Below, piece by piece: positions 1 to 64,000 of a DNA stretch of 64,000 nucleotides (positions are counted from its first letter, which is position 1; each line of letters begins with the position of its first letter). Source of the stretch: Peribolospora baueri. Taxonomy: Eukaryota. The translations under genes were made by a program, and so were the position numbers. The stretch spans positions 124,001-188,000 of the forward strand of contig JAMDHS010000011.1 of the NCBI GenBank assembly GCA_029717555.1, given 5' to 3'. The notes beneath the pieces were generated by a model, which saw nothing but the letters and a program-made list of their open reading frames with translations, had not been told where the DNA came from and did not search any database.

Positions 1-412
1 GGCGACTTTGGTGTGTCCAGCGATATACCTCGTTTATTCCTTCTGTCGTCGTTAGCGTCGTTCATCGTCTCCGTGCCCGTGTTCACAACACAATATGATC
101 GGGGGCAATCCCAGCTCGTGAGATCCGATTCGAGAATAGGCGTGTCCTATTGTTGTGAATGCAAGTTGTGGCGTGCGGGAATGATGCAAGAAGTGGTACT
201 TTGTCATGGGGAAGGAAGGGGTTGAAAGGGGCTAGACGTGTGGAGACAGCGTCAAATCATCCAATCGCCAAATCGATCATTGGCTTGCCGGAAAGCTAGT
301 TTTAAGGAAGGAAGGATGGCTAGAGGTAAGCGAGAGTGAAGATGCGCGCGGAGGGCGCAAGCACGAGGAGAACGGGAGAAGAGGGCGCCTTGCGCGAGTG
401 GCCCAACGGCAT

Positions 413-1120
413 CTACCTCGACGACGCTATCAGGAGTGAGAGCGCTGTCGGTCTCGAGGAACCGCTTGTTGTCCAAAACGAACGAGCTGGTGCTGCTCGG
501 CGAACTTGGACCAGCCTCACTTTGTCCAGCACCACGAGACGTGCCACCGCCCATATCTCCTTGGCAGGGTAGACCATCACCGGGTCCTGCGAGGATTTCG
601 TCCAGCTCGAGAATGTGAGAGTCGCGAGCCAGAAGGCCCAGTGCCTAAAGTCGGAGTAGCTGGTGTCATTATTAACAGAGAAGAGGGTAGAGAGGCGCAG
701 TGGCCCTGCTCGAGGAGCGCCGCGATGGTTTGGTAGGAAGCCATCCACGGCACTGAACCGTGGGACAGGGGAAAGGGTGAGGATCATGAGGCGTCTCTGC
801 TCAGGGAGAAAGGAGTGAAGCCAGGTGACATGCTCGTCCGTGGACAGGAAGATGTGTTCGAGATAAGACATGCACCCAAGGGCCGGACGATGAAGACGGA
901 AGGAAGAGGGATGAGAGGCGGAAAGACCGTAGGAAGGAAGAAAGTCGTCAGCGGGTATCCAAATTAACTCGACGCCGACGACGTCAGTCAGGGGAGCACG
1001 ACGAAAAAAACATGGCCGGCGAATTCCACACCTCCAACAGCGCCTGGAAGCCAAACAAACTCGAGCACCTGCACGAACGGTTCGGATCATGTAATGGGCC
1101 ATGTCGTCGCTCACGGCCAC
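413..1120 (-). CDS. Possible hypothetical protein (partial, uncertain model)
   Basis: 235-aa ORF with protein-like composition (MSYLEHIFLSTDEHVTWLHSFLPEQRRL...) that ends at a possible donor (AG|GTAGAT). No recognisable motif; may continue towards the window start. Confidence 0.25.
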   Translation of the reverse strand: MAVSDDMAHYMIRTVRAGARVCLASRRCWRCGIRRPCFFRRAPLTDVVGVELIWIPADDFLPSYGLSASHPSSFRLHRPALGCMSYLEHIFLSTDEHVTWLHSFLPEQRRLMILTLSPVPRFSAVDGFLPNHRGAPRAGPLRLSTLFSVNNDTSYSDFRHWAFWLATLTFSSWTKSSQDPVMVYPAKEIWAVARLVVLDKVRLVQVRRAAPARSFWTTSGSSRPTALSLLIASSR

Positions 1121-1381
1121 GTCTCAGCGACTTGGGATGATCGACCGATCGCTCGCAGCGGATCGACTGCGGCCACCGTCAAGAGCGACGTTCATATCCT
1201 CAAAAAAGCTTCTCCAGTCGACTGTAGTCACCCACAAACCGGTCCGCCCGCTGAAGGATTGCCCACTGTCTCTAAAACCGTCTCGACTGAATCACGCTTG
1301 CACTAAGAAGAGCTCTTATGGAATGAGCTTTTGCAAGCAGGACAATCGACGCTCTGGAGTGCTCCACCAACAGCGGCGAAG

Positions 1382-3024
1382 ATGACGGCGAAGCCGAGGA
1401 CGACCGCGGCTATCACGCATCTCTACCGTCACCTCCTCCGCGAGGCCAGCTACTTTCCAGACCCTTTCGTCGCCTCTTACATCCGCTCCAAGGCCCGCCG
1501 TCTCTTCCGCTCCTTCCCTCGCCCTCCCGAGCCCGTGTCGTCTAAACCGCCGAGGAGGATCGACCCGGAGGACGTGCTGGAAGATGCGAGAAGAAGGGCC
1601 GAGTGGGAAGAGCGCATGGACGTCAAGCTTTCAAGGGCGTCGACGATGCTGAGGAAACTTCGTGCGGCCAATCGAGGCGAGCAGCTCGCGGTGAAGAGGG
1701 AGCTCGAGGAGGCGTACGCAAGGCGGGGAAGGAGGAGGTGGGAAATTCTCGCTGTCAGTGTTTTGCAAGCTCGTCACCGTCCGCATCTAGGACACGGACG
1801 GCCACCTTAGAGAATGTGGGCTTGAACTCGTATTTCGACCATCTGTCGCTAACGCTCCCTTCCTCCGCCTTCCACATGACGCAGCCAATCCTAGCTCCCA
1901 TGGGCTCGCCCGCTCCTCTTGATCCGACCAACCCGCGCACGCGGCCGCCGTCGCTCTCCCCTCTCTTCTCGTCCCTCGTCACCTCTTCCGCCTCGCACAA
2001 TTCCCGCCCAGCCGCGCGCTCCTCCCTTCAAATGCCTCCCAACCTGCCCGCAAGGGCTGACCCCCGATCAGAGGAGGCCCTGATCTTGGGCCCGCTGGAC
2101 AGGAGACGGGAGGCGAACTTGAGGTGGTGGTGGTTTTCCGCTGAGGCGGGCAAAATCCGCGTCCCGCTTGAGATTGGAGTCAGCGGGTCAGATAACGTGG
2201 AGGAGGGTGAGAAGGGGGATCAGCGCGGTGCAGGGGAGGATAAGGCTGCTGGCGACAGAAGGGAAGAGGGCGAACCCGGTTTGTCTCCTTCCCGACCTGG
2301 ACCTCACCGGACAGGCTGGGAGGGAGCGCGTCTCCTGGACGAGCTGGAGAGAAAGGCGGGCAAGGGAATGGCTCCGCCTCGACGTCCTTGGCGGATCGCG
2401 ATGCAGTGGACGCCGAAAGGGGAGGGAAATATGGACAGGGCGACAACGGAGGCGACAACGGAAGGAGGGAGGGAGAGAGGAGCAGAAACGTTCTGGGACG
2501 GTCTGGTGCGACGACAAGCGTATAGACGCACGCCCGTTCCCCTTCGCCCCATCCAGGACTCGGACCCAGGGCCCTCTTCCTCCTCCTCCTCCGCTTCTTT
2601 CACCCACGTAGACGACTCCAGCTCTCCTCCCGCACTGACAAACGACAAGATCCGTCGGCTATCCGCCCGGTGGTGGAGACGAACGTACGCAAAGCTCCTG
2701 GCCACCGTTCCTGTCGTGGTGTGGGAGGAAGGAGGAGCGCAGCCTGTGGCGCGAGGAACAGGCAACAAGCGCTCTTCGGCTCACAGCAACCCTCCGGCCG
2801 GGCGCGCCACTCCTCCTTCCACCCCCTCCGCAACCTCCGAGATGACAACCACCACCACCCCTGACAGGCCCGTCCCTAAGGGGCGATACAAAATTTCGCT
2901 AAGCGCATTCTCACACACTCGCAAAAACATCCGCCCCGCCCATCCTCGAGTTCAGAGCGCTTGGGGCTTGAGTGCGGAAGACGAGGAGTGGATCCTCCGG
3001 AAGCGGAAGGGGGAGGGAGGGTGA
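1382..3024 (+). CDS. LYR-motif (Complex1_LYR-like) protein with long low-complexity C-terminus
   Basis: N-terminus HLYRHLLREASYFPDP...YIRSKARRLFR matches the LYR motif. One phase-0 intron 1754-1884 (GTCAGT...GCTAAC...CAG) joins it in frame to the 1603..3024 ORF. Confidence 0.75.
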
Positions 3025-3783
3025 TGATAAATCGAAATTGGCCGTGCGAGGAGGAGGAGAAGAAAAGTAGAGGAGCCAAGGCCGGTTTCTTTCTTCATCA
3101 TCGTCGGCGTCGGCGCAAGCGACGCACCTCTCACCTCCGCATCGTGTCCACGGGGTTGACACGTCTCTACGTGCGGATGCATGGCCGGGATGCTGGGGGA
3201 GCGTAAGAGACGCAGCGACGGCGATGACGTCGGGTTGATCCGAGATTCATATTGGACGGCAGGGGGCCGGGGGCCACAGCCTTCCCCAAGACGCGACGAG
3301 GCGGTGGGAAGGAGGAAAAGGTGGGCTGGGATTGCCCCTCGACATATACATATCTGTCTGACCGAGACCGAACGGCGACGTCGAATTTGGGTAGTAGTTT
3401 ACTCTACAAAGCTTGCTGGTGAGGATGGGACGGGAAGAGACGCAGACGAGCGACGAGCGACGGGCGATGAGTGAGAAGCGGACCTGCCTATGCACTTAGG
3501 TATGAGGGGAGATAGATACGTGAGGTAGGCGATGGGCAGGAGATGAAAGAAGACAAGGAGGCCAGGCCAGGCCAAGCTGGTGTAGCCAGGCGCATCGGCA
3601 GAGACAGCGTCCGTGATAAGATGAAAGAAAAAACACGAGGCGAATGAAACAAAGAGTCCATAAGAAAGAAGGTCCGTAAATGGAGAGAGAGAGGAAAATA
3701 TGGAACAAAATGGAATGGACCGGGAAGGGACGAACATGAAATCGTGCCCGCGGAGGGAGGAAGAAAGGAGGAGATTCGCCGCA

Positions 3784-6536
3784 TCACACGCCCGCGACTG
3801 TTGCCAGCGCGACCGTAAGAGCAACGGACACGGCGACCGCTACCACCGGCGAGCGAACGGGACGGGGACGAGGGGCCGCGGCGGAATGATGCGCGCCCGC
3901 ACCCTCCCACTGGGTCGGGAAGGCGGAGGCGATAACGGTGGCGTCGAGGACCGGAAGGGCCGTCACGCCGGTCACCTTGGTGCCGATCAGAGCGCCCGTC
4001 GCAACTTGGGATGCGCTGCCTCCAGAGGGGGCTGCCGCCGTCGGAGTGGCCGCGACGAGGGAGGAAGAAGGTAAGACGCCCAAGGCCGTCGTTGCCAAAG
4101 CGCCAGGAGCGGGGAACGAGGTGGCGTTGGCAAAAACGAAGGACGCGGTGGAGAAGGTGGGGGTGGGGAGGAGCAGGCCGGGGAGGTTCGTGTTCAGCGT
4201 CGTGAGAGTGCTGAGCAGGGACGTTTCGGAGGCCGCCGGTCGCAAGTTGAAAAGAAGCGCGGCCGTGGCGTTGACCGTCGATGGGCTGGTGGCGGCAGCG
4301 GTGCCGGAAGGAGACGGGGGGACGAGCTCTGACAGGTTGGCGGGCGCGTTGACGGGGAACAGCCCCACCTTGGGGCTCTCCAAGCCTTCAATCCCAAAAC
4401 TGTAGATGGAATATACGGAGCGCAGGAAGGGGGTGCCAAGGAGGTACCCAACGCCGTCGTTGCTGGCGGGTTGCGCCATGGGCCAAGCGAGGCACATATT
4501 CGAGCCACCAGCTGCGACGCCGATGAGGTAGTCCTCCGGCCGGAGGATGAAAGGCCTGCCGGCATCGACGGCGGAAGAGCCGAACCGCAAGTACATGTTC
4601 ATCTGCGTGTTGCATGGCATGGCCCACGTCGCCAGGTTCGGGGAGGAGTAGACCAATCGGGCGTCGGGAACGGTCTCGAAGAGCGCTGCGACCTGATGGG
4701 TTCGAAAGGAGACGTCGGAGAAGAAAGCCGTCAAACACCGATCGACGAACGAAGGTCAGGATGGACTCACGTCCGCGAGCGGCCCATAAATTCCTTCCGT
4801 CCCCGAGTCCAGCACGGCAGACTTGGTCAATGTGGCCAACGTCTCCTCCGGCCCGCCCGAGGAGGAGGAGGCATTTGAGCGTTGTCCGAGGCCGACGCCG
4901 GTGCTAGTGCCGTTCACGCCCATATCAGCGACTTGAATCGCCCATTCGGTGTAAATCCCTCCGGTGTGAAGTTCTCCGGCGGCGAAAGGGAAGGGGACGA
5001 CGTCGTGCCACTCTACGAGAGCACGATCGGCAGAGGTGGGGACGAGGTGAGGGTCGAGGGCTCCGAGGGTGAGAGACGAGTTGGAGGGTTGGTCGCGTGG
5101 GAGAGAGAGGGAGAAGAGCGGGTAGGCGAGCTGACCGGATGAGGCGAGAGAGACGAGGAGGGGAGGGGTGGAGGCGTTGGCGGGCGTATAGGGACCGGTC
5201 GCGTTCGACGCGAGAGAGCGGGAGACCTGGCTCAGCCGCTCGAAGCCGAGGCCGAGGACACCAGTGATGGACTGCGACGTGAGACTGACATTCGTCGTGT
5301 TGACGAGGCCTGATGGCGGGTCGAAAAGGTGGACGGGAACGGATAGGCAAAGAAAGAGCGGTGAGCAAGCCGAGGCCAAGGCGGCTTGTCGCGCTGCGAA
5401 GCTCACCGAACACTTGACCGGGCACGCTCAGTCCACCGAGGGTGACGTCGTCGCTGCCCACGACGCCGCTAGCAACCGTGCCATCGCCGAACGACGTCTG
5501 AAAGGGTACTGTGCTGGCCACGGTGGCGGCCGTGGAAGCAGCCGGAGCGGCTAAGAGGGAGGAAGAAACGGCCGCGGAAGAGGCATTTACGGCACCGTGC
5601 AGAAGTGGAGCGTACGACGAGCTCTTTCCTAGGTCATATATGGGCAAGGGCTGTCCGTCTGCGATTTTCCCTGTGCACTCCTGGTCAGTGCACTGGGAGG
5701 AGACGATCCACAGATCGGAGGAGCCTGTGTCGAGCTGGACAGGCAGCGCTTGTGGCGCTTCCGATGAGCCTACTGTGAGGGAGACACGGTAGGCGCTATA
5801 GATGAAGCGGGGTGTAGATACGGACGGCGGAGCGGAGGGAAAGGATGGCGGGATAGATAGAGAAGGTGAGTGTCAACACATCGCATAAGCATGGACACGG
5901 CCGTGTCGACCAGCGGCGTAGCACGATCCAAGGCAAGCGAGACGGGGGGAAGGAGGACAGGAGACGGAAAAGAGACACTCACGACCCGCCCAGCGCCAGG
6001 CTGAGCTTCTCCTTTCCGAGCTCCACGCCTTGATTGGCCATCGCGGTCGTCCTCTTGCCCTTTGCCGTAGTTCCCTCGCCCTGATCCCAAACGAGCTGAG
6101 CCGGCCGCTTTGGACCGTCGAGTTCTCTGACCGCCCAGCCGGCGTCCGAACGCTCATCGAGATCGTCGCTGGATCGCCTCTTCTCGAGCGCTCGAGGGCT
6201 GAGGGCGACCGCTCCGTCTCGGCCCTCGCGGTCGCGGACGAGGACGCGAGCGGGAACGCCTCCGGCCTGGAGACGGGCTCGAGCTCGGAAGGGCGCCTCT
6301 TGGAGGGAAACACGAACCACGGGGGCCGTCTCGGCCTGCGTGGGGGCTTTTGAGAGTGACTGTTGCTGGACGGCGTTTGCGTCGGACGAGCGGGAGAGGT
6401 AGCTGGGTGGCGAAGCGAGGCCGGCGGCGACGGCCTGGAGGAGGGCGACGGGGGAGAGGAGGAGGGCGAGAAGGAGGAGATGGGAGGGAGATGGGGCGTT
6501 GGCCGTGACCATGACGGCGGAGTGACGCGCTGACAT
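3784..6536 (-). CDS. Secreted pepsin-family (A1) aspartic protease, probably GPI-anchored
   Basis: Hydrophobic signal-like N-terminus. Catalytic motifs QLDTGSSDLWI (~5700-5740) and VLDSGT, plus GVLGLG and LLGTPFLRSVYSIY. Ser/Thr-rich tail with hydrophobic C-terminus. Introns at ~5797-5981, ~5312-5407 and ~4693-4770. Confidence 0.88.
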
Positions 6537-7452
6537 GACATAGACAGGTTCGGCGGTGGTGGTGGTGACGGCACAGAGACGAGGAAAAGGGGGTCGAAGG
6601 AGGAGGAGAGGGAGAAGGTCAATGAACTGTGGGTGGCTTGCTAGGTTGATGTAAGTACTTACACGTAGTTCGATGTCGTCCTTAGTGCGCTGGAGAGGTA
6701 CGCGGCGGTGCCTGAGCGAGGAGTAGAAGCGCAGACGACGGACGCAGTTGGCGAGCGAGGGAGTGCTGGGAGGAGGAAGACGGAGACGGAGATGTGGACA
6801 GTTGGGAGGGAGAGATTGGGGGAGATGGGGGCGAGTGGGCGACGAGAGGCGAGAGGGCGGCTTGGCGGTGCGGGGAGAGAGAAAGTGGGAGGAAGCGGAG
6901 AGAGAGTGCGTGGGACGAAGAGAAGGAGAAGGAGAATGAGAATAAGAAGGAGAAGGAGTATGTGATGGAGAGAGAGTGTGTGTGGAGAGTGAGTGAAAAG
7001 AAAGTGATGAGGGGAGAGGATGCGAAAGGCGGGGCGATGAGCGGGTCCTGTCCTTGTCCTGTCCTGAGACACGCCAACACAGCCATCATGAAAATAAAAA
7101 ATTGAAATGAAGGCCACTGACGTGACGTCCGTCGTCGCCTGGTCGGGCGAGCATCGCTCAGCCGTCCTCCTCCCCGCCTAGCAAATGAAGCCCCGCCGAT
7201 GCATCCGTATCCCGAATGACGGGCACCCCAGGCGATCCGCTGTGCTCTCCGTCGTCCCCCACCGAGGTCGCACAAGCAAACAAACTTCCGGCGTGGAGAT
7301 ACCACCATCGTCGAAACAAGCAATCGAGCGAGCGGAAAGTAGAGCAGAGTAGAGGCCACGCGCGACGGTGTACGCATTCCCCCCGTCAATCGAAGTACAG
7401 ACAGACAAGACAGACAGTCGGTCAGCCCCAGCCAGTAAGCCCTCATTCGCCC

Positions 7453-8820
7453 TCATCCATCCCTCGCAGCCCCGCCCCCGTCCTCTTGCCCTTGTCGGCG
7501 CTTGTTCGCCCTCTTCCGTTTCCTCCGCCTCCCGCCTTCCCGCACATCCGGCGTTACACCGTCGTCGCCCCCGCGCTCGCCCTCCTCGGTTCCCGCTCTC
7601 ATCGGTGTTCCCCCACCCTGCCTCGCCTCTCCTGCCTCTCCTTGCTCGCTTTCTCGCTTGCGCTTCTTGGGCGTCGCCTTGTCGCCTACGTCTTTACCTC
7701 CTCCACCTTGGCCTTCGCTCCGACCATCCTCCTTCTCCTTGCCTTTCGACGACGAGGGCGTCTTGGGCTTCTTCTTCTTGACGCTCAACGGGTTAGGACC
7801 TTTCGGGCCCTTGCGCTGCTTGCGCTCTGGCGGCACCTTCCCCGCACTCTGTCCCGCCCCAGCTCCTTCTCCGTCCCGGACAGACTCGTCGCGCGAGCCG
7901 TCTATGACGTTACTCGCCGTCTTGCCTCCTCCTCCGGCGGCAGAGGGACCCAAAAGCTCCTTCTCCACAACGGGAAGGCGCAGCTTTTGCTCCTCCTTCT
8001 CGCGCTGAGCTCGTAGAGTGAGCTTGGAGGGAGGCTCGAGGATCGTGACGGACCGGTTGATGTGGATCATCGGGAGGCCCGGCACGGACAAGCGCAGCGT
8101 GTCGCGGAGAGTGCGAGAGGACGAGGCGAGAATGTAGCGGTGTTGGTTTGTGGGTCCTGTGAAGCGCCATCAGGGACGACGATGGAAACCAGTCCGTTTC
8201 CCAACTCGTATCTCAGCCGGAACAGCAAGCAACCTGGCGACAGAAAAAAAAGGGAACATGCGCATACTCACCGACGACCTGGGTAATACAGTCTTGCGGA
8301 GCGATAGCCTCGCGGTGGTTGCACTTTCGTCGCTCGAACGTCTTCGCCAAGTCCACTGCCGGTTGCGCCGGCTTGCCTAGTTTGTAGAGCGCCTCCATGG
8401 AACATTGTGTTATCACTGATTTTCGTTCGTGCACGTCGACGGATAAGGCGAGAGAGAGAAAGCGAGGGTGAGCCGTGCGTCGTCGGGAGGCGGGTACGGA
8501 GCCTCCTTCATCTTCTTCTTCCTCGCAGGCTACCGCACACTCACTCGGTTTGACTTGGCCCTGGACAACGTCCGGCAACCGCTTCTCCGCCTCGATCTTG
8601 TAGCGTACCACATCCTGACAGAACTCTTCGTCCACTGTTGGCAGGCCGGGGTGAGAGGACGACGGACGGACGAGTTAGTTCGGTCGCGCCTCGTTCGTGA
8701 CGATTGTCACTGACGTCTCGGCGACGACGCACCTAATACCTGGTAAGGCTGCCGGAAGCCAAAGCTAACCTGGTACTGGTGCATGAGCTTCCGGTACGTC
8801 TTTGCCCTTTTCTGTCGCAT
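7453..8820 (-). CDS. UTP23: rRNA-processing protein Utp23 (Fcf1/PIN-like family)
   Basis: MRQKRAKTYRKLM...FGFRQPYQVL, ITQCSMEALY, AKTFERRKCNH, VPGLPMIHINRSVTILEPPS and KGPKGPNPLSVKKKK across several spliced exons. Confidence 0.92.
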
Positions 8821-9101
8821 GTTGGGCGGCGGGAGCGATGGGGCGGAGAGTAGAAGAGGAAGAGAGACCGTCGAGCGAGAGAGGAAGGGCTCGAGGGAGA
8901 AGATTTCCCGAACGAACCGCGTTGAAAAGCTGCGGCGGGACGATGACGATGATCGAGGCGATCTGTGGACTGACTGACTGACTGACTGACCGACTGGCTG
9001 ACGTTGAAGACTCCGGTCCTCGTTCCTTCTCCTCCATCTTGCCTTCTTCTTTCTAAGACCATCCACACCGCCGTTACCCGACTGCAACGCCATCCCAGAC
9101 C
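8821..9101. promoter_or_regulatory. Short divergent (bidirectional) promoter region between UTP23 and SDO1, containing a (TGAC)n repeat
   Basis: Only 281 bp separate the two divergent ATGs (8820 on -, 9102 on +); (CTGA)n tract at ~8969-9002. Confidence 0.6.
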
Positions 9102-10447
9102 ATGCCAGTCTTCCAACCGAGCGGCAAGATATCGTGCGTTCTTCCCTCGTGCCGCCGCCGATCGCTCGTCCTCGCGCGTCAGGTCGTTCATCCTCAACTC
9201 TTTTCTTGCCTTCATATTCACACCCACAGCCTGACGAACGTCTCGATCGTCCGATTGAGGAAACAAGGCAAGCGCTTCGAGGTGGGTGTTTGCAAATGTA
9301 CCGTGCGCCCGGCCCCGGACCAGGCCTCCTCTCACACGGAAAGGGTCTCTATTTCTCACCCGCTCACAGGTCGCTTGCTACAAGAACAAGGTCCGAGAAT
9401 GGCGGACAGGCGTGTGAGTTGCCGCGTCGAACTGAGGACGTCCGCAAGCGCTCACCCCGCGAGCCATCTTTCCCTTTTGTCCCGTTTCTAGCGAGACGGA
9501 CATGGATGAGGTGGTCCAGATCCAAAACGTGTTCATCAACGTTTCCAAAGGTCAAGCGGCGCCCAAGGAGGACCTTGAGAAGGCGTTCGGCACGACAGAT
9601 ACGGATGTCATCATCAAGGAGGTGACCCATTCCCCTTTTCGTTTCTGTTCATCAAGCGGAACTGGTCTTTTTGTTGACCTTTTACTTTTCGTCGCTTTCA
9701 ACGCTTCCAGATCCTGAAAAAGGGCGAGCTTCAAGTGGGCGAGAAGGAGCGCTCTCACGAGCTCAACAACGTCTGGAAGGATATCGCGACGCAAGTGGCC
9801 GAAAAGTGCGTGGACCCCAAGACCAACCGGCCCTACACTGTCACGATGATCGAGAAGGCCATGCAGGAGGTGCACTTCAGCGTGAAGCCGAATCGGAGCG
9901 CCAAGAGCCAGGTGAGGGAGCGGGGAAGGCTCGCAAGCGAAGCGCGCGCCGCTCGTCCGGCGGCCCTGCTCACGCGCACGCGCACGCTCACGCTCACGTC
10001 CCGAATCCATGCGAACCGGTGCCCGGCTGTGCACAGGCTCTGGACTGCATCAAACTCTTGCAAGAGAAAAACACGATTCCCATCGCCCGAGCGCGGATGC
10101 GCGTACGGGTCACCCTATCCGCCAAGGAAGGGAAGCGACTAAAGGACAAGCTGGTGGAGAAGGCGGAGAAGGTGGAAGATGAGGATTGGGGAGACGAATA
10201 TGAGCTGGTGAGTGAGAGTGGAAGGGAAGAGAGCTGGTCGAGTGACGAAGACTTGCGCGTGACGAAGACTTGCGCTCACGGGGCGAATGGGGATGGCCCA
10301 TCTCTCGCCTCTCTGGCTCAGATCGCCCTCATAGACCCAGGCCAGTTCCGACAGATCAACGAGCTCCTCGAAGCCGAGACCAAGGGTCGCGGCAAAGTAG
10401 AGACGCTCAGCTTCGCCGCCGTGGAAGGCGAGGAGAGGTTGGAGTGA
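9102..10447 (+). CDS. SDO1: Ribosome maturation factor Sdo1/SBDS
   Basis: Spliced reading [40 protein letters not shown]...VFINVSKGQ...ILKKGELQVGEKER...SAKSQALDCIK...IARARMRVRV...LIDPGQFR; canonical GT-AG introns. Confidence 0.95.
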
Positions 10448-13400
10448 GGAGTGAGGAGGGAGGTTGGGGGATGTATCTGTACGAGGCGTGACCTTCGGAC
10501 GGTCGGATGGGGCCCTAGGTACATTGCAAGTTAGATGGAGACGTTTGAAGGCGCGCACGCGTGCGACACAAGGACAGGGAATGGGGAAAGAGGCGTGAAA
10601 CTTGAGTTTTACCTCTTTCCAATCCCCTCCGAACCTCCCTTGGGCGTTCACCGCGGCCCGATCCAAGGGTTTAAACTGGCTTGTACGAGGCCGGCTTGGG
10701 CGTACACATAGAAGAACATAGGGTCGCTCGCGGAAAGACTGCGCATAGCAGCCGGATGCCGAAGAGCCAAGAGTAGAAAAGGAAAACACATTTGCTCATC
10801 TACCTTGCCTCCCCTTCACATTTTCGACCGCCTTCTCATGCGTCTTTAGACGTCCACCTCGATCCATGAAACCGCAACTTTACCGCGCTGCTCTCTACCT
10901 ACCCTCGCCATTTTCTCTCCCATGACTTGCATCGACACCGTCTGATCTTTCAAATGGCTGGTCTTTTGCACAAGAGACCGCACCGCCTTAGAGACAAGGG
11001 ATGGGAAAAGAAAAGCAGCTAATCGAACATCTGAGGGTGGCCTCGATGCTTCGATCTATTCCTTATAAAGCGACGGGCAAGAGCTTTGTTTCACGTCCCC
11101 TTCTTCACGTTGCCATTTGAACTGGGGTCAGTTCGGCATTCTCTCGCTCCCTTGAGTCCTCGTCAAGGCCCCTCTCTGCTTCATGCCGCTGACCGAGCCT
11201 TCTTTTCTTTTGCACGGTACACGCTGAATGGACACCAGCCGACCGTCTCCTTGGCGACATGGCGGGTGAGTGGCTTGATGTGCTCACCAAGGACGGCACC
11301 GCCAGCGTCCAGTCCAGCGGGGAGACGCTCGGCGAAGCCGCACCGTCGTCGATCGTGAGCAAGATGAAACCGAACACAACGGAGTTCTGCCTTTTTCGCG
11401 CAGGTGGTGCACACAGATGGATAAAGCCAACGCGAGGCAAAAAAAAAAAAAAAAATTCATTCTCGAACCGTCCGTCGTTGGCGGCTGGAAATAAGACGAC
11501 AAAGGCCGGTGAGACGGCCGCTTGCGCCAAAGCCATACCTGATACCAAGGGCGAGGAGGAGGAAGAGGAGGAATTCTCGCTGGCTCTGGCTCTCGCCGTT
11601 GAGGTGGTTAGTACACGGTGGGTGCGCAGATGCCGCGCAGGCTAGCCACCTGCGTCGATGTATCCGACGGGGGTACAACCAATGACGAGAGGAAGGGAAC
11701 CAACAGGACCGCCGCCGTTTCCGCGGTCTTCTTGAGGGAGCCGACTAGATCGACATGGCCGACACGGTGCTCCTAGACCACGAACGAAGGGGATCGTTCG
11801 CCGCTGTGAAAACTTGGTCAGAACGACTCGAGGCGGGTGATGGTGGCGAAAGGTCGGACAAACAAAGAAAGTGTCAGCGCGCGGTCGCCCTCGGTGGATG
11901 ATTCGAGGGGTGCGAGAAAGAGACAGGGCAGAGACGAGCGCGTCCCGACCTGAATCGGCACGGACATGGGCGCGCATGTTCTCGATCCCGTCGTCCTTCC
12001 TGAGCGTCAGGGTACAGAGCGTCTCGCTGCCAAACAAGCCACGCTCCGGGAGGGAGGGGAAGGGCGTCTTGGACGGCGGGCACAAGATGGAGGGAGGGTG
12101 TGAGGGCCGCGAATTCTAGGTAGGGGGCGAAATGGAAGGACCGGGAATCGGAATCTGGCACGGTCCGGACCGCTCATGGCGAACGAGGAGGGAGAGGCGG
12201 AAGGCTGGACGTGCGCGCGGCGTTCAAGGCATGCATGCCAAACTGGGTCGGGGGGTTGGAGGTACGATTTAGAGAGCACGTCCCACGTTACGAGACTCTT
12301 GGCGTCGTTCTTGCCCTCGTCGCGCCGCCGCGGTGCGCGCCGGCTAGTTCGTTAGAGTGAGAGAGCGGGCCCACGCTCGTTCTTCGAACCGGTCTGGTCT
12401 GGTCTGGTCTCCACGGGCGTGCTGACGACGACGACGACGAGCACGAGCGTCGAGGGACGCACGGGTAGGCCCGAGCCCCTATCCGGCGACCGTTCTTGAG
12501 CGCCGGCTCGGGCAATTTCGCCCAACGGAGTGCACCGGCCAGCCGGCCGGCGGGGCAGGAAGGAAGAAAGGAAGAAAGACGGAGTGCGATCGATCCGATG
12601 TCGTGCTGGTCTCGCGAAACCGAATGCGGTTGGGTGATGGGGACCGTGCGGCCGGTGGCCCTATCTATCGTGCATCACCACGCGTACATGGGGAGGGAGC
12701 CAAGAACGAAAGAGCTTGGGAAAGCGTTTTCCAAGATCGGCCCGTCCCGTCCGTCCGTGCCTCCCTTCCGCGAGCGAGGGAGCGAGCGACGTCTTTCTTT
12801 CCTCGCCAGCGTTCCTGGGTGCCGTCGAGCTTGCGTTGGAGCAAAAGAAAAAGAAGAAGAAAAATATGTGCTTATGCGCTTTGGGGAACGAAGGAACGCA
12901 CACACCCGACGGCGGTCCCATTGGCTCGATTGGGCCGCAACGGCATTCGTGTGAGGCCATCCGCTGCACGATAAATAAAGTCATGTCTTAATTTCCATCG
13001 CGTCGCGTCGGGTGCAGAGAACGAGGTCGGCCATTCTCCAGGAAAGAGAGAGAGAGAGAAGAAAAAGACGGGGATACGTTTCCCTTTCGCCTTTCCGTGA
13101 GTAGACTTTTCACACATATACGCTCGCTCGCCCGCTCGATTCACGCACGCGCTCGGACTCGAGAGCTCTCGTCTCGCCGTGGTGGAGTCGGTTCGGGAGG
13201 AAAGAATGCCAGGGAGCACCTCAAGGATGCGCCAAAGCAGACGTGGAGCGCGGGAGCTGAGAATGCCGCGACCGGGGACCGGGGGGGGCGACGAGGGAGG
13301 GAGGACGATCGATCGATAGCGAGTGCCTGAGCAGTGGACGAACGGAGGAGCTAGAAAAAAAAAGAAGAAAAAAAAAAAGTTGCTGGCCGGTGTTTGGAGC

Positions 13401-14762
13401 CGCAGGCGTGCCGTGCCGATTGGGCACGGCTCGCTTGCACTTGCTTCCTTGGCCCTTCTGGCCGACGCCACGGCACCGACGCGATTCGACGGCTGGGTGG
13501 TCGAGTTACAAGGACGATCTTACTCACTCTAGCTAACGAACCGGGTCATTCCTCGTCGTCTTCGTTCTTTGTCTTCGTCCTCCTCCTCCTCTTCGTGCTC
13601 TGCCGCGGCGAAAAGGCCTTGCCGAAAGCCAAAGCAATTCCGCTGCCGCGTGCCGGCGTGGCGTGGGTTGCCGATGTTCGTTCGTTCGTTGCCGGCGTCG
13701 ACGGACCGGGCGACCGGATAGATGGACGCTACGAGGACCCGCTCGCTCGCTGATAATGCGTTGGGCGGGCGGGCGGGCGGGCGGACGTGGACGAGAGAGG
13801 GCGTCCGTTAGGAACGGCACATACGTAGTAGATACGGTCGTTCTCCACCGAATCGGCCACTGCCGGGTGGTGGTCGACGTAGTCCACGTGGACGATCTGG
13901 CGCAGTCAGAGACAGACAGACAGTCAGTCAAGAAAGAGAAATATGGAGCGAGCGAGCAAGCTTGACGGCCGGACGGTCGTATCGATCGATTGTCGTCATC
14001 GTCGACGTAAGTTTACGTTACGTTCGTAACGAATCGCCGAGTCTGGGAGCGGGCGCGCGGACGGATGTGGTGCCCGCCCGCTTCTTTGCCGCCCCCTTCG
14101 GCTCGCTTACTTCATGCATGGATACGATGTCGATCGCCGAGCGAGACATCCATGCCTTCCTCCATCCATCCATACTCGAGCCGCTCGAAACGTCCGAGAA
14201 GGACCGACGAATGTCGTCGGCGGTCGGCTTTCGATCGTGTTCCTGTTCCTGTTCGTGGTTCAGCTGACCGACGATCCGACGATCTCGATCTCTCTCGCCC
14301 GCTTCTTTCTTCTTCGTCTTCGCCCACCGTCCGTCTGTTCGTCCGAGTCGAGCGAGCGAGCGAGTGAGCTGCTCTGCCCCGGGGGCCAGCCGAGCCAAGC
14401 CGAGCCGAGCCGAGCACCCGGCGGACCGAAGGGAGGTCTTATTAGGTGGGTGGGTGACGGTCATCGAGGCGTTGTCTAGACAGCCCGGGGCTCCACTCCG
14501 GCGACGGCGATCGCGACGGCAAGAGCGAGAGGAACGCATGTATGTAATGCGGTCATTTGGGCTGTCGTTTCGAGGAGCCTGTCTATCGGTCTGTCTGTCT
14601 GTCTATCTATCTATAATCTATACCGTCGTCTCATCTCCCACGCCGCGCGCGCGTACGTAGCTGACGTCGAATTCGGGGCTGGGAACTAATAACTGACTGG
14701 GGTGAGGGAGCGGGGGCGGGGGCGGGCTAGGTGCTGTTTCGATCGATGGAAGCCGCCCATCA

Positions 14763-14807
14763 GTCGGTCGGTCGGTCGGTCGGTCGGTCGGTCGGTCGGT
14801 CGGTCGG
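14763..14807. repeat. (GTCG)n tetranucleotide microsatellite
   Basis: About 11 perfect GTCG units. Confidence 0.95.
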
Positions 14808-16656
14808 TGGGGCAGCGGGAGGGAGGCGCGACGCCAAGCATTCCGACGACGAGTGCCAAGGTGAAAGAAGGAAGGGAGGCATGCAGGTGGGCAGGTAGAA
14901 AAAGAAGCATTGTCATCGAGACGACGGCCAAGGGAAACTTGGGACTGGACTGCCAAGAAAGGGGTCGTTGGGTTGGCGCGAGATGGAAAGAAGCATGAAT
15001 TTGCCAAGGATTGCGGGGCGGGGCATGTGGGATGGGTGGATGGACGGATGGATGGGACGAGTGTTCTTCTGTCTAGATGGATGGGAGAGGAAGAAGGAGG
15101 GAGAGGGTTGCTTGGCGAGCGAGTGCCAGCGTTCTTCGATCCATCCTTCGCTCGTTCCATCGTTCGTTCGTTCGTTCTGCCCGCCCGCCCGCCAGCCGGC
15201 CGTTTATGCGACGTGGAGTGACGGACGGAGGCATGGAGAAGGAGAAGGGGCGACGGACTGCAGGGTCGCGTGAAAGGGGTGTACCATCGAACAAGGACTG
15301 TCTTGTCGTCGTTCGATTCGTCGATTCGTCGAAGGGGGTCTATGTACGTGTACTAAGTACATGCGGCGGGGCAAGCGGTAGTGGCCGCGAACTAGGGAGG
15401 AACTGGACGTCCAGTGCGGCGCTGCCCTGCACCACACCGCACCACACCACACCGCGCTGCGCTCCGCTTCGATCCGCGTTGGCGGCGGCGGCGACGGTAG
15501 CAGCGGCGGCACCGCATTGAACTGGGCGGGGCTTGTGGGGCTTGTCAGACGAGACGGACCGTACTGGCGTTGGGGCCGTCGTGTTTGGCCCGCGGCGCGA
15601 GGTCTACTAAAGAGGGAGTCCAAGGGGATAAAGAAAGAAAGAAAGAAAAGAAAAGGAAACGAAAGTGGTTTCGTCAAGTTTGAGCCGCCGGCGCTCGGCG
15701 CGGCGCAGAATGGCGCTCCACTTCCATCGGCGGGCGGGCGGGCGGGTTGGGTTGGGGGAGCCGCCTCAAGCGTATCGTGTGCGCGTTGGGGGAGGGAGCC
15801 ACACTTGCCGTTAGAAAGAAAGAAGCTCGACATCATCATGCGTCATCGGCCAGATAGATCCAAGTAAGCAACGCAACGCAACGAAAGAAAGGAAAAAAAA
15901 AAAAAAAGAAGTGATCCGGACTGGGCCGCGGGTCGCACCGCACGCTAAGCTCCCATCCCATCCCATGTTCGCGTGGCCCGCTGTACTCCCCCGCCGGGTC
16001 CGGACTTATTTTTATACGACGGCGGTGCGGTGCGCATTTGCGTTACTCGGGATACGCATTACGGCCATAGTATACAAGATACGCTGCAGGCGACGAGGAG
16101 CGGCGACAACTGTTGTTGGTTAGTAACGGACGGCGCGAGAAGGAAAAGAGAAGACAAGACGGCGAGTTGGTCGCCGACCGGCGGGCGGGCCGGAGTCGAC
16201 CGGAAGGTGAGCGGGTGGAAGGGAGGAGGGAAAAGAGGACGGGATGGGACGGGATGGAGAGGAGGGAGGGATGGAGCGACGAGCGTCGTGCCGGTTCGGC
16301 CGGGCTGGGTGGGATGGAGGGGCCAGAAAGGTGGGTGCAAGTGAAATGAGATCGACAAGGGGTGGATGGAGGAAGGATGAAGGATGGCGGCGGCGAGCGT
16401 TCGTATGTCTGTCTGTCTATCTGTACTCGAGCGCTCCTTAATCGATCGCGATCAGCCCTTGTTCGCCGTCCGTCGTTGCGGCGGCGACCGGGTCGGGCTG
16501 TGATTGCGCCGGTGCCGGTGCCGGTCCACTCGGGGCCTTAGTAAACGGGCGAGCGTGGGACGAGGAGAGGAGGGGAGGGAGAAAATGAAAAATTAAAAAA
16601 ATAAAAATAAAAAAAGTGAAACCGGCTGTCTGTTTGACTGTTTGCGGTCTGGCTGG

Positions 16657-16657
16657 C

Positions 16658-16701
<44 letters not shown>

Positions 16702-16746
16702 CGTCCGTCCGTCTGTGACTGTTGACAGACAGACAGACAGACAGAC
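16657..16746. repeat. (CTGT)n-(CCGT)n microsatellite followed by complementary (GACA)n tract
   Basis: ctgtctgt... run from ~16657 to 16715, then gacagaca... at ~16724-16746; the two tracts are mutually complementary. Confidence 0.9.
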
Positions 16747-17181
16747 GCGGCCTTTTCGCTTATGATCCTTTGCGATGAGGAAGAGGGACGGATGGGGTTG
16801 GATTGCAATCGGAACGAGTCCAACGAAGCGCTCTTCACTGTCGACGCGTTGTTGCGGAGACGACGTGGAGGGGAGAGAAGAAGGGGAACGAGGAAGGAAA
16901 GATGGATGGGATGGATGACGGACATGCCAGAAGAAAAAAAAGAAGATACGTTGTGCTGAGTCCGGACGAGATGGCGAGCAGAAAAGAGCGAGCGAGGCCA
17001 AGCAAGCAAGGCTAGCCGATGCCAGCGTTTGGCCGTTCGTTGGCCGTTCGTTGGCCGTCGCCGTTTGCGCACCGCCGGCCTCTCCCTTCGCGGCCTACGG
17101 GCTACGGCCACGGACTGGCACCGGCACGGCGGACGCTTTCGGACTGGCTACGCCTTCAGCCGAAGCGAGCCCGGCCAGACC

Positions 17182-17182
17182 A

Positions 17183-17208
<26 letters not shown>
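17182..17208. repeat. (AACG)n microsatellite upstream of PMA1
   Basis: aacgaacgaacg... about 7 units. Confidence 0.9.
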
Positions 17209-17213
<5 letters not shown>

Positions 17214-17633
17214 AGCCAGTAGTAGTTGAGCGTCAGCGAGGCCGTAGTCAGTCCCTTCTCTCTCTCAGTCAGTCAGTCCGTCTGAGTGAGACCCCCTCAA
17301 CTCGCTCGCCTGACCTTGTCGCCCGCTCATGGCCGCCGCCCCGTCCGGTTCATAATAAAGGCGACGCCCGTCCGACCATCCCACGAACCCTTCCATCATC
17401 CCACCCACCACCACCTCTCTCTCGCCATCCATCCTCCATTCCCTCCCATCCATCCCATCCCGCCCTCCGCCGCTCGCTCCTTCTCTTTCTCTCTCTTCCC
17501 CCCCTCCCCCTTTCTTTTCTCTCTCCTTCCCCCTCTTTCTACCCCTTCTTACCTCCTGCCCCCTTATAGCGCACCCTACGCCCTCGCCTCGTCCGCCCCC
17601 CATCCGCGTCACCCCAACTAAATCCATCCAACC

Positions 17634-20600
17634 ATGTCCGACAACGCCAACACCGCCGCCCCAGAGGTGAACGAAAAGGAGGCCCAAGTCAACGGCGAAT
17701 CCGCGCCGGCGACCAACGGCGCCTCCACCCCGGCGACCGACGAGAAAAAGGTCACCAAGCACCGCGACATCGACGACGACCACGACAACAAGGGCCCCAA
17801 GCATGCCCTCGTCGACATGTCCACCATCGAACTCAAGGCCGAGGACCTGTACGACAAGGAAAAAGTCGACCTCGAGTCCATCGAAGTCGAGGACGTCTTC
17901 AAGCTCCTCCAGTGTGACGAGGCCGGTCTCACCACCGACGAGGCCAAGCGCCGTATCGAACTCTTCGGCCCCAACAAGCTCGAATCGGAGGAGCAGAACG
18001 CGTTCCTCCAGTTCCTGTCGTTCATGTGGAACCCCCTGTCCTGGGTCATGGAGGGTGAGTGTTGTGTTGGTGGTTGTCTCGTCGGCCTCCATTCCTGACA
18101 ACCCCCCTACCCATCCCCCAGGTGCCGCCCTCGTCGCCATCGCTCTTTCCAACGGTCAGGGTCGCGCTCCCGACTGGGAGGACTTTGTCGGTATCGTTCT
18201 CCTCCTCTTCATCAACTCCACCATCGGTTTCATCGAAGAGCGCAACGCCGGTAACGCCGTCAAGGCCCTCATGGACTCGCTCGCGCCCAAGGCAAAGGTC
18301 AAGCGCGACGGCAAGTGGGGCGAGATTGAGTCCTCCGAACTCGTTCCCGGCGACATGGTCGCCTTCAAGATCGGCGACATCGTCCCCGCCGACTGCCGTC
18401 TCACCGAGTCCATCAACGTCTCCATCGACCAGGCCGCCCTCACCGGCGAGTCGCTCCCCCAGAGCAAGAAGCTCGGCGACCAGTGCTTCTCCGGTTCCAC
18501 CTGCAAGCAGGGTGAGGCTGAGGGTGTCGTCATCTCCACCGGTGCCAACACCTTCTTCGGTCGCGCTGCCTCGCTCGTCGGTCAGGACGACGACACCGCT
18601 GGTCACCTTCAGAAGATTCTCGCCCAGATCGGTTCCTTCTGCCTTGTCTCCATCGGCATCTTCGTTCTCGCCGAGATCCTCGTCCTCTACGCCGGCTTCC
18701 GCTACCAGTACCGTCGCGGTCTCGACAACATCCTCGTCCTCTTGATCGGTGGTATCCCCATCGCCATGCCCACCGTCTTGTCTGTCACCCTCGCCGTCGG
18801 CGCCCAGCAGCTCGCCAAGCACAAGGCCATCGTCACCCGTATCACCGCCATCGAGGAGCTCGCCGGTGTCACCATCCTCTGCTCCGACAAGACTGGCACG
18901 CTGACCACCAACAAGCTCATCATCGACAAGCAGCTCGTCAAGACCTACGGCCCCTTCAACGCCGACGAGGTCATCCTCTTCTCCGCCTACGCCTCCCGTA
19001 CCGAGAACCAGGACGCCATCGACGCTTGCGTCGTCGGCTCCCTCGACGACCCCGCCAAGGCCCGCGCCGGCATCAAGCTCCTCGACTTCAAGCCCTTCGA
19101 CCCCGTCACCAAGCGTACCGAGATCACCTACTTCGAGGAGGCCTCCGGCAAGATGAAGCGCGTCACCAAGGGCATGACCGGTATCATCATCGACCTCTGC
19201 TCCCGCAACAAGACCGAGCAGCAGGAGGCCCAGCTCGAGGCCGACGTCGAAGAGTTCGCCTCCCGCGGTCTCCGTGCCCTCGCCGTCGCCTTTGAGGAGG
19301 TTCCCGCGAACGACAAGGACGCTGAGGGCAACGGCTTTGAGCTCATCGGCCTTCTCGCCATCTTCGACCCGCCCCGTGACGACACCAAGCAGACGCTCGA
19401 CGACGCTCAGGCCCTCGGCGTGCGCGTCAAGATGGTGACCGGTGACCAGCTCGCTATCGCCAAGGAGACCGGTCGCCGTCTCGGCCTCGGTGACCACATG
19501 TACCCCGCCAAGGTCCTCCAGCCCGGCGGTTTCCCCGAGGGCGGTAAGCACATGAGCATCGACGACATGATCATGGACGCCGACGGTTTCGCTGGCGTCT
19601 ACCCCGAGCACAAGTACGAGATCGTCAAGCGCGTCCAGGCTCAGGGCCACCTCGTCGCCATGACCGGTGACGGCGCCAACGACGCCCCCGCTCTGTCCCG
19701 CGCCAACGTCGGTGTCGCCGTCGAGGGTGCCACCGACGCCGCCCGTGGCGCCGCCGACATTGTCCTCACCGAGCCCGGTCTCTCCACCATCGTCCACGCC
19801 ATCCGCGGCTCTCGTATCATCTTCCAGCGCATGAGGAACTACTCGGTCTACGCCTGCGCCGTCACCATCCGTATCGTCGTCTGCTTCGCCGTCCTCGCTT
19901 TCGCCTACAAGTTCGATTTCCCGCCGTTCATGATTCTTATCATCGCCCTCCTCAACGACGGTACCATCATGACCCTCTCCGTCGACCGCGTCCTGCCCTC
20001 CATGACCCCCGACCACTGGGACCTGACCGAGATTTTCGCCTATGCGGTCGTCTACGGCGCTTATCTCACCCTCTCCACCGTCGTCCTCTTCATCGTCGCC
20101 GTCGAGACCACCTGGTTCCAGAGGAGGTTTGGTGCCGAGTACCTCAACGCGACCAACGACGAGAACCTGCCGGTGGACGTGAACGACAACAAGCTGCACA
20201 CGATCATCTACCTCCAGGTCGCCATCATCTCCCAGGCCCTCATCTTCGTCACCCGTTCCCACGGCTTCTTCTTCATGGAGCGCCCCTCGGTCGCCCTCTT
20301 TGGCGCCTTCTGCATCGCCCAGCTCGTCTCCTCCATCATCGCCGCCTACGGCGACTGGGGCTTCACCAACATCCACTCCGTCTCCGGCGCCTGGATCGGT
20401 ATCGTCTGGGTGTGGAACATTGTCTGGTTCCTCCCCCTCGACCTGGTCAAGTTTGCCATGAAGGCCGCCGTCAAGTCCTACCGCGCCAAGTTTGTCCAGG
20501 CTTCCCCGTCCCAGTTCAGCAAGGCTGGCGAGGACGGTCAGCTGAGCCGGACGACGTCGCGCGCCGCGTCGGTGCACGAGTCATTGTACGCCAACCGCGT

Positions 20601-20739
20601 CTCGTTCCTCACTCGCGCCCAGCGCCGACTCGGCCTCGGCAAGGGCAAGAAGCTGGCGATGAACGACCGCGAGCTCCAGCGGTTCGGCTCGATCCAGGCC
20701 CAGCAGTCCGGTGCCACCCTCGGCGGCGCTCGCGCTTAA
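17634..20739 (+). CDS. PMA1: Plasma-membrane H+-ATPase (P-type IIIA), ~1012 aa
   Basis: FMWNPLSWVME, TGES, CSDKTGTLT phosphorylation motif, DPPR, MVTGD, TGDGANDAPAL, LNDGTIMT. Single intron 18055-18121 (GTGAGT...CTGAC...CAG). Strong C-ending codon bias. Confidence 0.98.
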
Positions 20740-21588
20740 GAGGCGAGGCCGACCGCGCCTAGAGTCGTCGGTCGGACTTGTGACGCTGAGTTTTTCGCAT
20801 TGCTGCCTTTTTTGCCAGGTGCGGCGGCGCACGTCGTCGCTCTGCCTGCCCCCCGCGTCGTACTCGCTCGCTATACTCTCTCCTCCCCCCTCTCCCCCTG
20901 TCTGTTTAATATTCGTCGCCCGTCCGTCTCCTTGCGCCCAGTTCCCCCATCCTCTCCCTCCCCCAACCCAACCTTGTCCGGACGTGCTGCTGTTGCTTCC
21001 GTGGTTGTTATGACCCCGAAGCTTTCGTGTTGGATCCCACCGCCGCCCGCGTTCGTTAACTTGAAACTTTAGATGCGCAGATTGATCATGAGAGGCATCC
21101 TTCGTCCGTTCGTCCCAGATGGAACGACATGAGGGCATTCCTTCGTCCCTTCCTTCATTTCTTCCCTTCCATCTCCCCATCATCTCCTTTGACGGATCCG
21201 CCTTGATTTGATCGTTTCATCGAGATACACCTCCTTCCGAACACGAACCCGAGAACTTAGACGCCCCATCCCCCATCAACTATCATTTGATTTTAGCTAG
21301 TTAGCCACCCCAACCCCACACCGCCGCCCAGTGTAGCGCACAACCCCGCGCTGGTTTGCCCCCCCCCCCCCCCCCCCGGGACAACCGCCTACAACGCCCG
21401 AAACCCCTACAACCCCCATTCCCGAAATCGTAACGAAGGAAGCGTGTTATAAACCTTGAGCCTGATTGATCGAGCTCTGCGGTGCGCGTGCGAGAATGAA
21501 ACGAATAAGATGCGGGTTGGGAAACGAGAATGGATGGATAGAGGAGAAGGAACGGGGAGGGAAAGACGTTGACGAACGCCGACCGGAC

Positions 21589-21618
21589 CGTGTGTTGTGT
21601 TGTGTTGTGTTGTGTTGT
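21589..21618. repeat. (TGTGT)n pentanucleotide microsatellite
   Basis: gtgttgtgttgtgtt... about 6 units. Confidence 0.85.
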
Positions 21619-22165
21619 ATGGAACTCTCGTCCGAGCCGTCGGCCATCGTCGGACGCCATCATTCGTCGACTCCATCCTTTGTCGACTTGGTTGGCTGGG
21701 CAAGGCGATGCTCTCTCTCTCTTTTTCTCTCTTGTCTCGCTCTTTCTCTCTCTCTTGCTCGCTCTTGCGTTGCGTTCTTGCTCGCTCACTTTCACTAGAC
21801 TCCACAGTCGCTTCGCTCGTTCGCCCACGCATCATCCATCCAACCTACCATCAACCATCCAACCAACATCCATCCATCGTCCCTTTAAGCGCCCGCCTGG
21901 CCCCAGCCCGGCGCAAAGAAAGAAAGAAAGAAAGAAAGAGCGATCGATATTCGATTCGCATTTCGATGGATGTTGTCTTCCACACTCGACCGACTCGATC
22001 GACGGACCTAGGATTCGGTATCGCCTTTTTATGGGACGCCATGCGACAAGCCCAAGCCGAACTGAAGCTTCTCCCTCCCATGGCATGGGCATGGCACGGG
22101 GGTATCGAAGTCAAGTGTTCTACCAACGGCCCCGACGCTCGAGCTGGGCTAATAAAAGTTCAAGA

Positions 22166-24833
22166 TCAAGTCGGACGAGGGCGCGCAGTAATCCACACCA
22201 AGCTTCGGGTCACACCACGGAGCACGTCCGGACGGTGTCGGGCGGCGGTGATGGCGATGCCCATGGAGATAGAGAAGAGCATCCTGAATTGCGATTGTGT
22301 GGACAGAAGGGAAAACAACAAAATCGGCCATCAGCACCCACGGAGCTTGGCTTTGAAAGCTTTGGATTTGGATTGGATTCGCCCCCCGCGTACTCACCTC
22401 TCCACCCACAACACGCTCGTGCGTTCGCCGGACAGCCAACCAGGCTTGATCATCTCGCTCAGCGCGTACGTCGCTCGCGGGGCGACGTACAGCGCCATCT
22501 CGCCCCGCTTCCTCTTCTCCTCCACGAGGATGCTGAACCCGCACACTAGAGAGCCGAGCAGTGGGCCGTAGCCGTTGTCCCAGACCTTGTGTGACACGGA
22601 AGGGAAGAGGCGCGGGAAGAGGAGGGTGCGCTCGATGCATACCATGAACCAGATCGACGCTATAAAGGTGGAGAGGAAGGACGCGGACCGAGAGGAGGAG
22701 AGAAGGATGCGCGTGATAGTCCGGCGCGGTTGACGGAGGAAGAGGCGGCGGGCGAAGAGAAGGCGCGGGAGGGTGTGCACCTGCGCGGGAAACGAAAGGA
22801 AAGCGTTCGTGGACGTCAATAAAAGCCGCTACCGGGCGACGAGCAACCGAGTGCTCACCGGAAGGTAGATCATCATCGCCGTCCTCCAAGCCTTCAACCA
22901 CCGGTACCCTGCGTTTTTCCAGCAGCTCCCTCCACCGACGCCGCAGTGCACGACCTCGCACGGCACGCCGCCCATCTCGCCGCGACCGCGCAGCCCGGAG
23001 GCGCCTTGGAGGACGAACTTGGGGGAAGTCCGATCGTCGGTCGCGGCCGCCGCCTGCCGCTTCATCTCCCTCGCCTCCTTCCTGCCAGGCGGAAGCAGGA
23101 CGGGCTGGCCCCAGCTCCTGGGCCTGCCGAGATGTTCTGACAAGTCTCCCAGCAAAGCGGCCACGCGAGGCGAGCAAGGCTGACCGTACTGCCACCGGTC
23201 CGTCGCGGAGAGGCCCAGCTCGCGGGTGCAGGGAGCGTTGGGCCCATAACGGATGACACGGAGGGTCTGGAGGAGACGCTTGTCCATCGAAGAGAGGGAA
23301 GAGATCCTGGCGGAAGAGACGGTAGACGGACACGGTGAGCGCCGTGTCGTCCACATCGCTCGCGTCCACGCATGCACTGGCCACTTGGCAATCTTCACAG
23401 ACTCACCACTTGACGTAACTGGGGGGCAAGTTGTAAGGATGGTAGAACCAGGACCACATGATGATTGCTGCGATAGAGAGAGAGAGGCGACGACCGCAAG
23501 ATCAGCCTTTACATTATAAACCTCCACTCAGGGCCAGAGTCTGCTCACCACAACTAGCGATAAATACAGCGCTGTCGCCATGTTCCATGACTTTGCCGAC
23601 CGCGATGGCCTTGCACCTTTGCACGAAACTCGTCCCCAGCAAAGCCGGAGCGGAAGAAGCTGAGGCGGCTCTCACGCCGCTCGCCTGCGCGTTGGACGGT
23701 GACGATGAAACGGAGAGCGGAGGAGGACGATGGGGGGAGGGTTTGGCGAAACGGAAGAGCGTGTCTGCGGCACGGACGAGGACGAAGAGGGTGAGATCGA
23801 GGGTGGCAGAGGGGTTGGGGACGGGAGGAAGGGGGGCGAGGATGGCCGTCGTCGTGGTATTGGCGTCCGTATCGGTATTGGCTTCGATGTGGGCGCTTTC
23901 CGTCGCTTGCATGTGGGCGGACGAGGAAGAAGAGGGAGCGCGCGGATCGACGGGCGAGGTGGAGTGCGATGGCGAGGGCGAGGGCGTGACGTAGGCCGAC
24001 AGGGCGGTGAGGGGGTAAAGATAGTGGCTCGAGGGAGGGTAGGGAGTCGGAAGGACAGGTGTCGACGACTCGTCGCTGCCGCTGCCGCGACCGGGGCTCG
24101 CGGACTCGCCTCGAGGCGGCGGCGGACGAGGTGGGTGGAGCTGGCGCGACCGCGGGGTGTCCGACTTGCGAACGGGTGTCCTATAGCCGTGACGCTGGTA
24201 CCACACGAGGGCGAGACAACTGGCGAGCGTGCTCGTGGCGAACGTCGTCATCGCTCTCGCCCCCGCCGCGGATGCGAGCGAAACGCCACCCGTCGCTGTG
24301 TACTTGCTCCGCGCGGCAGGGGGACGGGAACGAGGATGGGAGACAACGAGCGAGACGAGTTCGTCCAAGAGGGCCCATACGAGCATGGCGAGGGCGCAGC
24401 TGGCAGCGAAGCCGTCGGGGCCGTGCGCGTCCACAAGGGTGGTCCCGACGGAGGAGAAGAGCGAGGAGAGGGACTGCAGCGGCCGGTGGGTGGGATGGCC
24501 GAGGGCGAGCGTGGGCGTGGAGCGCTGGGGGTGAGACTGCGCGTCGACATGTCCATCGATGTTGGCGTCAGTTCGAGGTCCGGCCCCGGCGGCGGCCGGC
24601 TGCCCACGACGGCCATCGCGCTTTGTGGCAGCTCTGACGGCGCGAAGGACGAAGCGGAGGAGGAGCTTGACGACGGGGGGTACGACGTCAATGGCGTACC
24701 CGACGGCGTACGCCTTGAGGGCGGGAAGGAGGAGTCGGAGGAGGAGCAAGGCGGTCTTGCCCCGGGCGTCGTCGAGCCGGCGAGCAGACGAGCGCGGGGC
24801 GGCGGCGGCCATGGTGGGATGCGATGGCGGCAT
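22166..24833 (-). CDS. Integral membrane protein, TMEM135/Tim17-like (peroxisomal membrane protein-like) family
   Basis: Spliced reading TLDLTLFVLVRAAD...AVFIASC-IIMWSWFYHPYNLPPSYVKWISSLSSMDKRLL...PCEVVH...MIYLPVHTLPRLL...RSASFLSTF...VEEKRKRGEMALYVAPRA...VERMLFSISMG. Four GTGAG-AG introns restore the frame. Confidence 0.75.
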
Positions 24834-26092
24834 CCGCGGGGGAGGTCTAGTGCAGAAAGGCGGAGCGCTGGTGTACGAAGAGAATGGGGGGCTCTATCAA
24901 ATCTACCGAGGTCGAAGAGCGATTGGCCAAAGGCTGGACGCGGAGAGGCGAAGCGTCATCTGTCTGAAGCGTGGTGGTGGTGGTGGTCGCCGCCGTCGCC
25001 TTCGCCGTCGTCGTCCACTTCGCCGTCGTCGTCGTCGTCGTCGTCGTCGTCGCTGGGAAGAAAGGACGTCCGGGACGAAGGCGGTTTTAGATATGTATTG
25101 TATGGATCGACGATCGAGTGGAGTCTTCCTTCGTGCCCCGGACACGGACCCGGACTCGGCGCGCATCCTCGCTTTTTGCACGTGGTACGTCGTCGGCTCA
25201 TCCGGGAGGGGCAAGCGCCGGCGAGGGCCGACTAATGAGTCGGTGACCGGTACCCTTCCTACGTTCGCCAATCTCCCTCGTACCTTTTCCATCTCTCTCC
25301 ACTTGGCGTCCCACTGCCTCTTCGTCTCTCATCTCTCGGCCATCCTGCCTCATCCCCTTCGCCGGTGACGCTGTAATCCGACAAGGGCCGTATCATGTCA
25401 TGTCATGTCATGTCATGTCGAAGCTGTCACTCGACCGAGACAGAGCGCGTCGCGCCCGTAGTAGATTTAGATTTATTTCCCCCTCGAACACTCCCCAAAA
25501 AACCCTGGCAATCCATCAATACCCTCAAGGTCCGCCATGTTGTCCAGGGCGGAAGGGAAGGGAAGGGGAGGTAGCGAGCGCACAAGGGAGGCCTGTCTGT
25601 CTGTTTGTTTGTCTTGTCTGTGGGTGGTGGGGTGACCAGATATCTGCGATCACCGCTTTTTCGGCGACGTCAAACGCCGGCTTGCATAAATCTTAGTTAG
25701 GTCTTGCGAGTCGGGAGAACGTTCGCGGGGAGGAAAAAAGGATGACAGAAACGATGTCATGCACGTCAAGCCTTCCTTCCTCCCCTTCTCGTCTTTCTGC
25801 CTCTTCTCCTCTTGGGGGAAATGTAGCGGCTCGCGAAGTGAGAAGGGACGGACTGGATGTCGTCCTCGTCGTCCTATCTCGCCACCGACGAACAAGCACC
25901 GCTTACCACATTCCATCAGTCCACCATTCCATCGTGACCGTGCGAGTGCGCCAAAAGCGGGCAAATAAAACGAAAGACGACATTGCGAGCGAGCGAACGA
26001 ACGAACGGGGGACGGACGAACCCAAGTAAGACACGAAAACGACGCGACACGACGCGCAAGCAAATATTCTTACATCCCCTTCCACCCACCGC

Positions 26093-26144
26093 CCATCCAT
26101 CCATCCATCCATCCATCCATCCATCCATCCATCCATCCATCCAT
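26093..26144. repeat. (CCAT)n microsatellite
   Basis: About 13 perfect CCAT units immediately downstream of the minus-strand gene stop. Confidence 0.95.
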
Positions 26145-26157
26145 TGTCCACCGTCGA

Positions 26158-28894
26158 TCACGCAGCTGACCCACCAGAAGCAGAAGCAGAAGCAGAAGGG
26201 CGAGAGGGAGTCGTACCGCGAGCCGGGCCATTTCGGACATCCAAAGTCAGCGGCAACGACCCGTTCTTCTTCTCGCCCTCCTTCGCCCTCCCTTTTTCCT
26301 TGCTTTTCCCTTCATTGACCTTGGACCCGCCGCCTCCGCCATCGTTCTCGTCCTTTCCAGCTTCACTCGCGCCCTCCACGTCGACCTCCATGTCCGTCCC
26401 AGCGCCCGCAACCGCACCCCCTACGCCCGCGTCGGCATCGGTAACCACCTCCTCCCCTGCGGCAGAGGCTCCGGCGCCTCCCAACCTCATCTCCAAATCC
26501 CTCACCCTGCCCTCCAAGCCCCTCACTCTACCCTCCCAAACCACTCTCTCCTCCCTCACCCTCCTCTCCACAGTCTCCTCCATAACCCGTCTCGCCTTCT
26601 CAAGCGTCGCCAACAAACTCGTACTCCGCTTGATCTGGTCTTCTAACGTCGCTTTGAGCGTTCGACTATCGGAGAGCGAATCATAGAACTTGCTAAAGAG
26701 TTCTAGGAACGACTCTCGGTTGGCGGTGTGCAAGGAGGAGCTGTTCGGAGAGCGCAGGTGCGGCGGTACCGCCGTCCGCGGTGGCTCCGCGTGCGCCTGT
26801 GTCCACGATCCCATGCCGGCGTTGGAGCTGGACGGGTGGGACGAGGAGGTGTGATGAGCGGTGTGGTGGGATTGAGAAGAACCGACGACGCTGTGAGCGT
26901 GCTGCCTGGCAAAGGTGGTCGTGTGATAAGCCGGGCTCGGCAGGACCGAGTTGGGGTGGCCGAGGCCGAGGGCATGTCGCGCGCTTAGGCCCGCCGCGGT
27001 CACCACGCCAGACGTCTGAAGGGCAGGAATAGAACCAGAATGAGCGCCGGAGGAGAATGAATGGGCGGTGTGGGGCGGCTGAGGGAGACCGCCGCCGGGG
27101 ACGACGGGGGCGATGATGTGCGATGACTGCGAAGCTCCGGCGCTACGAGACACACCACCCACTGCGATTCCACCGCGCGCCTGAGAGGAAGCGACGGCGG
27201 CGGCGGCGCGCGACGCTTGAGCCGCCGCTCTCTGAGCGGCGTACCCTACGTGGTACGCCGGCGCGGACCCGGAACCGTTCTGAGCAATGGCCGCGCCGGG
27301 TCCTCGACCGTCGTGTGCCGGGTATGCGACGCCATGCGGGCCGCCATGGGCGAGGGAAATGGAGTGATGACCGTGGTGTGAGGAAGGGAGACCGGGGGGA
27401 TGGCCAAAAGAAACTTTATGCGCAGGGGCGCTCTTGGCGCCTCCGCCCATCATCATCCTCCCGTCCCAGAAGCCAGAGGTGCGCTCGTGCTCGAGAGCGA
27501 TCCTGTCACGGTGGTCGACGGCGAACATGGGATCGTCGGTGCCGGAGGCGAACGAGGTGGCCGAAGAGGAGGGGGGACCAGAGGTGCGGATGGTGAGTTT
27601 GCGGGCCTTGGCCTGGGCGACGTCTCCCCTTCGCCGAGCGAGGCCAGGGAGGGCAGAGCTGATCGGGGGCGGGAAGGCGTCCATGGCGCTGGCCGATGCG
27701 GCCGTCGCGAGCCGTTCCAAAGGCGGCGTCGCGGTCCGAGTCGTGGGCCCGTGCGGCATAGGCGACGAGCCGACGAAGGCGGACCGGCCGCCTTCCGAAA
27801 CGGAAAGACCGGCGTCGCTGGCCCTCCGGAGGTCGTCGTGAGCACCAACGGCGAGCCTCCTGCGCTCGTCCGAGAGGTCTTGCTGCTCTCGCAACTCGCG
27901 CGTCCGTCGGGATTGCTCGTCCTCGTAGGGCGAAGGCGCGTACGGAAGCGGGGTGCGCGAGGAGACGGGAGTTGCGGAGGCGGAATGAGAGTAGGTGTAG
28001 TGCGCTTGGGCGGGGAGGGGAGGCAGCGGGTGGTGACCGTAGGCGGGGTTGGGTGCTTGGGGCGAGGAGCTGTAATGGGGACGGTCGTGGGAGAGGCCGC
28101 CATGGTTGCCGCCAACGGCGCGTGCAACGGCCTCGGCTTGCTCACGCTGGGCGGCGCCGGAGATGGTCACCCTCCGACGCTTGCTTCCGCCGGAGCCGGA
28201 GCCGGAGCGGTTGAGGATGCCGGGAGGGGGAGCGGGCGCGAGTGCGCCGGCGCCGTTGCCGGACGGGTGCGGAGGGGGCAGGCCGAGGCCTAGGGCTGAT
28301 GTTGAGGAAGCGGAGAAGGATGACCGTCGATCTTCTTCGCCGGCGTACCCACGGACGGGCGGTAGGTTGCGGGAAGAGGAGGTGGGGTGATAGCGGTGAT
28401 GGTGGTGGTGGAAAGGATAAGACGCCGCGACGTCTCTACTGGCTCGGTAAAATTCGGAAGGGGGCGAAGAGGGGTGAGATGGCTCGGTCTTGATGACGAT
28501 GGGAGACCTGTGCGAGGAGAGAGAGCGAGAGGAAGAGAGAGATATGCAAACCGAACGAAAGGAAGTCGGGCGAGGCGAGAAGGGAAAGGGAAAGGAGGAA
28601 TGCTCACCGATCGCCGGCGCTGTCCAGCTCATCGCTCTCGTCCGGCTCGTCCCCTGCGCCGCCGGGCCGTGCGCGATGGCCGATGTCGTCATACCTCCTC
28701 TTTCTCGATGACGACGGCAAGGCGGGCGCATCAGGCGCTCCCCGTGCGAGTGCAGACGCGGCGCTGGGGGAGGGCGGTAGGTCGAGGGGGCGCGAGTGCT
28801 GGGCTGCGGAGGAAGGGGAAGGGGTGCGGTGGGCGTAGGGAGCGTGGGAGGGGTAGCGGGAGGCGGCGGCGGTGGAGGAGGAGGCGGAGGCCAT
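26158..28894 (-). CDS. Large Ser/Pro/His-rich disordered protein with C-terminal coiled coil (possible regulator)
   Basis: Exon 1 28894-28608 (MASASSS...SSRKRRYDD), intron 28508-28607 (GTGAGC...CAG), then in frame with the 857-aa ORF. Basic motif [10 protein letters not shown]; helical segment [37 protein letters not shown]. Confidence 0.75.
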
Positions 28895-31394
28895 GGCGGA
28901 CGGGGGGGACGAGGAGCGTGCCTAGCTCGGCGACGCTCGGCGATGTGAAGATGGGACGGAGGGGAGTGGGATGTGTACTGGGGAGAGTAAGGAACGGTGG
29001 GAGGGGTGGTGGTGGCGAGGAGGGAGTGGTGGTGAGGGTGATGGTGATGGTGATGATGATGGTGGTGGTGGTGGTGGTGGTGATGGCGGTCACGACGGGT
29101 GTCGAGGCCGAGCGAGCGAGGTCAGGTCGCCGTTGCCGTTGCGCGTGCCGACGGAATCAGCTTGGACCGTGTTCCATCAAGGGCGGGTCGGGCGTCGTCG
29201 TGCGTCGGTCGTCTTGTCTTTGTCGGTTGGGCTGGTTGCTCGTTTGTCCGTGTGTCCGTCGTCTGTTTGGCTGATGGCTGCTGTTGGTTGTCTACCTGCC
29301 CTCGCCCTCGCCCGTGCCATCTGCCGTCTGCTTGCTTGTCTATGTGCTTCCTTGCCCGCCTCGCTCGCCTCCTCCTCGCCTTTCCTCCTCTTTCTCCCGC
29401 TTCCTCCGCCCACGCCTAGCCTAGCCCCGATCTCAAGTTTCAGTCTCCCTGCGCCCGGCCGAGCGCCTCCGCCATCTACTGCGGCACCGCTCCGTTCCAT
29501 CCCCTTGCCCGACACGTAGCTACATATAGCTAGCTCCGTCCGACCTGCGCCCGCCCCTGCGCTGTGCACGTGACTGCATGTGACTTTGCATCACCCACGT
29601 CCCCCTTCCATGCTTGGCAGGCCGGCCTGGCTGGCGGCTGGGCGCACACACTACTTGTGCCTCGTCCGGCTCAGTCGAATTACATAATGACCACGCCACG
29701 CCCATGTCCTGTATGCCCTGTATGCCCATGTCTCGCGCCACAGCAATAGCAACACCGATGACTAAGGCTTGGGCTCGGGCTCGATCGGGCTTGCTTGGTG
29801 GGCTTGATCGCTCATCCTCGTTCCCGCCCGGCGCTGCCAGCCCGTCCCGTCCGTTGCCGTCGCCGTCGCCGTCGGACCCGGGACCCGGCCTCGCTCTGCC
29901 TGGCTGGCGGGCTGGCAGGATGAGAGTGAAACGAAATGAGATGGGACAGACCAACGCTTGCATTTCTTCCGCCTTCCCTTCCCTTGCACCAGACGCCGTC
30001 GAATTTAGAATGGGAAAAGTCGACAGACGGCGTCGCTCGCTGCTCGCTCGCCCACCCTCGCTCCCCTTTCGTCCTTGCCAGCGCCGCGTGACCCCAACGC
30101 GCACATCGTCCGCGCCCTCTCCGTCACACACGTGCCGCCCATCGTGCACGTCCCTCCCTTCCTCCTATCCTCTATCCTCTACTCTTCCACATACGTCCTC
30201 TTGTGGTTATGTAAGCCACCTAGCGTGTGGACGCCGCTCGTCGCCGCGACGCGACATTGAGCTGCTCCTTCTCCTTGCGCGGGCAACTCCATGCGGGCCG
30301 AGTGAGCAAGCAAGACACGCCGGCCTGCCTGCTAGCTTGCTTGCTGGCTGGCGGGAGAACGACGGCGGCGCGCGCCGCGCCCCCCCTGGCAGCAGACGGA
30401 TGGACGGACGCGATGCGATCCGACGCGAGACGGTCAGGGTCGCCCTTTCGAGCTCTTCCTACCGGGCAGGCTCAGATGAGATCGCGCCGGATCTATCTAC
30501 GTACGACCTTTTCGCTTTCGCTTTTCCTTAGTCGGTTCGCCAAAGACACGGGCGCGGGGGTCGATCTCGCTTTCGATTTCGCTCCCATCCATCCTTCTAG
30601 AACAGCGTGATATTTGGTTATGCACACCCCGAAGGAGGGTACGTGTACGTCGTAAGCGCGTACCGTACGTACATGGGTAGACAGACGAGAATACCGTCCT
30701 CTTGACGCCGTCTCGGCGCGAAAACGTCTCGGCGAGAGGCCTTCCATCCAGCCACTTCGAACACGAACAGTGCCCATCCCGTCCATCTCGATATGACCCT
30801 CTCCTTCGCCCTGTCACGTCAGCTCGCCAGCCACACCGCACACTCACCGCGGTCGTCGATCGGCCGTCGGCGCATCGATCCGATTGATCTCGACCGGACC
30901 GAAAAAACTCTTTCTCCGACCCCACGCCCTCTCCTGTCACCTCCGCACCTCCGCGGCGCACCCCACCAGCGCCCACCGCCGCGATATGTATGTACATATA
31001 TATACACACGCACACATATGTATATGTATGACGAACACAACCCATTTGCCGCAGCGGCGTCGAACGCCAGCCGTGCGGAATGGGGACGGGACGGTAAGAC
31101 ACCGTCGAGTTATGAGGAGCGCGCTCCTCACGACCTCGCCGTCCCGCAGCTATCTGGCTGGATGGCTTCCGTAGTCCTTGCCTCGTCGACTAACAGTGGT
31201 TTTGAAATAAATAAATTGCTCCGCGTAGGCGGGCGGGCCAACCAGCCGCCCGGCAAGGCAAGGCAAGAGTGGCGGCGGGGCGCAAACATCTTAGTTACAA
31301 GGGTAGAACAAGGTCCGCCCCAAGATGCGTGCATATCCTTTCTACGTCGCTCCCCGCGATCGTCGTTCTAAATCCCCAAGGTATCTATCCATCA

Positions 31395-34300
31395 TCATCG
31401 ATCATCACTCGTTCTGCCGGTGAACCCTCTCTTCGCTTCGGCGTCCAGCTCTGCTTTTCCCGCCCCGTCGCCAGAGCCGAAGACGGGCTTGTCGTCGGGG
31501 AGGACGAACAGCGAGGTATCGTAGTTGCGCTTGTTGAACACGGTGTACTCTCGTCCTGTCCAGCGGCAGAACACCCACGTCGCCGCCGCACGGAAAGCGA
31601 AGGCGACGAAGGACCAGCCCACAGACCCCTGCGCGAAGCGAACGAACGAGCGAAGCAGTGGACGAGTCAGGGCTGTGTGCCGCAAATCGCGTCCTTCGGC
31701 GTGACAGGCCGCCGGCGCTGGTCAAATCGTATCCCGGGTTAGAGAACGGGCGACTCACCAGAGGGGCGCAAAGGAAGGCGCCGAGGACGGAGTAGTCTGA
31801 CACGTAAAGATCCTATAAAGGCAAAAAGAAAACATGGGGCGATCAGTATCCATCCGCTTCGCATCCGACTTTCACCGCGCACTGACATTGGGCAGAGTGA
31901 TGAGCTTGCCCCCTTCATAAGCGCTGCCGAGGTAGATCGTGCCAAAGATGAAGACGGTGAAGAAGCCACCCATTGCGCCTACGAAGACCTGGTGAGCAAA
32001 GATGGTGGTTCGAGCGTGCGAGCGGTGGGAAGAGATGTGAGCCGACGGTGCGTGTCAAAGGTAGACGGAACGAGTAGCACCGTGTAGGAGACTCACGTCG
32101 AATCCGTTCAGGAACCAGAAGTGGTCGACCAAACCCAGCAGAGGGGCCGGCAACGCAGCTGTGCGATGGAGCGATCCGAAATGACATGAGAGAGCGGCTC
32201 TGTACAGTTTCATTTCTTAAACGCGGTCGCTTCACGAAAGACAAACTCACCCGCGGCGCCCAAATCGGCGATCAAGAAAACCTCTAGGATATCGACGTTC
32301 TTGACGGCCAGCACGACGCTAGGCACATTGAGCGCAAGAAGGAGGACGCGACTGACGACGAGCGGCACGCGGTTGAGGAACACGTCGTTCTGAAGCGTCG
32401 AGATCTGAGCGCTCTGCAGCGTGTCGTAGGCGGAGCAACTCAGGGCGCTTGCGAGAACGAGGATGATACCCTGAACCCAGTCGGGTAGGGTTCCCAGGAC
32501 GATGAAGAACGTGTCCGAACCATCCGACTGGCCTTGCACCCAAAGGCCGGACCATTGTGCAAGAGGGCCGGTGACGCCGACGAGAAAGCAGATAGCGAAG
32601 AGAATCGGAGTAGCGATGATCACGCTAACGTAAAGGTCCTTGTTCGAGCGAGACGCGAAGGCGCGCTCTGCATGTGGACGTAGACCCGAGCCGGATGAAT
32701 TAATCAGCCGCGACGCCTCCACGTCAGCCCACGATATCAGCGCATATCCCACTTACGCCAAAAGCCTTGGTTGAACATTTGACTGAAGATGAGCGCAGCG
32801 GGAAGGATGTACCACAGCTGTCCGCCAAGCGAGTGGCCCTTCGTCAGACCCGAGCTTTCAACGAGGTCTGGTTGGATTTTCAGCTTGACGCCGAAAGCAA
32901 CTGTGGCCATGATCTACAGAAATTCAAGCCGATAGATGTATAATCAGAGACCCAGACAGCAAACTCAAGAATGGAATCTAGCTCTGCCTTCTGCTCACAA
33001 TAAAAATCATCACGACTACGCCTTGCACGTTGTCCGTCCACAAACTGGCCTTGAAACCTCCATAGGTGGTGTAGATGGTCGTGGTGATGGCGACGATCAG
33101 AGCTGCGATCGTCGGGTCGACTCCGCCGAGGGAGCTGACCACGTATCCGTACGTATTGAGCTCGGTGATCCTGAGAGGTGAGTAAGATGTGGAGACCGCT
33201 GCTAATGAGATGAAGGAGACGCGGACCAGATATGGAGACTGTCGGGACCAGAACCCACATGAAGCACAGCATAAACCCGCAGAATATAACGGCCGCCAAA
33301 ACGCCAACAGGCCAACCGAACCGCCTACGGATGTACTCGGAGAGGGTGAAGCCGTCTGGACACTTGCGACGGATGGCCGGACCGAGCCATGCAAAGGCCC
33401 AAAGAGGCACGACGGTGGAGAAGCAGTAGGCGCTAAGCCCAAGCAAGCCGGCCGTAGGGATTACGGCCACTTGAGGATATCCGAATAAGAGCGAGGACGA
33501 CATGTCTGTTTAAAGCGTTGGGGCAGAAAAAAGAGAAATGATAAGTTCGATGGAGCCCTACCTTCCCAATGGGGAAGGCGCGGGGGACAACAAAAACGAA
33601 GAGAGAACGCGCCAGGGAGCGCAAAAGGAGAAGTGAGGCCGTCTTCAACGGACACTCGGGAAAGAAACAAAAGGAAAAAAAAAGGCAGCAGCGTTCCCTT
33701 CGCGAGCATTGTCTCGATCAGGTCATTAACGGTGTACATCTCAGCCCGCGCCTCTGTCCGACGTTTTCTTCCAGCCCGAGTCCCCTAAGAGGCGCACAGG
33801 CAGGGTCGAAATGCGTCGGACATGAGGGGACATGTCCTTTCCCTGGCTTCAACTCTGGACTAATCCAAGAGAGATGCAAGCAGAAAGAGCACGCGCGAGC
33901 ACCCGCAGCGGTTGCCTTTCCGTTGTCTTCCCTCTTTTCCCGACCCAATCCATCGACGCCTCTGCCGGAGAGGCGAAGACGGAGCGGACAAGGAAAGAAG
34001 GAAAACCGAACGGAGAAGAACGAGGCGAGAGGGAGGCAGAAGAGATGATGTGCACGTCACCGTCATGGATACCCTATACGAAGATGCGAGCCTGGGCTAT
34101 TGCATTTTGCCAATTGCAGGATGGAAGACGACTGTGGGAGAGGAGGTAGGAAAGAGATACGCGCTCGAAGCGATCCAGTTCAGCGAGAGTGGGAAGGCTG
34201 AAAAAAACAAGAGATGAGATGGACGGTCAGAGGTCCAGGATCAGCTGCTATTCCGCGGGTCCAGCGTTGACGCACCGCTCTGGCTACGAATGCCGCTGAG

Positions 34301-34405
34301 GAAGTCGACCTTGCTCTTGACTCTGTAACCGGCGTACAGCCCTACGAGCATAAAGCCGCAGAGGCTGCAGTACACGAGTGCGTTGGCTTGTTGAACTGTT
34401 AACAT
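31395..34405 (-). CDS. Sodium:solute symporter family transporter (DUR3/DUR31/NCU01977-like), probable thiamine/HMP transporter
   Basis: Spliced reading MLTVQQANALVY...DFLSGIRSQS-AFPLSLNWIAS-NMSSSLLFGYPQ...CPDGFTLSEYIRRRFG...YTTYGGFKASLWTDNVQG...RAFASRSNKDL...SCSAYDTLQSA...FLIADL. Many TM segments. Contains a TPP aptamer in intron 2. Confidence 0.88.
33681..33919 (-). ncRNA. TPP riboswitch aptamer (THI element) in intron 2 of the transporter
   Basis: Minus strand: AAAGGCAACCGCT-GCGGGTG-CTCGCG...[~150-nt P3]...CGCGGG-CTGAGA-TGTA-CACCGT-TAATG-ACCTGATC-GAGACAATGCTC-GCGAAGGGA-ACGCTGCTGCCTTT. Contains GGGTG, the CUGAGA pyrimidine sensor, ACCUGAU, a P5 hairpin and GCGNAGGGA in the correct order, with pairable P2/P3/P4/P5 and flanking AAAGGCA/TGCCTTT. 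Confidence 0.95.
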
Positions 34406-34741
34406 GGTGTGCGGGTTAATGAGGAGATGGGGAATGTGAAATGAGGTGAACGAGAAGGAGAAGCGGGAGGGAGGATGGAGGAGAAAAGGTTGAGGCGAAA
34501 AAAAAAAAGATAGAGACGCCCGATAAAGAAAAGCAGCTGATCAGGAACGACGCCGACCCGCGGGACCTTAACCCTAACCGGCGTCTTTCAGGGCCCGGCA
34601 TCCTACCGCAGGCTTGACAGCTTGGCCCGGCCCGGGCCGTGTCCGAAGGAAGGAAAAGACCGCGACGCTTGTACACTGCGAGCGAGGTTCGATAGAGCTC
34701 AGCTGCTTGTGAAGTCAGAAAGCCTCCACTCTCAGACGACG

Positions 34742-36708
34742 ATGACGGTCGCAAAATTTCTAGAGACAATCCAGGATCTCTCTGCGCTTGTCGACAAGTA
34801 CGACAATTTCCTGTTTGGTGAGTCCAGGTGCGCCTTGGACGCATGCGATGCTCCTCAGGGCGGCTTGGCTCACCGATCACCACGCTTCCTCCGTTATTTT
34901 CTCGTGGTCTGACCGTCTCCGACAGACTGTGATGGAGTGTGAGTGGAGTAAGCCGAGAACTTTTCCCGAGACGGAAGGGAGGTATCTCGCACGGTCATGC
35001 TGCAATGAATCCAGCTGACTTGGAGAGCCAAATTTCTTTCTCCCCGTCAACACATGGACGGGGACCTTGATGTAGTCTCTGGTCGGGAGATGACACGATA
35101 AAGGGGGTCGTCTCTGTGCTCGAGAAACTCCGTAAGCGAGGTAAGCGTGTGGTCTTCCAAGTTCCTGCCGGAGAGGGCGAGCGAGCGCAAAGCTGCAGCT
35201 CGCCTTCTCCCGGCTTTTCGCCTGCCTTTCGCTGGTCATTCGCTCGCGGAAGACATGCCAGCGAGCATCACTCTTACACGGCCTATAACCTTCCTCATGT
35301 TATTCTTATCTCAGGAAAGAACATTGTTTTCGTCACCAATAACGCTACCAAATCTCGAGCGGCGTTCAAGGAGAAATTTCAGAAATTGGGCATCAAGTCG
35401 GATGTGGTGAGTTGGTCGCCCAGTTCGATCCTGTCCGGTCTGACGGGGACGCATGCCATTTCTCGGTGTATCGCTGGGCGTGGGAAACGATGAACGGGAA
35501 GTCTCCTTTTTCTCCTCGCTTCCTGAATCTCCTTTCAGGACGAGATCTTCTCCTCAGCTTACGCCTCAGCGGCTTACATTAAACACAACCTCAAACTACC
35601 GTCGGACAAGCGCGTCTATGTCATCGGCATGTCAGGCATCGAGGAGGAGCTGGACGCCGAAGGGGTTTTGCACACCGGTGGAACGGTGAGGAAGTGGGCA
35701 GAGGCAGAGCAGGTTGGAGGGCAAGCTGCCGCTTTTAGTTGAAACTAACATAATACACTCTCCCTTGTTCTTTCCTCGACTTTCCGGCACCCCCTCAAGG
35801 ACCCAGCAGACAACGTCTTCCTTCCTGCCCTCGACTTCTCCTCCATCCGCCCCGACCCAACAATAGGCGCGGTTCTCTGCGGCTTTGACATGCACATCAA
35901 CTACAACAAGCTCGCCAAGGCTTATCGATACATCATGGACAACGACGGTTGTTATTTCATATTGACGAATGACGACTCTACTTTCCCTACTGGACGGGGC
36001 ACTTTTCCAGGTGAGTTTGAGGATATCGCCTTGGGGAGCACGTCTGCAACCACAGGGCGAAGCGATGACCGTCTCGTTGCATTGGAACTTTGGCGATCAG
36101 GCGCAGGCTCCATCTCCGCACCTCTCCTCGTCTCTACGAAAAAGATGCCCATTATCGTCGGCAAGCCGCACCCCACCATGCTCGAGTCTATTTTGAAAAA
36201 GTGCGTCTACTTAGTTTCGTCCGCTAAAGGGAGAGGGGGTTTGGGGTTGTCCAAATTCCCCTCCTCGATGGCTATGTCACTCGCGGGATCCTTCGATGCT
36301 GACGAGGTAATATCCCCCTTCATCACTAAACCCACCGCCCACCTCGCTCTGTCCAATCTGTTGTTCCCTTATCCTTTCCGCTCCATATACGCAGGAAGCA
36401 CTTCGACCGTTCCCGAACCGTCATGATTGGCGATCGGCTGAACACTGACATCGAGTTCGGTATCCGCGGTGGCATCGATACCGTGCTCGTCCTTACCGGT
36501 GAGTGGGTGATTCTCCCGATGGCGGCCCGTCGTCCCGTCCGGACGGCGCCTCCTGATCGGACCCGACCTAATCGGAATCACCTCTCGCTCGCCGCCTTCC
36601 TTCCTTGGCACAGGCATCTCCACCCGAGCAGACGCAGAAGGCCCGGAGGCGAAAACGGTGCCGACGTACATCATGAACAGTCTCGGCGACCTCGACTCGC
36701 TGGAATGA
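34742..36708 (+). CDS. PHO13: HAD-IIA phosphatase (4-nitrophenyl/phosphoglycolate phosphatase, Pho13-like)
   Basis: FLFDCDGVLW (assembled through a 13-nt microexon, 34926-34938), FVTNNATKSR, EIFSSAYASA, FILTNDDSTFP, GAGSI, VGKP, MIGDRLNTDIEFG, TVLVLTG. Confidence 0.92.
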
Positions 36709-36969
36709 ATAGTCGGACGGAGGAATGTAGAAGCAAACACGTAGATAAACGCAGAAGGTGCGGTTGGGGTGCGGTTGGGGCGAGGGTTGGGATAGATCGG
36801 TACGCGGCTTGTCGTATGGACCTTGCTCATGGGACCTGAATCGTCCACATGCGTGATACAGTCAGACAGAGGAAGACTGTTGCTAACAAGTCCGTCTTGA
36901 AGCGCATATTGTAGAACAATGAGAGAGCTTTTTTCTACCGTACTCCATTGAATTGCTTTAAGTAAACGA

Positions 36970-38487
36970 TCAGGCAGCCACGTCTGGCAGATCGCCGAAG
37001 CGATACATGCCCCAGGCCTGTGAACGAGGCCGACAAGAACTTATTTAAGAGACTGAGCGATACCCGCAACTGGCCCGACCGACGACTCACCATGCTACCT
37101 TCGTCCATGGCGAACATCTTGCTCGCCGCCTCAGTCGGCCGACTCGCTCCAAGCCCCACGAGGACGGGCAATAAGTGCTCCGGGGAAGGGTGAGCCTTGC
37201 GGAACGTGGGTTGCATGAACAATCCCCGAGCCGCCGACCAGCGCGGATCTTCCTTTTCGTCGGCGGAGACCGGGCTGGACGACGGGATGAGAGCCTCGTT
37301 GACTGCTCGCATGAACGGTCCCGTATATGGAGCGTTCAGTCCAGGTCGTTGCATGTAGGACCATATCTCGCGCTGGAGAGAAAAGAGGGACAGGCCGGGT
37401 AGACGTGGCACAGGAGGATCAATGGCCGGCCGGTGAACCAATAGCCTCTCAAAGTCGCTCACCAGGTTGTGCACGGGCATGCCACTGGCAAGAATGACGA
37501 TGCCCTGGTCCCGGAGACCTCTGAGCGCCTTTCCAAGCTCCAAAGCACCTTCCGGGTCTTCTGTCCTCGGCAAGCTGACTTGGCAGATGGGGATGTCGGT
37601 GCCGCCTTGGCTGGACGAGTTCGAGAGCGTCGAGGAGGCGTTGAAGCCGAACATGGCCTTGAACGGCACCCAGACGCCGTGGTCGAGTCCTCGCTTGACA
37701 GGCTCGGCGCGGACGCCTTGAGAGCGCAAATGGGAAAGCACGACGGAGGAGAAGGAGGACGGGTTACGGGAGTGGAACTGCTGCTTGTAGTAAGAGTGGG
37801 GGAAGCCGTCTGATCAGGGCGAGCGGATTTGTCAACGACCATCTTCCCTTCCGGCGATAGATCGGAAGGAACACATACAGAAGTCGTAAACGAGCGGGTT
37901 TTTCTCGTCGATGTTGACTGTAAGAGTTAAACAGTATGGCAATGAATCAAGGCAGGTCGTGATGGACCGCCCCGCCCGCCTGCTCACCCCAGACGCCCTC
38001 AGGAAGCTCGTCGGCTTGCCAGTGAGCGCTAACGACGACGATACCCTTGGGCTTGACTTTGTCCGTGAGCTCCTTGCCCATGGCCACCCACGCCTTGTGT
38101 GCAGGATGATCGAACTCGAAAAGGGTTGGAGGACCGCCGTGAGATTGACTAAGTCCGGTGGGGAAACGAAACTCGCGGTTGGGTCAGATCTGGATATGAG
38201 CTTTGTCGACCCACTCACAAATACACCGGTACCCTCTGCCCTGACGTGTCCTCGTTGGCCGCAGACATGGCCACCAAACTAGATGCTGATTTGGAGGGAA
38301 GTGAAGAAGCTGGTGAGGCTATGGACGAGCGTTGCGAGGGCTGAGGCTGAGGCACGACGGAGCGAGAGAAGCGAGCGAAGAAGGAAGCTGATGGCCGAGC
38401 CACTTTGAAATCGGAGAAAGAGAGCGCAAAATAAACGGCGAGAGCGAGGACGAGGGCGGACAAGGAGGCGCGAACGACTGAAGACAT
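36970..38487 (-). CDS. Extradiol ring-cleavage dioxygenase class III subunit B (LigB/DODA-like) with N-terminal hydrophobic segment
   Basis: PVYFQSHGGP, VSAHWQ, LVYDF, RGLDHGVWVPF, SGMPVHNL and AHPSPEHLLP across spliced exons. Confidence 0.9.
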
Positions 38488-38667
38488 GGGTTGTACGCAA
38501 GATAAAGAGAACCGTCGACCGACCTCGACGTCGACATCGTCTTCAAACGTCGAGCTCGCCCCGGACGGACGTTACGTAAGATCAACGGCCGAGAGCCGGA
38601 CATTAGACGACAACGATCTGAGCCGAACATCCGGTCGATCACCTCTTCTCGCTCACCACGACCCGCC

Positions 38668-39478
38668 ATGGAAGCCGGGGACGCACCGGCGGCGATGGCG
38701 ACGGCAGATGAGGCCAAGGAGAGAACGAGGAACAGGATCAAGTTTGAGACCGACCTCGAGGTGAGCTACCCGAGTCGCGACGTCTTCGACCTGGCGCACT
38801 GAGAGCCCCCCGTCCCTTGTTCGTCGACGCAGTTCTTGCAGAGTCTCGCAAACCCTCTCTATCTGCACAGTGAGTCGGCCCTCGCCATCCTCTCCTCCGC
38901 ATTGGAGCAACCCTCCACGCTCAGCTTCGTCTTCTTCTCAATGGACGACCGAAAGCGCTTGCCCAGCAGAACCGGTTCGAGGATCCCGCGCTTCTCAAGT
39001 ATCTCGAGTACCTCAAGTACTGGCAGCGCCCCGAGTATGCGCGCTTTGTGATGTGAGCTTACGGATGGAAGGTCAATCCGAGAGGTGAATGGCCATTCGA
39101 GGCCGGCTGACGTGAACGACTGACCGTGCCAACCATCCGCATTTTTTTCTTCCCCGCAGCTTCCCACAAGCCCTCCACCATCTCGACCTCCTCATCTCTT
39201 CGCCGGATTTTCGGGCCGCCCTCAAGCATCAAGAGACAGCTCGCTTTCTGGCGACGCAGCAAGAAGGACACTGGGCAACATGGTGAGGATATGCTTGTGT
39301 CACGTTCAGCCGGTGCTGCTCTTCCGTCAACCTTTCTGAGCTGAGTCCCTCCATCGCCGTCGGGCCTTGGCCAATCTTCAGGCGCAACGACTCGATGGAC
39401 GAGGCAAAACGGCGTACCAGCGGCGGCGACGCCAGCATCTCACCAGCCGGTTTTGATGGCGAAGAAGCGGCGTTCTGA
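38668..39478 (+). CDS. MED31: Mediator subunit Med31/Soh1
   Basis: Five exons give IKFETDLE-FLQSLANPLYLH-TLAQQNRFEDPALLKYLEYLKYWQRPEYARFVI-FPQALHHLDLL...FRAAL...HWATWR, the Soh1 signature. The ORF track does not show it as a unit. Confidence 0.93.
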
Positions 39479-40339
39479 GCGGTACCTGTACATCCCGCGG
39501 AGCGAATGCACTCATCCTTCCGGGTCGATTTCATATCCGAGTCGTCGCACGGGAACGTTACTGCGAGAAACGATCCCCTCCTAGATTCTGTGGGATGATC
39601 TGGACTGTGGTCAGTGGCTAGGGCGCCCACAGTGTGGATGTGGATGTCCTGGCTTGTATTTGTAGCGATGATTGACTATAATCAGAACCGACGCGTTGCG
39701 AGTTTCACGGTAGTCGGCACTTCAACCTCTTGCAGGACGTTTTCAGGTTGCTGAGTATTACAGTTTTAGACACCATAAGGCCACTTCTTCCTTCACTCCC
39801 ACCGCCAGGAGAGGGTGGCTCTGTGGTCGAGCGCTCGAACCTCGACCCTGCGGTGTGAGAGCACAAACTGCAGGAGCCCAGGTTGGAGCTCAACCATCTT
39901 CAGTCTTGACCTCGGCCACCCCAAGAAAGGCAAGTCATCACCATGGAAGGATCAGCCCACTAATATTGCATCCGGGCAGCTCTCTCCCTTTGCACCTGGC
40001 TGCTAGTCAGTGAGAGTTCTTCTGGGATATCTGACGGGCGAAGGGATGGGCGCTAAGAGCGTAACGGAAGAACGCGACGTCACTACGAAGACTTTCAATC
40101 TGTTGCTCCATTCCAACTTACACACTCTCTTTTGCTGGACAAGATGACACAGATTCAACAGGCTGTGCGAATAGCCATGGAAACGCACAACAGCGAGCGT
40201 CACATGAGATCATGTCTCCAGGGAACTGACGCAAGGCACTGCCAGGAGAGCAGAGAGGAGACATCGATACGCGCGCCTCCATCTCACCCCACGACGTCAT
40301 CAGCAGCACAGGGATCTAGTTACATGCTGGAATACGCAG

Positions 40340-42087
40340 TCAAAGAAGCTGGCCGACGGGATTCAGCCCCTGCGTTCCGTCCGTGTCTCGGTACACCAGC
40401 CTGCCGCGCAGGAACGTCTGTCGGACGATACCTTGCAGGCGCTTTCCTTCATATGGACTGACCTTGTTCTTGAACTGGAGCCGATCTTTTGTAACCTGAC
40501 GTAGTCGACATAGCGAAGAAACGAAAAATCATCAGAGCATCTCCATGGACGGGGAAAAACTAAGATTAAACGACGCTCACCGTAAAGTGAGCATGCGGAT
40601 CAAACAAGACGAAGTCGGCGTCGGCGCCCTTCTTCAGTGCGCCTTTCTTGCCTTCCAAACCTGCCTGCTTGGCCGGCTTCTCCGAGCACCAGCGGATGAT
40701 CCTGTCCAACCCCACGCCGCGCCTCTGCGCTTCCGTCCACATGAGGCTCAAGCCCAGCCCGAGGCTGCCGATGCCTCCCCATGCGCCCATGAAGTCGCCT
40801 TTGTCCATTTTCTTGAGTTCGACGACGCACGGTGAATGGTCGCTCACCACGTAGTCGATCTCTTCGTCCAGCAAAGCTTTCCAGAGCGCCTCGCGATTCG
40901 ACGAGGAGCGGATGGGAGGACAGCACTTAAAGTCACATCTGCTGTCGGGGACGTCTTCGGCATCGAGACAGAGGTAGTGAAAGCAAGTCTCTACGCTCAG
41001 CTTCGGCGCATTACCCTTGCGCGCATCACGGAGGAGCAGGAGCGCCTCGGAGGCGGAGAGGTGGACGATGTGTGTGCGCACGGACGGATGACGGGCCGAG
41101 AGCTTTGCGACTAAGGCGATGGCGGCGGATTCGGACGAGGAGGGGCGGGAGCGGAGGAACGTCGAGTAGACGTTTGGCGGGCAGCTCGAGTCGGGACCCA
41201 CGTCTGGCAGATCTTTTTCAGCGTGAAACATGAGCAGCGAGTCTGTTCCCTAGAAGACGGTCCAGAAAAGGATGAGTCAGTGTGACCATCGTCGAGAGAA
41301 GGAGATTTCGTCCGGCCTGGCTAAGCAAATACTTGCGTGTAACACTCACCTCCAGCTTGCTGAGAGCCTGGTCAATATCCTCCTCATCCACGTGAGGGAA
41401 CTCTTCCACCCCGCTCGGAGCCATGAAGCACTTGAATCCCCGGACCCCGGCTTTGATCAGCGGTTGTAGATCGTCCTGAGCAAGGAGGAAAGATTAGGAC
41501 GTGAAGGAGATTAGGCACCCCTGATCGTTCTCACCCTGTCTGGTTCCAGCTGGGACGGCTCACCTGATTACCAGGGATGGCGCCCCCCCAGAATCCGACG
41601 TCAGCCCAGCACTTGCCTCTTGCAGCCTGCTTCTTGACCTCAAGATTCTCAACGGTGGTGGTGGGCGGCAAGGAATTAAGAGGCATGTCGACCAACGTGG
41701 TCACTCCGCCGCTGACCGCCGCTTGAGTTCCAGTAGCGAACCCTTCCCAATGCGTGCGTCCGGGCTCATTAAGGTGGACATGAGCGCTGTCGAAGATGAG
41801 AGAGAAAAGATAGCGAGCATATGAGTGCCCAGGCTGTCGTCCTAATCGCTTCTGTGGACGACTCACTCGACCAGACCAGGCAAGACCACGAGCTCACCGG
41901 CATCGATCCAATGCTCGTCGTCCTTTATCCTGCCCCCATATTCGCTTCTGGCCGCCCGACCAGGTCTCACGTCGGTGTAGGTTCCCGTCGCGAGGTCCAC
42001 CTCGAGCGTCGCTGGCTCGGGCCCAGCGGCTCCGGGGAGGAGGACGCGGGAGCCTGTGACTACGAGGAGATCGGTGGGAGTCGCCAT
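40340..42087 (-). CDS. DAL1: Allantoinase (amidohydrolase superfamily)
   Basis: [103 protein letters not shown]. Confidence 0.95.
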
Positions 42088-42675
42088 GAGTGGCCAGACC
42101 GAGAGAGTTGTTTGGAGAAGCTCGGGGCGAGGACGAGCTGGTTGGAGATGGTGGTGTGTGTGGTATTGCCGTCCTCGACGGAAGAAGATAAGCCGCCCCG
42201 CGACGTCCTCTCCTCGGCCAATTCTCGGATACGCCGAGACGCGTCGCAGAGCGTCTGTAGGCCTGGCATGGGCAATGCACCCCAAGGATTGCCACTCCTT
42301 GCGCATGACGAGCTCGATGTTGGACGGTCCATGTCATTAATATAACACCATCATGTCTCAGAAATCAGCCCCCCACCAAAAGACAATGTACCGTCGAGAT
42401 TTCCTCTTGGATATCAGGGATGGGGGAAGATGAACTGGGGACTCGCAAATTTTGTTGTAGGCGCGAAGTCCGAACCTCTACCGGTGGGCAAAAAAAAAAA
42501 TAAAGATATAGTACGAGCACAAACCCGCGTGCCCTCTCCGGCGTACTCTAATCGGAAACGATGGGAAAGGGGGGGGGGGCAGATGTTCGGAAACGAAAGG
42601 ACCTTGGGAACATCGACGATGAGGATGCGAGATGTGAAAACATGAACGAAAGCCGATCAAACTTCTCTAGCCGGA

Positions 42676-44560
42676 TCAGACGCCGGGGGCCGGCGGGACG
42701 CTGGTGATCTTGGTGTGTCGGAAGGCGATGATGATCAGGAGGCCGAGGCCGGCGGCTACGACCAGCTCGAGCCAGCTGCGGATGTAGAGGTTGGTCGGTC
42801 CATCAGCGCTCGTCCTTTCTTTTCTTCACCGCCACGTACAGCGGCCACTTACATCCATTGGAAAGCCTGCAACAAAACGGCGTCGAAGCCGGCGCGTAAT
42901 TCCTGGGTGTCCAACAAAGCGGCAGAGCTACCGCCGAGCAGCGCGTTGGAGTCAACGGCGCCGTGAAGCCCGGCGCTATCGATGAACTTTTGCCCATGGA
43001 AGTAAGCAAGGAGCCGCCGGTGGCAATGCCAATGAGAGCGCCGAAGGTGGTCGCGAGCGCCAGGAGCGAGCCGCCTTGGGACATTTGAGACGGCAAGAGA
43101 AGGAAAGAAGACGTCCTCACTCAAATTGCAGAGCGCTCCGGCTCCTAGACCGAGAATGATCCCGTACCCGTAGATAGTAACGTTGGGTATCGTGGAGTTG
43201 ACCGTGTACAGCAAACCGCCGCCAACAGCGCTCAGCACGGCGCCGAGAGCCATCCACGGTGACCACCAACCCCATAACTGGGCGGCGAGGAAGAGGACGT
43301 GCGTAAGCTGGCGTGAGAGACAAAGTCGGCCGCGGATGACTTTGCTCACCTCGACGAAAAAGCCGCAAAGCGCGACGGATATGGTGCCGAAGACGATGAA
43401 GGGTAGCAGTTGGACGGCAGCTCTAATCGCCGAATCACTATGAAGGACGAGACGAGGAATGAGTAGGACGTCCGTTTGGAGACGCGAAAGGAGTCTCTGC
43501 ACTTACACGCAGCAACTCGAAGAAGATGGGAAGGAAGTAGGGCGGGGTGAGGGCGACAACGCCGCCCATGACAGTCTGGACGAAGAGTAAGGAGATGTTG
43601 CGATGCTGAAGGAAGGTCTCGATGGGGAACGTCCGGTGCTGTCGCTGGAGCGTTGGCCGTATCTGGGTGAGGAAAAAGAGAGCGAAAATGAAGTGAGAGC
43701 CCACGAGCGGATTGCAACGTGGAAGAGGAAGGCAGAGCTTCAGAAGGAGGCGCCATTTTTGGGTAACTTCCGGCCAAAGATTACTCACCCGAGCACCTTC
43801 GCGGACTTTCATGAGAAGCCGGCAGTTCCGCCGACGAGAAGAGGGTAGACGAGGGCGACACATGCGCATATGCTCACGATCATTCCGAGAAAGCCCAGTG
43901 CCTGAATACGCTCCAGCAACGAGGGACGTATGCTAGTTTTTCCAGCAAGTTCACCATCGTGCAGCGGTGGAAATGATGGCAGAAGCAAAATGAGAAAAAT
44001 GAAAGCCGCTCCACCAATGGGGAGGTTCAGATAAAGATCTTTCGTGGCCACGAGGAAGAGGATACAGACTTCAGTTGATCGAACAATGTGCCGTGGTAGA
44101 TACCGGCTCGGTCCACCCACCCAGCGCCAGGTCGTCGTCTTGACGATACCACCCGCCATCAGAGGCCCGATCTTGATGCAGACCGCCCACCAGACAGGGA
44201 CAACCATGTGTGTCTCGATTTCACATCTGTGAGCTGACCGATGAGGTAGTAGACGCCGACGAAGATGCCTGCACCTCCGAAGCCGGCGACGGCCCGTCCG
44301 GCGATCAGCATGGCCAGGCTTGACGCCGCTCCGCAGAGGGCAGCCAATCTCGAAGATGGCCAAAGACTGTAGCAAAGCCCACAGGAGTCAGAGCGGGTTG
44401 GACAGGGCGATGCGTCGAAAAAGGAAGAGCTCACGAATATGAAGATCCATTTGGCGTCGAACGAGGCGAAAACGTGTCCTAGGACAACCCACTCTTCTCA
44501 TCAGCGACCATGCTTGCACCTTTACGAAAATATTACCCAGTTACCTACCCAGGCTTCCTA
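42676..44560 (-). pseudogene. Degenerate MFS drug:H+ antiporter (DHA2-like)
   Basis: Recognisable segments FDAKWIF, AIFEIG/ALCGAA...LIAGRAVAGFGGAGI, IGPLMAGG..TWRW, YLNLPIGG and YFLPIFF are broken by frameshifts (~44340, ~44190, ~42995) and an in-frame TGA at 43809-43811 (GFS*KSAKV). No intact start found. Confidence 0.75.
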
Positions 44561-44763
44561 TGCGTTAACACTTTCGAGAAAACCAAACTTTCAACGCTGC
44601 CACGAGCAAAGACGACCAAAGACGTGTTAGAGCCCTCTTCTCGCCATCGGAAGGGAGGGGAGACCGAGGGCGACACGAAGAGGGAGACTCAAAGCCCTTC
44701 CAATTATAGAGTAGAGGAAGAACTCCATAGTCAGGGTACAAAGTGTACAGCTCCAAGTTCTCA

Positions 44764-45682
44764 TTAAGCCTTCGCATTCTTTTCCACCTTGTCCATGATT
44801 TCCTCCGCTTCCCTCGCGCAATGCTTCGTCTCCTCGCCCGCCTGACTGTGCACTTTGATCTCTCCAAAACGCCGTTTCCAAGTACGCCACCTTTCCAAAG
44901 AGTAATAGTCCCGAACGTCCGGACCGTGTGGTTTTCCGTCTCTCTCTTGCTGCAGCGGCGAAACAAGAGTGGACCACTAAAACGGATCCATTCGGCCGCG
45001 ACGGGAACGAGTCTGTCCAACCTGGCACCCAGCTTTTGGTATGCCCGGGCACGGGGGTCGGGCTCTTTTTCCTCAAGAGCTAAGCTCAAGGCCACCGTGG
45101 CGTCATATGTGGAATCGTAACCGACGTCTCGAGTGAGGCGCATGGCGAAGCCATGATAACTTTCCCAGCAGCGAATTTCGTCGTCGATATCGATTTCTGG
45201 AGGGATTAGTGGGTCAAACATGAGGGGGGGGGGGGGAGTGGAAAAAGGCTAAGAAGAAGCAAACGTTGTGGGGATCAATGGAGGAGACTCACGATGCATC
45301 TCTTCAGTCATAACAGGCCCCAGCAGCGGCAGATCCTCCCAAAGCCTCGATTCAGACCCCCAGATGTTCACCCGAATCTCGCTCGGCAGATAGCGGAGCG
45401 TCTTGATCAGCTCTGCGAGCCTGTCTTGCGACGGATGCTGCCATGGAATCTGCCGCACCATCAAGCAGATGAATACCCACATCCACCAGAGAAAACTCTC
45501 GGGATCTTCCTTTTCTTCTCCTTCTATTGCGGGACGGTTCTGAGGGAAAAGACGGTGCAACTGCTGAGCGGCAGTCGTCGGCGAGACTGTGCTGGACGGC
45601 TGGAGATAGGCTTGAGGGCATCAAAATATTCTCGCTCGACGTGCCACTCGTCGTCGGGAGGTTCGAAATGGAGGGCCGCCAT
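44764..45682 (-). pseudogene. DUF3632-like gene with two frameshifts
   Basis: ESFLWWMW...RQIPWQHPSQDRLAELIKTL...LWEDLPLLGP, WESYHGFAMRL, VAAEWIRFSG and YSLERWRTWKRRF resemble DUF3632 proteins. The frame breaks at ~45610 (AAG CC TAT) and in the GA repeat at ~44940. Confidence 0.7.
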
Positions 45683-45917
45683 GTGACTGCGAAGGGAAGG
45701 GTTTGGATGTGATGGAATAGAGACAAGCACGAGCGAGCGACGTCGAGAGTATGAGACGATGACTAAGCACACGACTCCCCCGAGGCTGTGTTCACGACAG
45801 CAACTCCTGCTGCTACCGAAATATGGAAGTAGGTCGCGCTTAGCATCATCTTTGGAGAAAACGCGACGTATCGAAAACATAAGGCTTCCAGGAGCAGCTA
45901 CAGAAATTAAAAACACG

Positions 45918-48684
45918 TTAAAAGAGTTCGGCGGACCGCCAGCCCGCCATCCACGCTCCGATCTTAGCCGCAGTCCCACGATCTACGACGACGCGCACGC
46001 CTCTGCGCCCTCTTGGGCTATCGACGGCCCAAGAGGCACCCAGGCGCTCGACGAGCAGCGCGTCAAGTGAAGCCAGATGGGATGAGAGCGGGACGGATAG
46101 TCCGAGGCTTGCGGAGAGGTCCGAAAGGGTGAGGATGACTGTCGCTTCCGGTTCCACTGCCGATCCAGTCGAAAGGAGGCGTGCGCGCTCTCCCATTTCC
46201 TCTTCCTCTGCCCTTCCCTCCTCGTCAGCTTCCGAATCAGCATCATCCCGATACTGCGTCCCTGCGACTGAGGCACCGCTATCGGTTAATCCAGCCTCCC
46301 TGACTTTCGCCTCCAGCAGCAGAGCCAAGCGAGTCTCTAACTTGGCTATCCAACCACGATAAACCTCCTCGTATGCCTTTGCCGCCGGGCTATGTGCTCT
46401 TCCGCCATGCTCGATTGACGTTCCGGAGCCGTCGCTCGCCTGTTCCTGTCCCTCGCTGGCACGGACGGGAAAGACTTCCACAGCGGCGCCTCCGAACAAG
46501 GACCTGTAAAGCACCGCGCTGCCAGGCGTCGCCGTCGTGGGCTGCGAACGGCCCGCGCCGCCTGCGCTCCGACCTTGAACGGCCGTCGTTCCTCGCACGA
46601 GCCACCACGGGAGCCACCACCAGCCTGCGAAAAGCATCCTCATGGCTATAGCCAGGCGCAAGAACAGGACCCTGGTGCAAGAGGAAGACGGAGGGCAAGT
46701 CCTGAACAGCGTTTCCTGACGACGCCGAAGTGGAGCACCGCCGGCATCGTCAGTATCATCTTGGCCGTCCACTCCTGGCCCTAGCGACGAGGAAGGACCA
46801 TTGGACCCGCCACGGACGACGGCCTGGACTTGCTCCTCGACCTGCTTGACAGTCCTCACGTCCTCGCTACCCCAAGCGAGAGGTACAAGCTTTCTCCCCC
46901 TCGACTTGCCCATCTTTTTGTCAAGCGCCGCGCTCGGTGTCGATAGGTAGAGGGAGGGCAGTCGGCGCTTCTCGAGGTGCAGGACGCCGGTGCCGGCGGC
47001 CGAGCGGGTTGAAGAGGAGGGAGAAGGAGAGGAAGCAGAGGGCGCAGAAGGATAAGAAAGAGAAGGCAAGGCGGAGACTGAAAAATCGACTAGGACGTCG
47101 AAGAGATGAGGTTTCTCGAATAAGAGCGCGTCCGACGTGTCTATATGAACGAAGGAATGCAGGACGGACATGACATCGGGGACATAATGTCTATGAGTGA
47201 GAGATGGCCGCGCATATACCTCACGCTGCCGGAGAGAATTCTAGAGCGTCAACGATGACTCACAAGCAACCCAACCCCTGCGCCGCTCATCGGTTGCGTC
47301 CGCCTCCAACCTTGCGAGGTCCACCAAACCGACGCTGCCCCACACAGGCAAGGTGCGGAAAAGCTCGTACTCGTCGTCAAACGTGGATGCCCCCTTTCTT
47401 CGTTCCATCGCGACCAACCATGCAAGCGCGATGGCAAAGTCGGCCATGGGATGAAGGGGTGGTGTGGAGTAGAAGAGGATGCGCGGAGCTCGAAAGGGAA
47501 GGGGAGACTCTGAAGCCTGAGTTGATAAAGTAGGGCTGGGTATGGAGGCGAGCAAAGCAAACTTGAGAAGGACGGGTAGAAACGGGCCGAGCGTACGGGA
47601 TAGGAGGGGGAGACGGAGTTGTGGATCATGTGGCTTGGGAAAGACAGAAGAGCATGACGCGGTGACAAGTTAGCAGAGCGCCCTCGGAGACGAAAGGGAC
47701 GCCTTTCCAAGGAGCGATATTCAAGAAAAGTCGGCGCACCTCGAGCTGCGTATCTGCCTGTGATCCTCCCATCTCATCGAAAGAATCTTGGTTTTGCGCA
47801 CGAAGAATGTCCTCCGCAAAAGTCGTCAGAGCATCAAACCCCTCTGGCTCGTCTCCAAGTCTCCCTGCAATAATTTTCAAGCTTTCGACGTGTCTGTGGA
47901 GGGAGAAAGCTTGTTGGGATTCTGATTTTGACGACGGGCCGCCATGGGCGTCACGGAACAGAAGGCCGACGCTCGTGAGTCGCGCCCCCCTTGAGTCTGG
48001 CCTATCGTCCGGATGTTTGACAAAGACAGCCAGTCCTTGGGAGGCGGAGTCGGGGCGCGTGAAGGTTCTGCCGATTGAGACGGAAGGAGGCGGAGGCCAC
48101 AAGGGGCGAGGGGGGTACGACGAGGTGAGCGGTCCGGTGAAACCCAGAAGTAGAGCAGCAGGCTCCTGGGAAAGAGCCAGGGAGAAAGCGGTAAAAAAAA
48201 AAAAGAGGGAGCGCTCCGCTCACATCACATCTTCCTCGACGAGATGCATCCCGCTCGGCAATGCTTGAAACTCGATGCCGTCCAGACTTTCGATGTCCTC
48301 CGCTTCTCCCTCTTGAACGTTTTGTTGGGTATCATGGTCGATCAATGTCGTATTCGTAGATGGATATCGATAGATGAGCTGGTTGCCTTTACGGGTATCA
48401 AACCTTATAGGAGGCACGTACGAAGAGAAATTTGAGCGTGTGAGTGAAGCCAGTACGAAGATTAGCCCTCTCCCGCAACGGCTACGAGCGCAACTACTCA
48501 AGAGAGCGGGTCACCCCTGTTATCGGGCCTATCCCGCCTTCATGAGTGCAGACGCCGTCTCTCCATCTCCCAGCACCGGACTGTACCAATTATGGCTCCA
48601 TGGGCACACCTACCTTACGACAAAAGCAGCCACGAGCCGAGCCGTCGTGGCTGGTCGACTGGCTGGAGGTGCTGAGTGGGCCAT
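45918..48684 (-). CDS. DENN-like protein of the DUF2347/LCHN (DENND11, Anr2) type
   Basis: LVAAFVVRFDTRKGNQLIYRYP...LDGIEFQALPSGMHLVEEDV, GLAVF...RGARLTSVGLL, RRILFYSTPP, VLHSFVHIDT..DALLFEKPHLFDVLVD; multi-exon. Confidence 0.75.
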
Positions 48685-49156
48685 GTCAGATTAAAAAACG
48701 CTCCGATTTGAGAATAAGCAGTGAGAACCGAGGTAGAAAAGGTTGAAAAGGCGACGTGTGACCAAAGATGGAGAAAAGGGAATGAAGGAGCGAAAGAGTT
48801 GCAGACAAGGTTGCGGGAGAACGGAAGAATGGAAGGCAGAGAGCTAGGTGCGCTTACCACGGGGACGAGCCCGATCACGCCCGCCGGCCGCTTGCGGCGT
48901 GGTCCACTCGATACGGCTAGTACATCCGAGCGTGACACTCGCCTCTGAAGCCATGCTCGCGTCCACCTTCGAGTTGTTCCTTTCATTGCGCTCCCCGAGG
49001 CGACCAATGCGGGAAAAAGTACGGCAAAATACATTACACACAGGCGTGGCCTTTGCAAACAAGGGAAGGCAAAAGCAAAATCGTTCGAAGGGCGCGAGGT
49101 CGAGACAATGTGCGAGACGAGCACGAGAAGCCACGACGAACACGTCGTCCGTCCCG

Positions 49157-50320
49157 TCAAACGAGTCGGCACCCCCATCGCTCCAGCTCTTTTAGAGCTT
49201 TCTCCGATTTGGCGGGGTCGACGCCGCGCACCGCGGATCGGACAACGTCGACGCCGAACTGAAACTTGCGCGCGTCGATGGCCTGTTGGCGAGCGGATGT
49301 CCGGGTCGGGCGGGTCAGCCAATAAACAGTCTGGGCCGAACGCTAGTCTTTTCCTCGGGGCGGTGGGTAACACATACGAGCCCGTTTCGTCCGTCGCTGT
49401 AGTCAGACCGGACTCACCGTAGCTCTGACGCAATAGTCCGTCGCAAGCCCAGCGATGGTGACATTTGTTATGCCCGCTGTATAGAGCACCTTCGCGAGCT
49501 CGGTGAAGCGGACATAGTGATTTAAGGAGAAGGCAGAGTAAGCGTCGATCAGCGGGTGGTCTCCCTGGTTAGTACGGGAAGTTAACACGATGCAAAACCA
49601 AACATCAGCAGCGTTCTTGTCAGGTATCTATAGAGGTGACAGGGGGGATAAAGTACTTGCCTTCTGGACGACGCGAGCTTTTGGACCGAGCTTGTCTAGA
49701 CGTTCTCGCACTCCCGCTTCTATCTCGCAGCCCTGACAAGGTGCAGAAACAACATCAACGTCTCAAAACCGCGTTCGAAGGCCAGACGGACGGCCTCGAC
49801 AATACCGTCCTTCAGCAAAGATGACAGACTCACCCTGGTGCCTTGAACGCAATGATCGGGCCACAGCATCTGATAAATCGTCTCCTCTCCCGTTTCCGAC
49901 ATTTTGTCCTCTGAGGCCGCAGCTGGGACTCGAACCACCTCCTTCGGGTCGCCCGTCAATTTGTGCGTGATAGGGTGAGGAATGCGGATCTGTTGAAATG
50001 GCTCCAGGCCATGCGTGGAGGCGAAGGAGATGTGACCGGGCGGATGGTAGTCCTAGAAGGGAAGTCGATGCAGACGTTCCAGGATGTTCGTGTTAGAAGA
50101 GAGCGTCCGAGAGCAACGCACAGAGCCTTCGCGAAAGTGTTCGCATCGAACCGATCTGCACGCTTGCAGGATTTGGACTGACCTGGCTGGCAACAACTAT
50201 ATCCCATTGCCTCCCCTCCATGAGCTCATACACCACGGGGAGGATCTCCTGGGCGCCTTTGACGGCGAGCGAGCCGTCTATGAAATCGTACTGAATATCA
50301 ACGAGGATGAGCGCAGACAT
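49157..50320 (-). CDS. PNC1: Nicotinamidase/pyrazinamidase (isochorismatase family)
   Basis: ALILVDIQYDFIDGSLAV, SQDYHPPGHISFASTH, LWPDHCVQGT, KG...DAYSAF, AGLATDYCVRATAIDA. One intron (49565-49660) has a GCAAGT donor. Confidence 0.95.
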
Positions 50321-50500
50321 GACGTGCGGGCGTCGGGAGAACGGTAGAAGAGCCACGGCAATCCAGCGCGCTCTCAAATTGATGGTATGGTGCACTAGAA
50401 GAAGCGATCAACAAGGCATCATCATCTCAACAGGGGCGGATAGATGGGCTTACTGTCGCCGTTACCTGGCACGGCGTCGGTGATCAGCTTTCAGCGGGTT

Positions 50501-50800
50501 TCAATATAATAATATATGATAATTCTATTAATTTATATTAAAGTGTTAGTATAATTATAACTAAATAAGGATATAATGAGTAAATAGTATATTCATAAAA
50601 ATATAGTTATGAATTGGTGATACTGTTACTGGTATAGTGGTGTTTTAGGAACATCTATGTATGTACCTATAGTACAAATATAGAGTGTAATAAGTGAAAC
50701 ATTTAAATTAAGTTAGGACGTGTACAGTTATGCGAATATATTTTAATATCATTTTATTTATATGAAGTGATCCGCATAGGTAAACTTTTATCAAAATTCT
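50501..50800. other. AT-rich island (possible NUMT or decayed repeat)
   Basis: Hand count gives about 67 G+C in 300 nt (~22% GC), with sharp edges against GC-rich flanks; no clear ORF. Confidence 0.8.
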
Positions 50801-51467
50801 GATAGGCAAACGTCTGCCTGGTCCTCATCACCTCATCCTCAGGAAGCCGCTTATCGCCGCAGAGATTTGGCTCGAGCGTCCCATGACCGTTGCAGAGGAT
50901 TCGTTATAAACAGCGCTCTTCTGTTTCAGCAGCGTTGCTTCTTTACGATGCAATCCGACAACGTGGGTTTGCAACGGTACGTGCGGCCGGTGAGACTAAA
51001 GGGAGAAACAGAGGTGGCGCCAAGCCCCAGGTGACCTAGGCAGCAGCAGCGCCCCCTTCGCGCCGGCGGTTCCGGCGCCGACGGCCGATCAGACACCCAC
51101 CGAAGTTGTCGTTGGCCGGCGATACGGATCTGTCTTTGCGGAACGTCTATATCCCAGGCAGGCAACTTGCGAACTTACGATGCACCGCCGATCTTGAGGC
51201 AGTGCCTTTCGTTGTATGGACAGGAGCTGAGCTCATTTTTGCCCTCTCTCTGAGCGGCGATGGCGTCCGTGTCCCAGCATGCCAGGCTGCCGCCGGTTCC
51301 ACGTACTTGCCACCGGCCCCAGGATATTATAAAGGAAGCCGCTGTAACCGTTTCCTTGGTTGATCTGCATCTCGTTCCTCTCATTCGGCCCTGTCTTTCT
51401 TTCTCTCTTTTTCGAACACTTCCTTTCGCCATCTACCCTATCCGTCACTCTTAGTTCTTTACCAGCC

Positions 51468-52381
51468 ATGTTCACCGCGTACGTCAAGTCCGCCTCTTGG
51501 CGTTCGCCGTCGCTGCCACCGCGGCAAAGGCTGCCCCCGCCACTCCTGCTATCGAGGAGAGGGCTGCCCGTGAGTAGAAGCGCGCAAATCTAATGAGTAT
51601 TGCAACCATCTCATTCCTGGCTGACCCCCAACATGTATTACACGCCTACCAGTTCCTAAGGGAGTCCAGCTCATCCACGTGGACACGTCGAATTACTTCC
51701 AAGAGACCTACGATGAACTTAACCTGAGAGAGTTGCTCAACATTCCGTCGTGCAACCCCGGCAGTTGAACCTGTGAGCGTCAAACGTCTGGAGAGGCAGA
51801 GACGTGTCGACACGGCGAGAGTTACGCGTCAGTGAGAAACATTCTGCGTCGGCGTCGATGACAGCGCTTTGCGACAGACGCACCTGGTCCTGGTTCTGAG
51901 CAAAGACGCGGATGCCCTCCGGAGGAGGGTTGCAGCCTGTGGGTGGGGCTCAGATGGCCCACTGAAGTACTCGGGGACGTTTGGGAGCTGCGACACATTC
52001 CCGTTGTAGTAGGTGATGTCCCAAATGAATTCCCAGTTGTACGCAGGGCCTGCGCTCTGGCTGTAGTTAAGGTAAGAGATGCCGGGACCGCCGTCGTAAC
52101 CTTGCACGATGGTTACATTGGCATCCAGTATAACACGTCCGCGCTCAACGACTGCGTCCTCAAAGGTGTCAAGGCCGACAGCACCGACGAGAACCCCACC
52201 GTGTCTGCTCCTTTGGGCAACGGCCAGATCCTTCCTCCTCTAGTCCCGAGTGGACCGCCCCCACCGGCCAGGACGCCGGACTCTGGCAAGGGCTCTAGCA
52301 TCTCACATCAAGTGCGATGGCAACTTCCAGATCGGCATCGACGACTTCCAGTACTTCACCCCTGCTCCCACTTACCCCTGA
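51468..52381 (+). pseudogene. Pseudogene of a small secreted protein with an internal inversion
   Basis: Signal-peptide-like LLAFAVAATAAKAAPATPAIEERAA lies one frame off the ATG. Intron GTGAGT...CTGAC...CAG, C-terminus HIKCDGNFQIGIDDFQYFTPAPTYP*. The middle (51756-52101) reads as coding sequence plus an intron on the opposite strand. Confidence 0.65.
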
Positions 52382-53307
52382 TCCCTCCACCAAGCACGCC
52401 CTGTCTTCATGTCGAGGCGGCCGGCCGACATTGACGTTGCTTATTACCTTCGTGTGACCGTTACTTCTTACATGGACCTTTTTTAGGACGTTGGGCAATT
52501 AAGGTATTTGTTGCCATCATAGAACAAACTAGCGTTCAAATTGTTCTTTCTAGAAATTCTTGGACGCGTCAAAAGGAAAGAGGTACGGTAACGGAACGGA
52601 AGAGAAGCGGATTTGGACAGTAGAAGGTATGGAATCATGTGGGGCTCGCCAAAGGAAACAGCGCAAGCTTGTAGTCAGCAACGTCGGCCAAGACGAGCAG
52701 AGCGAGAAAAGCGGACCTGACGATCACGATGAATGAAAGCCAGGAATGAGGAGGTATCGCACCGCTCACGCTCGCTTGCAATTTTCATCTTGGATCGAGA
52801 CCCTTCCGGATTCGCCCACGCTCGCAATCCGAGACAAGAGCAGGCAAGTCACTACTGTACTTACTGTATTACTGTATGAGCATAGGTCTGATCGGAGCGG
52901 GGGCGGCGTTCTAGAAGCGCCGGCCACACGTCGGCGTCTCGGAACGGTGGCCGCAGCTGCGGTGCCCATGTGATCGCCGGAGCGGGGTAGGTCATGAGGA
53001 TGATAAGAGGCGGAGAGTCAAACCGCATGCCCACCCATCCGCCTTCTCACCTCTGCTCCTCTCTACCCCATCGCCACTGTCGTTTGCCCTACGTTCATCC
53101 CGTGCAATTGCTGTAGCCGATTCCATTGTTCCTCCAACTCGACTTCCTCCCAGGTGCGTTGGCCGAGAACTATGCTGTGACCGCACGCCTTGCTGTTCCC
53201 TGCTCGACGCGCACACGAGACAGATCCCATCCGAACGAATGCCCTGAAGGATGAGCCCCTGACTAAATCCCCCAATCACATTCCGTACCGAGCAGAACAC
53301 ATTCAAT

Positions 53308-55824
<2,517 letters not shown>

Positions 55825-56386
55825 GCAACCGGCCTGAATATGACTGTGCCCCGAAACTGAAGATTGCCCATGTATATATCATGGTGTGAATGTCGTGAAT
55901 TGGCATCAGAGGAAGGTTTAAGGACGTGCGTCATTCCATGCGTGCAGGGAAGGATGAAAGACAGCAAGCCTAAGTCCTTCGTTCTCAGCCGCCAGCGGGA
56001 GGTCTGCCGGACTTGGTCCAAGCAGCGGAAGCTTGAGACCGGGTTCCTTTCGGAGCTTAGACCCCACCCCTGGAGAGCCCGGAGCACGTGATGGGAGCGG
56101 CACGTGATCGGCCTAAGCGTTGCACCGATCTCGACATTGGGAGGCTCATTGTTGCCCGCACGACCGCACGACCTCGTCGTCGCCGTGTCGCCGTCGTCCC
56201 ATGGCCATCACGCTTCGCTCCGCATCACCAGACGACAGACGTCCATCTGGTACCGCTCCCCACTTTCCGGTTGCTCCGTTCCTGCGCTCTTCTAGTGCTT
56301 TCGACACCGTTCATAGGGATGCCGATGACGCCGGCCGAACGGGAGTTGGAGCGGGTGTGGGTGCGGGCGCCATGGGAGGGGCGACG

Positions 56387-57707
<1,321 letters not shown>

Positions 57708-57836
57708 CTTATGGATTGGATAGAGCGAGTTATGATTTCGAAGGGCGGTGGACCGTGCGCCGGGTGGATGGTACAGAAAAGACGGCTCGACGCACAGGGC
57801 CGCTTTCGTCTATACTCCATATTAGCCTCTTTTAAT

Positions 57837-59206
57837 CTATGAAAAATACTCAGGAAGGACGTAGGCCAGGTTGGCTTTGGCCTTGGCGGGGATAGCCTCC
57901 TTCTTGGTGATGATACTCCACCGCATGGACCCCTTTGCACTCTTGAACAGCGCAGAGCTGTTGTCGTCGGCGGCCTCATGGACCATGTCGATGACGGCCT
58001 CGGCGACAACCTTGGAGGCAAGGGCGTTGGCGGTGAGCGTTTTGACCACTTCAGCCACTGTCACCGACTCTTCCGAGGGGCGCCAGGCGTCATAGTCGGT
58101 GGCTGCTCAGAGAGGAGGAAGACCAGAGTTCAGCGGTCAGGGCAAGCACGTCTGTGTGCAAGAGCGACGATCCCGGCTCACCTGTCGCGATGAGAACGTA
58201 GCTGAAGAGACCCGAGGGAGACAAGCCTCAAGTCAATCATGCGACTGAGGAGAAATGAAGAAGCACGCGCAGGAAAAAAACCGTCAAGCTCACCTCATCT
58301 CCGCCTCACGGGCGAGCTTGGCCTCGGGGAGGACGCTCATGTTGATGATGTCACCTCCCCATGATCGGTACATGAGCGATTCGGCGCGGGTGGAGAACTG
58401 GAAAAGGTGACAGAGTGGATGAGGAATGGGGAGGTAGGTCAGAAGACTGGCATACAAGGAGAGGTCGGGTGTCTGGAACTGTTTGGGGAATGCTTACCTG
58501 AGGACCTTCCATGCACACCACCGTCTTGCCCTGATGCAGTTTGACGGGCGTGGACAACTCGGAGAGCGTTTCGGCGACCTTGGCCTTGACGATATCCCTC
58601 AGCACGGCGCTGAAAGGGTCCCCAAAGCTAGCATGCGCAACGACGCCGCTTTCTTCACCCTCTCCGAAGAAGCTCGCTCGTCGGACGCCCTTGGTCCGGT
58701 CGATGATCTGGTCAGGGATAATGAAATCACCTGGCGCGATCTCCTCGCGCAGGGAGCCGACAGCTGAGAAGGCGAGGATGGCTCGCACGCCGAGCGACTT
58801 GAGGGCCGCAATGTTGGCGAGCACTGGGACGGAGGAGGGGGTGAAGTTGTGATGGACACCGTGGCGGGCTACGAAGGCAATGGGAGCACCGGAGGGGAGC
58901 AAGGAGATGGTGATCGGAGAGGAGGGGTAGCCCCATGGCTATCGGCAGTGGTGACATGCGCATAGTCAAAGAAGGCTCATCAGAAGTGGAGCGTGGAGCA
59001 CCGTCACGTCCGGGACGCTCACTTACCGTCTTGGGGTTCACCTCGGCGACCTTGGTCAGGTTGTCGAGCTTGTAAAGACCTGAGCCACCGATCACGCCGA
59101 CGTGAACTGCGAATGCGAGGCGGACGGATGAGCGAGAGCTATAAAACGAGAAGAGCATTACCCTCTACGGACGCTCACCCGGCTTTTCATACGTCGAACC
59201 CGTCAT
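57837..59206 (-). CDS. MEU1: S-methyl-5'-thioadenosine phosphorylase (MTAP)
   Basis: [88 protein letters not shown]. Confidence 0.96.
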
Positions 59207-59629
59207 CGCGGCAATGGTCGTCGTCGGCGCTGTCGTCGGAGTCGTAGATGTGCGAAAGTTGATTTATTCATGCATTTATTTATTTATTCTGTTCATAGTC
59301 GAGACACCACCGCCGCCGTGCCGTAGGTGCCTGCCGCAGCGACGAGATGCCTATACATCTCGCCGCCGCCCTCTCCCTCCTTTCTCGCCCGCTCTTCACT
59401 CGACACACTGCATCCTGAGCGAATGGTTTCCACAGGCTTTCCGAGCGATTTAAAACTAGATTACAGGCCTCGGATACGTCTCGTCTATAGTCGACCGCGC
59501 GGATAAAAAGAACGAGGAAAGAAGGGCCGAAAAGCTCAAAAGATAGGACGCTCGCTTCAAGTCCCGTCCACGCGCACGTTCCCACGCTCCAGACGGGCAG
59601 CCTTCGCCCCTTTCCGTTTTCTTCCGCCA

Positions 59630-62600
59630 TTATTCCTTAGACTCATTCTTGGCGGCTTCCTGTTCCTCCTATAGAATTGAGATGGAGAGCGATGGCCGAT
59701 TCAGCAGCCGATGGTCACGTCAATCCTTGACTTCACAAGCCCACTCACTCGGATTTCATCGATCTCCTCGTCGAGCCCAATCTCGGCAAAGTCCTCCACC
59801 TCGATGGGCTCCCTTTCGAGCAAGGGCTTGATGAGCCTGTCGAAGTACGGGTGGATCTTTTGCGGCGGGTTGTTGGCGCGGACGGCGTTGAAGTAGGCGG
59901 CGTAGATGTCACCGTCGTAACGGCCGATGGGCGAGTTGAGGATGTGGTCCGTGTAGGTGAACGCGTCGACCATCGGGATCGCGATCTTGCGGAGCGCAAG
60001 GCAGTACTCGTCCACCTAGCGGGAAGAGGAGCGTGGCAACGAAATGTATACAGAATCAAAAAGAGGTACTCAGACAACTTAGACCGTCACCGACTCACCT
60101 TGGCCTGAACGATATCAAGCTGCTTGGCATTGATGTACCCATACTTCAAGAAGAATGCCGCCTTCTCCTCGATCTGCCACAGCGCGTACAGCTTGCAGAC
60201 CATTTCCAACTGTTCCCGGACGCCGTCGGTGCCCTTCTCGAGCCTCTCGACGGCCGCGCGGAACTGGCGGAAGATGTAACCGCGCGTGTGCACGTCCGCG
60301 GCGACGTAGCGCACCGTGGAGCATTCTTCAAACGCTTGTTCGCGCGTCTGACCGGCCTTCAAGCGCGCCTCGTAGTCGCCGGCGGCCTTCTTGAGCGTGT
60401 TGGCGGCGACGGTCGCCCAGCCTCGGTCGAGGGAGTCCAGGGAGTCGAGCTGAGCCGGGTCGGATGGAGCCTTGTCGGCGAGCACCCTGTCCAGGTCGTT
60501 CAGGTACGCCACGCCCGACGCGAGCTTCTTTCCCTTAGCGGCGTCCTGGTACGCCTGAATGAGCGATCGCCCGGATTGGAGGGCCAGCTGTGTGTGAAAT
60601 ATTTCGGGGCGCGTCGCCAGTCAGCGATAATGCCCACGGTCGCGCTCCCATCTCACTCCGTCTTGCCGACCGACTCACGATGGTGTTATCGCCCTCCCAG
60701 GTGCACTGCACAGCGAAGTCAGCATACATGGACGGGAAGCCGTTGTAGGAGCTGTAGCCGTGACCACCGCAGGCCTGGCGACATTTGTCGATCGTCTCGA
60801 GCGTGCTCCAGGTGCAGAAGGCCTTGAGGCCAGCAGAGGTGGCATGGGTCTCCTTGAGCTTCTCGAGCACCTCTGGCAGGTTCGGGTCGCCCGGCTCGAG
60901 CGACTCAAGGGCATCGGACATGTCCTCGAAGAGGCGGCGCATCTCGAGCGCCGTGAAGCCCATAGCAATCGCCTGAGAGAGCAGAGGCATCAGTCGTCGT
61001 TGGTGAATGGGATAGTCCAGGATCTGCGTCTCGATCTGCAAGGACGTTCGTAGAGACAGATCAATCATCGTTCAGTCAGCGTCTGCAACTCATCATCATC
61101 GCAGCAACCTAATGGTACCCACCTCCTGGTTACCAGTCTTGAACTGCCTCCTGACGGCGGCGTAGCGTACGGCAATGGTGAGCGCTTTCTTCGCCGTATT
61201 GCCCGAGTCGGCCACCATGGCAGTGCGCCCGGAGAGCAAGGCGCCATAGGTGAGCTGAGCGAGCGGCGGCTCGCGCACCTCTCCCTCGCGCGTGACCTGG
61301 GTGTGCTTCATGAGCATATACTGGCGTGGAATGCGGACGTAGCAGAACTGAATGTAACCGTTGTCGATTCCGTCGCGCCCCATCTTCTTGCCGATGTCGC
61401 CGATCGTCACACCGGGAAGGAGGGAAAATGTCCTGAGGATACGGAAGAGAGAAATTTCAACACATTGCCTCCCCAATTCCTGGTCCTGTGCCGCTCTTGA
61501 ACTCACTTGGGGTCCCTGAGAGGCACGATGAACGTCTTGACGCCGTGCTTCTTGCCCTTGATGAGAAGTTGAGCAAAAACGGCGCAGTGGGTGGCCGTCG
61601 AGGCCGCGCCGCCGATCCACCATTTTGTCGCGCCAAGGTTAGGCGTGTGGATGATGAACTCGTCTGACCTCTCGTCGAACGTCGCTGTGGTCTCCAGGCC
61701 AGCTACGTTGGAGCTGAAGGGAGCAGAGGGAATACGTAGTGGGTAAAATGAGACGGTGATCGAAAAAAATGATGAGACGGTAAATGAAAACTGGGAAGGT
61801 TGAGCACTGCGTATAGCTCACCCATGAGCAAGTTCAGTCATGCCAAAGCAGCCAATGACGCCGTTCAGGCCGATAACGCCCTTCTGAGTCCAGTACGAAA
61901 ACCTGCACGGATGGAGGACGGGACATCGTGGTCTTAGTAAGGACACATCCCCATTCCCAACCCACAGTTATACTCACTGGTTCGGCGTCGCAGCGGAGCG
62001 CACCGCGCCAAGGAAGAGACCATCTGAGAAGAACGTCCACGAGCGTCGTTGTCAGCCTTTCCGGCTTCGGCTCTCCGGTAGTATACCTCAAGAATAAAAA
62101 AATTAAAATTAAAAAATAAAAAGCTCACAGTGCACGCCAAACCTAGTCCAGAACCCGGGATCAGCAATGCCGATAATCTCGATCCTGCGTTGGAAGGCGT
62201 CCAGGTTCTCGCTAGTCACGTAGTGCACCAAGTTGGCGAATTTGGACATCGTCCGTTCACTATGGATCGGAGAAGAAATGAATCAAAAGAAGAGGGGAGT
62301 CAGTCCTTTTCATAGTTTCTTGATCCTTTCTCCCAACTACAAATATATAAAACAGAAGAGAAGAGAGAAACGACGAATGCTAATGTGAAACCCGGAACCC
62401 ACCGAATCTCGTCCTTAGACAAGTCATAAATATCGTCAACCCTGAACGCCGGGTCCCGAGCGATCTCAAGCATGAATTTCTCCTTGAGGAGGAGATCGCG
62501 CTCGGAGCCGTGGAGGGCAATTGCCATCTGCGGTGGGATGGGAAATGACGAAGAAAGAAGAACCAGAACGGGGATCAGATCGTGTTTTACCTTTACCGCG

Positions 62601-62776
62601 TGTAGAGCGACTCTATGACGAGCCCGACTAAGCCGCGCCGCGCGCCCTTCGATTCACACTGTATCCCCCTGTCCTCGTGTATGACCGCAACGTACCTTCC
62701 TAGTATCGAAAGGAGGGTTGGCCCTCTCCTTCTCGATGGTCTCCATCGTGGTCCTGTGGCTCCACGTGGTGGTCAT
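59630..62776 (-). CDS. POX1: Acyl-CoA oxidase
   Basis: [122 protein letters not shown]; about 10 introns. Confidence 0.96.
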
Positions 62777-64000
62777 TTTTGCAAGCGAGCCGAGGGAGCG
62801 AAGGGTTGAGTCGGGTTGCGGTAGGGTGATGTACGATGCGGGGGATTGTTCAAGATGGGTTAGCTAAGTCCTCGCTTTCACTTGTCCTTGTGCTCGTCCT
62901 CGTTCTTCCTTCCTTGGATGGGTCCGTCCTGTCTTTAGTTGGAACAACACGACTGGGTGTGGGGCCGGGTGATCGACGAGGTGTGCGTACGCGGGGGAGA
63001 GAGCGCTGAATCGAAGCGAGAGTGACGATGGGAGGAAGAGAACGCTCCACTATATGAATGTGAAAGGATGAGGCGACAACGGATGGAAGATGGTGGTTCG
63101 GGCAGGAAGAAGGACACTGCGTGGCGGTGGACCGGAGTAGGCGACAGACTGACCAACTTTCACGAGCGAGCGTCGGCTTGGACGACGGCCGGCGCTTGGG
63201 CGTGATCGGCGACATCGCCTGCCGGATTATTCCACCGCAATACCCGGCTTGGCCTGCCCAGTGCCCAGGACGTCTTCAACAACAGCACACGCCGGTCTCC
63301 ACCACCAACGCCAAACATTGCAGATGCCTCAGATCGAGTACATGCAGCACATGAGCGAGAATTCCACTGCCCAGGGTATCGGCGAGATGTCAGCCGAAAG
63401 CCGAGTTCTGCACATGACGTCTCCGCACGCACGTGACCGTTTCGGTATATGGTCCCGACATGGCCCGCGGCCGAGCCCGCTCCAGGTCACCCGTCCTTCC
63501 CTCACTGCCCCCGTCCAGTTACCGTCCAGTTACGGGGAGACAAGCATGATAGACGAGACGCTGAGCACACTCACAGCCCTCGCGGCCCGCGGCCGGTCAG
63601 CATCCTACATAATCACTGCCAAACAGCAGCAGGCTCGTTCCCCGCTTGTCTCTCTTGTCCGTGCAGCCGTGTGGCTCCTTCTCCAGGTGCCTTTTCTGAC
63701 CAGTTTCAACGGTCTACGGACCATCTCAACATTGTTCTTCAGGAACTAGTGTGGTCTCTTTCTGCACAATGGTGTCATACGGCGAGGTTGTCTAAATACG
63801 CCGCAGGAGACAGCAAACCCCGTCCGGAAGTCGTCAAGGCCGAAAGGGATCGTAGCGCATCGTCATCTCACATGACACTGAACACGAACATCAATGAGGG
63901 CTGCGTGGACATCGGCGATGTGACGTCGATGGATTTCAACTGGCCAATTGCTCTACGAATTTCATCCAGCGTCACTCCTCCCCTTCTCCACCACGCGGCA

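Follow-up and report, generated by a model that had tools for sequence, protein, structure and literature searches.

A TPP riboswitch aptamer in the second intron of a sodium:solute symporter gene of a smut-type basidiomycete

The DNA stretch analysed here (64,000 nucleotides, below referred to as the window) carries on its minus strand, at 33921-33679, an element that we consider very likely to be a genuine TPP aptamer, situated in intron 2 of an NCU01977/DUR31-type transporter gene of the sodium:solute symporter (SSS) family and predicted to act as an OFF switch. Probably, the element serves as a thiamine-repressed splicing switch. The aptamer contains all conserved parts of its class, occupies the same place in orthologous genes on metagenome contigs, and interrupts the transporter gene in such a way that only one of the candidate splice donors leaves the reading frame open.

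The aptamer and its counterparts in orthologous loci

The motifs which the sequence-only reading had assigned to a TPP aptamer were all found, in minus-strand order, exactly where it had placed them, to the base. The aptamer consists of the following parts:

33679..33921, minus strand: complete TPP aptamer (local RF00059 match, folds, anchored pair counts, shuffles)
33904..33921, minus strand: P1 5' strand, GGAAAGGCA, ACC bulge, GC, U, GCG (MFE and centroid folds)
33904-33900, minus strand: GGGTG (GGGUG in the RNA), pyrimidine-sensor side
33745..33899, minus strand: P3, about 155 nt, branched (folds and orthologue comparison)
33739..33744, minus strand: J3-2, CTGAGA (CUGAGA in the RNA), pyrimidine-sensing side
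33730..33733, minus strand: P2 3' strand ACCG, partner of C33905 GG(G)U
33695..33723, minus strand: P4-P5 arm, ACCUGAUC GAGACAAUGCUC GCGAAGGGA, pyrophosphate-sensing side
33723-33716, minus strand: ACCTGATC, followed by the hairpin GAGACAATGCTC and then by GCGAAGGGA at 33703-33695
33679..33693, minus strand: P1 3' strand, CGC, U, GC, UGCCUUUUU (MFE and centroid folds)

In the MFE and centroid folds of 33921-33677, P1 (14 bp), the base of P3 and the P4/P5 arm form a three-way junction, the P3 base (GCUCGCG/CGCGGGC) including G33900 and C33744. The pairs of P2 (CGG(G)U/ACCG), which was delineated by hand, are standard (5/5) in the window as well as in the four orthologues used for comparison, hence in 5/5 sequences. 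The stability of the aptamer fold is only modestly unusual (z-score of -2.27; 4/200 shuffles fold equally well). As to the motifs, the combined pattern of the 3' half was found a single time in the 64-kb window and in 0/100 dinucleotide shuffles, and the combination required of the 5' half (C+GGGUG, then 7/7 pairs with the strand that precedes CUGAGA, and a P1 duplex of -16.1 kcal/mol) was reached by 0/3000 shuffles of the upstream intron; with laxer limits (at least 6/7 pairs, -10 kcal/mol or better) 7/1000 shuffles pass.

A search with RF00059, which had been suggested as a check of the sequence-only reading, returned no match at the gathering score (54.3 bits) over the window. The top match of the local search (33678-33770) scored 32.8 bits, with E = 2.4e-4 in 1.1 kb; in its alignment 33723-33695 fits the consensus at the highest posterior ('*' throughout), and the 5' half of the aptamer is put wrongly on a nearby pseudo-P1/P2. 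The window aptamer thus shares the core of the family (P1-P5, CUGAGA, ACCUGAUC...GCG.AGGGA) but differs from it in scoring 32.8 versus 54.3 bits, because the model cannot span the P3 of about 155 nt. According to PMC11683625, RF00059 truncates or misses fungal members with P3 > 60 nt, and the case described here is a further instance of threshold-based Rfam scans missing fungal TPP riboswitches with a long P3.

In 5/8 orthologous metagenome loci the MSSS exon is closely preceded by an RF00059 match (32.5-39 bits), and in two loci (L005 and L007) a variant aptamer was found just upstream of this exon. Pairing was compared in a small sample, the window and four distinct metagenome orthologues (L001, L004, L005, L006), aligned by hand on anchors; in a MAFFT alignment of the five complete aptamers the variable P3 and J2/4 regions were misplaced, and the pair counts were taken from the anchors. 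GGGUG and CUGAGA are identical in the four orthologues. The sequence of P1 differs in all five aptamers and yet pairs in each of them, with energies of -11.8 to -20.6 kcal/mol. In L005, P5.2 and P5.3 are each changed on both sides in a compensatory manner, and P4.1 is G-U instead of C-G; the variation at P2.1 and P3.3 is one-sided, with pairing kept. The pairs of P2, the P3 base, P4 and P5 are preserved, except for U-U at P3.4 (L001, L006) and G-A at P4.4 (all five). The presence of every conserved aptamer part, together with that of the same element in orthologous loci with its pairing kept, bears out the earlier identification of a TPP riboswitch.

The host gene and its splice sites

The host gene had been read as one for a sodium:solute symporter, and it is indeed such a gene: Pfam SSF matches exon 4 (3.5e-8), and the orthologues are annotated as 'urea transporter'. 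The closest proteins are "urea transporters" of Ustilaginomycotina, and the named matches all belong to this group, as 'urea transporter' or hypothetical proteins, except for one Sporothrix protein (53% identity). Identity over exon 3 is 75% with Tilletiaria anomala (P0021) and 69% with M. furfur (P0026); the closest relatives, from the Ustilago/Pseudozyma/Sporisorium group, reach 83-86% identity. The profile protein search reached no named NCU01977 or DUR31 protein, and orthology to these is suggested by the shared riboswitch and intron layout. By analogy with Candida Dur31 (PMC5997356), the transporter is probably a thiamine importer. Instead of 'urea transporter', the protein would be better annotated as a probable thiamine-regulated, probably thiamine-importing transporter.

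The 5' part of the gene is organized as follows:

34276..34405, minus strand: coding part of exon 1, ATG at 34405-34403, MLTVQQANALVY...SGIRSQS plus the first base of a split codon (ORF list; tblastn with orthologue P0006)
34198..34275, minus strand: intron 1, 78 nt, GTGCGT...CAG (sequence; exon 2 frame fixed by orthologues)
34165..34197, minus strand: exon 2, a micro-exon of 33 nt, AFPLSLNWIAS plus the first base of an Asn codon (orthologues)
33506..34164, minus strand: intron 2, 659 nt, with the riboswitch inside; donor GCGCGT at 34164-34159, acceptor CAG at 33508-33506
34155..34160, minus strand: GTATCT, a GT donor 4 nt downstream of the GC donor
34097..34099, minus strand: TAG, the first in-frame stop if intron 2 is retained (ORF 34097..34240)
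33259..33505, minus strand: exon 3, AC + ATG TCG..., MSSSLLFGYPQVAVIP...CFM

The long intron (34164-33506, 659 nt) into which the riboswitch had been placed provides the sole exon 2-exon 3 junction that gives ...NWIAS-N-MSSS..., as in 5/11 orthologue proteins, and its contrast with the other introns holds as well, the other mapped ones measuring 78, 88, 85 and 89 nt. The productive junction requires a GC donor, a point absent from the sequence-only reading. Among 15 candidate donors only that at 34164 (S1) leaves the frame open, and each of the 14 GT donors that lie between S1 and the aptamer gives a premature stop, at codons 76-80; the donor GTATCT, when joined to the 33506 acceptor, shifts the frame and gives a stop at codon 79. 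L001, L004 and L006 have the micro-exon as well; in L005 it forms a single exon with exon 1. From end to end the gene is collinear with an orthologue, and its aligned exon segments contain no stop and no frameshift relative to the orthologues. Several public orthologue models lack either exon 2 (33 nt) or the first exons as a whole. Automatic exon chaining also predicted, farther downstream, a 53-nt GTGAGT intron (32250-32198).

At the position of S1 the window has GCGCGT, whereas GT stands there in 4/4 distinct orthologues; the window donor differs from GTGCGT of L001 by a single T-to-C change (C at 34163). A productive donor of the GC type means either unusual splicing or a base-call error.

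Expression platform and alternative readings

Homology with NCU01977 suggests the following mechanism. When TPP is scarce, the P1 3' shoulder would be free for other pairing, and intron 2 would be removed from the distal donor S1, which yields the only open reading frame. Binding of TPP should close P1; with P1 closed, the use of S1 would fall, and intron retention or internal GU donors would be favoured. Retained and internally spliced forms would meet stops at codons 76-80, and since retention and the internal GU donors all run into stops, less transporter would be made, as expected of an OFF switch. The P1 3' strand (33679..33693) is the expected alpha-prime element, its role being assigned after PMC3597705.

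The putative partner of this strand, alpha, is better seen in the orthologues than in the window. The sequence downstream of S1 that best complements the P1 3' strand lies at +3 nt in L001, +57 in L004 and +25 in L006, so that in 3/4 distinct orthologues it lies 3-57 nt from S1, fitting the published model; in L005 the best complement lies at +212 nt and the second one at +86. In the window there is no clear alpha within 60 nt downstream of S1. Exact matches to the published consensus RGCGGYRRY are absent from 34420-33500, and matches with one mismatch occur in exon 1, at 34064 and at 33960. Three candidates and a hairpin should be considered here:

33955..33967, minus strand: candidate alpha (a), GGCAG-A-GGCGU, the best alpha-prime complement (-17.5 kcal/mol)
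34151..34165, minus strand: candidate alpha (b), the S1 donor region, predicted to pair with aptamer AAGGGAACGCUGCU
34288..34298, minus strand: candidate alpha (c), exon 1, CAGCGGCAUUC
33912..34026, minus strand: long imperfect hairpin with a pyrimidine and a purine arm, directly upstream of the aptamer

Candidate (a) lies at least 188 nt from S1 and is buried in the upstream hairpin. Candidate (b) is the second best, overlaps S1 and would form a duplex of 14 bp (-16.2 or -14.4 kcal/mol in two computations). Candidate (c) includes AGCGGCATT, with 1 mismatch to the published consensus. In the shuffle control for alpha/alpha-prime pairing a shuffled U-rich probe beat the real duplex in 199/200 cases; the control is flawed and uninformative, and we therefore claim no significance for any alpha candidate. 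The hairpin is stable (-57.7 kcal/mol, z = -5.0, 0/200 shuffles fold equally well), and its base overlaps the P1 5' shoulder; when the entire intron is folded, the MFE structure contains this hairpin in place of outer P1. Weak matches to miRNA families at 33916-34019 (E 0.02-4.6, far under gathering), which are due to this hairpin, were rejected as miRNAs.

These features leave some room, though we hold it to be rather unlikely, for a reading in which the same aptamer is coupled to a non-Neurospora expression platform, with the switch acting directly at the donor and/or the hairpin competing with the P1 5' shoulder. Without TPP, the S1 region (34165-34151), which contains the GC donor and the out-of-frame GU donor, would pair with the aptamer 3' strand. 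The 14-bp complementarity just described, the opposite reading-frame effects of the tandem GC and GT donors, the stable hairpin displacing outer P1, and the lack of alpha at its expected place in the window speak in favour of this platform. However, similar duplex energies are found elsewhere in the intron, and the shuffle control is flawed; masking of S1 at low TPP would cut expression just when a thiamine importer is needed; and neither a comparable hairpin nor an overlap with S1 was seen in L001, L004 and L006, their alpha being located downstream of S1.

The GC donor itself might be explained by a base-calling or assembly error or by a strain polymorphism, the true donor being GTGCGT and the switch an ordinary one of the NCU01977 type. 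The presence of GT exactly there in all four distinct orthologues, the single change separating the window from L001, and the fact that the five other donors mapped in the transporter gene are all GT are consistent with this explanation. We nevertheless regard it as unlikely: the window shows no sign of low quality, the remaining gene is intact, and GC-AG introns are a minority class in fungi.

Still less probable, in our opinion, is a lineage-specific choice between the weak, in-frame GC donor at 34164 and the out-of-frame GU donor at 34160, without the Neurospora alpha. Such a choice would proceed via pairing of the donor region with the P4/P1 3' strand of the aptamer, aided by the 'anti-P1' hairpin on the 5' side, and, if true, would mean that the fungal TPP switch also has an expression platform of a new type, centred on a GC-AG intron.

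Decay of the aptamer into a relic, or of the gene into a pseudogene, with the weakened donor blocking productive splicing and regulation lost, seems highly improbable. The non-canonical donor and the unusually long distance (189 nt) from the aptamer to the 3' splice site could be taken as signs of decay, but each conserved aptamer position and pair is intact, and the coding exons are collinear with the orthologues, without stops or frameshifts in the aligned segments. Finally, a chance resemblance of motifs that form no RNA element, which the Rfam score under the gathering threshold might suggest, is effectively refuted by the 0/100 and 0/3000 shuffles matching the real element and by the recurrence of this element, with compensatory changes, at the same position of the gene in diverged orthologues.

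Relation to known TPP riboswitches

The preferred reading, an OFF switch that probably controls splicing of intron 2, has its closest model in the TPP riboswitch of N. crassa NCU01977 (Li & Breaker 2013, PMC3597705), which corresponds to 'Type II' of Mukherjee et al. 2018 (PMC5882874). In NCU01977, intron 1 is short and constitutive, exon 2 is small, and intron 2, which bears the aptamer, is large (PMC3597705), riboswitch introns of this type being typically 550-650 nt long (PMC3597705). As the Type II criterion we took a large aptamer-bearing intron (about 550-900 nt) that is preceded by a short intron 1 and by a small exon 2 (PMC3597705 and PMC5882874). The window shares this layout (78-nt intron 1, 33-nt exon 2, 659-nt aptamer-bearing intron 2), as well as the kind of gene, an SSS 'urea-transporter-like' one. 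P3 is long in both systems and is dispensable in Neurospora; in both, internal GU donors and intron retention lead to truncated products, in the window as predicted ORFs; and in L001, L004 and L006 a sequence complementary to the P1 3' strand is found less than 60 nt from S1.

The differences are as follows. The host of the window is a basidiomycete (Ustilaginomycotina), its S1 donor is GC, no alpha matching RGCGGYRRY is located just downstream of S1, and a stable hairpin overlaps the P1 5' shoulder. In addition, the window aptamer is situated 189 nt from the 3' splice site, whereas alpha-prime is usually < 60 nt from it (PMC3597705); in the orthologues the distance from alpha-prime to the 3' splice site is 40 nt (L001), 62 nt (L006), 238 nt (L005) and 389 nt (L004).

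As to DUR31 of Candida parapsilosis and Ogataea, Donovan et al. 2018 (PMC5997356) describe a TPP riboswitch in an intron close to the 5' end of a gene for a DUR3-like transporter, as in the window; in Candida the DUR31 protein transports thiamin, and thiamin represses splicing. These yeasts belong to another subphylum, and transport by the product of the window gene is proposed by inference.

Within the Ustilaginomycotina, supplementary file 2 of PMC5882874 lists TPP riboswitches of urea-transporter genes for Malassezia globosa and for Tilletiaria anomala (Type II, in an intron), and PMC11683625 reports the TPPsw-UREA riboswitch of Malassezia furfur. The supplements of PMC5882874 contain no entry for Ustilago, Pseudozyma or Sporisorium, and the main text of PMC11683625 makes no mention of Ustilago, Pseudozyma or Moesziomyces; in the literature searched, Ustilago, Pseudozyma and Sporisorium, the group closest to the window, have no entry. 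The one unusual detail of the system described here, and a small one, is the GC donor at the regulated splice site.

The systems of T. anomala, M. globosa and M. furfur have both the gene family and the riboswitch class in common with the window. The class was rightly called a known one in the sequence-only reading, the NCU01977-type layout being of an already described kind; to this established biology the present analysis adds a delimited TPP riboswitch and a gene model for a smut-type basidiomycete.

Aptamer motifs, fold and family match

The aptamer of the TPP riboswitch (33921-33679, minus strand) lies in intron 2 of a gene encoding a transporter of the SSS family. Each of the motifs which the sequence-only reading had attributed to it was confirmed at its position:

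33904-33900, minus strand: GGGTG
33744-33739, minus strand: CTGAGA
33723-33716, minus strand: ACCTGATC
between ACCTGATC and GCGAAGGGA, minus strand: GAGACAATGCTC hairpin
33703-33695, minus strand: GCGAAGGGA

The arrangement CTGAGA-N(5-30)-ACCTGATC-N(10-30)-GCGAAGGGA was found at a single place in the window and in none of 100 dinucleotide-preserving shuffles. Folding of 33921-33677 with RNAfold gave, in both the MFE and the centroid structures, the expected three-way junction, with a 14-bp P1 (GGAAAGGCA(ACC)GC(U)GCG with CGC(U)GC-UGCCUUUUU), a long, branched P3 with the base GCUCGCG/CGCGGGC, and P4/P5 of the form CCU...CGAG-loop-CUCG...AGG; P2 was assigned manually and pairs C33905-GG(G)U with ACCG (33733-33730). 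The energy of the aptamer fold (-96.7 kcal/mol, z = -2.27) was equalled in 4 of 200 shuffles, a thermodynamic signal of no more than modest strength. The 5' half was evaluated on shuffled upstream intron by the joint occurrence of C+GGGUG, pairing at 7/7 positions with the strand before CUGAGA, and a P1 duplex at least as stable as -16.1 kcal/mol; all three coincided in 0 of 3000 shuffles, and with relaxed limits in 7 of 1000.

At gathering thresholds, a standard cmscan run over the whole window produced no matches. RF00059 (the TPP riboswitch family of Rfam), a search with which had been proposed as a check of the sequence-only reading, was the top match in a permissive scan of 33300-34400 (33678-33770, E = 2.4e-4 for this 1.1-kb search), but its score of 32.8 bits falls short of the gathering score of 54.3. 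The 3' half of the alignment (J2-4, P4, P5 and the 3' strand of P1) has the highest posterior all along, and the 5' half, of low posterior, is misplaced on a nearby pseudo-P1/P2 because GGGUG and CUGAGA are 155 nt apart in the window. According to a 2024 survey (PMC11683625), TPP riboswitches of fungi are cut short or overlooked by RF00059 when P3 is longer than ~60 nt, the mean length of P3 in fungi being ~150 nt; a genuine fungal member would thus be expected to score below the threshold.

Host gene and the GC donor

The minus-strand ORF pieces around the riboswitch are parts of a sodium:solute symporter gene, exon 4 of which matches Pfam SSF (3.5e-8). The search with exon 3 retrieved 31 proteins, many of them named 'urea transporter', with a top identity of 86% (Pseudozyma flocculosa among these), followed by Testicularia cyperi (85%), Ustilago species and Sporisorium (83%) and, farther off, Tilletia, Malassezia and Tilletiaria. 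Among the 57 proteins of a profile search, the named ones are all from Ustilaginomycotina, except one Sporothrix protein (53% identity). These relationships place the source of the window among the smut-type basidiomycetes, distinct from each of the species retrieved. As to the neighbouring genes, the ORF at 36935-37813 (minus strand) has a match (E = 1.2e-11) to Pfam LigB, the family of aromatic ring-opening extradiol dioxygenases. The ORF pieces at 35100-36500 (plus strand; ...VFVTNNATKSR..., ...GDRLNTDIEFG...) resemble a HAD-type phosphatase; one of them, 35749-36426, gave no Pfam matches at E <= 0.001.

The gene was modelled as follows, all features being on the minus strand:

34405-34276: coding part of exon 1, from ATG
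34275-34198: intron 1, 78 nt, GTGCGT...CAG
34197-34165: exon 2, 33 nt, AFPLSLNWIAS plus one base
34164-33506: intron 2, 659 nt
from 33505: exon 3, AC ATG TCG..., MSSSLLFGYP...
intron 3: 88 nt, donor GTGGGT
intron 4: 85 nt, donor GTGAGC
intron 5: 89 nt, donor GTAAGT

A 659-nt intron among far shorter ones, as had been noticed from the sequence, is correct (the others mapped are 78, 88, 85 and 89 nt long). In tblastn, the orthologue protein P0006 is collinear with the entire gene, and stop codons are confined to intron stretches read through by the alignments. The 34165/33505 junction yields '...NWIAS-N-MSSS...', as in five of the 11 fetched orthologue proteins (P0006, P0009, P0014, P0016, P0022). 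Exon 2 is skipped in the annotation of two more ('QS-D-MSSS'; P0008, P0026), and the models of the remaining four (P0001, P0003, P0005, P0015) start at or near MSSS, without the upstream exons, which suggests that the riboswitch intron disturbs automatic annotation of the orthologues.

The donor needed for the exon 2-exon 3 junction is GCGCGT (34164-34159, minus strand). At the same codon position, GT is present in 4/4 distinct orthologous loci: GTGCGT in L001, GTTAGT in L004 and L006, GTCAGT in L005. When 15 candidate donors from S1 (the distal donor of intron 2, 34164) to the aptamer were each joined to the acceptor at 33506, the frame remained open with the GC donor alone; all 14 GT donors, including the out-of-frame GTATCT at 34160 (minus strand), 4 nt downstream of the GC donor, led to stops at codons 76-80. 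Retention of intron 2 leads to a stop at TAG 34099-34097 (minus strand). The regulated intron is of the GC-AG class unless position 34163 represents an error or polymorphism.

The gene layout and the riboswitch lead us to infer orthology to NCU01977 of Neurospora crassa and DUR31 of Candida. Thiamin transport has been demonstrated for Candida Dur31, called an orthologue of NCU01977 (PMC5997356). It is reasonable to suppose that the gene in the window would likewise encode a thiamine-related importer, not a urea transporter.

The aptamer in orthologous loci

Scanning of metagenome contigs with the exon-3 alignment yielded eight loci: L001-L003 share a sequence type, with L003 identical to L001 and L002 agreeing in the positions of the motifs; L005 and L007 form a second type, L004 and L006 one each, and L008 is distant (31% identity). 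RF00059 matches, each below the gathering threshold, lie directly upstream of the MSSS exon in 5/8 loci (39 bits in L001-L003, 33 in L004, 32.5 in L006). L005 and L007 had none at E <= 0.1; they contain GGGUG...CUGAGA...ACCG, a 117-nt J2/4 and then AGCUGAUC-CACG-UUAAUG-CGUG-CGAAGUGA.

Anchor-defined pairs were compared by hand alignment of a small sample, the window and four orthologue types. P2 (5 pairs), the first three pairs of P3, P4 and P5 are kept in the window and in 4/4 types, with the exception of P4.4, which is G-A in 5/5 sequences; P3.4 is U-U in L001 and L006. In L005, P5.2 is changed from G-C to A-U, P5.3 from A-U to C-G and P4.1 from C-G to G-U, the changes in P5 of the L005/L007 aptamer being compensatory. 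The P1 strands differ in 5/5 sequences, yet every pair forms a duplex (-11.8 to -20.6 kcal/mol). This comparison, small and hand-aligned as it is, supports a conserved structured RNA at this position of the gene.

The aptamer of L005 (909-1153) and L007 is a variant one, with AGCUGAUC...GCGAAGUGA instead of ACCUGAUC...GCGAAGGGA and one G of the pyrophosphate-sensing AGGGA replaced by U. The stretch from CUGAGA to ACCUGA (including ACCG, the 3' strand of P2, and J2/4) is 38-95 nt long in L001:2892-2929, L004:1857-1951 and L006:2855-2907 versus 15 nt in the window, owing to insertions after ACCG; that of L004 is a pyrimidine/purine hairpin.

Probable splicing control and known fungal switches

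The riboswitch class was described from the sequence as known, which is borne out: published work already covers the class, the family of the host gene and the obstacles to detection. Supplementary file 2 of PMC5882874 includes Ustilaginomycotina entries for Tilletiaria anomala (intron, Type II) and Malassezia globosa, and a search of the supplements found none for Ustilago, Pseudozyma or Sporisorium; Malassezia furfur is named as a carrier in PMC11683625. In the literature searched, judging by titles and abstract openings, no paper on a TPP switch of the Ustilago/Pseudozyma group was found.

The element is in our view very probably a functional TPP riboswitch through which TPP would repress productive splicing of intron 2. 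In NCU01977 (Li and Breaker, PMC3597705), alpha-prime, the 3' shoulder of P1, pairs in the absence of TPP with alpha near the distal donor S1, which promotes the use of S1 and hence a contiguous ORF; once TPP is present, P1 forms, and proximal donors or intron retention give truncated products, so that the switch is of the OFF kind. The distances of alpha from S1 and of alpha-prime from the 3' splice site are each below 60 nt in most species (PMC3597705). This mechanism is classed as Type II, which includes urea-transporter genes of Basidiomycota (Mukherjee et al., PMC5882874).

The top complement of alpha-prime downstream of S1 lies at +3 nt in L001 (-20.2 kcal/mol), +57 in L004 (-21.6) and +25 in L006 (-23.2). 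In L005 the top complement is at +212 from S1 and the second at +86. In the window, the top candidate is GGCAG-A-GGCGU at 33967-33955 (minus strand, -17.5 kcal/mol). The second, 34165-34151, overlaps S1 and would pair with AAGGGAACGCUGCU, and a third, 34298-34288 in exon 1, has one mismatch to the published consensus RGCGGYRRY (both on the minus strand). As the shuffle control was flawed, no significance is claimed for the alpha candidates of the window.

Directly upstream of the aptamer, an imperfect but unusually stable 115-nt hairpin (34026-33912, minus strand; -57.7 kcal/mol, z = -5.0, equalled in 0/200 shuffles) with a pyrimidine-rich and a purine-rich arm borders on the 5' shoulder of P1, overlaps it in part and captures its outer portion when the whole intron is folded (MFE). 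Weak miRNA-family matches in cmscan come from this hairpin and were discarded.

In contrast to the NCU01977 type, the top candidate alpha of the window is at least 188 nt from S1, within a local hairpin, and the distance from the end of the aptamer to the acceptor is 189 nt instead of less than 60 nt. On balance, we lean towards the Neurospora-type details applying to this switch as well; its sole distinctive and testable points, as compared with the known ones, are the GC donor and the ill-defined alpha element.

Follow-up and report, generated by a model that had tools for sequence, protein, structure and literature searches.

A GC donor at the conserved splice site of a predicted TPP-riboswitch intron in a transporter gene of the smut-type fungus Peribolospora baueri

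The 64,000-nt stretch of P. baueri DNA analyzed here (the window) carries on its minus strand a transporter gene whose second intron contains a predicted TPP riboswitch and begins with GC instead of GT. The question raised by this locus is whether the GC site is the donor through which the intact protein is made and to which riboswitch system the intron belongs. We consider it reasonably probable that intron 2 is a known TPP-riboswitch-controlled intron and that its GC-AG donor is still spliced at low TPP. The regulatory mechanism is already known; only the GC dinucleotide is new.

The transporter gene and its first exons

The organism is a member of the Ustilaginomycotina, a group of smut-type fungi, and the gene is, as judged from its sequence, the ortholog of the thiamine transporter genes NCU01977 of N. 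crassa and DUR31 of Candida. PF00474 is recorded on 31 of 31 protein matches, with 'urea transporter' as the source name. The gene is laid out as follows (a slash marks the exon boundary).

31395..34405, minus strand: SSF (PF00474) transporter coding region; 10 exons, 9 introns, 1608-nt CDS, 535 aa
34276..34405, minus strand: exon 1, MLTVQQANALVY..IRSQS, phase 1 at its end; ATG at 34405
34198..34275, minus strand: intron 1, 78 nt, G/GTGCGT ... tttttcag; frame kept
34165..34197, minus strand: exon 2, a 33-nt micro-exon, phase 1-1; (A)FPLSLNWIAS plus the first base of N
33506..34164, minus strand: intron 2, 659 nt, GC-AG, with the predicted TPP riboswitch
33506..33507, minus strand: AG acceptor of intron 2, cag/AC; exon 3 begins AC ATG TCG (N-MSSS)
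33259..33505, minus strand: exon 3, ..MSSSLLFGYPQVAVIP..; 62-86% identity to relatives

This exon layout is supported by a tblastn map. Splicing through the GC donor yields a 10-exon model without internal stops, and its product is intact at 535 aa. The model protein shows 57-68% identity to each of the six orthologs tested over 522-535 aligned residues, that is, over its full length. The N-termini of the orthologs read MLxxSQANALVY (compare exon 1), and the exon 2 peptide recurs in eight annotated orthologs and in N. crassa.

Twenty-eight orthologous proteins were compared for their exon 1 and exon 2 content. Eight carry both exons, all of them reading NWIAS or NWFAS followed by N-MSSS; three (P0010, P0028 and P0032) fuse exon 1 straight onto exon 3, one (P0031) continues from exon 1 into a different peptide ahead of MSSS, and the remaining 16 begin at or just before MSSS. 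Many of the database relatives already lack exons 1 and 2 or have exon 2 skipped. As exon 2 is 33 nt long with phase 1-1, skipping it would keep the frame, and exon 1 could be joined directly to exon 3 (G/AC = D) to give ..RSQS-D-MSSS.., which is how the annotations of P0010, P0028 and P0032 are built. These three are automatic predictions, however, and the metagenomic locus closest to P0028 (L001, see below) keeps a normal exon 2 followed by a GT donor. The FPL(S/T)LNWIAS motif is furthermore conserved from N. crassa to the fungi compared here, and presumably falls in the first membrane helix region of the SSF fold. Skipping of exon 2 is thus very unlikely to be the way in which this gene is read.

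The donor of intron 2

A preliminary description of this region had proposed that GCGCGT at 34164 is the only nearby donor that keeps exon 2 in frame with exon 3. Reading of the minus strand and a frame check agree on this point: when every GT and GC site from exon 2 to the first in-frame stop is considered, phase 1 is found only at 34164. The frame of exon 3, extended upstream of the acceptor, meets a TAA two codons back, so that no other acceptor can rescue any GT donor. As only 34164 is in frame and there is no alternative acceptor, the GC donor is needed for an intact protein. The elements of the intron that bear on donor choice are as follows.

34159..34164, minus strand: GCGCGT, GC donor at the conserved S1 position, read from the sequence and by ortholog comparison
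34155..34160, minus strand: GTATCT, the closest GT, 4 nt into the intron; phase 2, without G at +5; its use shifts the frame
34097..34099, minus strand: TAG, first in-frame stop on retention of intron 2 or use of a downstream donor, found by translation
34055..34079, minus strand: cluster of poor GT sites (GTATAG 34079, GTATCC 34072, GTGACG 34060 and GTGCAC 34055), none with G at +5
33556..33564, minus strand: AAG/GTAGGG, the only strong GT donor of intron 2, with its G at 33561; score 7, runner-up 5

Translation from the ATG at 34405 through spliced intron 1 into intron 2 gives ..AFPLSLNWIASSAYLF..GKMQ and then the stop at 34099-34097. The preliminary description had given this position for the stop and had listed four further GT sites and a 56-nt intron from 33561, all of which are located correctly. 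Its suggestion that GT donors compete from the 3' side of the stop holds in part: the sites exist and that at 33561 is strong, but those at 34079, 34072 and 34060 make poor donors for want of a G at +5. From AAG/GTAGGG the aptamer is 120 nt away on the 5' side and the acceptor 56 nt away on the 3' side; splicing from this site keeps the TAG in the mRNA. Purely by inference, the stop-containing isoforms might be sensitive to NMD.

Could the true donor nevertheless be a GT, be it GTATCT at 34160 or one that leads into a hidden micro-exon? GTATCT is only 4 nt from the GC site. It is, however, in phase 2 (as had been claimed) and lacks G at +5, and the upstream TAA bars rescue of the frame by any acceptor; for a hidden micro-exon, the orthologs leave no space for additional residues between NWIAS and NMSSS. 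A GT donor is consequently hard to credit at all. U12-type introns starting at GTATCT or GTATCC were also rejected, as the phase is wrong and a branch motif is absent at the proper distance. To our knowledge, the Dikarya lack the minor spliceosome.

The context of the GC site is CGA/GCGCGT, with A at -1, C at +4, G at +5 and T at +6. GC donors generally need a near-consensus sequence at the remaining positions, and the A at -1 and C at +4 set the site at 34164 apart from typical GC donors of this kind. Like the GC-AG introns of the major spliceosome, intron 2 has GC at +1/+2, a 3' terminal AG, G at +5 and T at +6, and these stand at a position where removal of the intron is required. The idea that the site is a variant of GTGCGT as the common donor of this genome is unsupported: within this gene GTGCGT accounts for one of eight GT donors and GTGAGT for three. 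According to the available part of one survey (PMC7072748), GT-AG introns make up 98.7% of fungal introns, while GC-AG is the major non-canonical class and accounts for under 1% in model organisms. One literature search on TPP riboswitches in connection with GC-AG gave a single paper, to judge by its title a general review of RNA-protein interactions and RNA therapies.

Seven metagenomic loci were confirmed for comparison. Over positions 2001-3300, the stretch compared, L001, L002 and L004 do not differ, and L007 was excluded as a distant paralog (41% identity), leaving four distinct orthologous loci (L001, L003, L005 and L006). These Ustilaginomycotina-like loci have exon 2, the donor position and the acceptor context in common with the gene described here: in 4/4 the donor is at the identical codon position and the acceptor lies directly 5' of (N/A)-MSSS. 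Their S1 donors are GTGCGT (L001), GTTAGT, GTTCGT and GTCAGT, all deviating from GTRAGT, as does S1 here, but all with GT; their introns also differ in length, the shortest being 254 nt and the longest 1418 nt. In L001, S1 is followed 13 nt later by a second donor, a strong one, and a stop falls between them; Mukherjee et al. call this two-donor layout Type III. The N. crassa donor at the same codon position is GTGAGT (PMC3597705, Suppl. Fig. S8, as given in the available text). Because all five relatives (the four loci and N. crassa) have GT, the site at 34164 is read as a conserved, regulated donor in which the T at +2 has become C. The comparative data show S1 here to be the ancestral donor, predicted from these alignments to be the regulated one, with this change at +2. 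Frame check and ortholog donor position together support the proposal that the productive junction requires the GC site.

The GC at 34164 has no counterpart in the five relatives, all with GT, and might be an error or a lesion of recent date. Two alternatives follow these lines. First, the C at 34163 may stem from faulty base calling or assembly or be a rare strain allele, the species normally carrying A/GTGCGT and splicing an ordinary GT-AG intron. The GT in all four distinct loci and N. crassa favors this, and the GTGCGT of L001 differs only at +2. On the other hand, a substitution error that hits one particular base is a much less frequent event than a GC-AG intron (under 1% of introns in the available part of PMC7072748), and the remainder of the gene has no frameshift or stop hinting at poor assembly; we regard an error or rare allele as unlikely. 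Second, the T-to-C change may be a recent loss-of-function or strong knock-down mutation, leaving the transporter made in small amounts or not at all while the rest of the gene is still to decay. In favor of this, the donor is weak at positions -1, +2 and +4, only about 15-18% of human +2T>C variants still give some normal transcript (PMC8375439, available part), and thiamine transporters turn over frequently in fungi (PMC5997356, available part). Against this, none of the 10 exons is disrupted and all are conserved, and neither the aptamer core nor P1 is damaged. Moreover, weakness at S1 appears to be tolerated, since the S1 donors of the four metagenomic relatives also deviate from GTRAGT. 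Loss or knock-down of function is rather unlikely.

The predicted aptamer and its pairing partners

Between S1 and the strong GT donor, intron 2 contains the following elements.

34096..34107, minus strand: candidate alpha element AAAUGCAAUAGC, 10/12 pairs with the P1 3' strand; includes the TAG; a weak, tentative assignment
33920..34012, minus strand: stable hairpin of 93 nt that abuts the aptamer on its 5' side; -49.6 kcal/mol, z -5.5, with 0/200 shuffles folding as well
about 33681..33921, minus strand: predicted TPP aptamer with a P3 insertion of about 130 nt, from an RF00059 match, an inverted repeat and the MFE fold
33919-33908, minus strand: P1 5' strand, pairing with the 3' strand (alpha') at 33692-33681
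about 33745-33695, minus strand: aptamer core, CUGAGA and ACCUGAUC..GCGAAGGGA, from a covariance-model alignment

The TPP aptamer of the preliminary description stands as a prediction: its core motifs and fold are present, but its score is below the Rfam gathering threshold (32.8 vs 54.3 bits). At the gathering threshold of 54.3 bits, RF00059 has no match in the intron region; with an E-value threshold, it matches at 33770-33678 (32.8 bits, E 1.8e-4). The orthologous loci are likewise sub-threshold (39.0 and 33.0 bits), and this shortfall fits long P3 insertions that are poorly aligned by the model. The ligand-contacting core, CUGAGA plus ACCUGAUC..AAU..GCG.AGGGA (P4/P5), is present with the asterisk grade of posterior probability, and L001, L003 and L005 share the same core blocks. 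The aptamer 3' core was not found in L006 by regular expression, and that locus gives only the donor, the acceptor and CUGAGA. P1 corresponds to a 12-nt inverted repeat (I7) that is 83% complementary (-9.8 kcal/mol), and P1, P4/P5 and a long, branched P3 are all seen in the MFE fold of 33925-33676 (z -2.15). Rfam matches to miRNA families and lncRNAs (E 0.016-10) fall on the 93-nt hairpin and on low-complexity tracts and were set aside as chance labels.

The known system closest to this intron is the TPP riboswitch of N. crassa NCU01977, a 'long-distance pairing' OFF switch (Li & Breaker 2013, PMC3597705; statements on N. crassa below follow the available part of that paper) whose design corresponds to 'Type II' of Mukherjee et al. 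2018 (PMC5882874). In that gene, mutation of S1 abolishes expression, thiamine moves splicing to inner sites that leave stops, and the intron matching intron 1 is removed constitutively (PMC3597705). The proposal that TPP lowers use of S1 and so yields stop-containing RNAs has thus been demonstrated experimentally, in the N. crassa ortholog (PMC3597705). The gene described here resembles NCU01977 in its orthologous host gene, in a short exon 2 that ends in ..IAS in phase 1 with an intron at the same position, and in a long intron (659 nt vs about 680 nt) with a TPP aptamer that has a long P3. There are in-frame stops in the intron, and an OFF switch is expected here as well. As in Type II, the aptamer lies in a long coding intron in which the frame is open from the outermost donor only, with stops behind it.

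Several features differ from NCU01977. S1 is A/GCGCGT here and G/GTGAGT in N. crassa; the N. crassa competitors (S2-S4) lie 5' of the aptamer, whereas the only strong competitor here lies 3' of it. The long-range pairing between alpha and alpha', which favors use of S1 in N. crassa and is the hallmark of the design, also differs. In most of the species studied it consists of at least 11 continuous pairs, and 2 of 18 species lack the helix (PMC3597705). Here the candidate alpha forms 10/12 pairs with the P1 3' strand, with two mismatches (-6.8 kcal/mol vs -9.8 for P1). It starts 57 nt after S1, a placement like that of alpha in N. crassa and L003. A Type II alpha lies no further than about 60 nt from S1 and, in nearly all species studied, forms 11 or more pairs in a row; the candidate falls short of this in its pairing. 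No contiguous helix of at least 7 pairs onto the P1 3' strand was found. The only 7-bp helix (GGCAAAA with UUUUGUU, -3.0 kcal/mol) has as its partner a U-rich tract downstream of that strand; the contiguous helices of L001, L003 and L005 are 8-10 bp. The distance from alpha' (33681) to the acceptor (33506) is 175 nt, vs usually less than 60 nt in the NCU01977 family.

An ungapped 12-mer helix scan gave 34151-34140 with 33567-33556 as its best result (-15.3 kcal/mol), followed by 34133-34122 with 33648-33637 (-14.1 kcal/mol). These best long-range helices are not above chance, as 38.5% of 200 shuffles were at least as good. RNAduplex pairing of the donor-proximal 110 nt with the aptamer 3' flank carries no information on account of its large loops; for the gene here, L001 and L003, a fraction of 0.27-0.34 of the shuffles did at least as well. 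NMT1-type masking of S1 by the P4/P5 3' strand (34170-34159 with 33709-33698, -9.5 kcal/mol) was rejected: it is not significant, is unchanged by C or T at +2 and has the wrong sign of effect.

A second comparison is provided by DUR31 of Candida parapsilosis (Donovan et al. 2018, PMC5997356, available part), a member of the same transporter family that was shown there to import thiamine. Its riboswitch likewise lies in an intron of the coding region, where thiamine cuts productive splicing. Unlike the gene described here, it has a budding-yeast intron with GU donors.

Proposed mechanism and its meaning

When TPP is low, the major spliceosome would most likely still use A/GCGCGT, probably inefficiently. 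Use of 34164 would join ..NWIAS to N-MSSS.. and produce the 535-aa transporter. Once TPP binds and P1 closes, use of S1 should drop, following the OFF logic of the N. crassa and Candida experiments. With S1 unused, the transcript would retain intron 2 or be spliced, if the choice of site is as we suppose, from AAG/GTAGGG at 33561. The TAG at 34099 would then stop translation after 66 codons, and the gene would be off. Counting against use of the GC donor are the poor match of the site beyond its GC, the weak alpha-alpha' pairing and the 175 nt between alpha' and the acceptor.

A different account is that GC is an evolved attenuation of S1 that makes splicing wholly dependent on RNA architecture. 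The 93-nt hairpin (34012-33920) would shorten the intron, and the pyrimidine tract at 34150-34142, 14-22 nt after S1, would pair with GGGAAG/GUAGGG (33567-33556). This pairing would hide the only strong competitor and bring S1 beside the acceptor, and TPP binding would release the arrangement. Taken jointly with all of its parts, this account is improbable; were it true, an expression platform would have been built from a non-canonical donor plus a decoy donor 3' of the aptamer.

Should the GC site not be used, the change is an ordinary point mutation or an error in a known system. Should it be used, nature has put the Li-Breaker model to the test in this gene, which would reveal what degree of weakness in the productive donor of a riboswitch-controlled intron RNA folding can still make good. 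There is a practical side as well: gene predictors that accept only GT will mis-annotate the transporter gene here, and a riboswitch survey seeking GU...AG on either side of the aptamer would overlook the true expression platform.

The transporter gene and its second intron

The riboswitch intron lies in a gene encoding a transporter of the sodium:solute symporter family on the minus strand (34405-31395). When the exon 3 translation was used as a query, 31 protein matches were obtained, all of which (31/31) carry Pfam PF00474; the top matches are 86% identical, those with names belong to the Ustilaginomycotina (Pseudozyma flocculosa, Testicularia, Ustilago, Sporisorium, Tilletia and Malassezia) and several bear the source label "urea transporter". 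Members of this family include N. crassa NCU01977, which bears a TPP riboswitch (PMC3597705), and Candida DUR31, reported from experiment to be a thiamine transporter (PMC5997356). According to Mukherjee et al. (PMC5882874), Basidiomycota also have riboswitch-regulated "urea transporter" genes of the NCU01977/DUR31 kind.

A 10-exon model, read from the minus-strand sequence and checked by script, comprises 1608 nt, encodes 535 aa with no internal stops and is 57-68% identical to orthologs (6/6, over 522-535 aligned residues). All introns but one (8/9) are of the GT-AG class, with lengths of 74-130 nt and four of the eight donors matching GTRAGT; the exception, intron 2, is 659 nt long and begins with GC. 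Beyond the 3' end of the gene, the minus strand has a simple repeat, imperfect and rich in TG/TA (catacatat..gtgtgcgtgtgtatatat..; window ~30990-31040).

The preliminary description had proposed a GC donor, a premature stop and competing GT donors in intron 2, and re-reading of the minus strand showed all of its coordinates to be correct.

Exon 2 and candidate donors of intron 2, from sequence (^, exon-intron boundary)
34197-34165, minus: exon 2, 33 nt, ending in phase 1
34164, minus: GC donor A^GCGCGT
34160, minus: GTATCT
34079, minus: GTATAG
34072, minus: GTATCC
34060, minus: GTGACG
33561, minus: AAG^GTAGGG, 56 nt ahead of the acceptor cag^AC (33506/33505)

Translation places the TAG at 34099-34097 in the exon 2 frame and, among all GT and GC sites ahead of it, only 34164 gives phase 1, as had been claimed. 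A TAA lies in the exon 3 frame two codons 5' of the acceptor, and a GT donor therefore could not be rescued by another acceptor. A GT donor combined with a hidden micro-exon can be dismissed on grounds of phase and from the orthologous proteins. The competing GT donors are all present, but those between 34164 and the aptamer lack a G at +5, and across the intron only AAG^GTAGGG (33561) is strong. Whatever the competing splice path, the TAG at 34099 remains in frame.

Conservation of the donor position and the base at +2

Because exon 2 is a 33-nt micro-exon in phase 1-1 (34165-34197), its skipping would preserve the frame, and an unlikely alternative is that the productive mRNA joins exon 1 to exon 3. 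Among 28 orthologous proteins fetched for comparison around exons 1-3, such a direct join (..TQS-D-MSSS) is annotated in three (P0010, P0028 and P0032); skipping would, however, remove a conserved segment. Exons 1 and 2 are both present in eight of the 28 (P0008, P0011, P0012, P0016, P0017, P0025, P0030 and P0033), and all eight contain NWIAS (or NWFAS)-N-MSSS, the exact product of splicing from 34164 (junction 34165^33505). In P0031 (1/28), exon 1 is joined to another peptide ahead of MSSS, and 16/28, which begin at or just ahead of MSSS, are without exons 1-2. Around the riboswitch intron, annotations of this gene family are widely in error, and predictors often fail there.

Metagenome contigs were scanned with an alignment of orthologous proteins and seven loci were confirmed, of which four are distinct (three were identical over positions 2001-3300, and a distant 41% match was left out). 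In all four, an intron with a TPP core splits the codon after ..WIAS past its first base and ends directly 5' of (A)C/T ATG TCx, giving N or A followed by MSSS. Their S1 sites (S1 being the outermost regulated donor of the NCU01977-type intron) are A^GTGCGT, A^GTTAGT, G^GTTCGT and A^GTCAGT. The N. crassa gene is arranged equivalently (..LNFIAS G^GTGAGT), its GT being labelled as S1 (Supplementary Fig. S8, PMC3597705), and a GU to GA change at S1 abolishes expression (PMC3597705). Since the split codon is shared and the N. crassa arrangement is equivalent, the position of this intron is ancient and conserved, and 34164 is, judged from sequence, the regulated donor S1.

The GC dinucleotide itself, whose conservation the preliminary description had raised, is not shared: +2 is C in the window and T in 5/5 relatives. 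Less probably, this C is a base error or rare allele, or marks a recent mutation that has knocked the gene down or out while the remainder is intact. As for use of the GC site, the GC-AG type forms the main minority class among introns of the major spliceosome. Canonical GT-AG introns are reported to make up 98.7% of fungal introns, with GC-AG below 1% in model organisms (PMC7072748), and ~15-18% of human +2T>C changes reportedly still yield some normal transcript (PMC8375439). The window's S1 further departs from consensus through A at -1 and C at +4, which counts against GC use, whereas the departure of S1 from GTRAGT in 4/4 related loci, set against the match in 4/8 other donors of the window's gene, counts in its favour. 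Although too few for statistical testing, these donors suggest that weakness of S1 is tolerated, or even favoured, in this lineage.

The TPP aptamer and a proposed switch

At the gathering threshold, Rfam gave no match. At an E-value threshold, RF00059 matched 33770-33678 (32.8 bits, gathering 54.3; E 1.8e-4), with high posterior probability for the CUGAGA and ACCUGAUC..GCGAAGGGA blocks; orthologous loci likewise fall under the gathering score (39.0 and 33.0 bits). The true aptamer extends beyond this match and has a P3 extension of ~130 nt inside P1, long P3 stems being usual in the NCU01977-type gene family (PMC3597705). Directly 5' of P1 is a very stable 93-nt hairpin (33920-34012, minus; -49.6 kcal/mol, z -5.5, 0/200 shuffles as stable), which would cut the effective S1-aptamer distance and explains chance matches to Rfam miRNA families.

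Candidate switch elements
34107-34096, minus: candidate alpha (the element near S1), 57 nt past S1, resembling the P1 5' strand
33919-33908 with 33692-33681, minus: P1, 12 nt, 10/12 pairs

In experiments on N. crassa, splicing from S1 left the frame open when thiamine was absent; when it was present, splicing moved to inner donors or the intron was kept, and stops closed the frame (PMC3597705). When TPP is unbound, alpha pairs with alpha' (the P1 3' strand), promoting S1 use (PMC3597705). By analogy, this OFF logic probably operates in the window, with the GC donor acting as S1. The window's parts fit the scheme only in part. Candidate alpha and alpha' could form 10/12 pairs (-6.8 kcal/mol vs -9.8 for P1), and contiguous helices have 8, 10 and 8 pairs in the orthologous loci L001, L003 and L005, respectively. 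When every 12-nt helix joining the S1 region to the aptamer 3' flank was scanned, none beat shuffled sequence (best -15.3 kcal/mol; 38.5% of 200 shuffles at least as good). Unlike the inner N. crassa donors S2-S4, the strong competitor at 33561 sits 3' of the aptamer, and 175 nt separate alpha' from the acceptor, compared with the <60 nt typical of the family described in PMC3597705. The layout also differs from that of the Malassezia-like L001, whose riboswitch intron (2745-2998) is only 254 nt long and in which a second donor, the strong TG^GTAAGA, follows a weak S1 by 13 nt, with a TAA between.

Two pairings on the minus strand were noted. In the first, the best helix of that scan, a tract of pyrimidines 14-22 nt past S1 (34142-34151) can pair with 33556-33567 (10 bp, one bulge, -15.3 kcal/mol), its partner being GGGAAG^GUAGGG, the sole strong inner donor. 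This pairing would hide 33561 and place S1 close to the acceptor; it is no better than in shuffled sequence, and the inner donor is absent in relatives. The S1 region CUUCGA^GCGCGU (34159-34170) is complementary to the P4/P5 3' strand (33698-33709) at 10/12 positions (-9.5 kcal/mol). NMT1-type masking by this second pairing was rejected as a resemblance only, being not significant and with an expected effect of the wrong sign.

A probable GC donor in a riboswitch-controlled intron

The host gene, aptamer, intron position and OFF logic are already published, Basidiomycota included. A limited literature search combining TPP riboswitches and GC-AG introns revealed no riboswitch-controlled intron with a GC donor, its sole match being, judged by title, a general review; within the reach of that search, such a donor is the unpublished part. 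At this GC site, whose use we infer, the departure from the known system is a single base.
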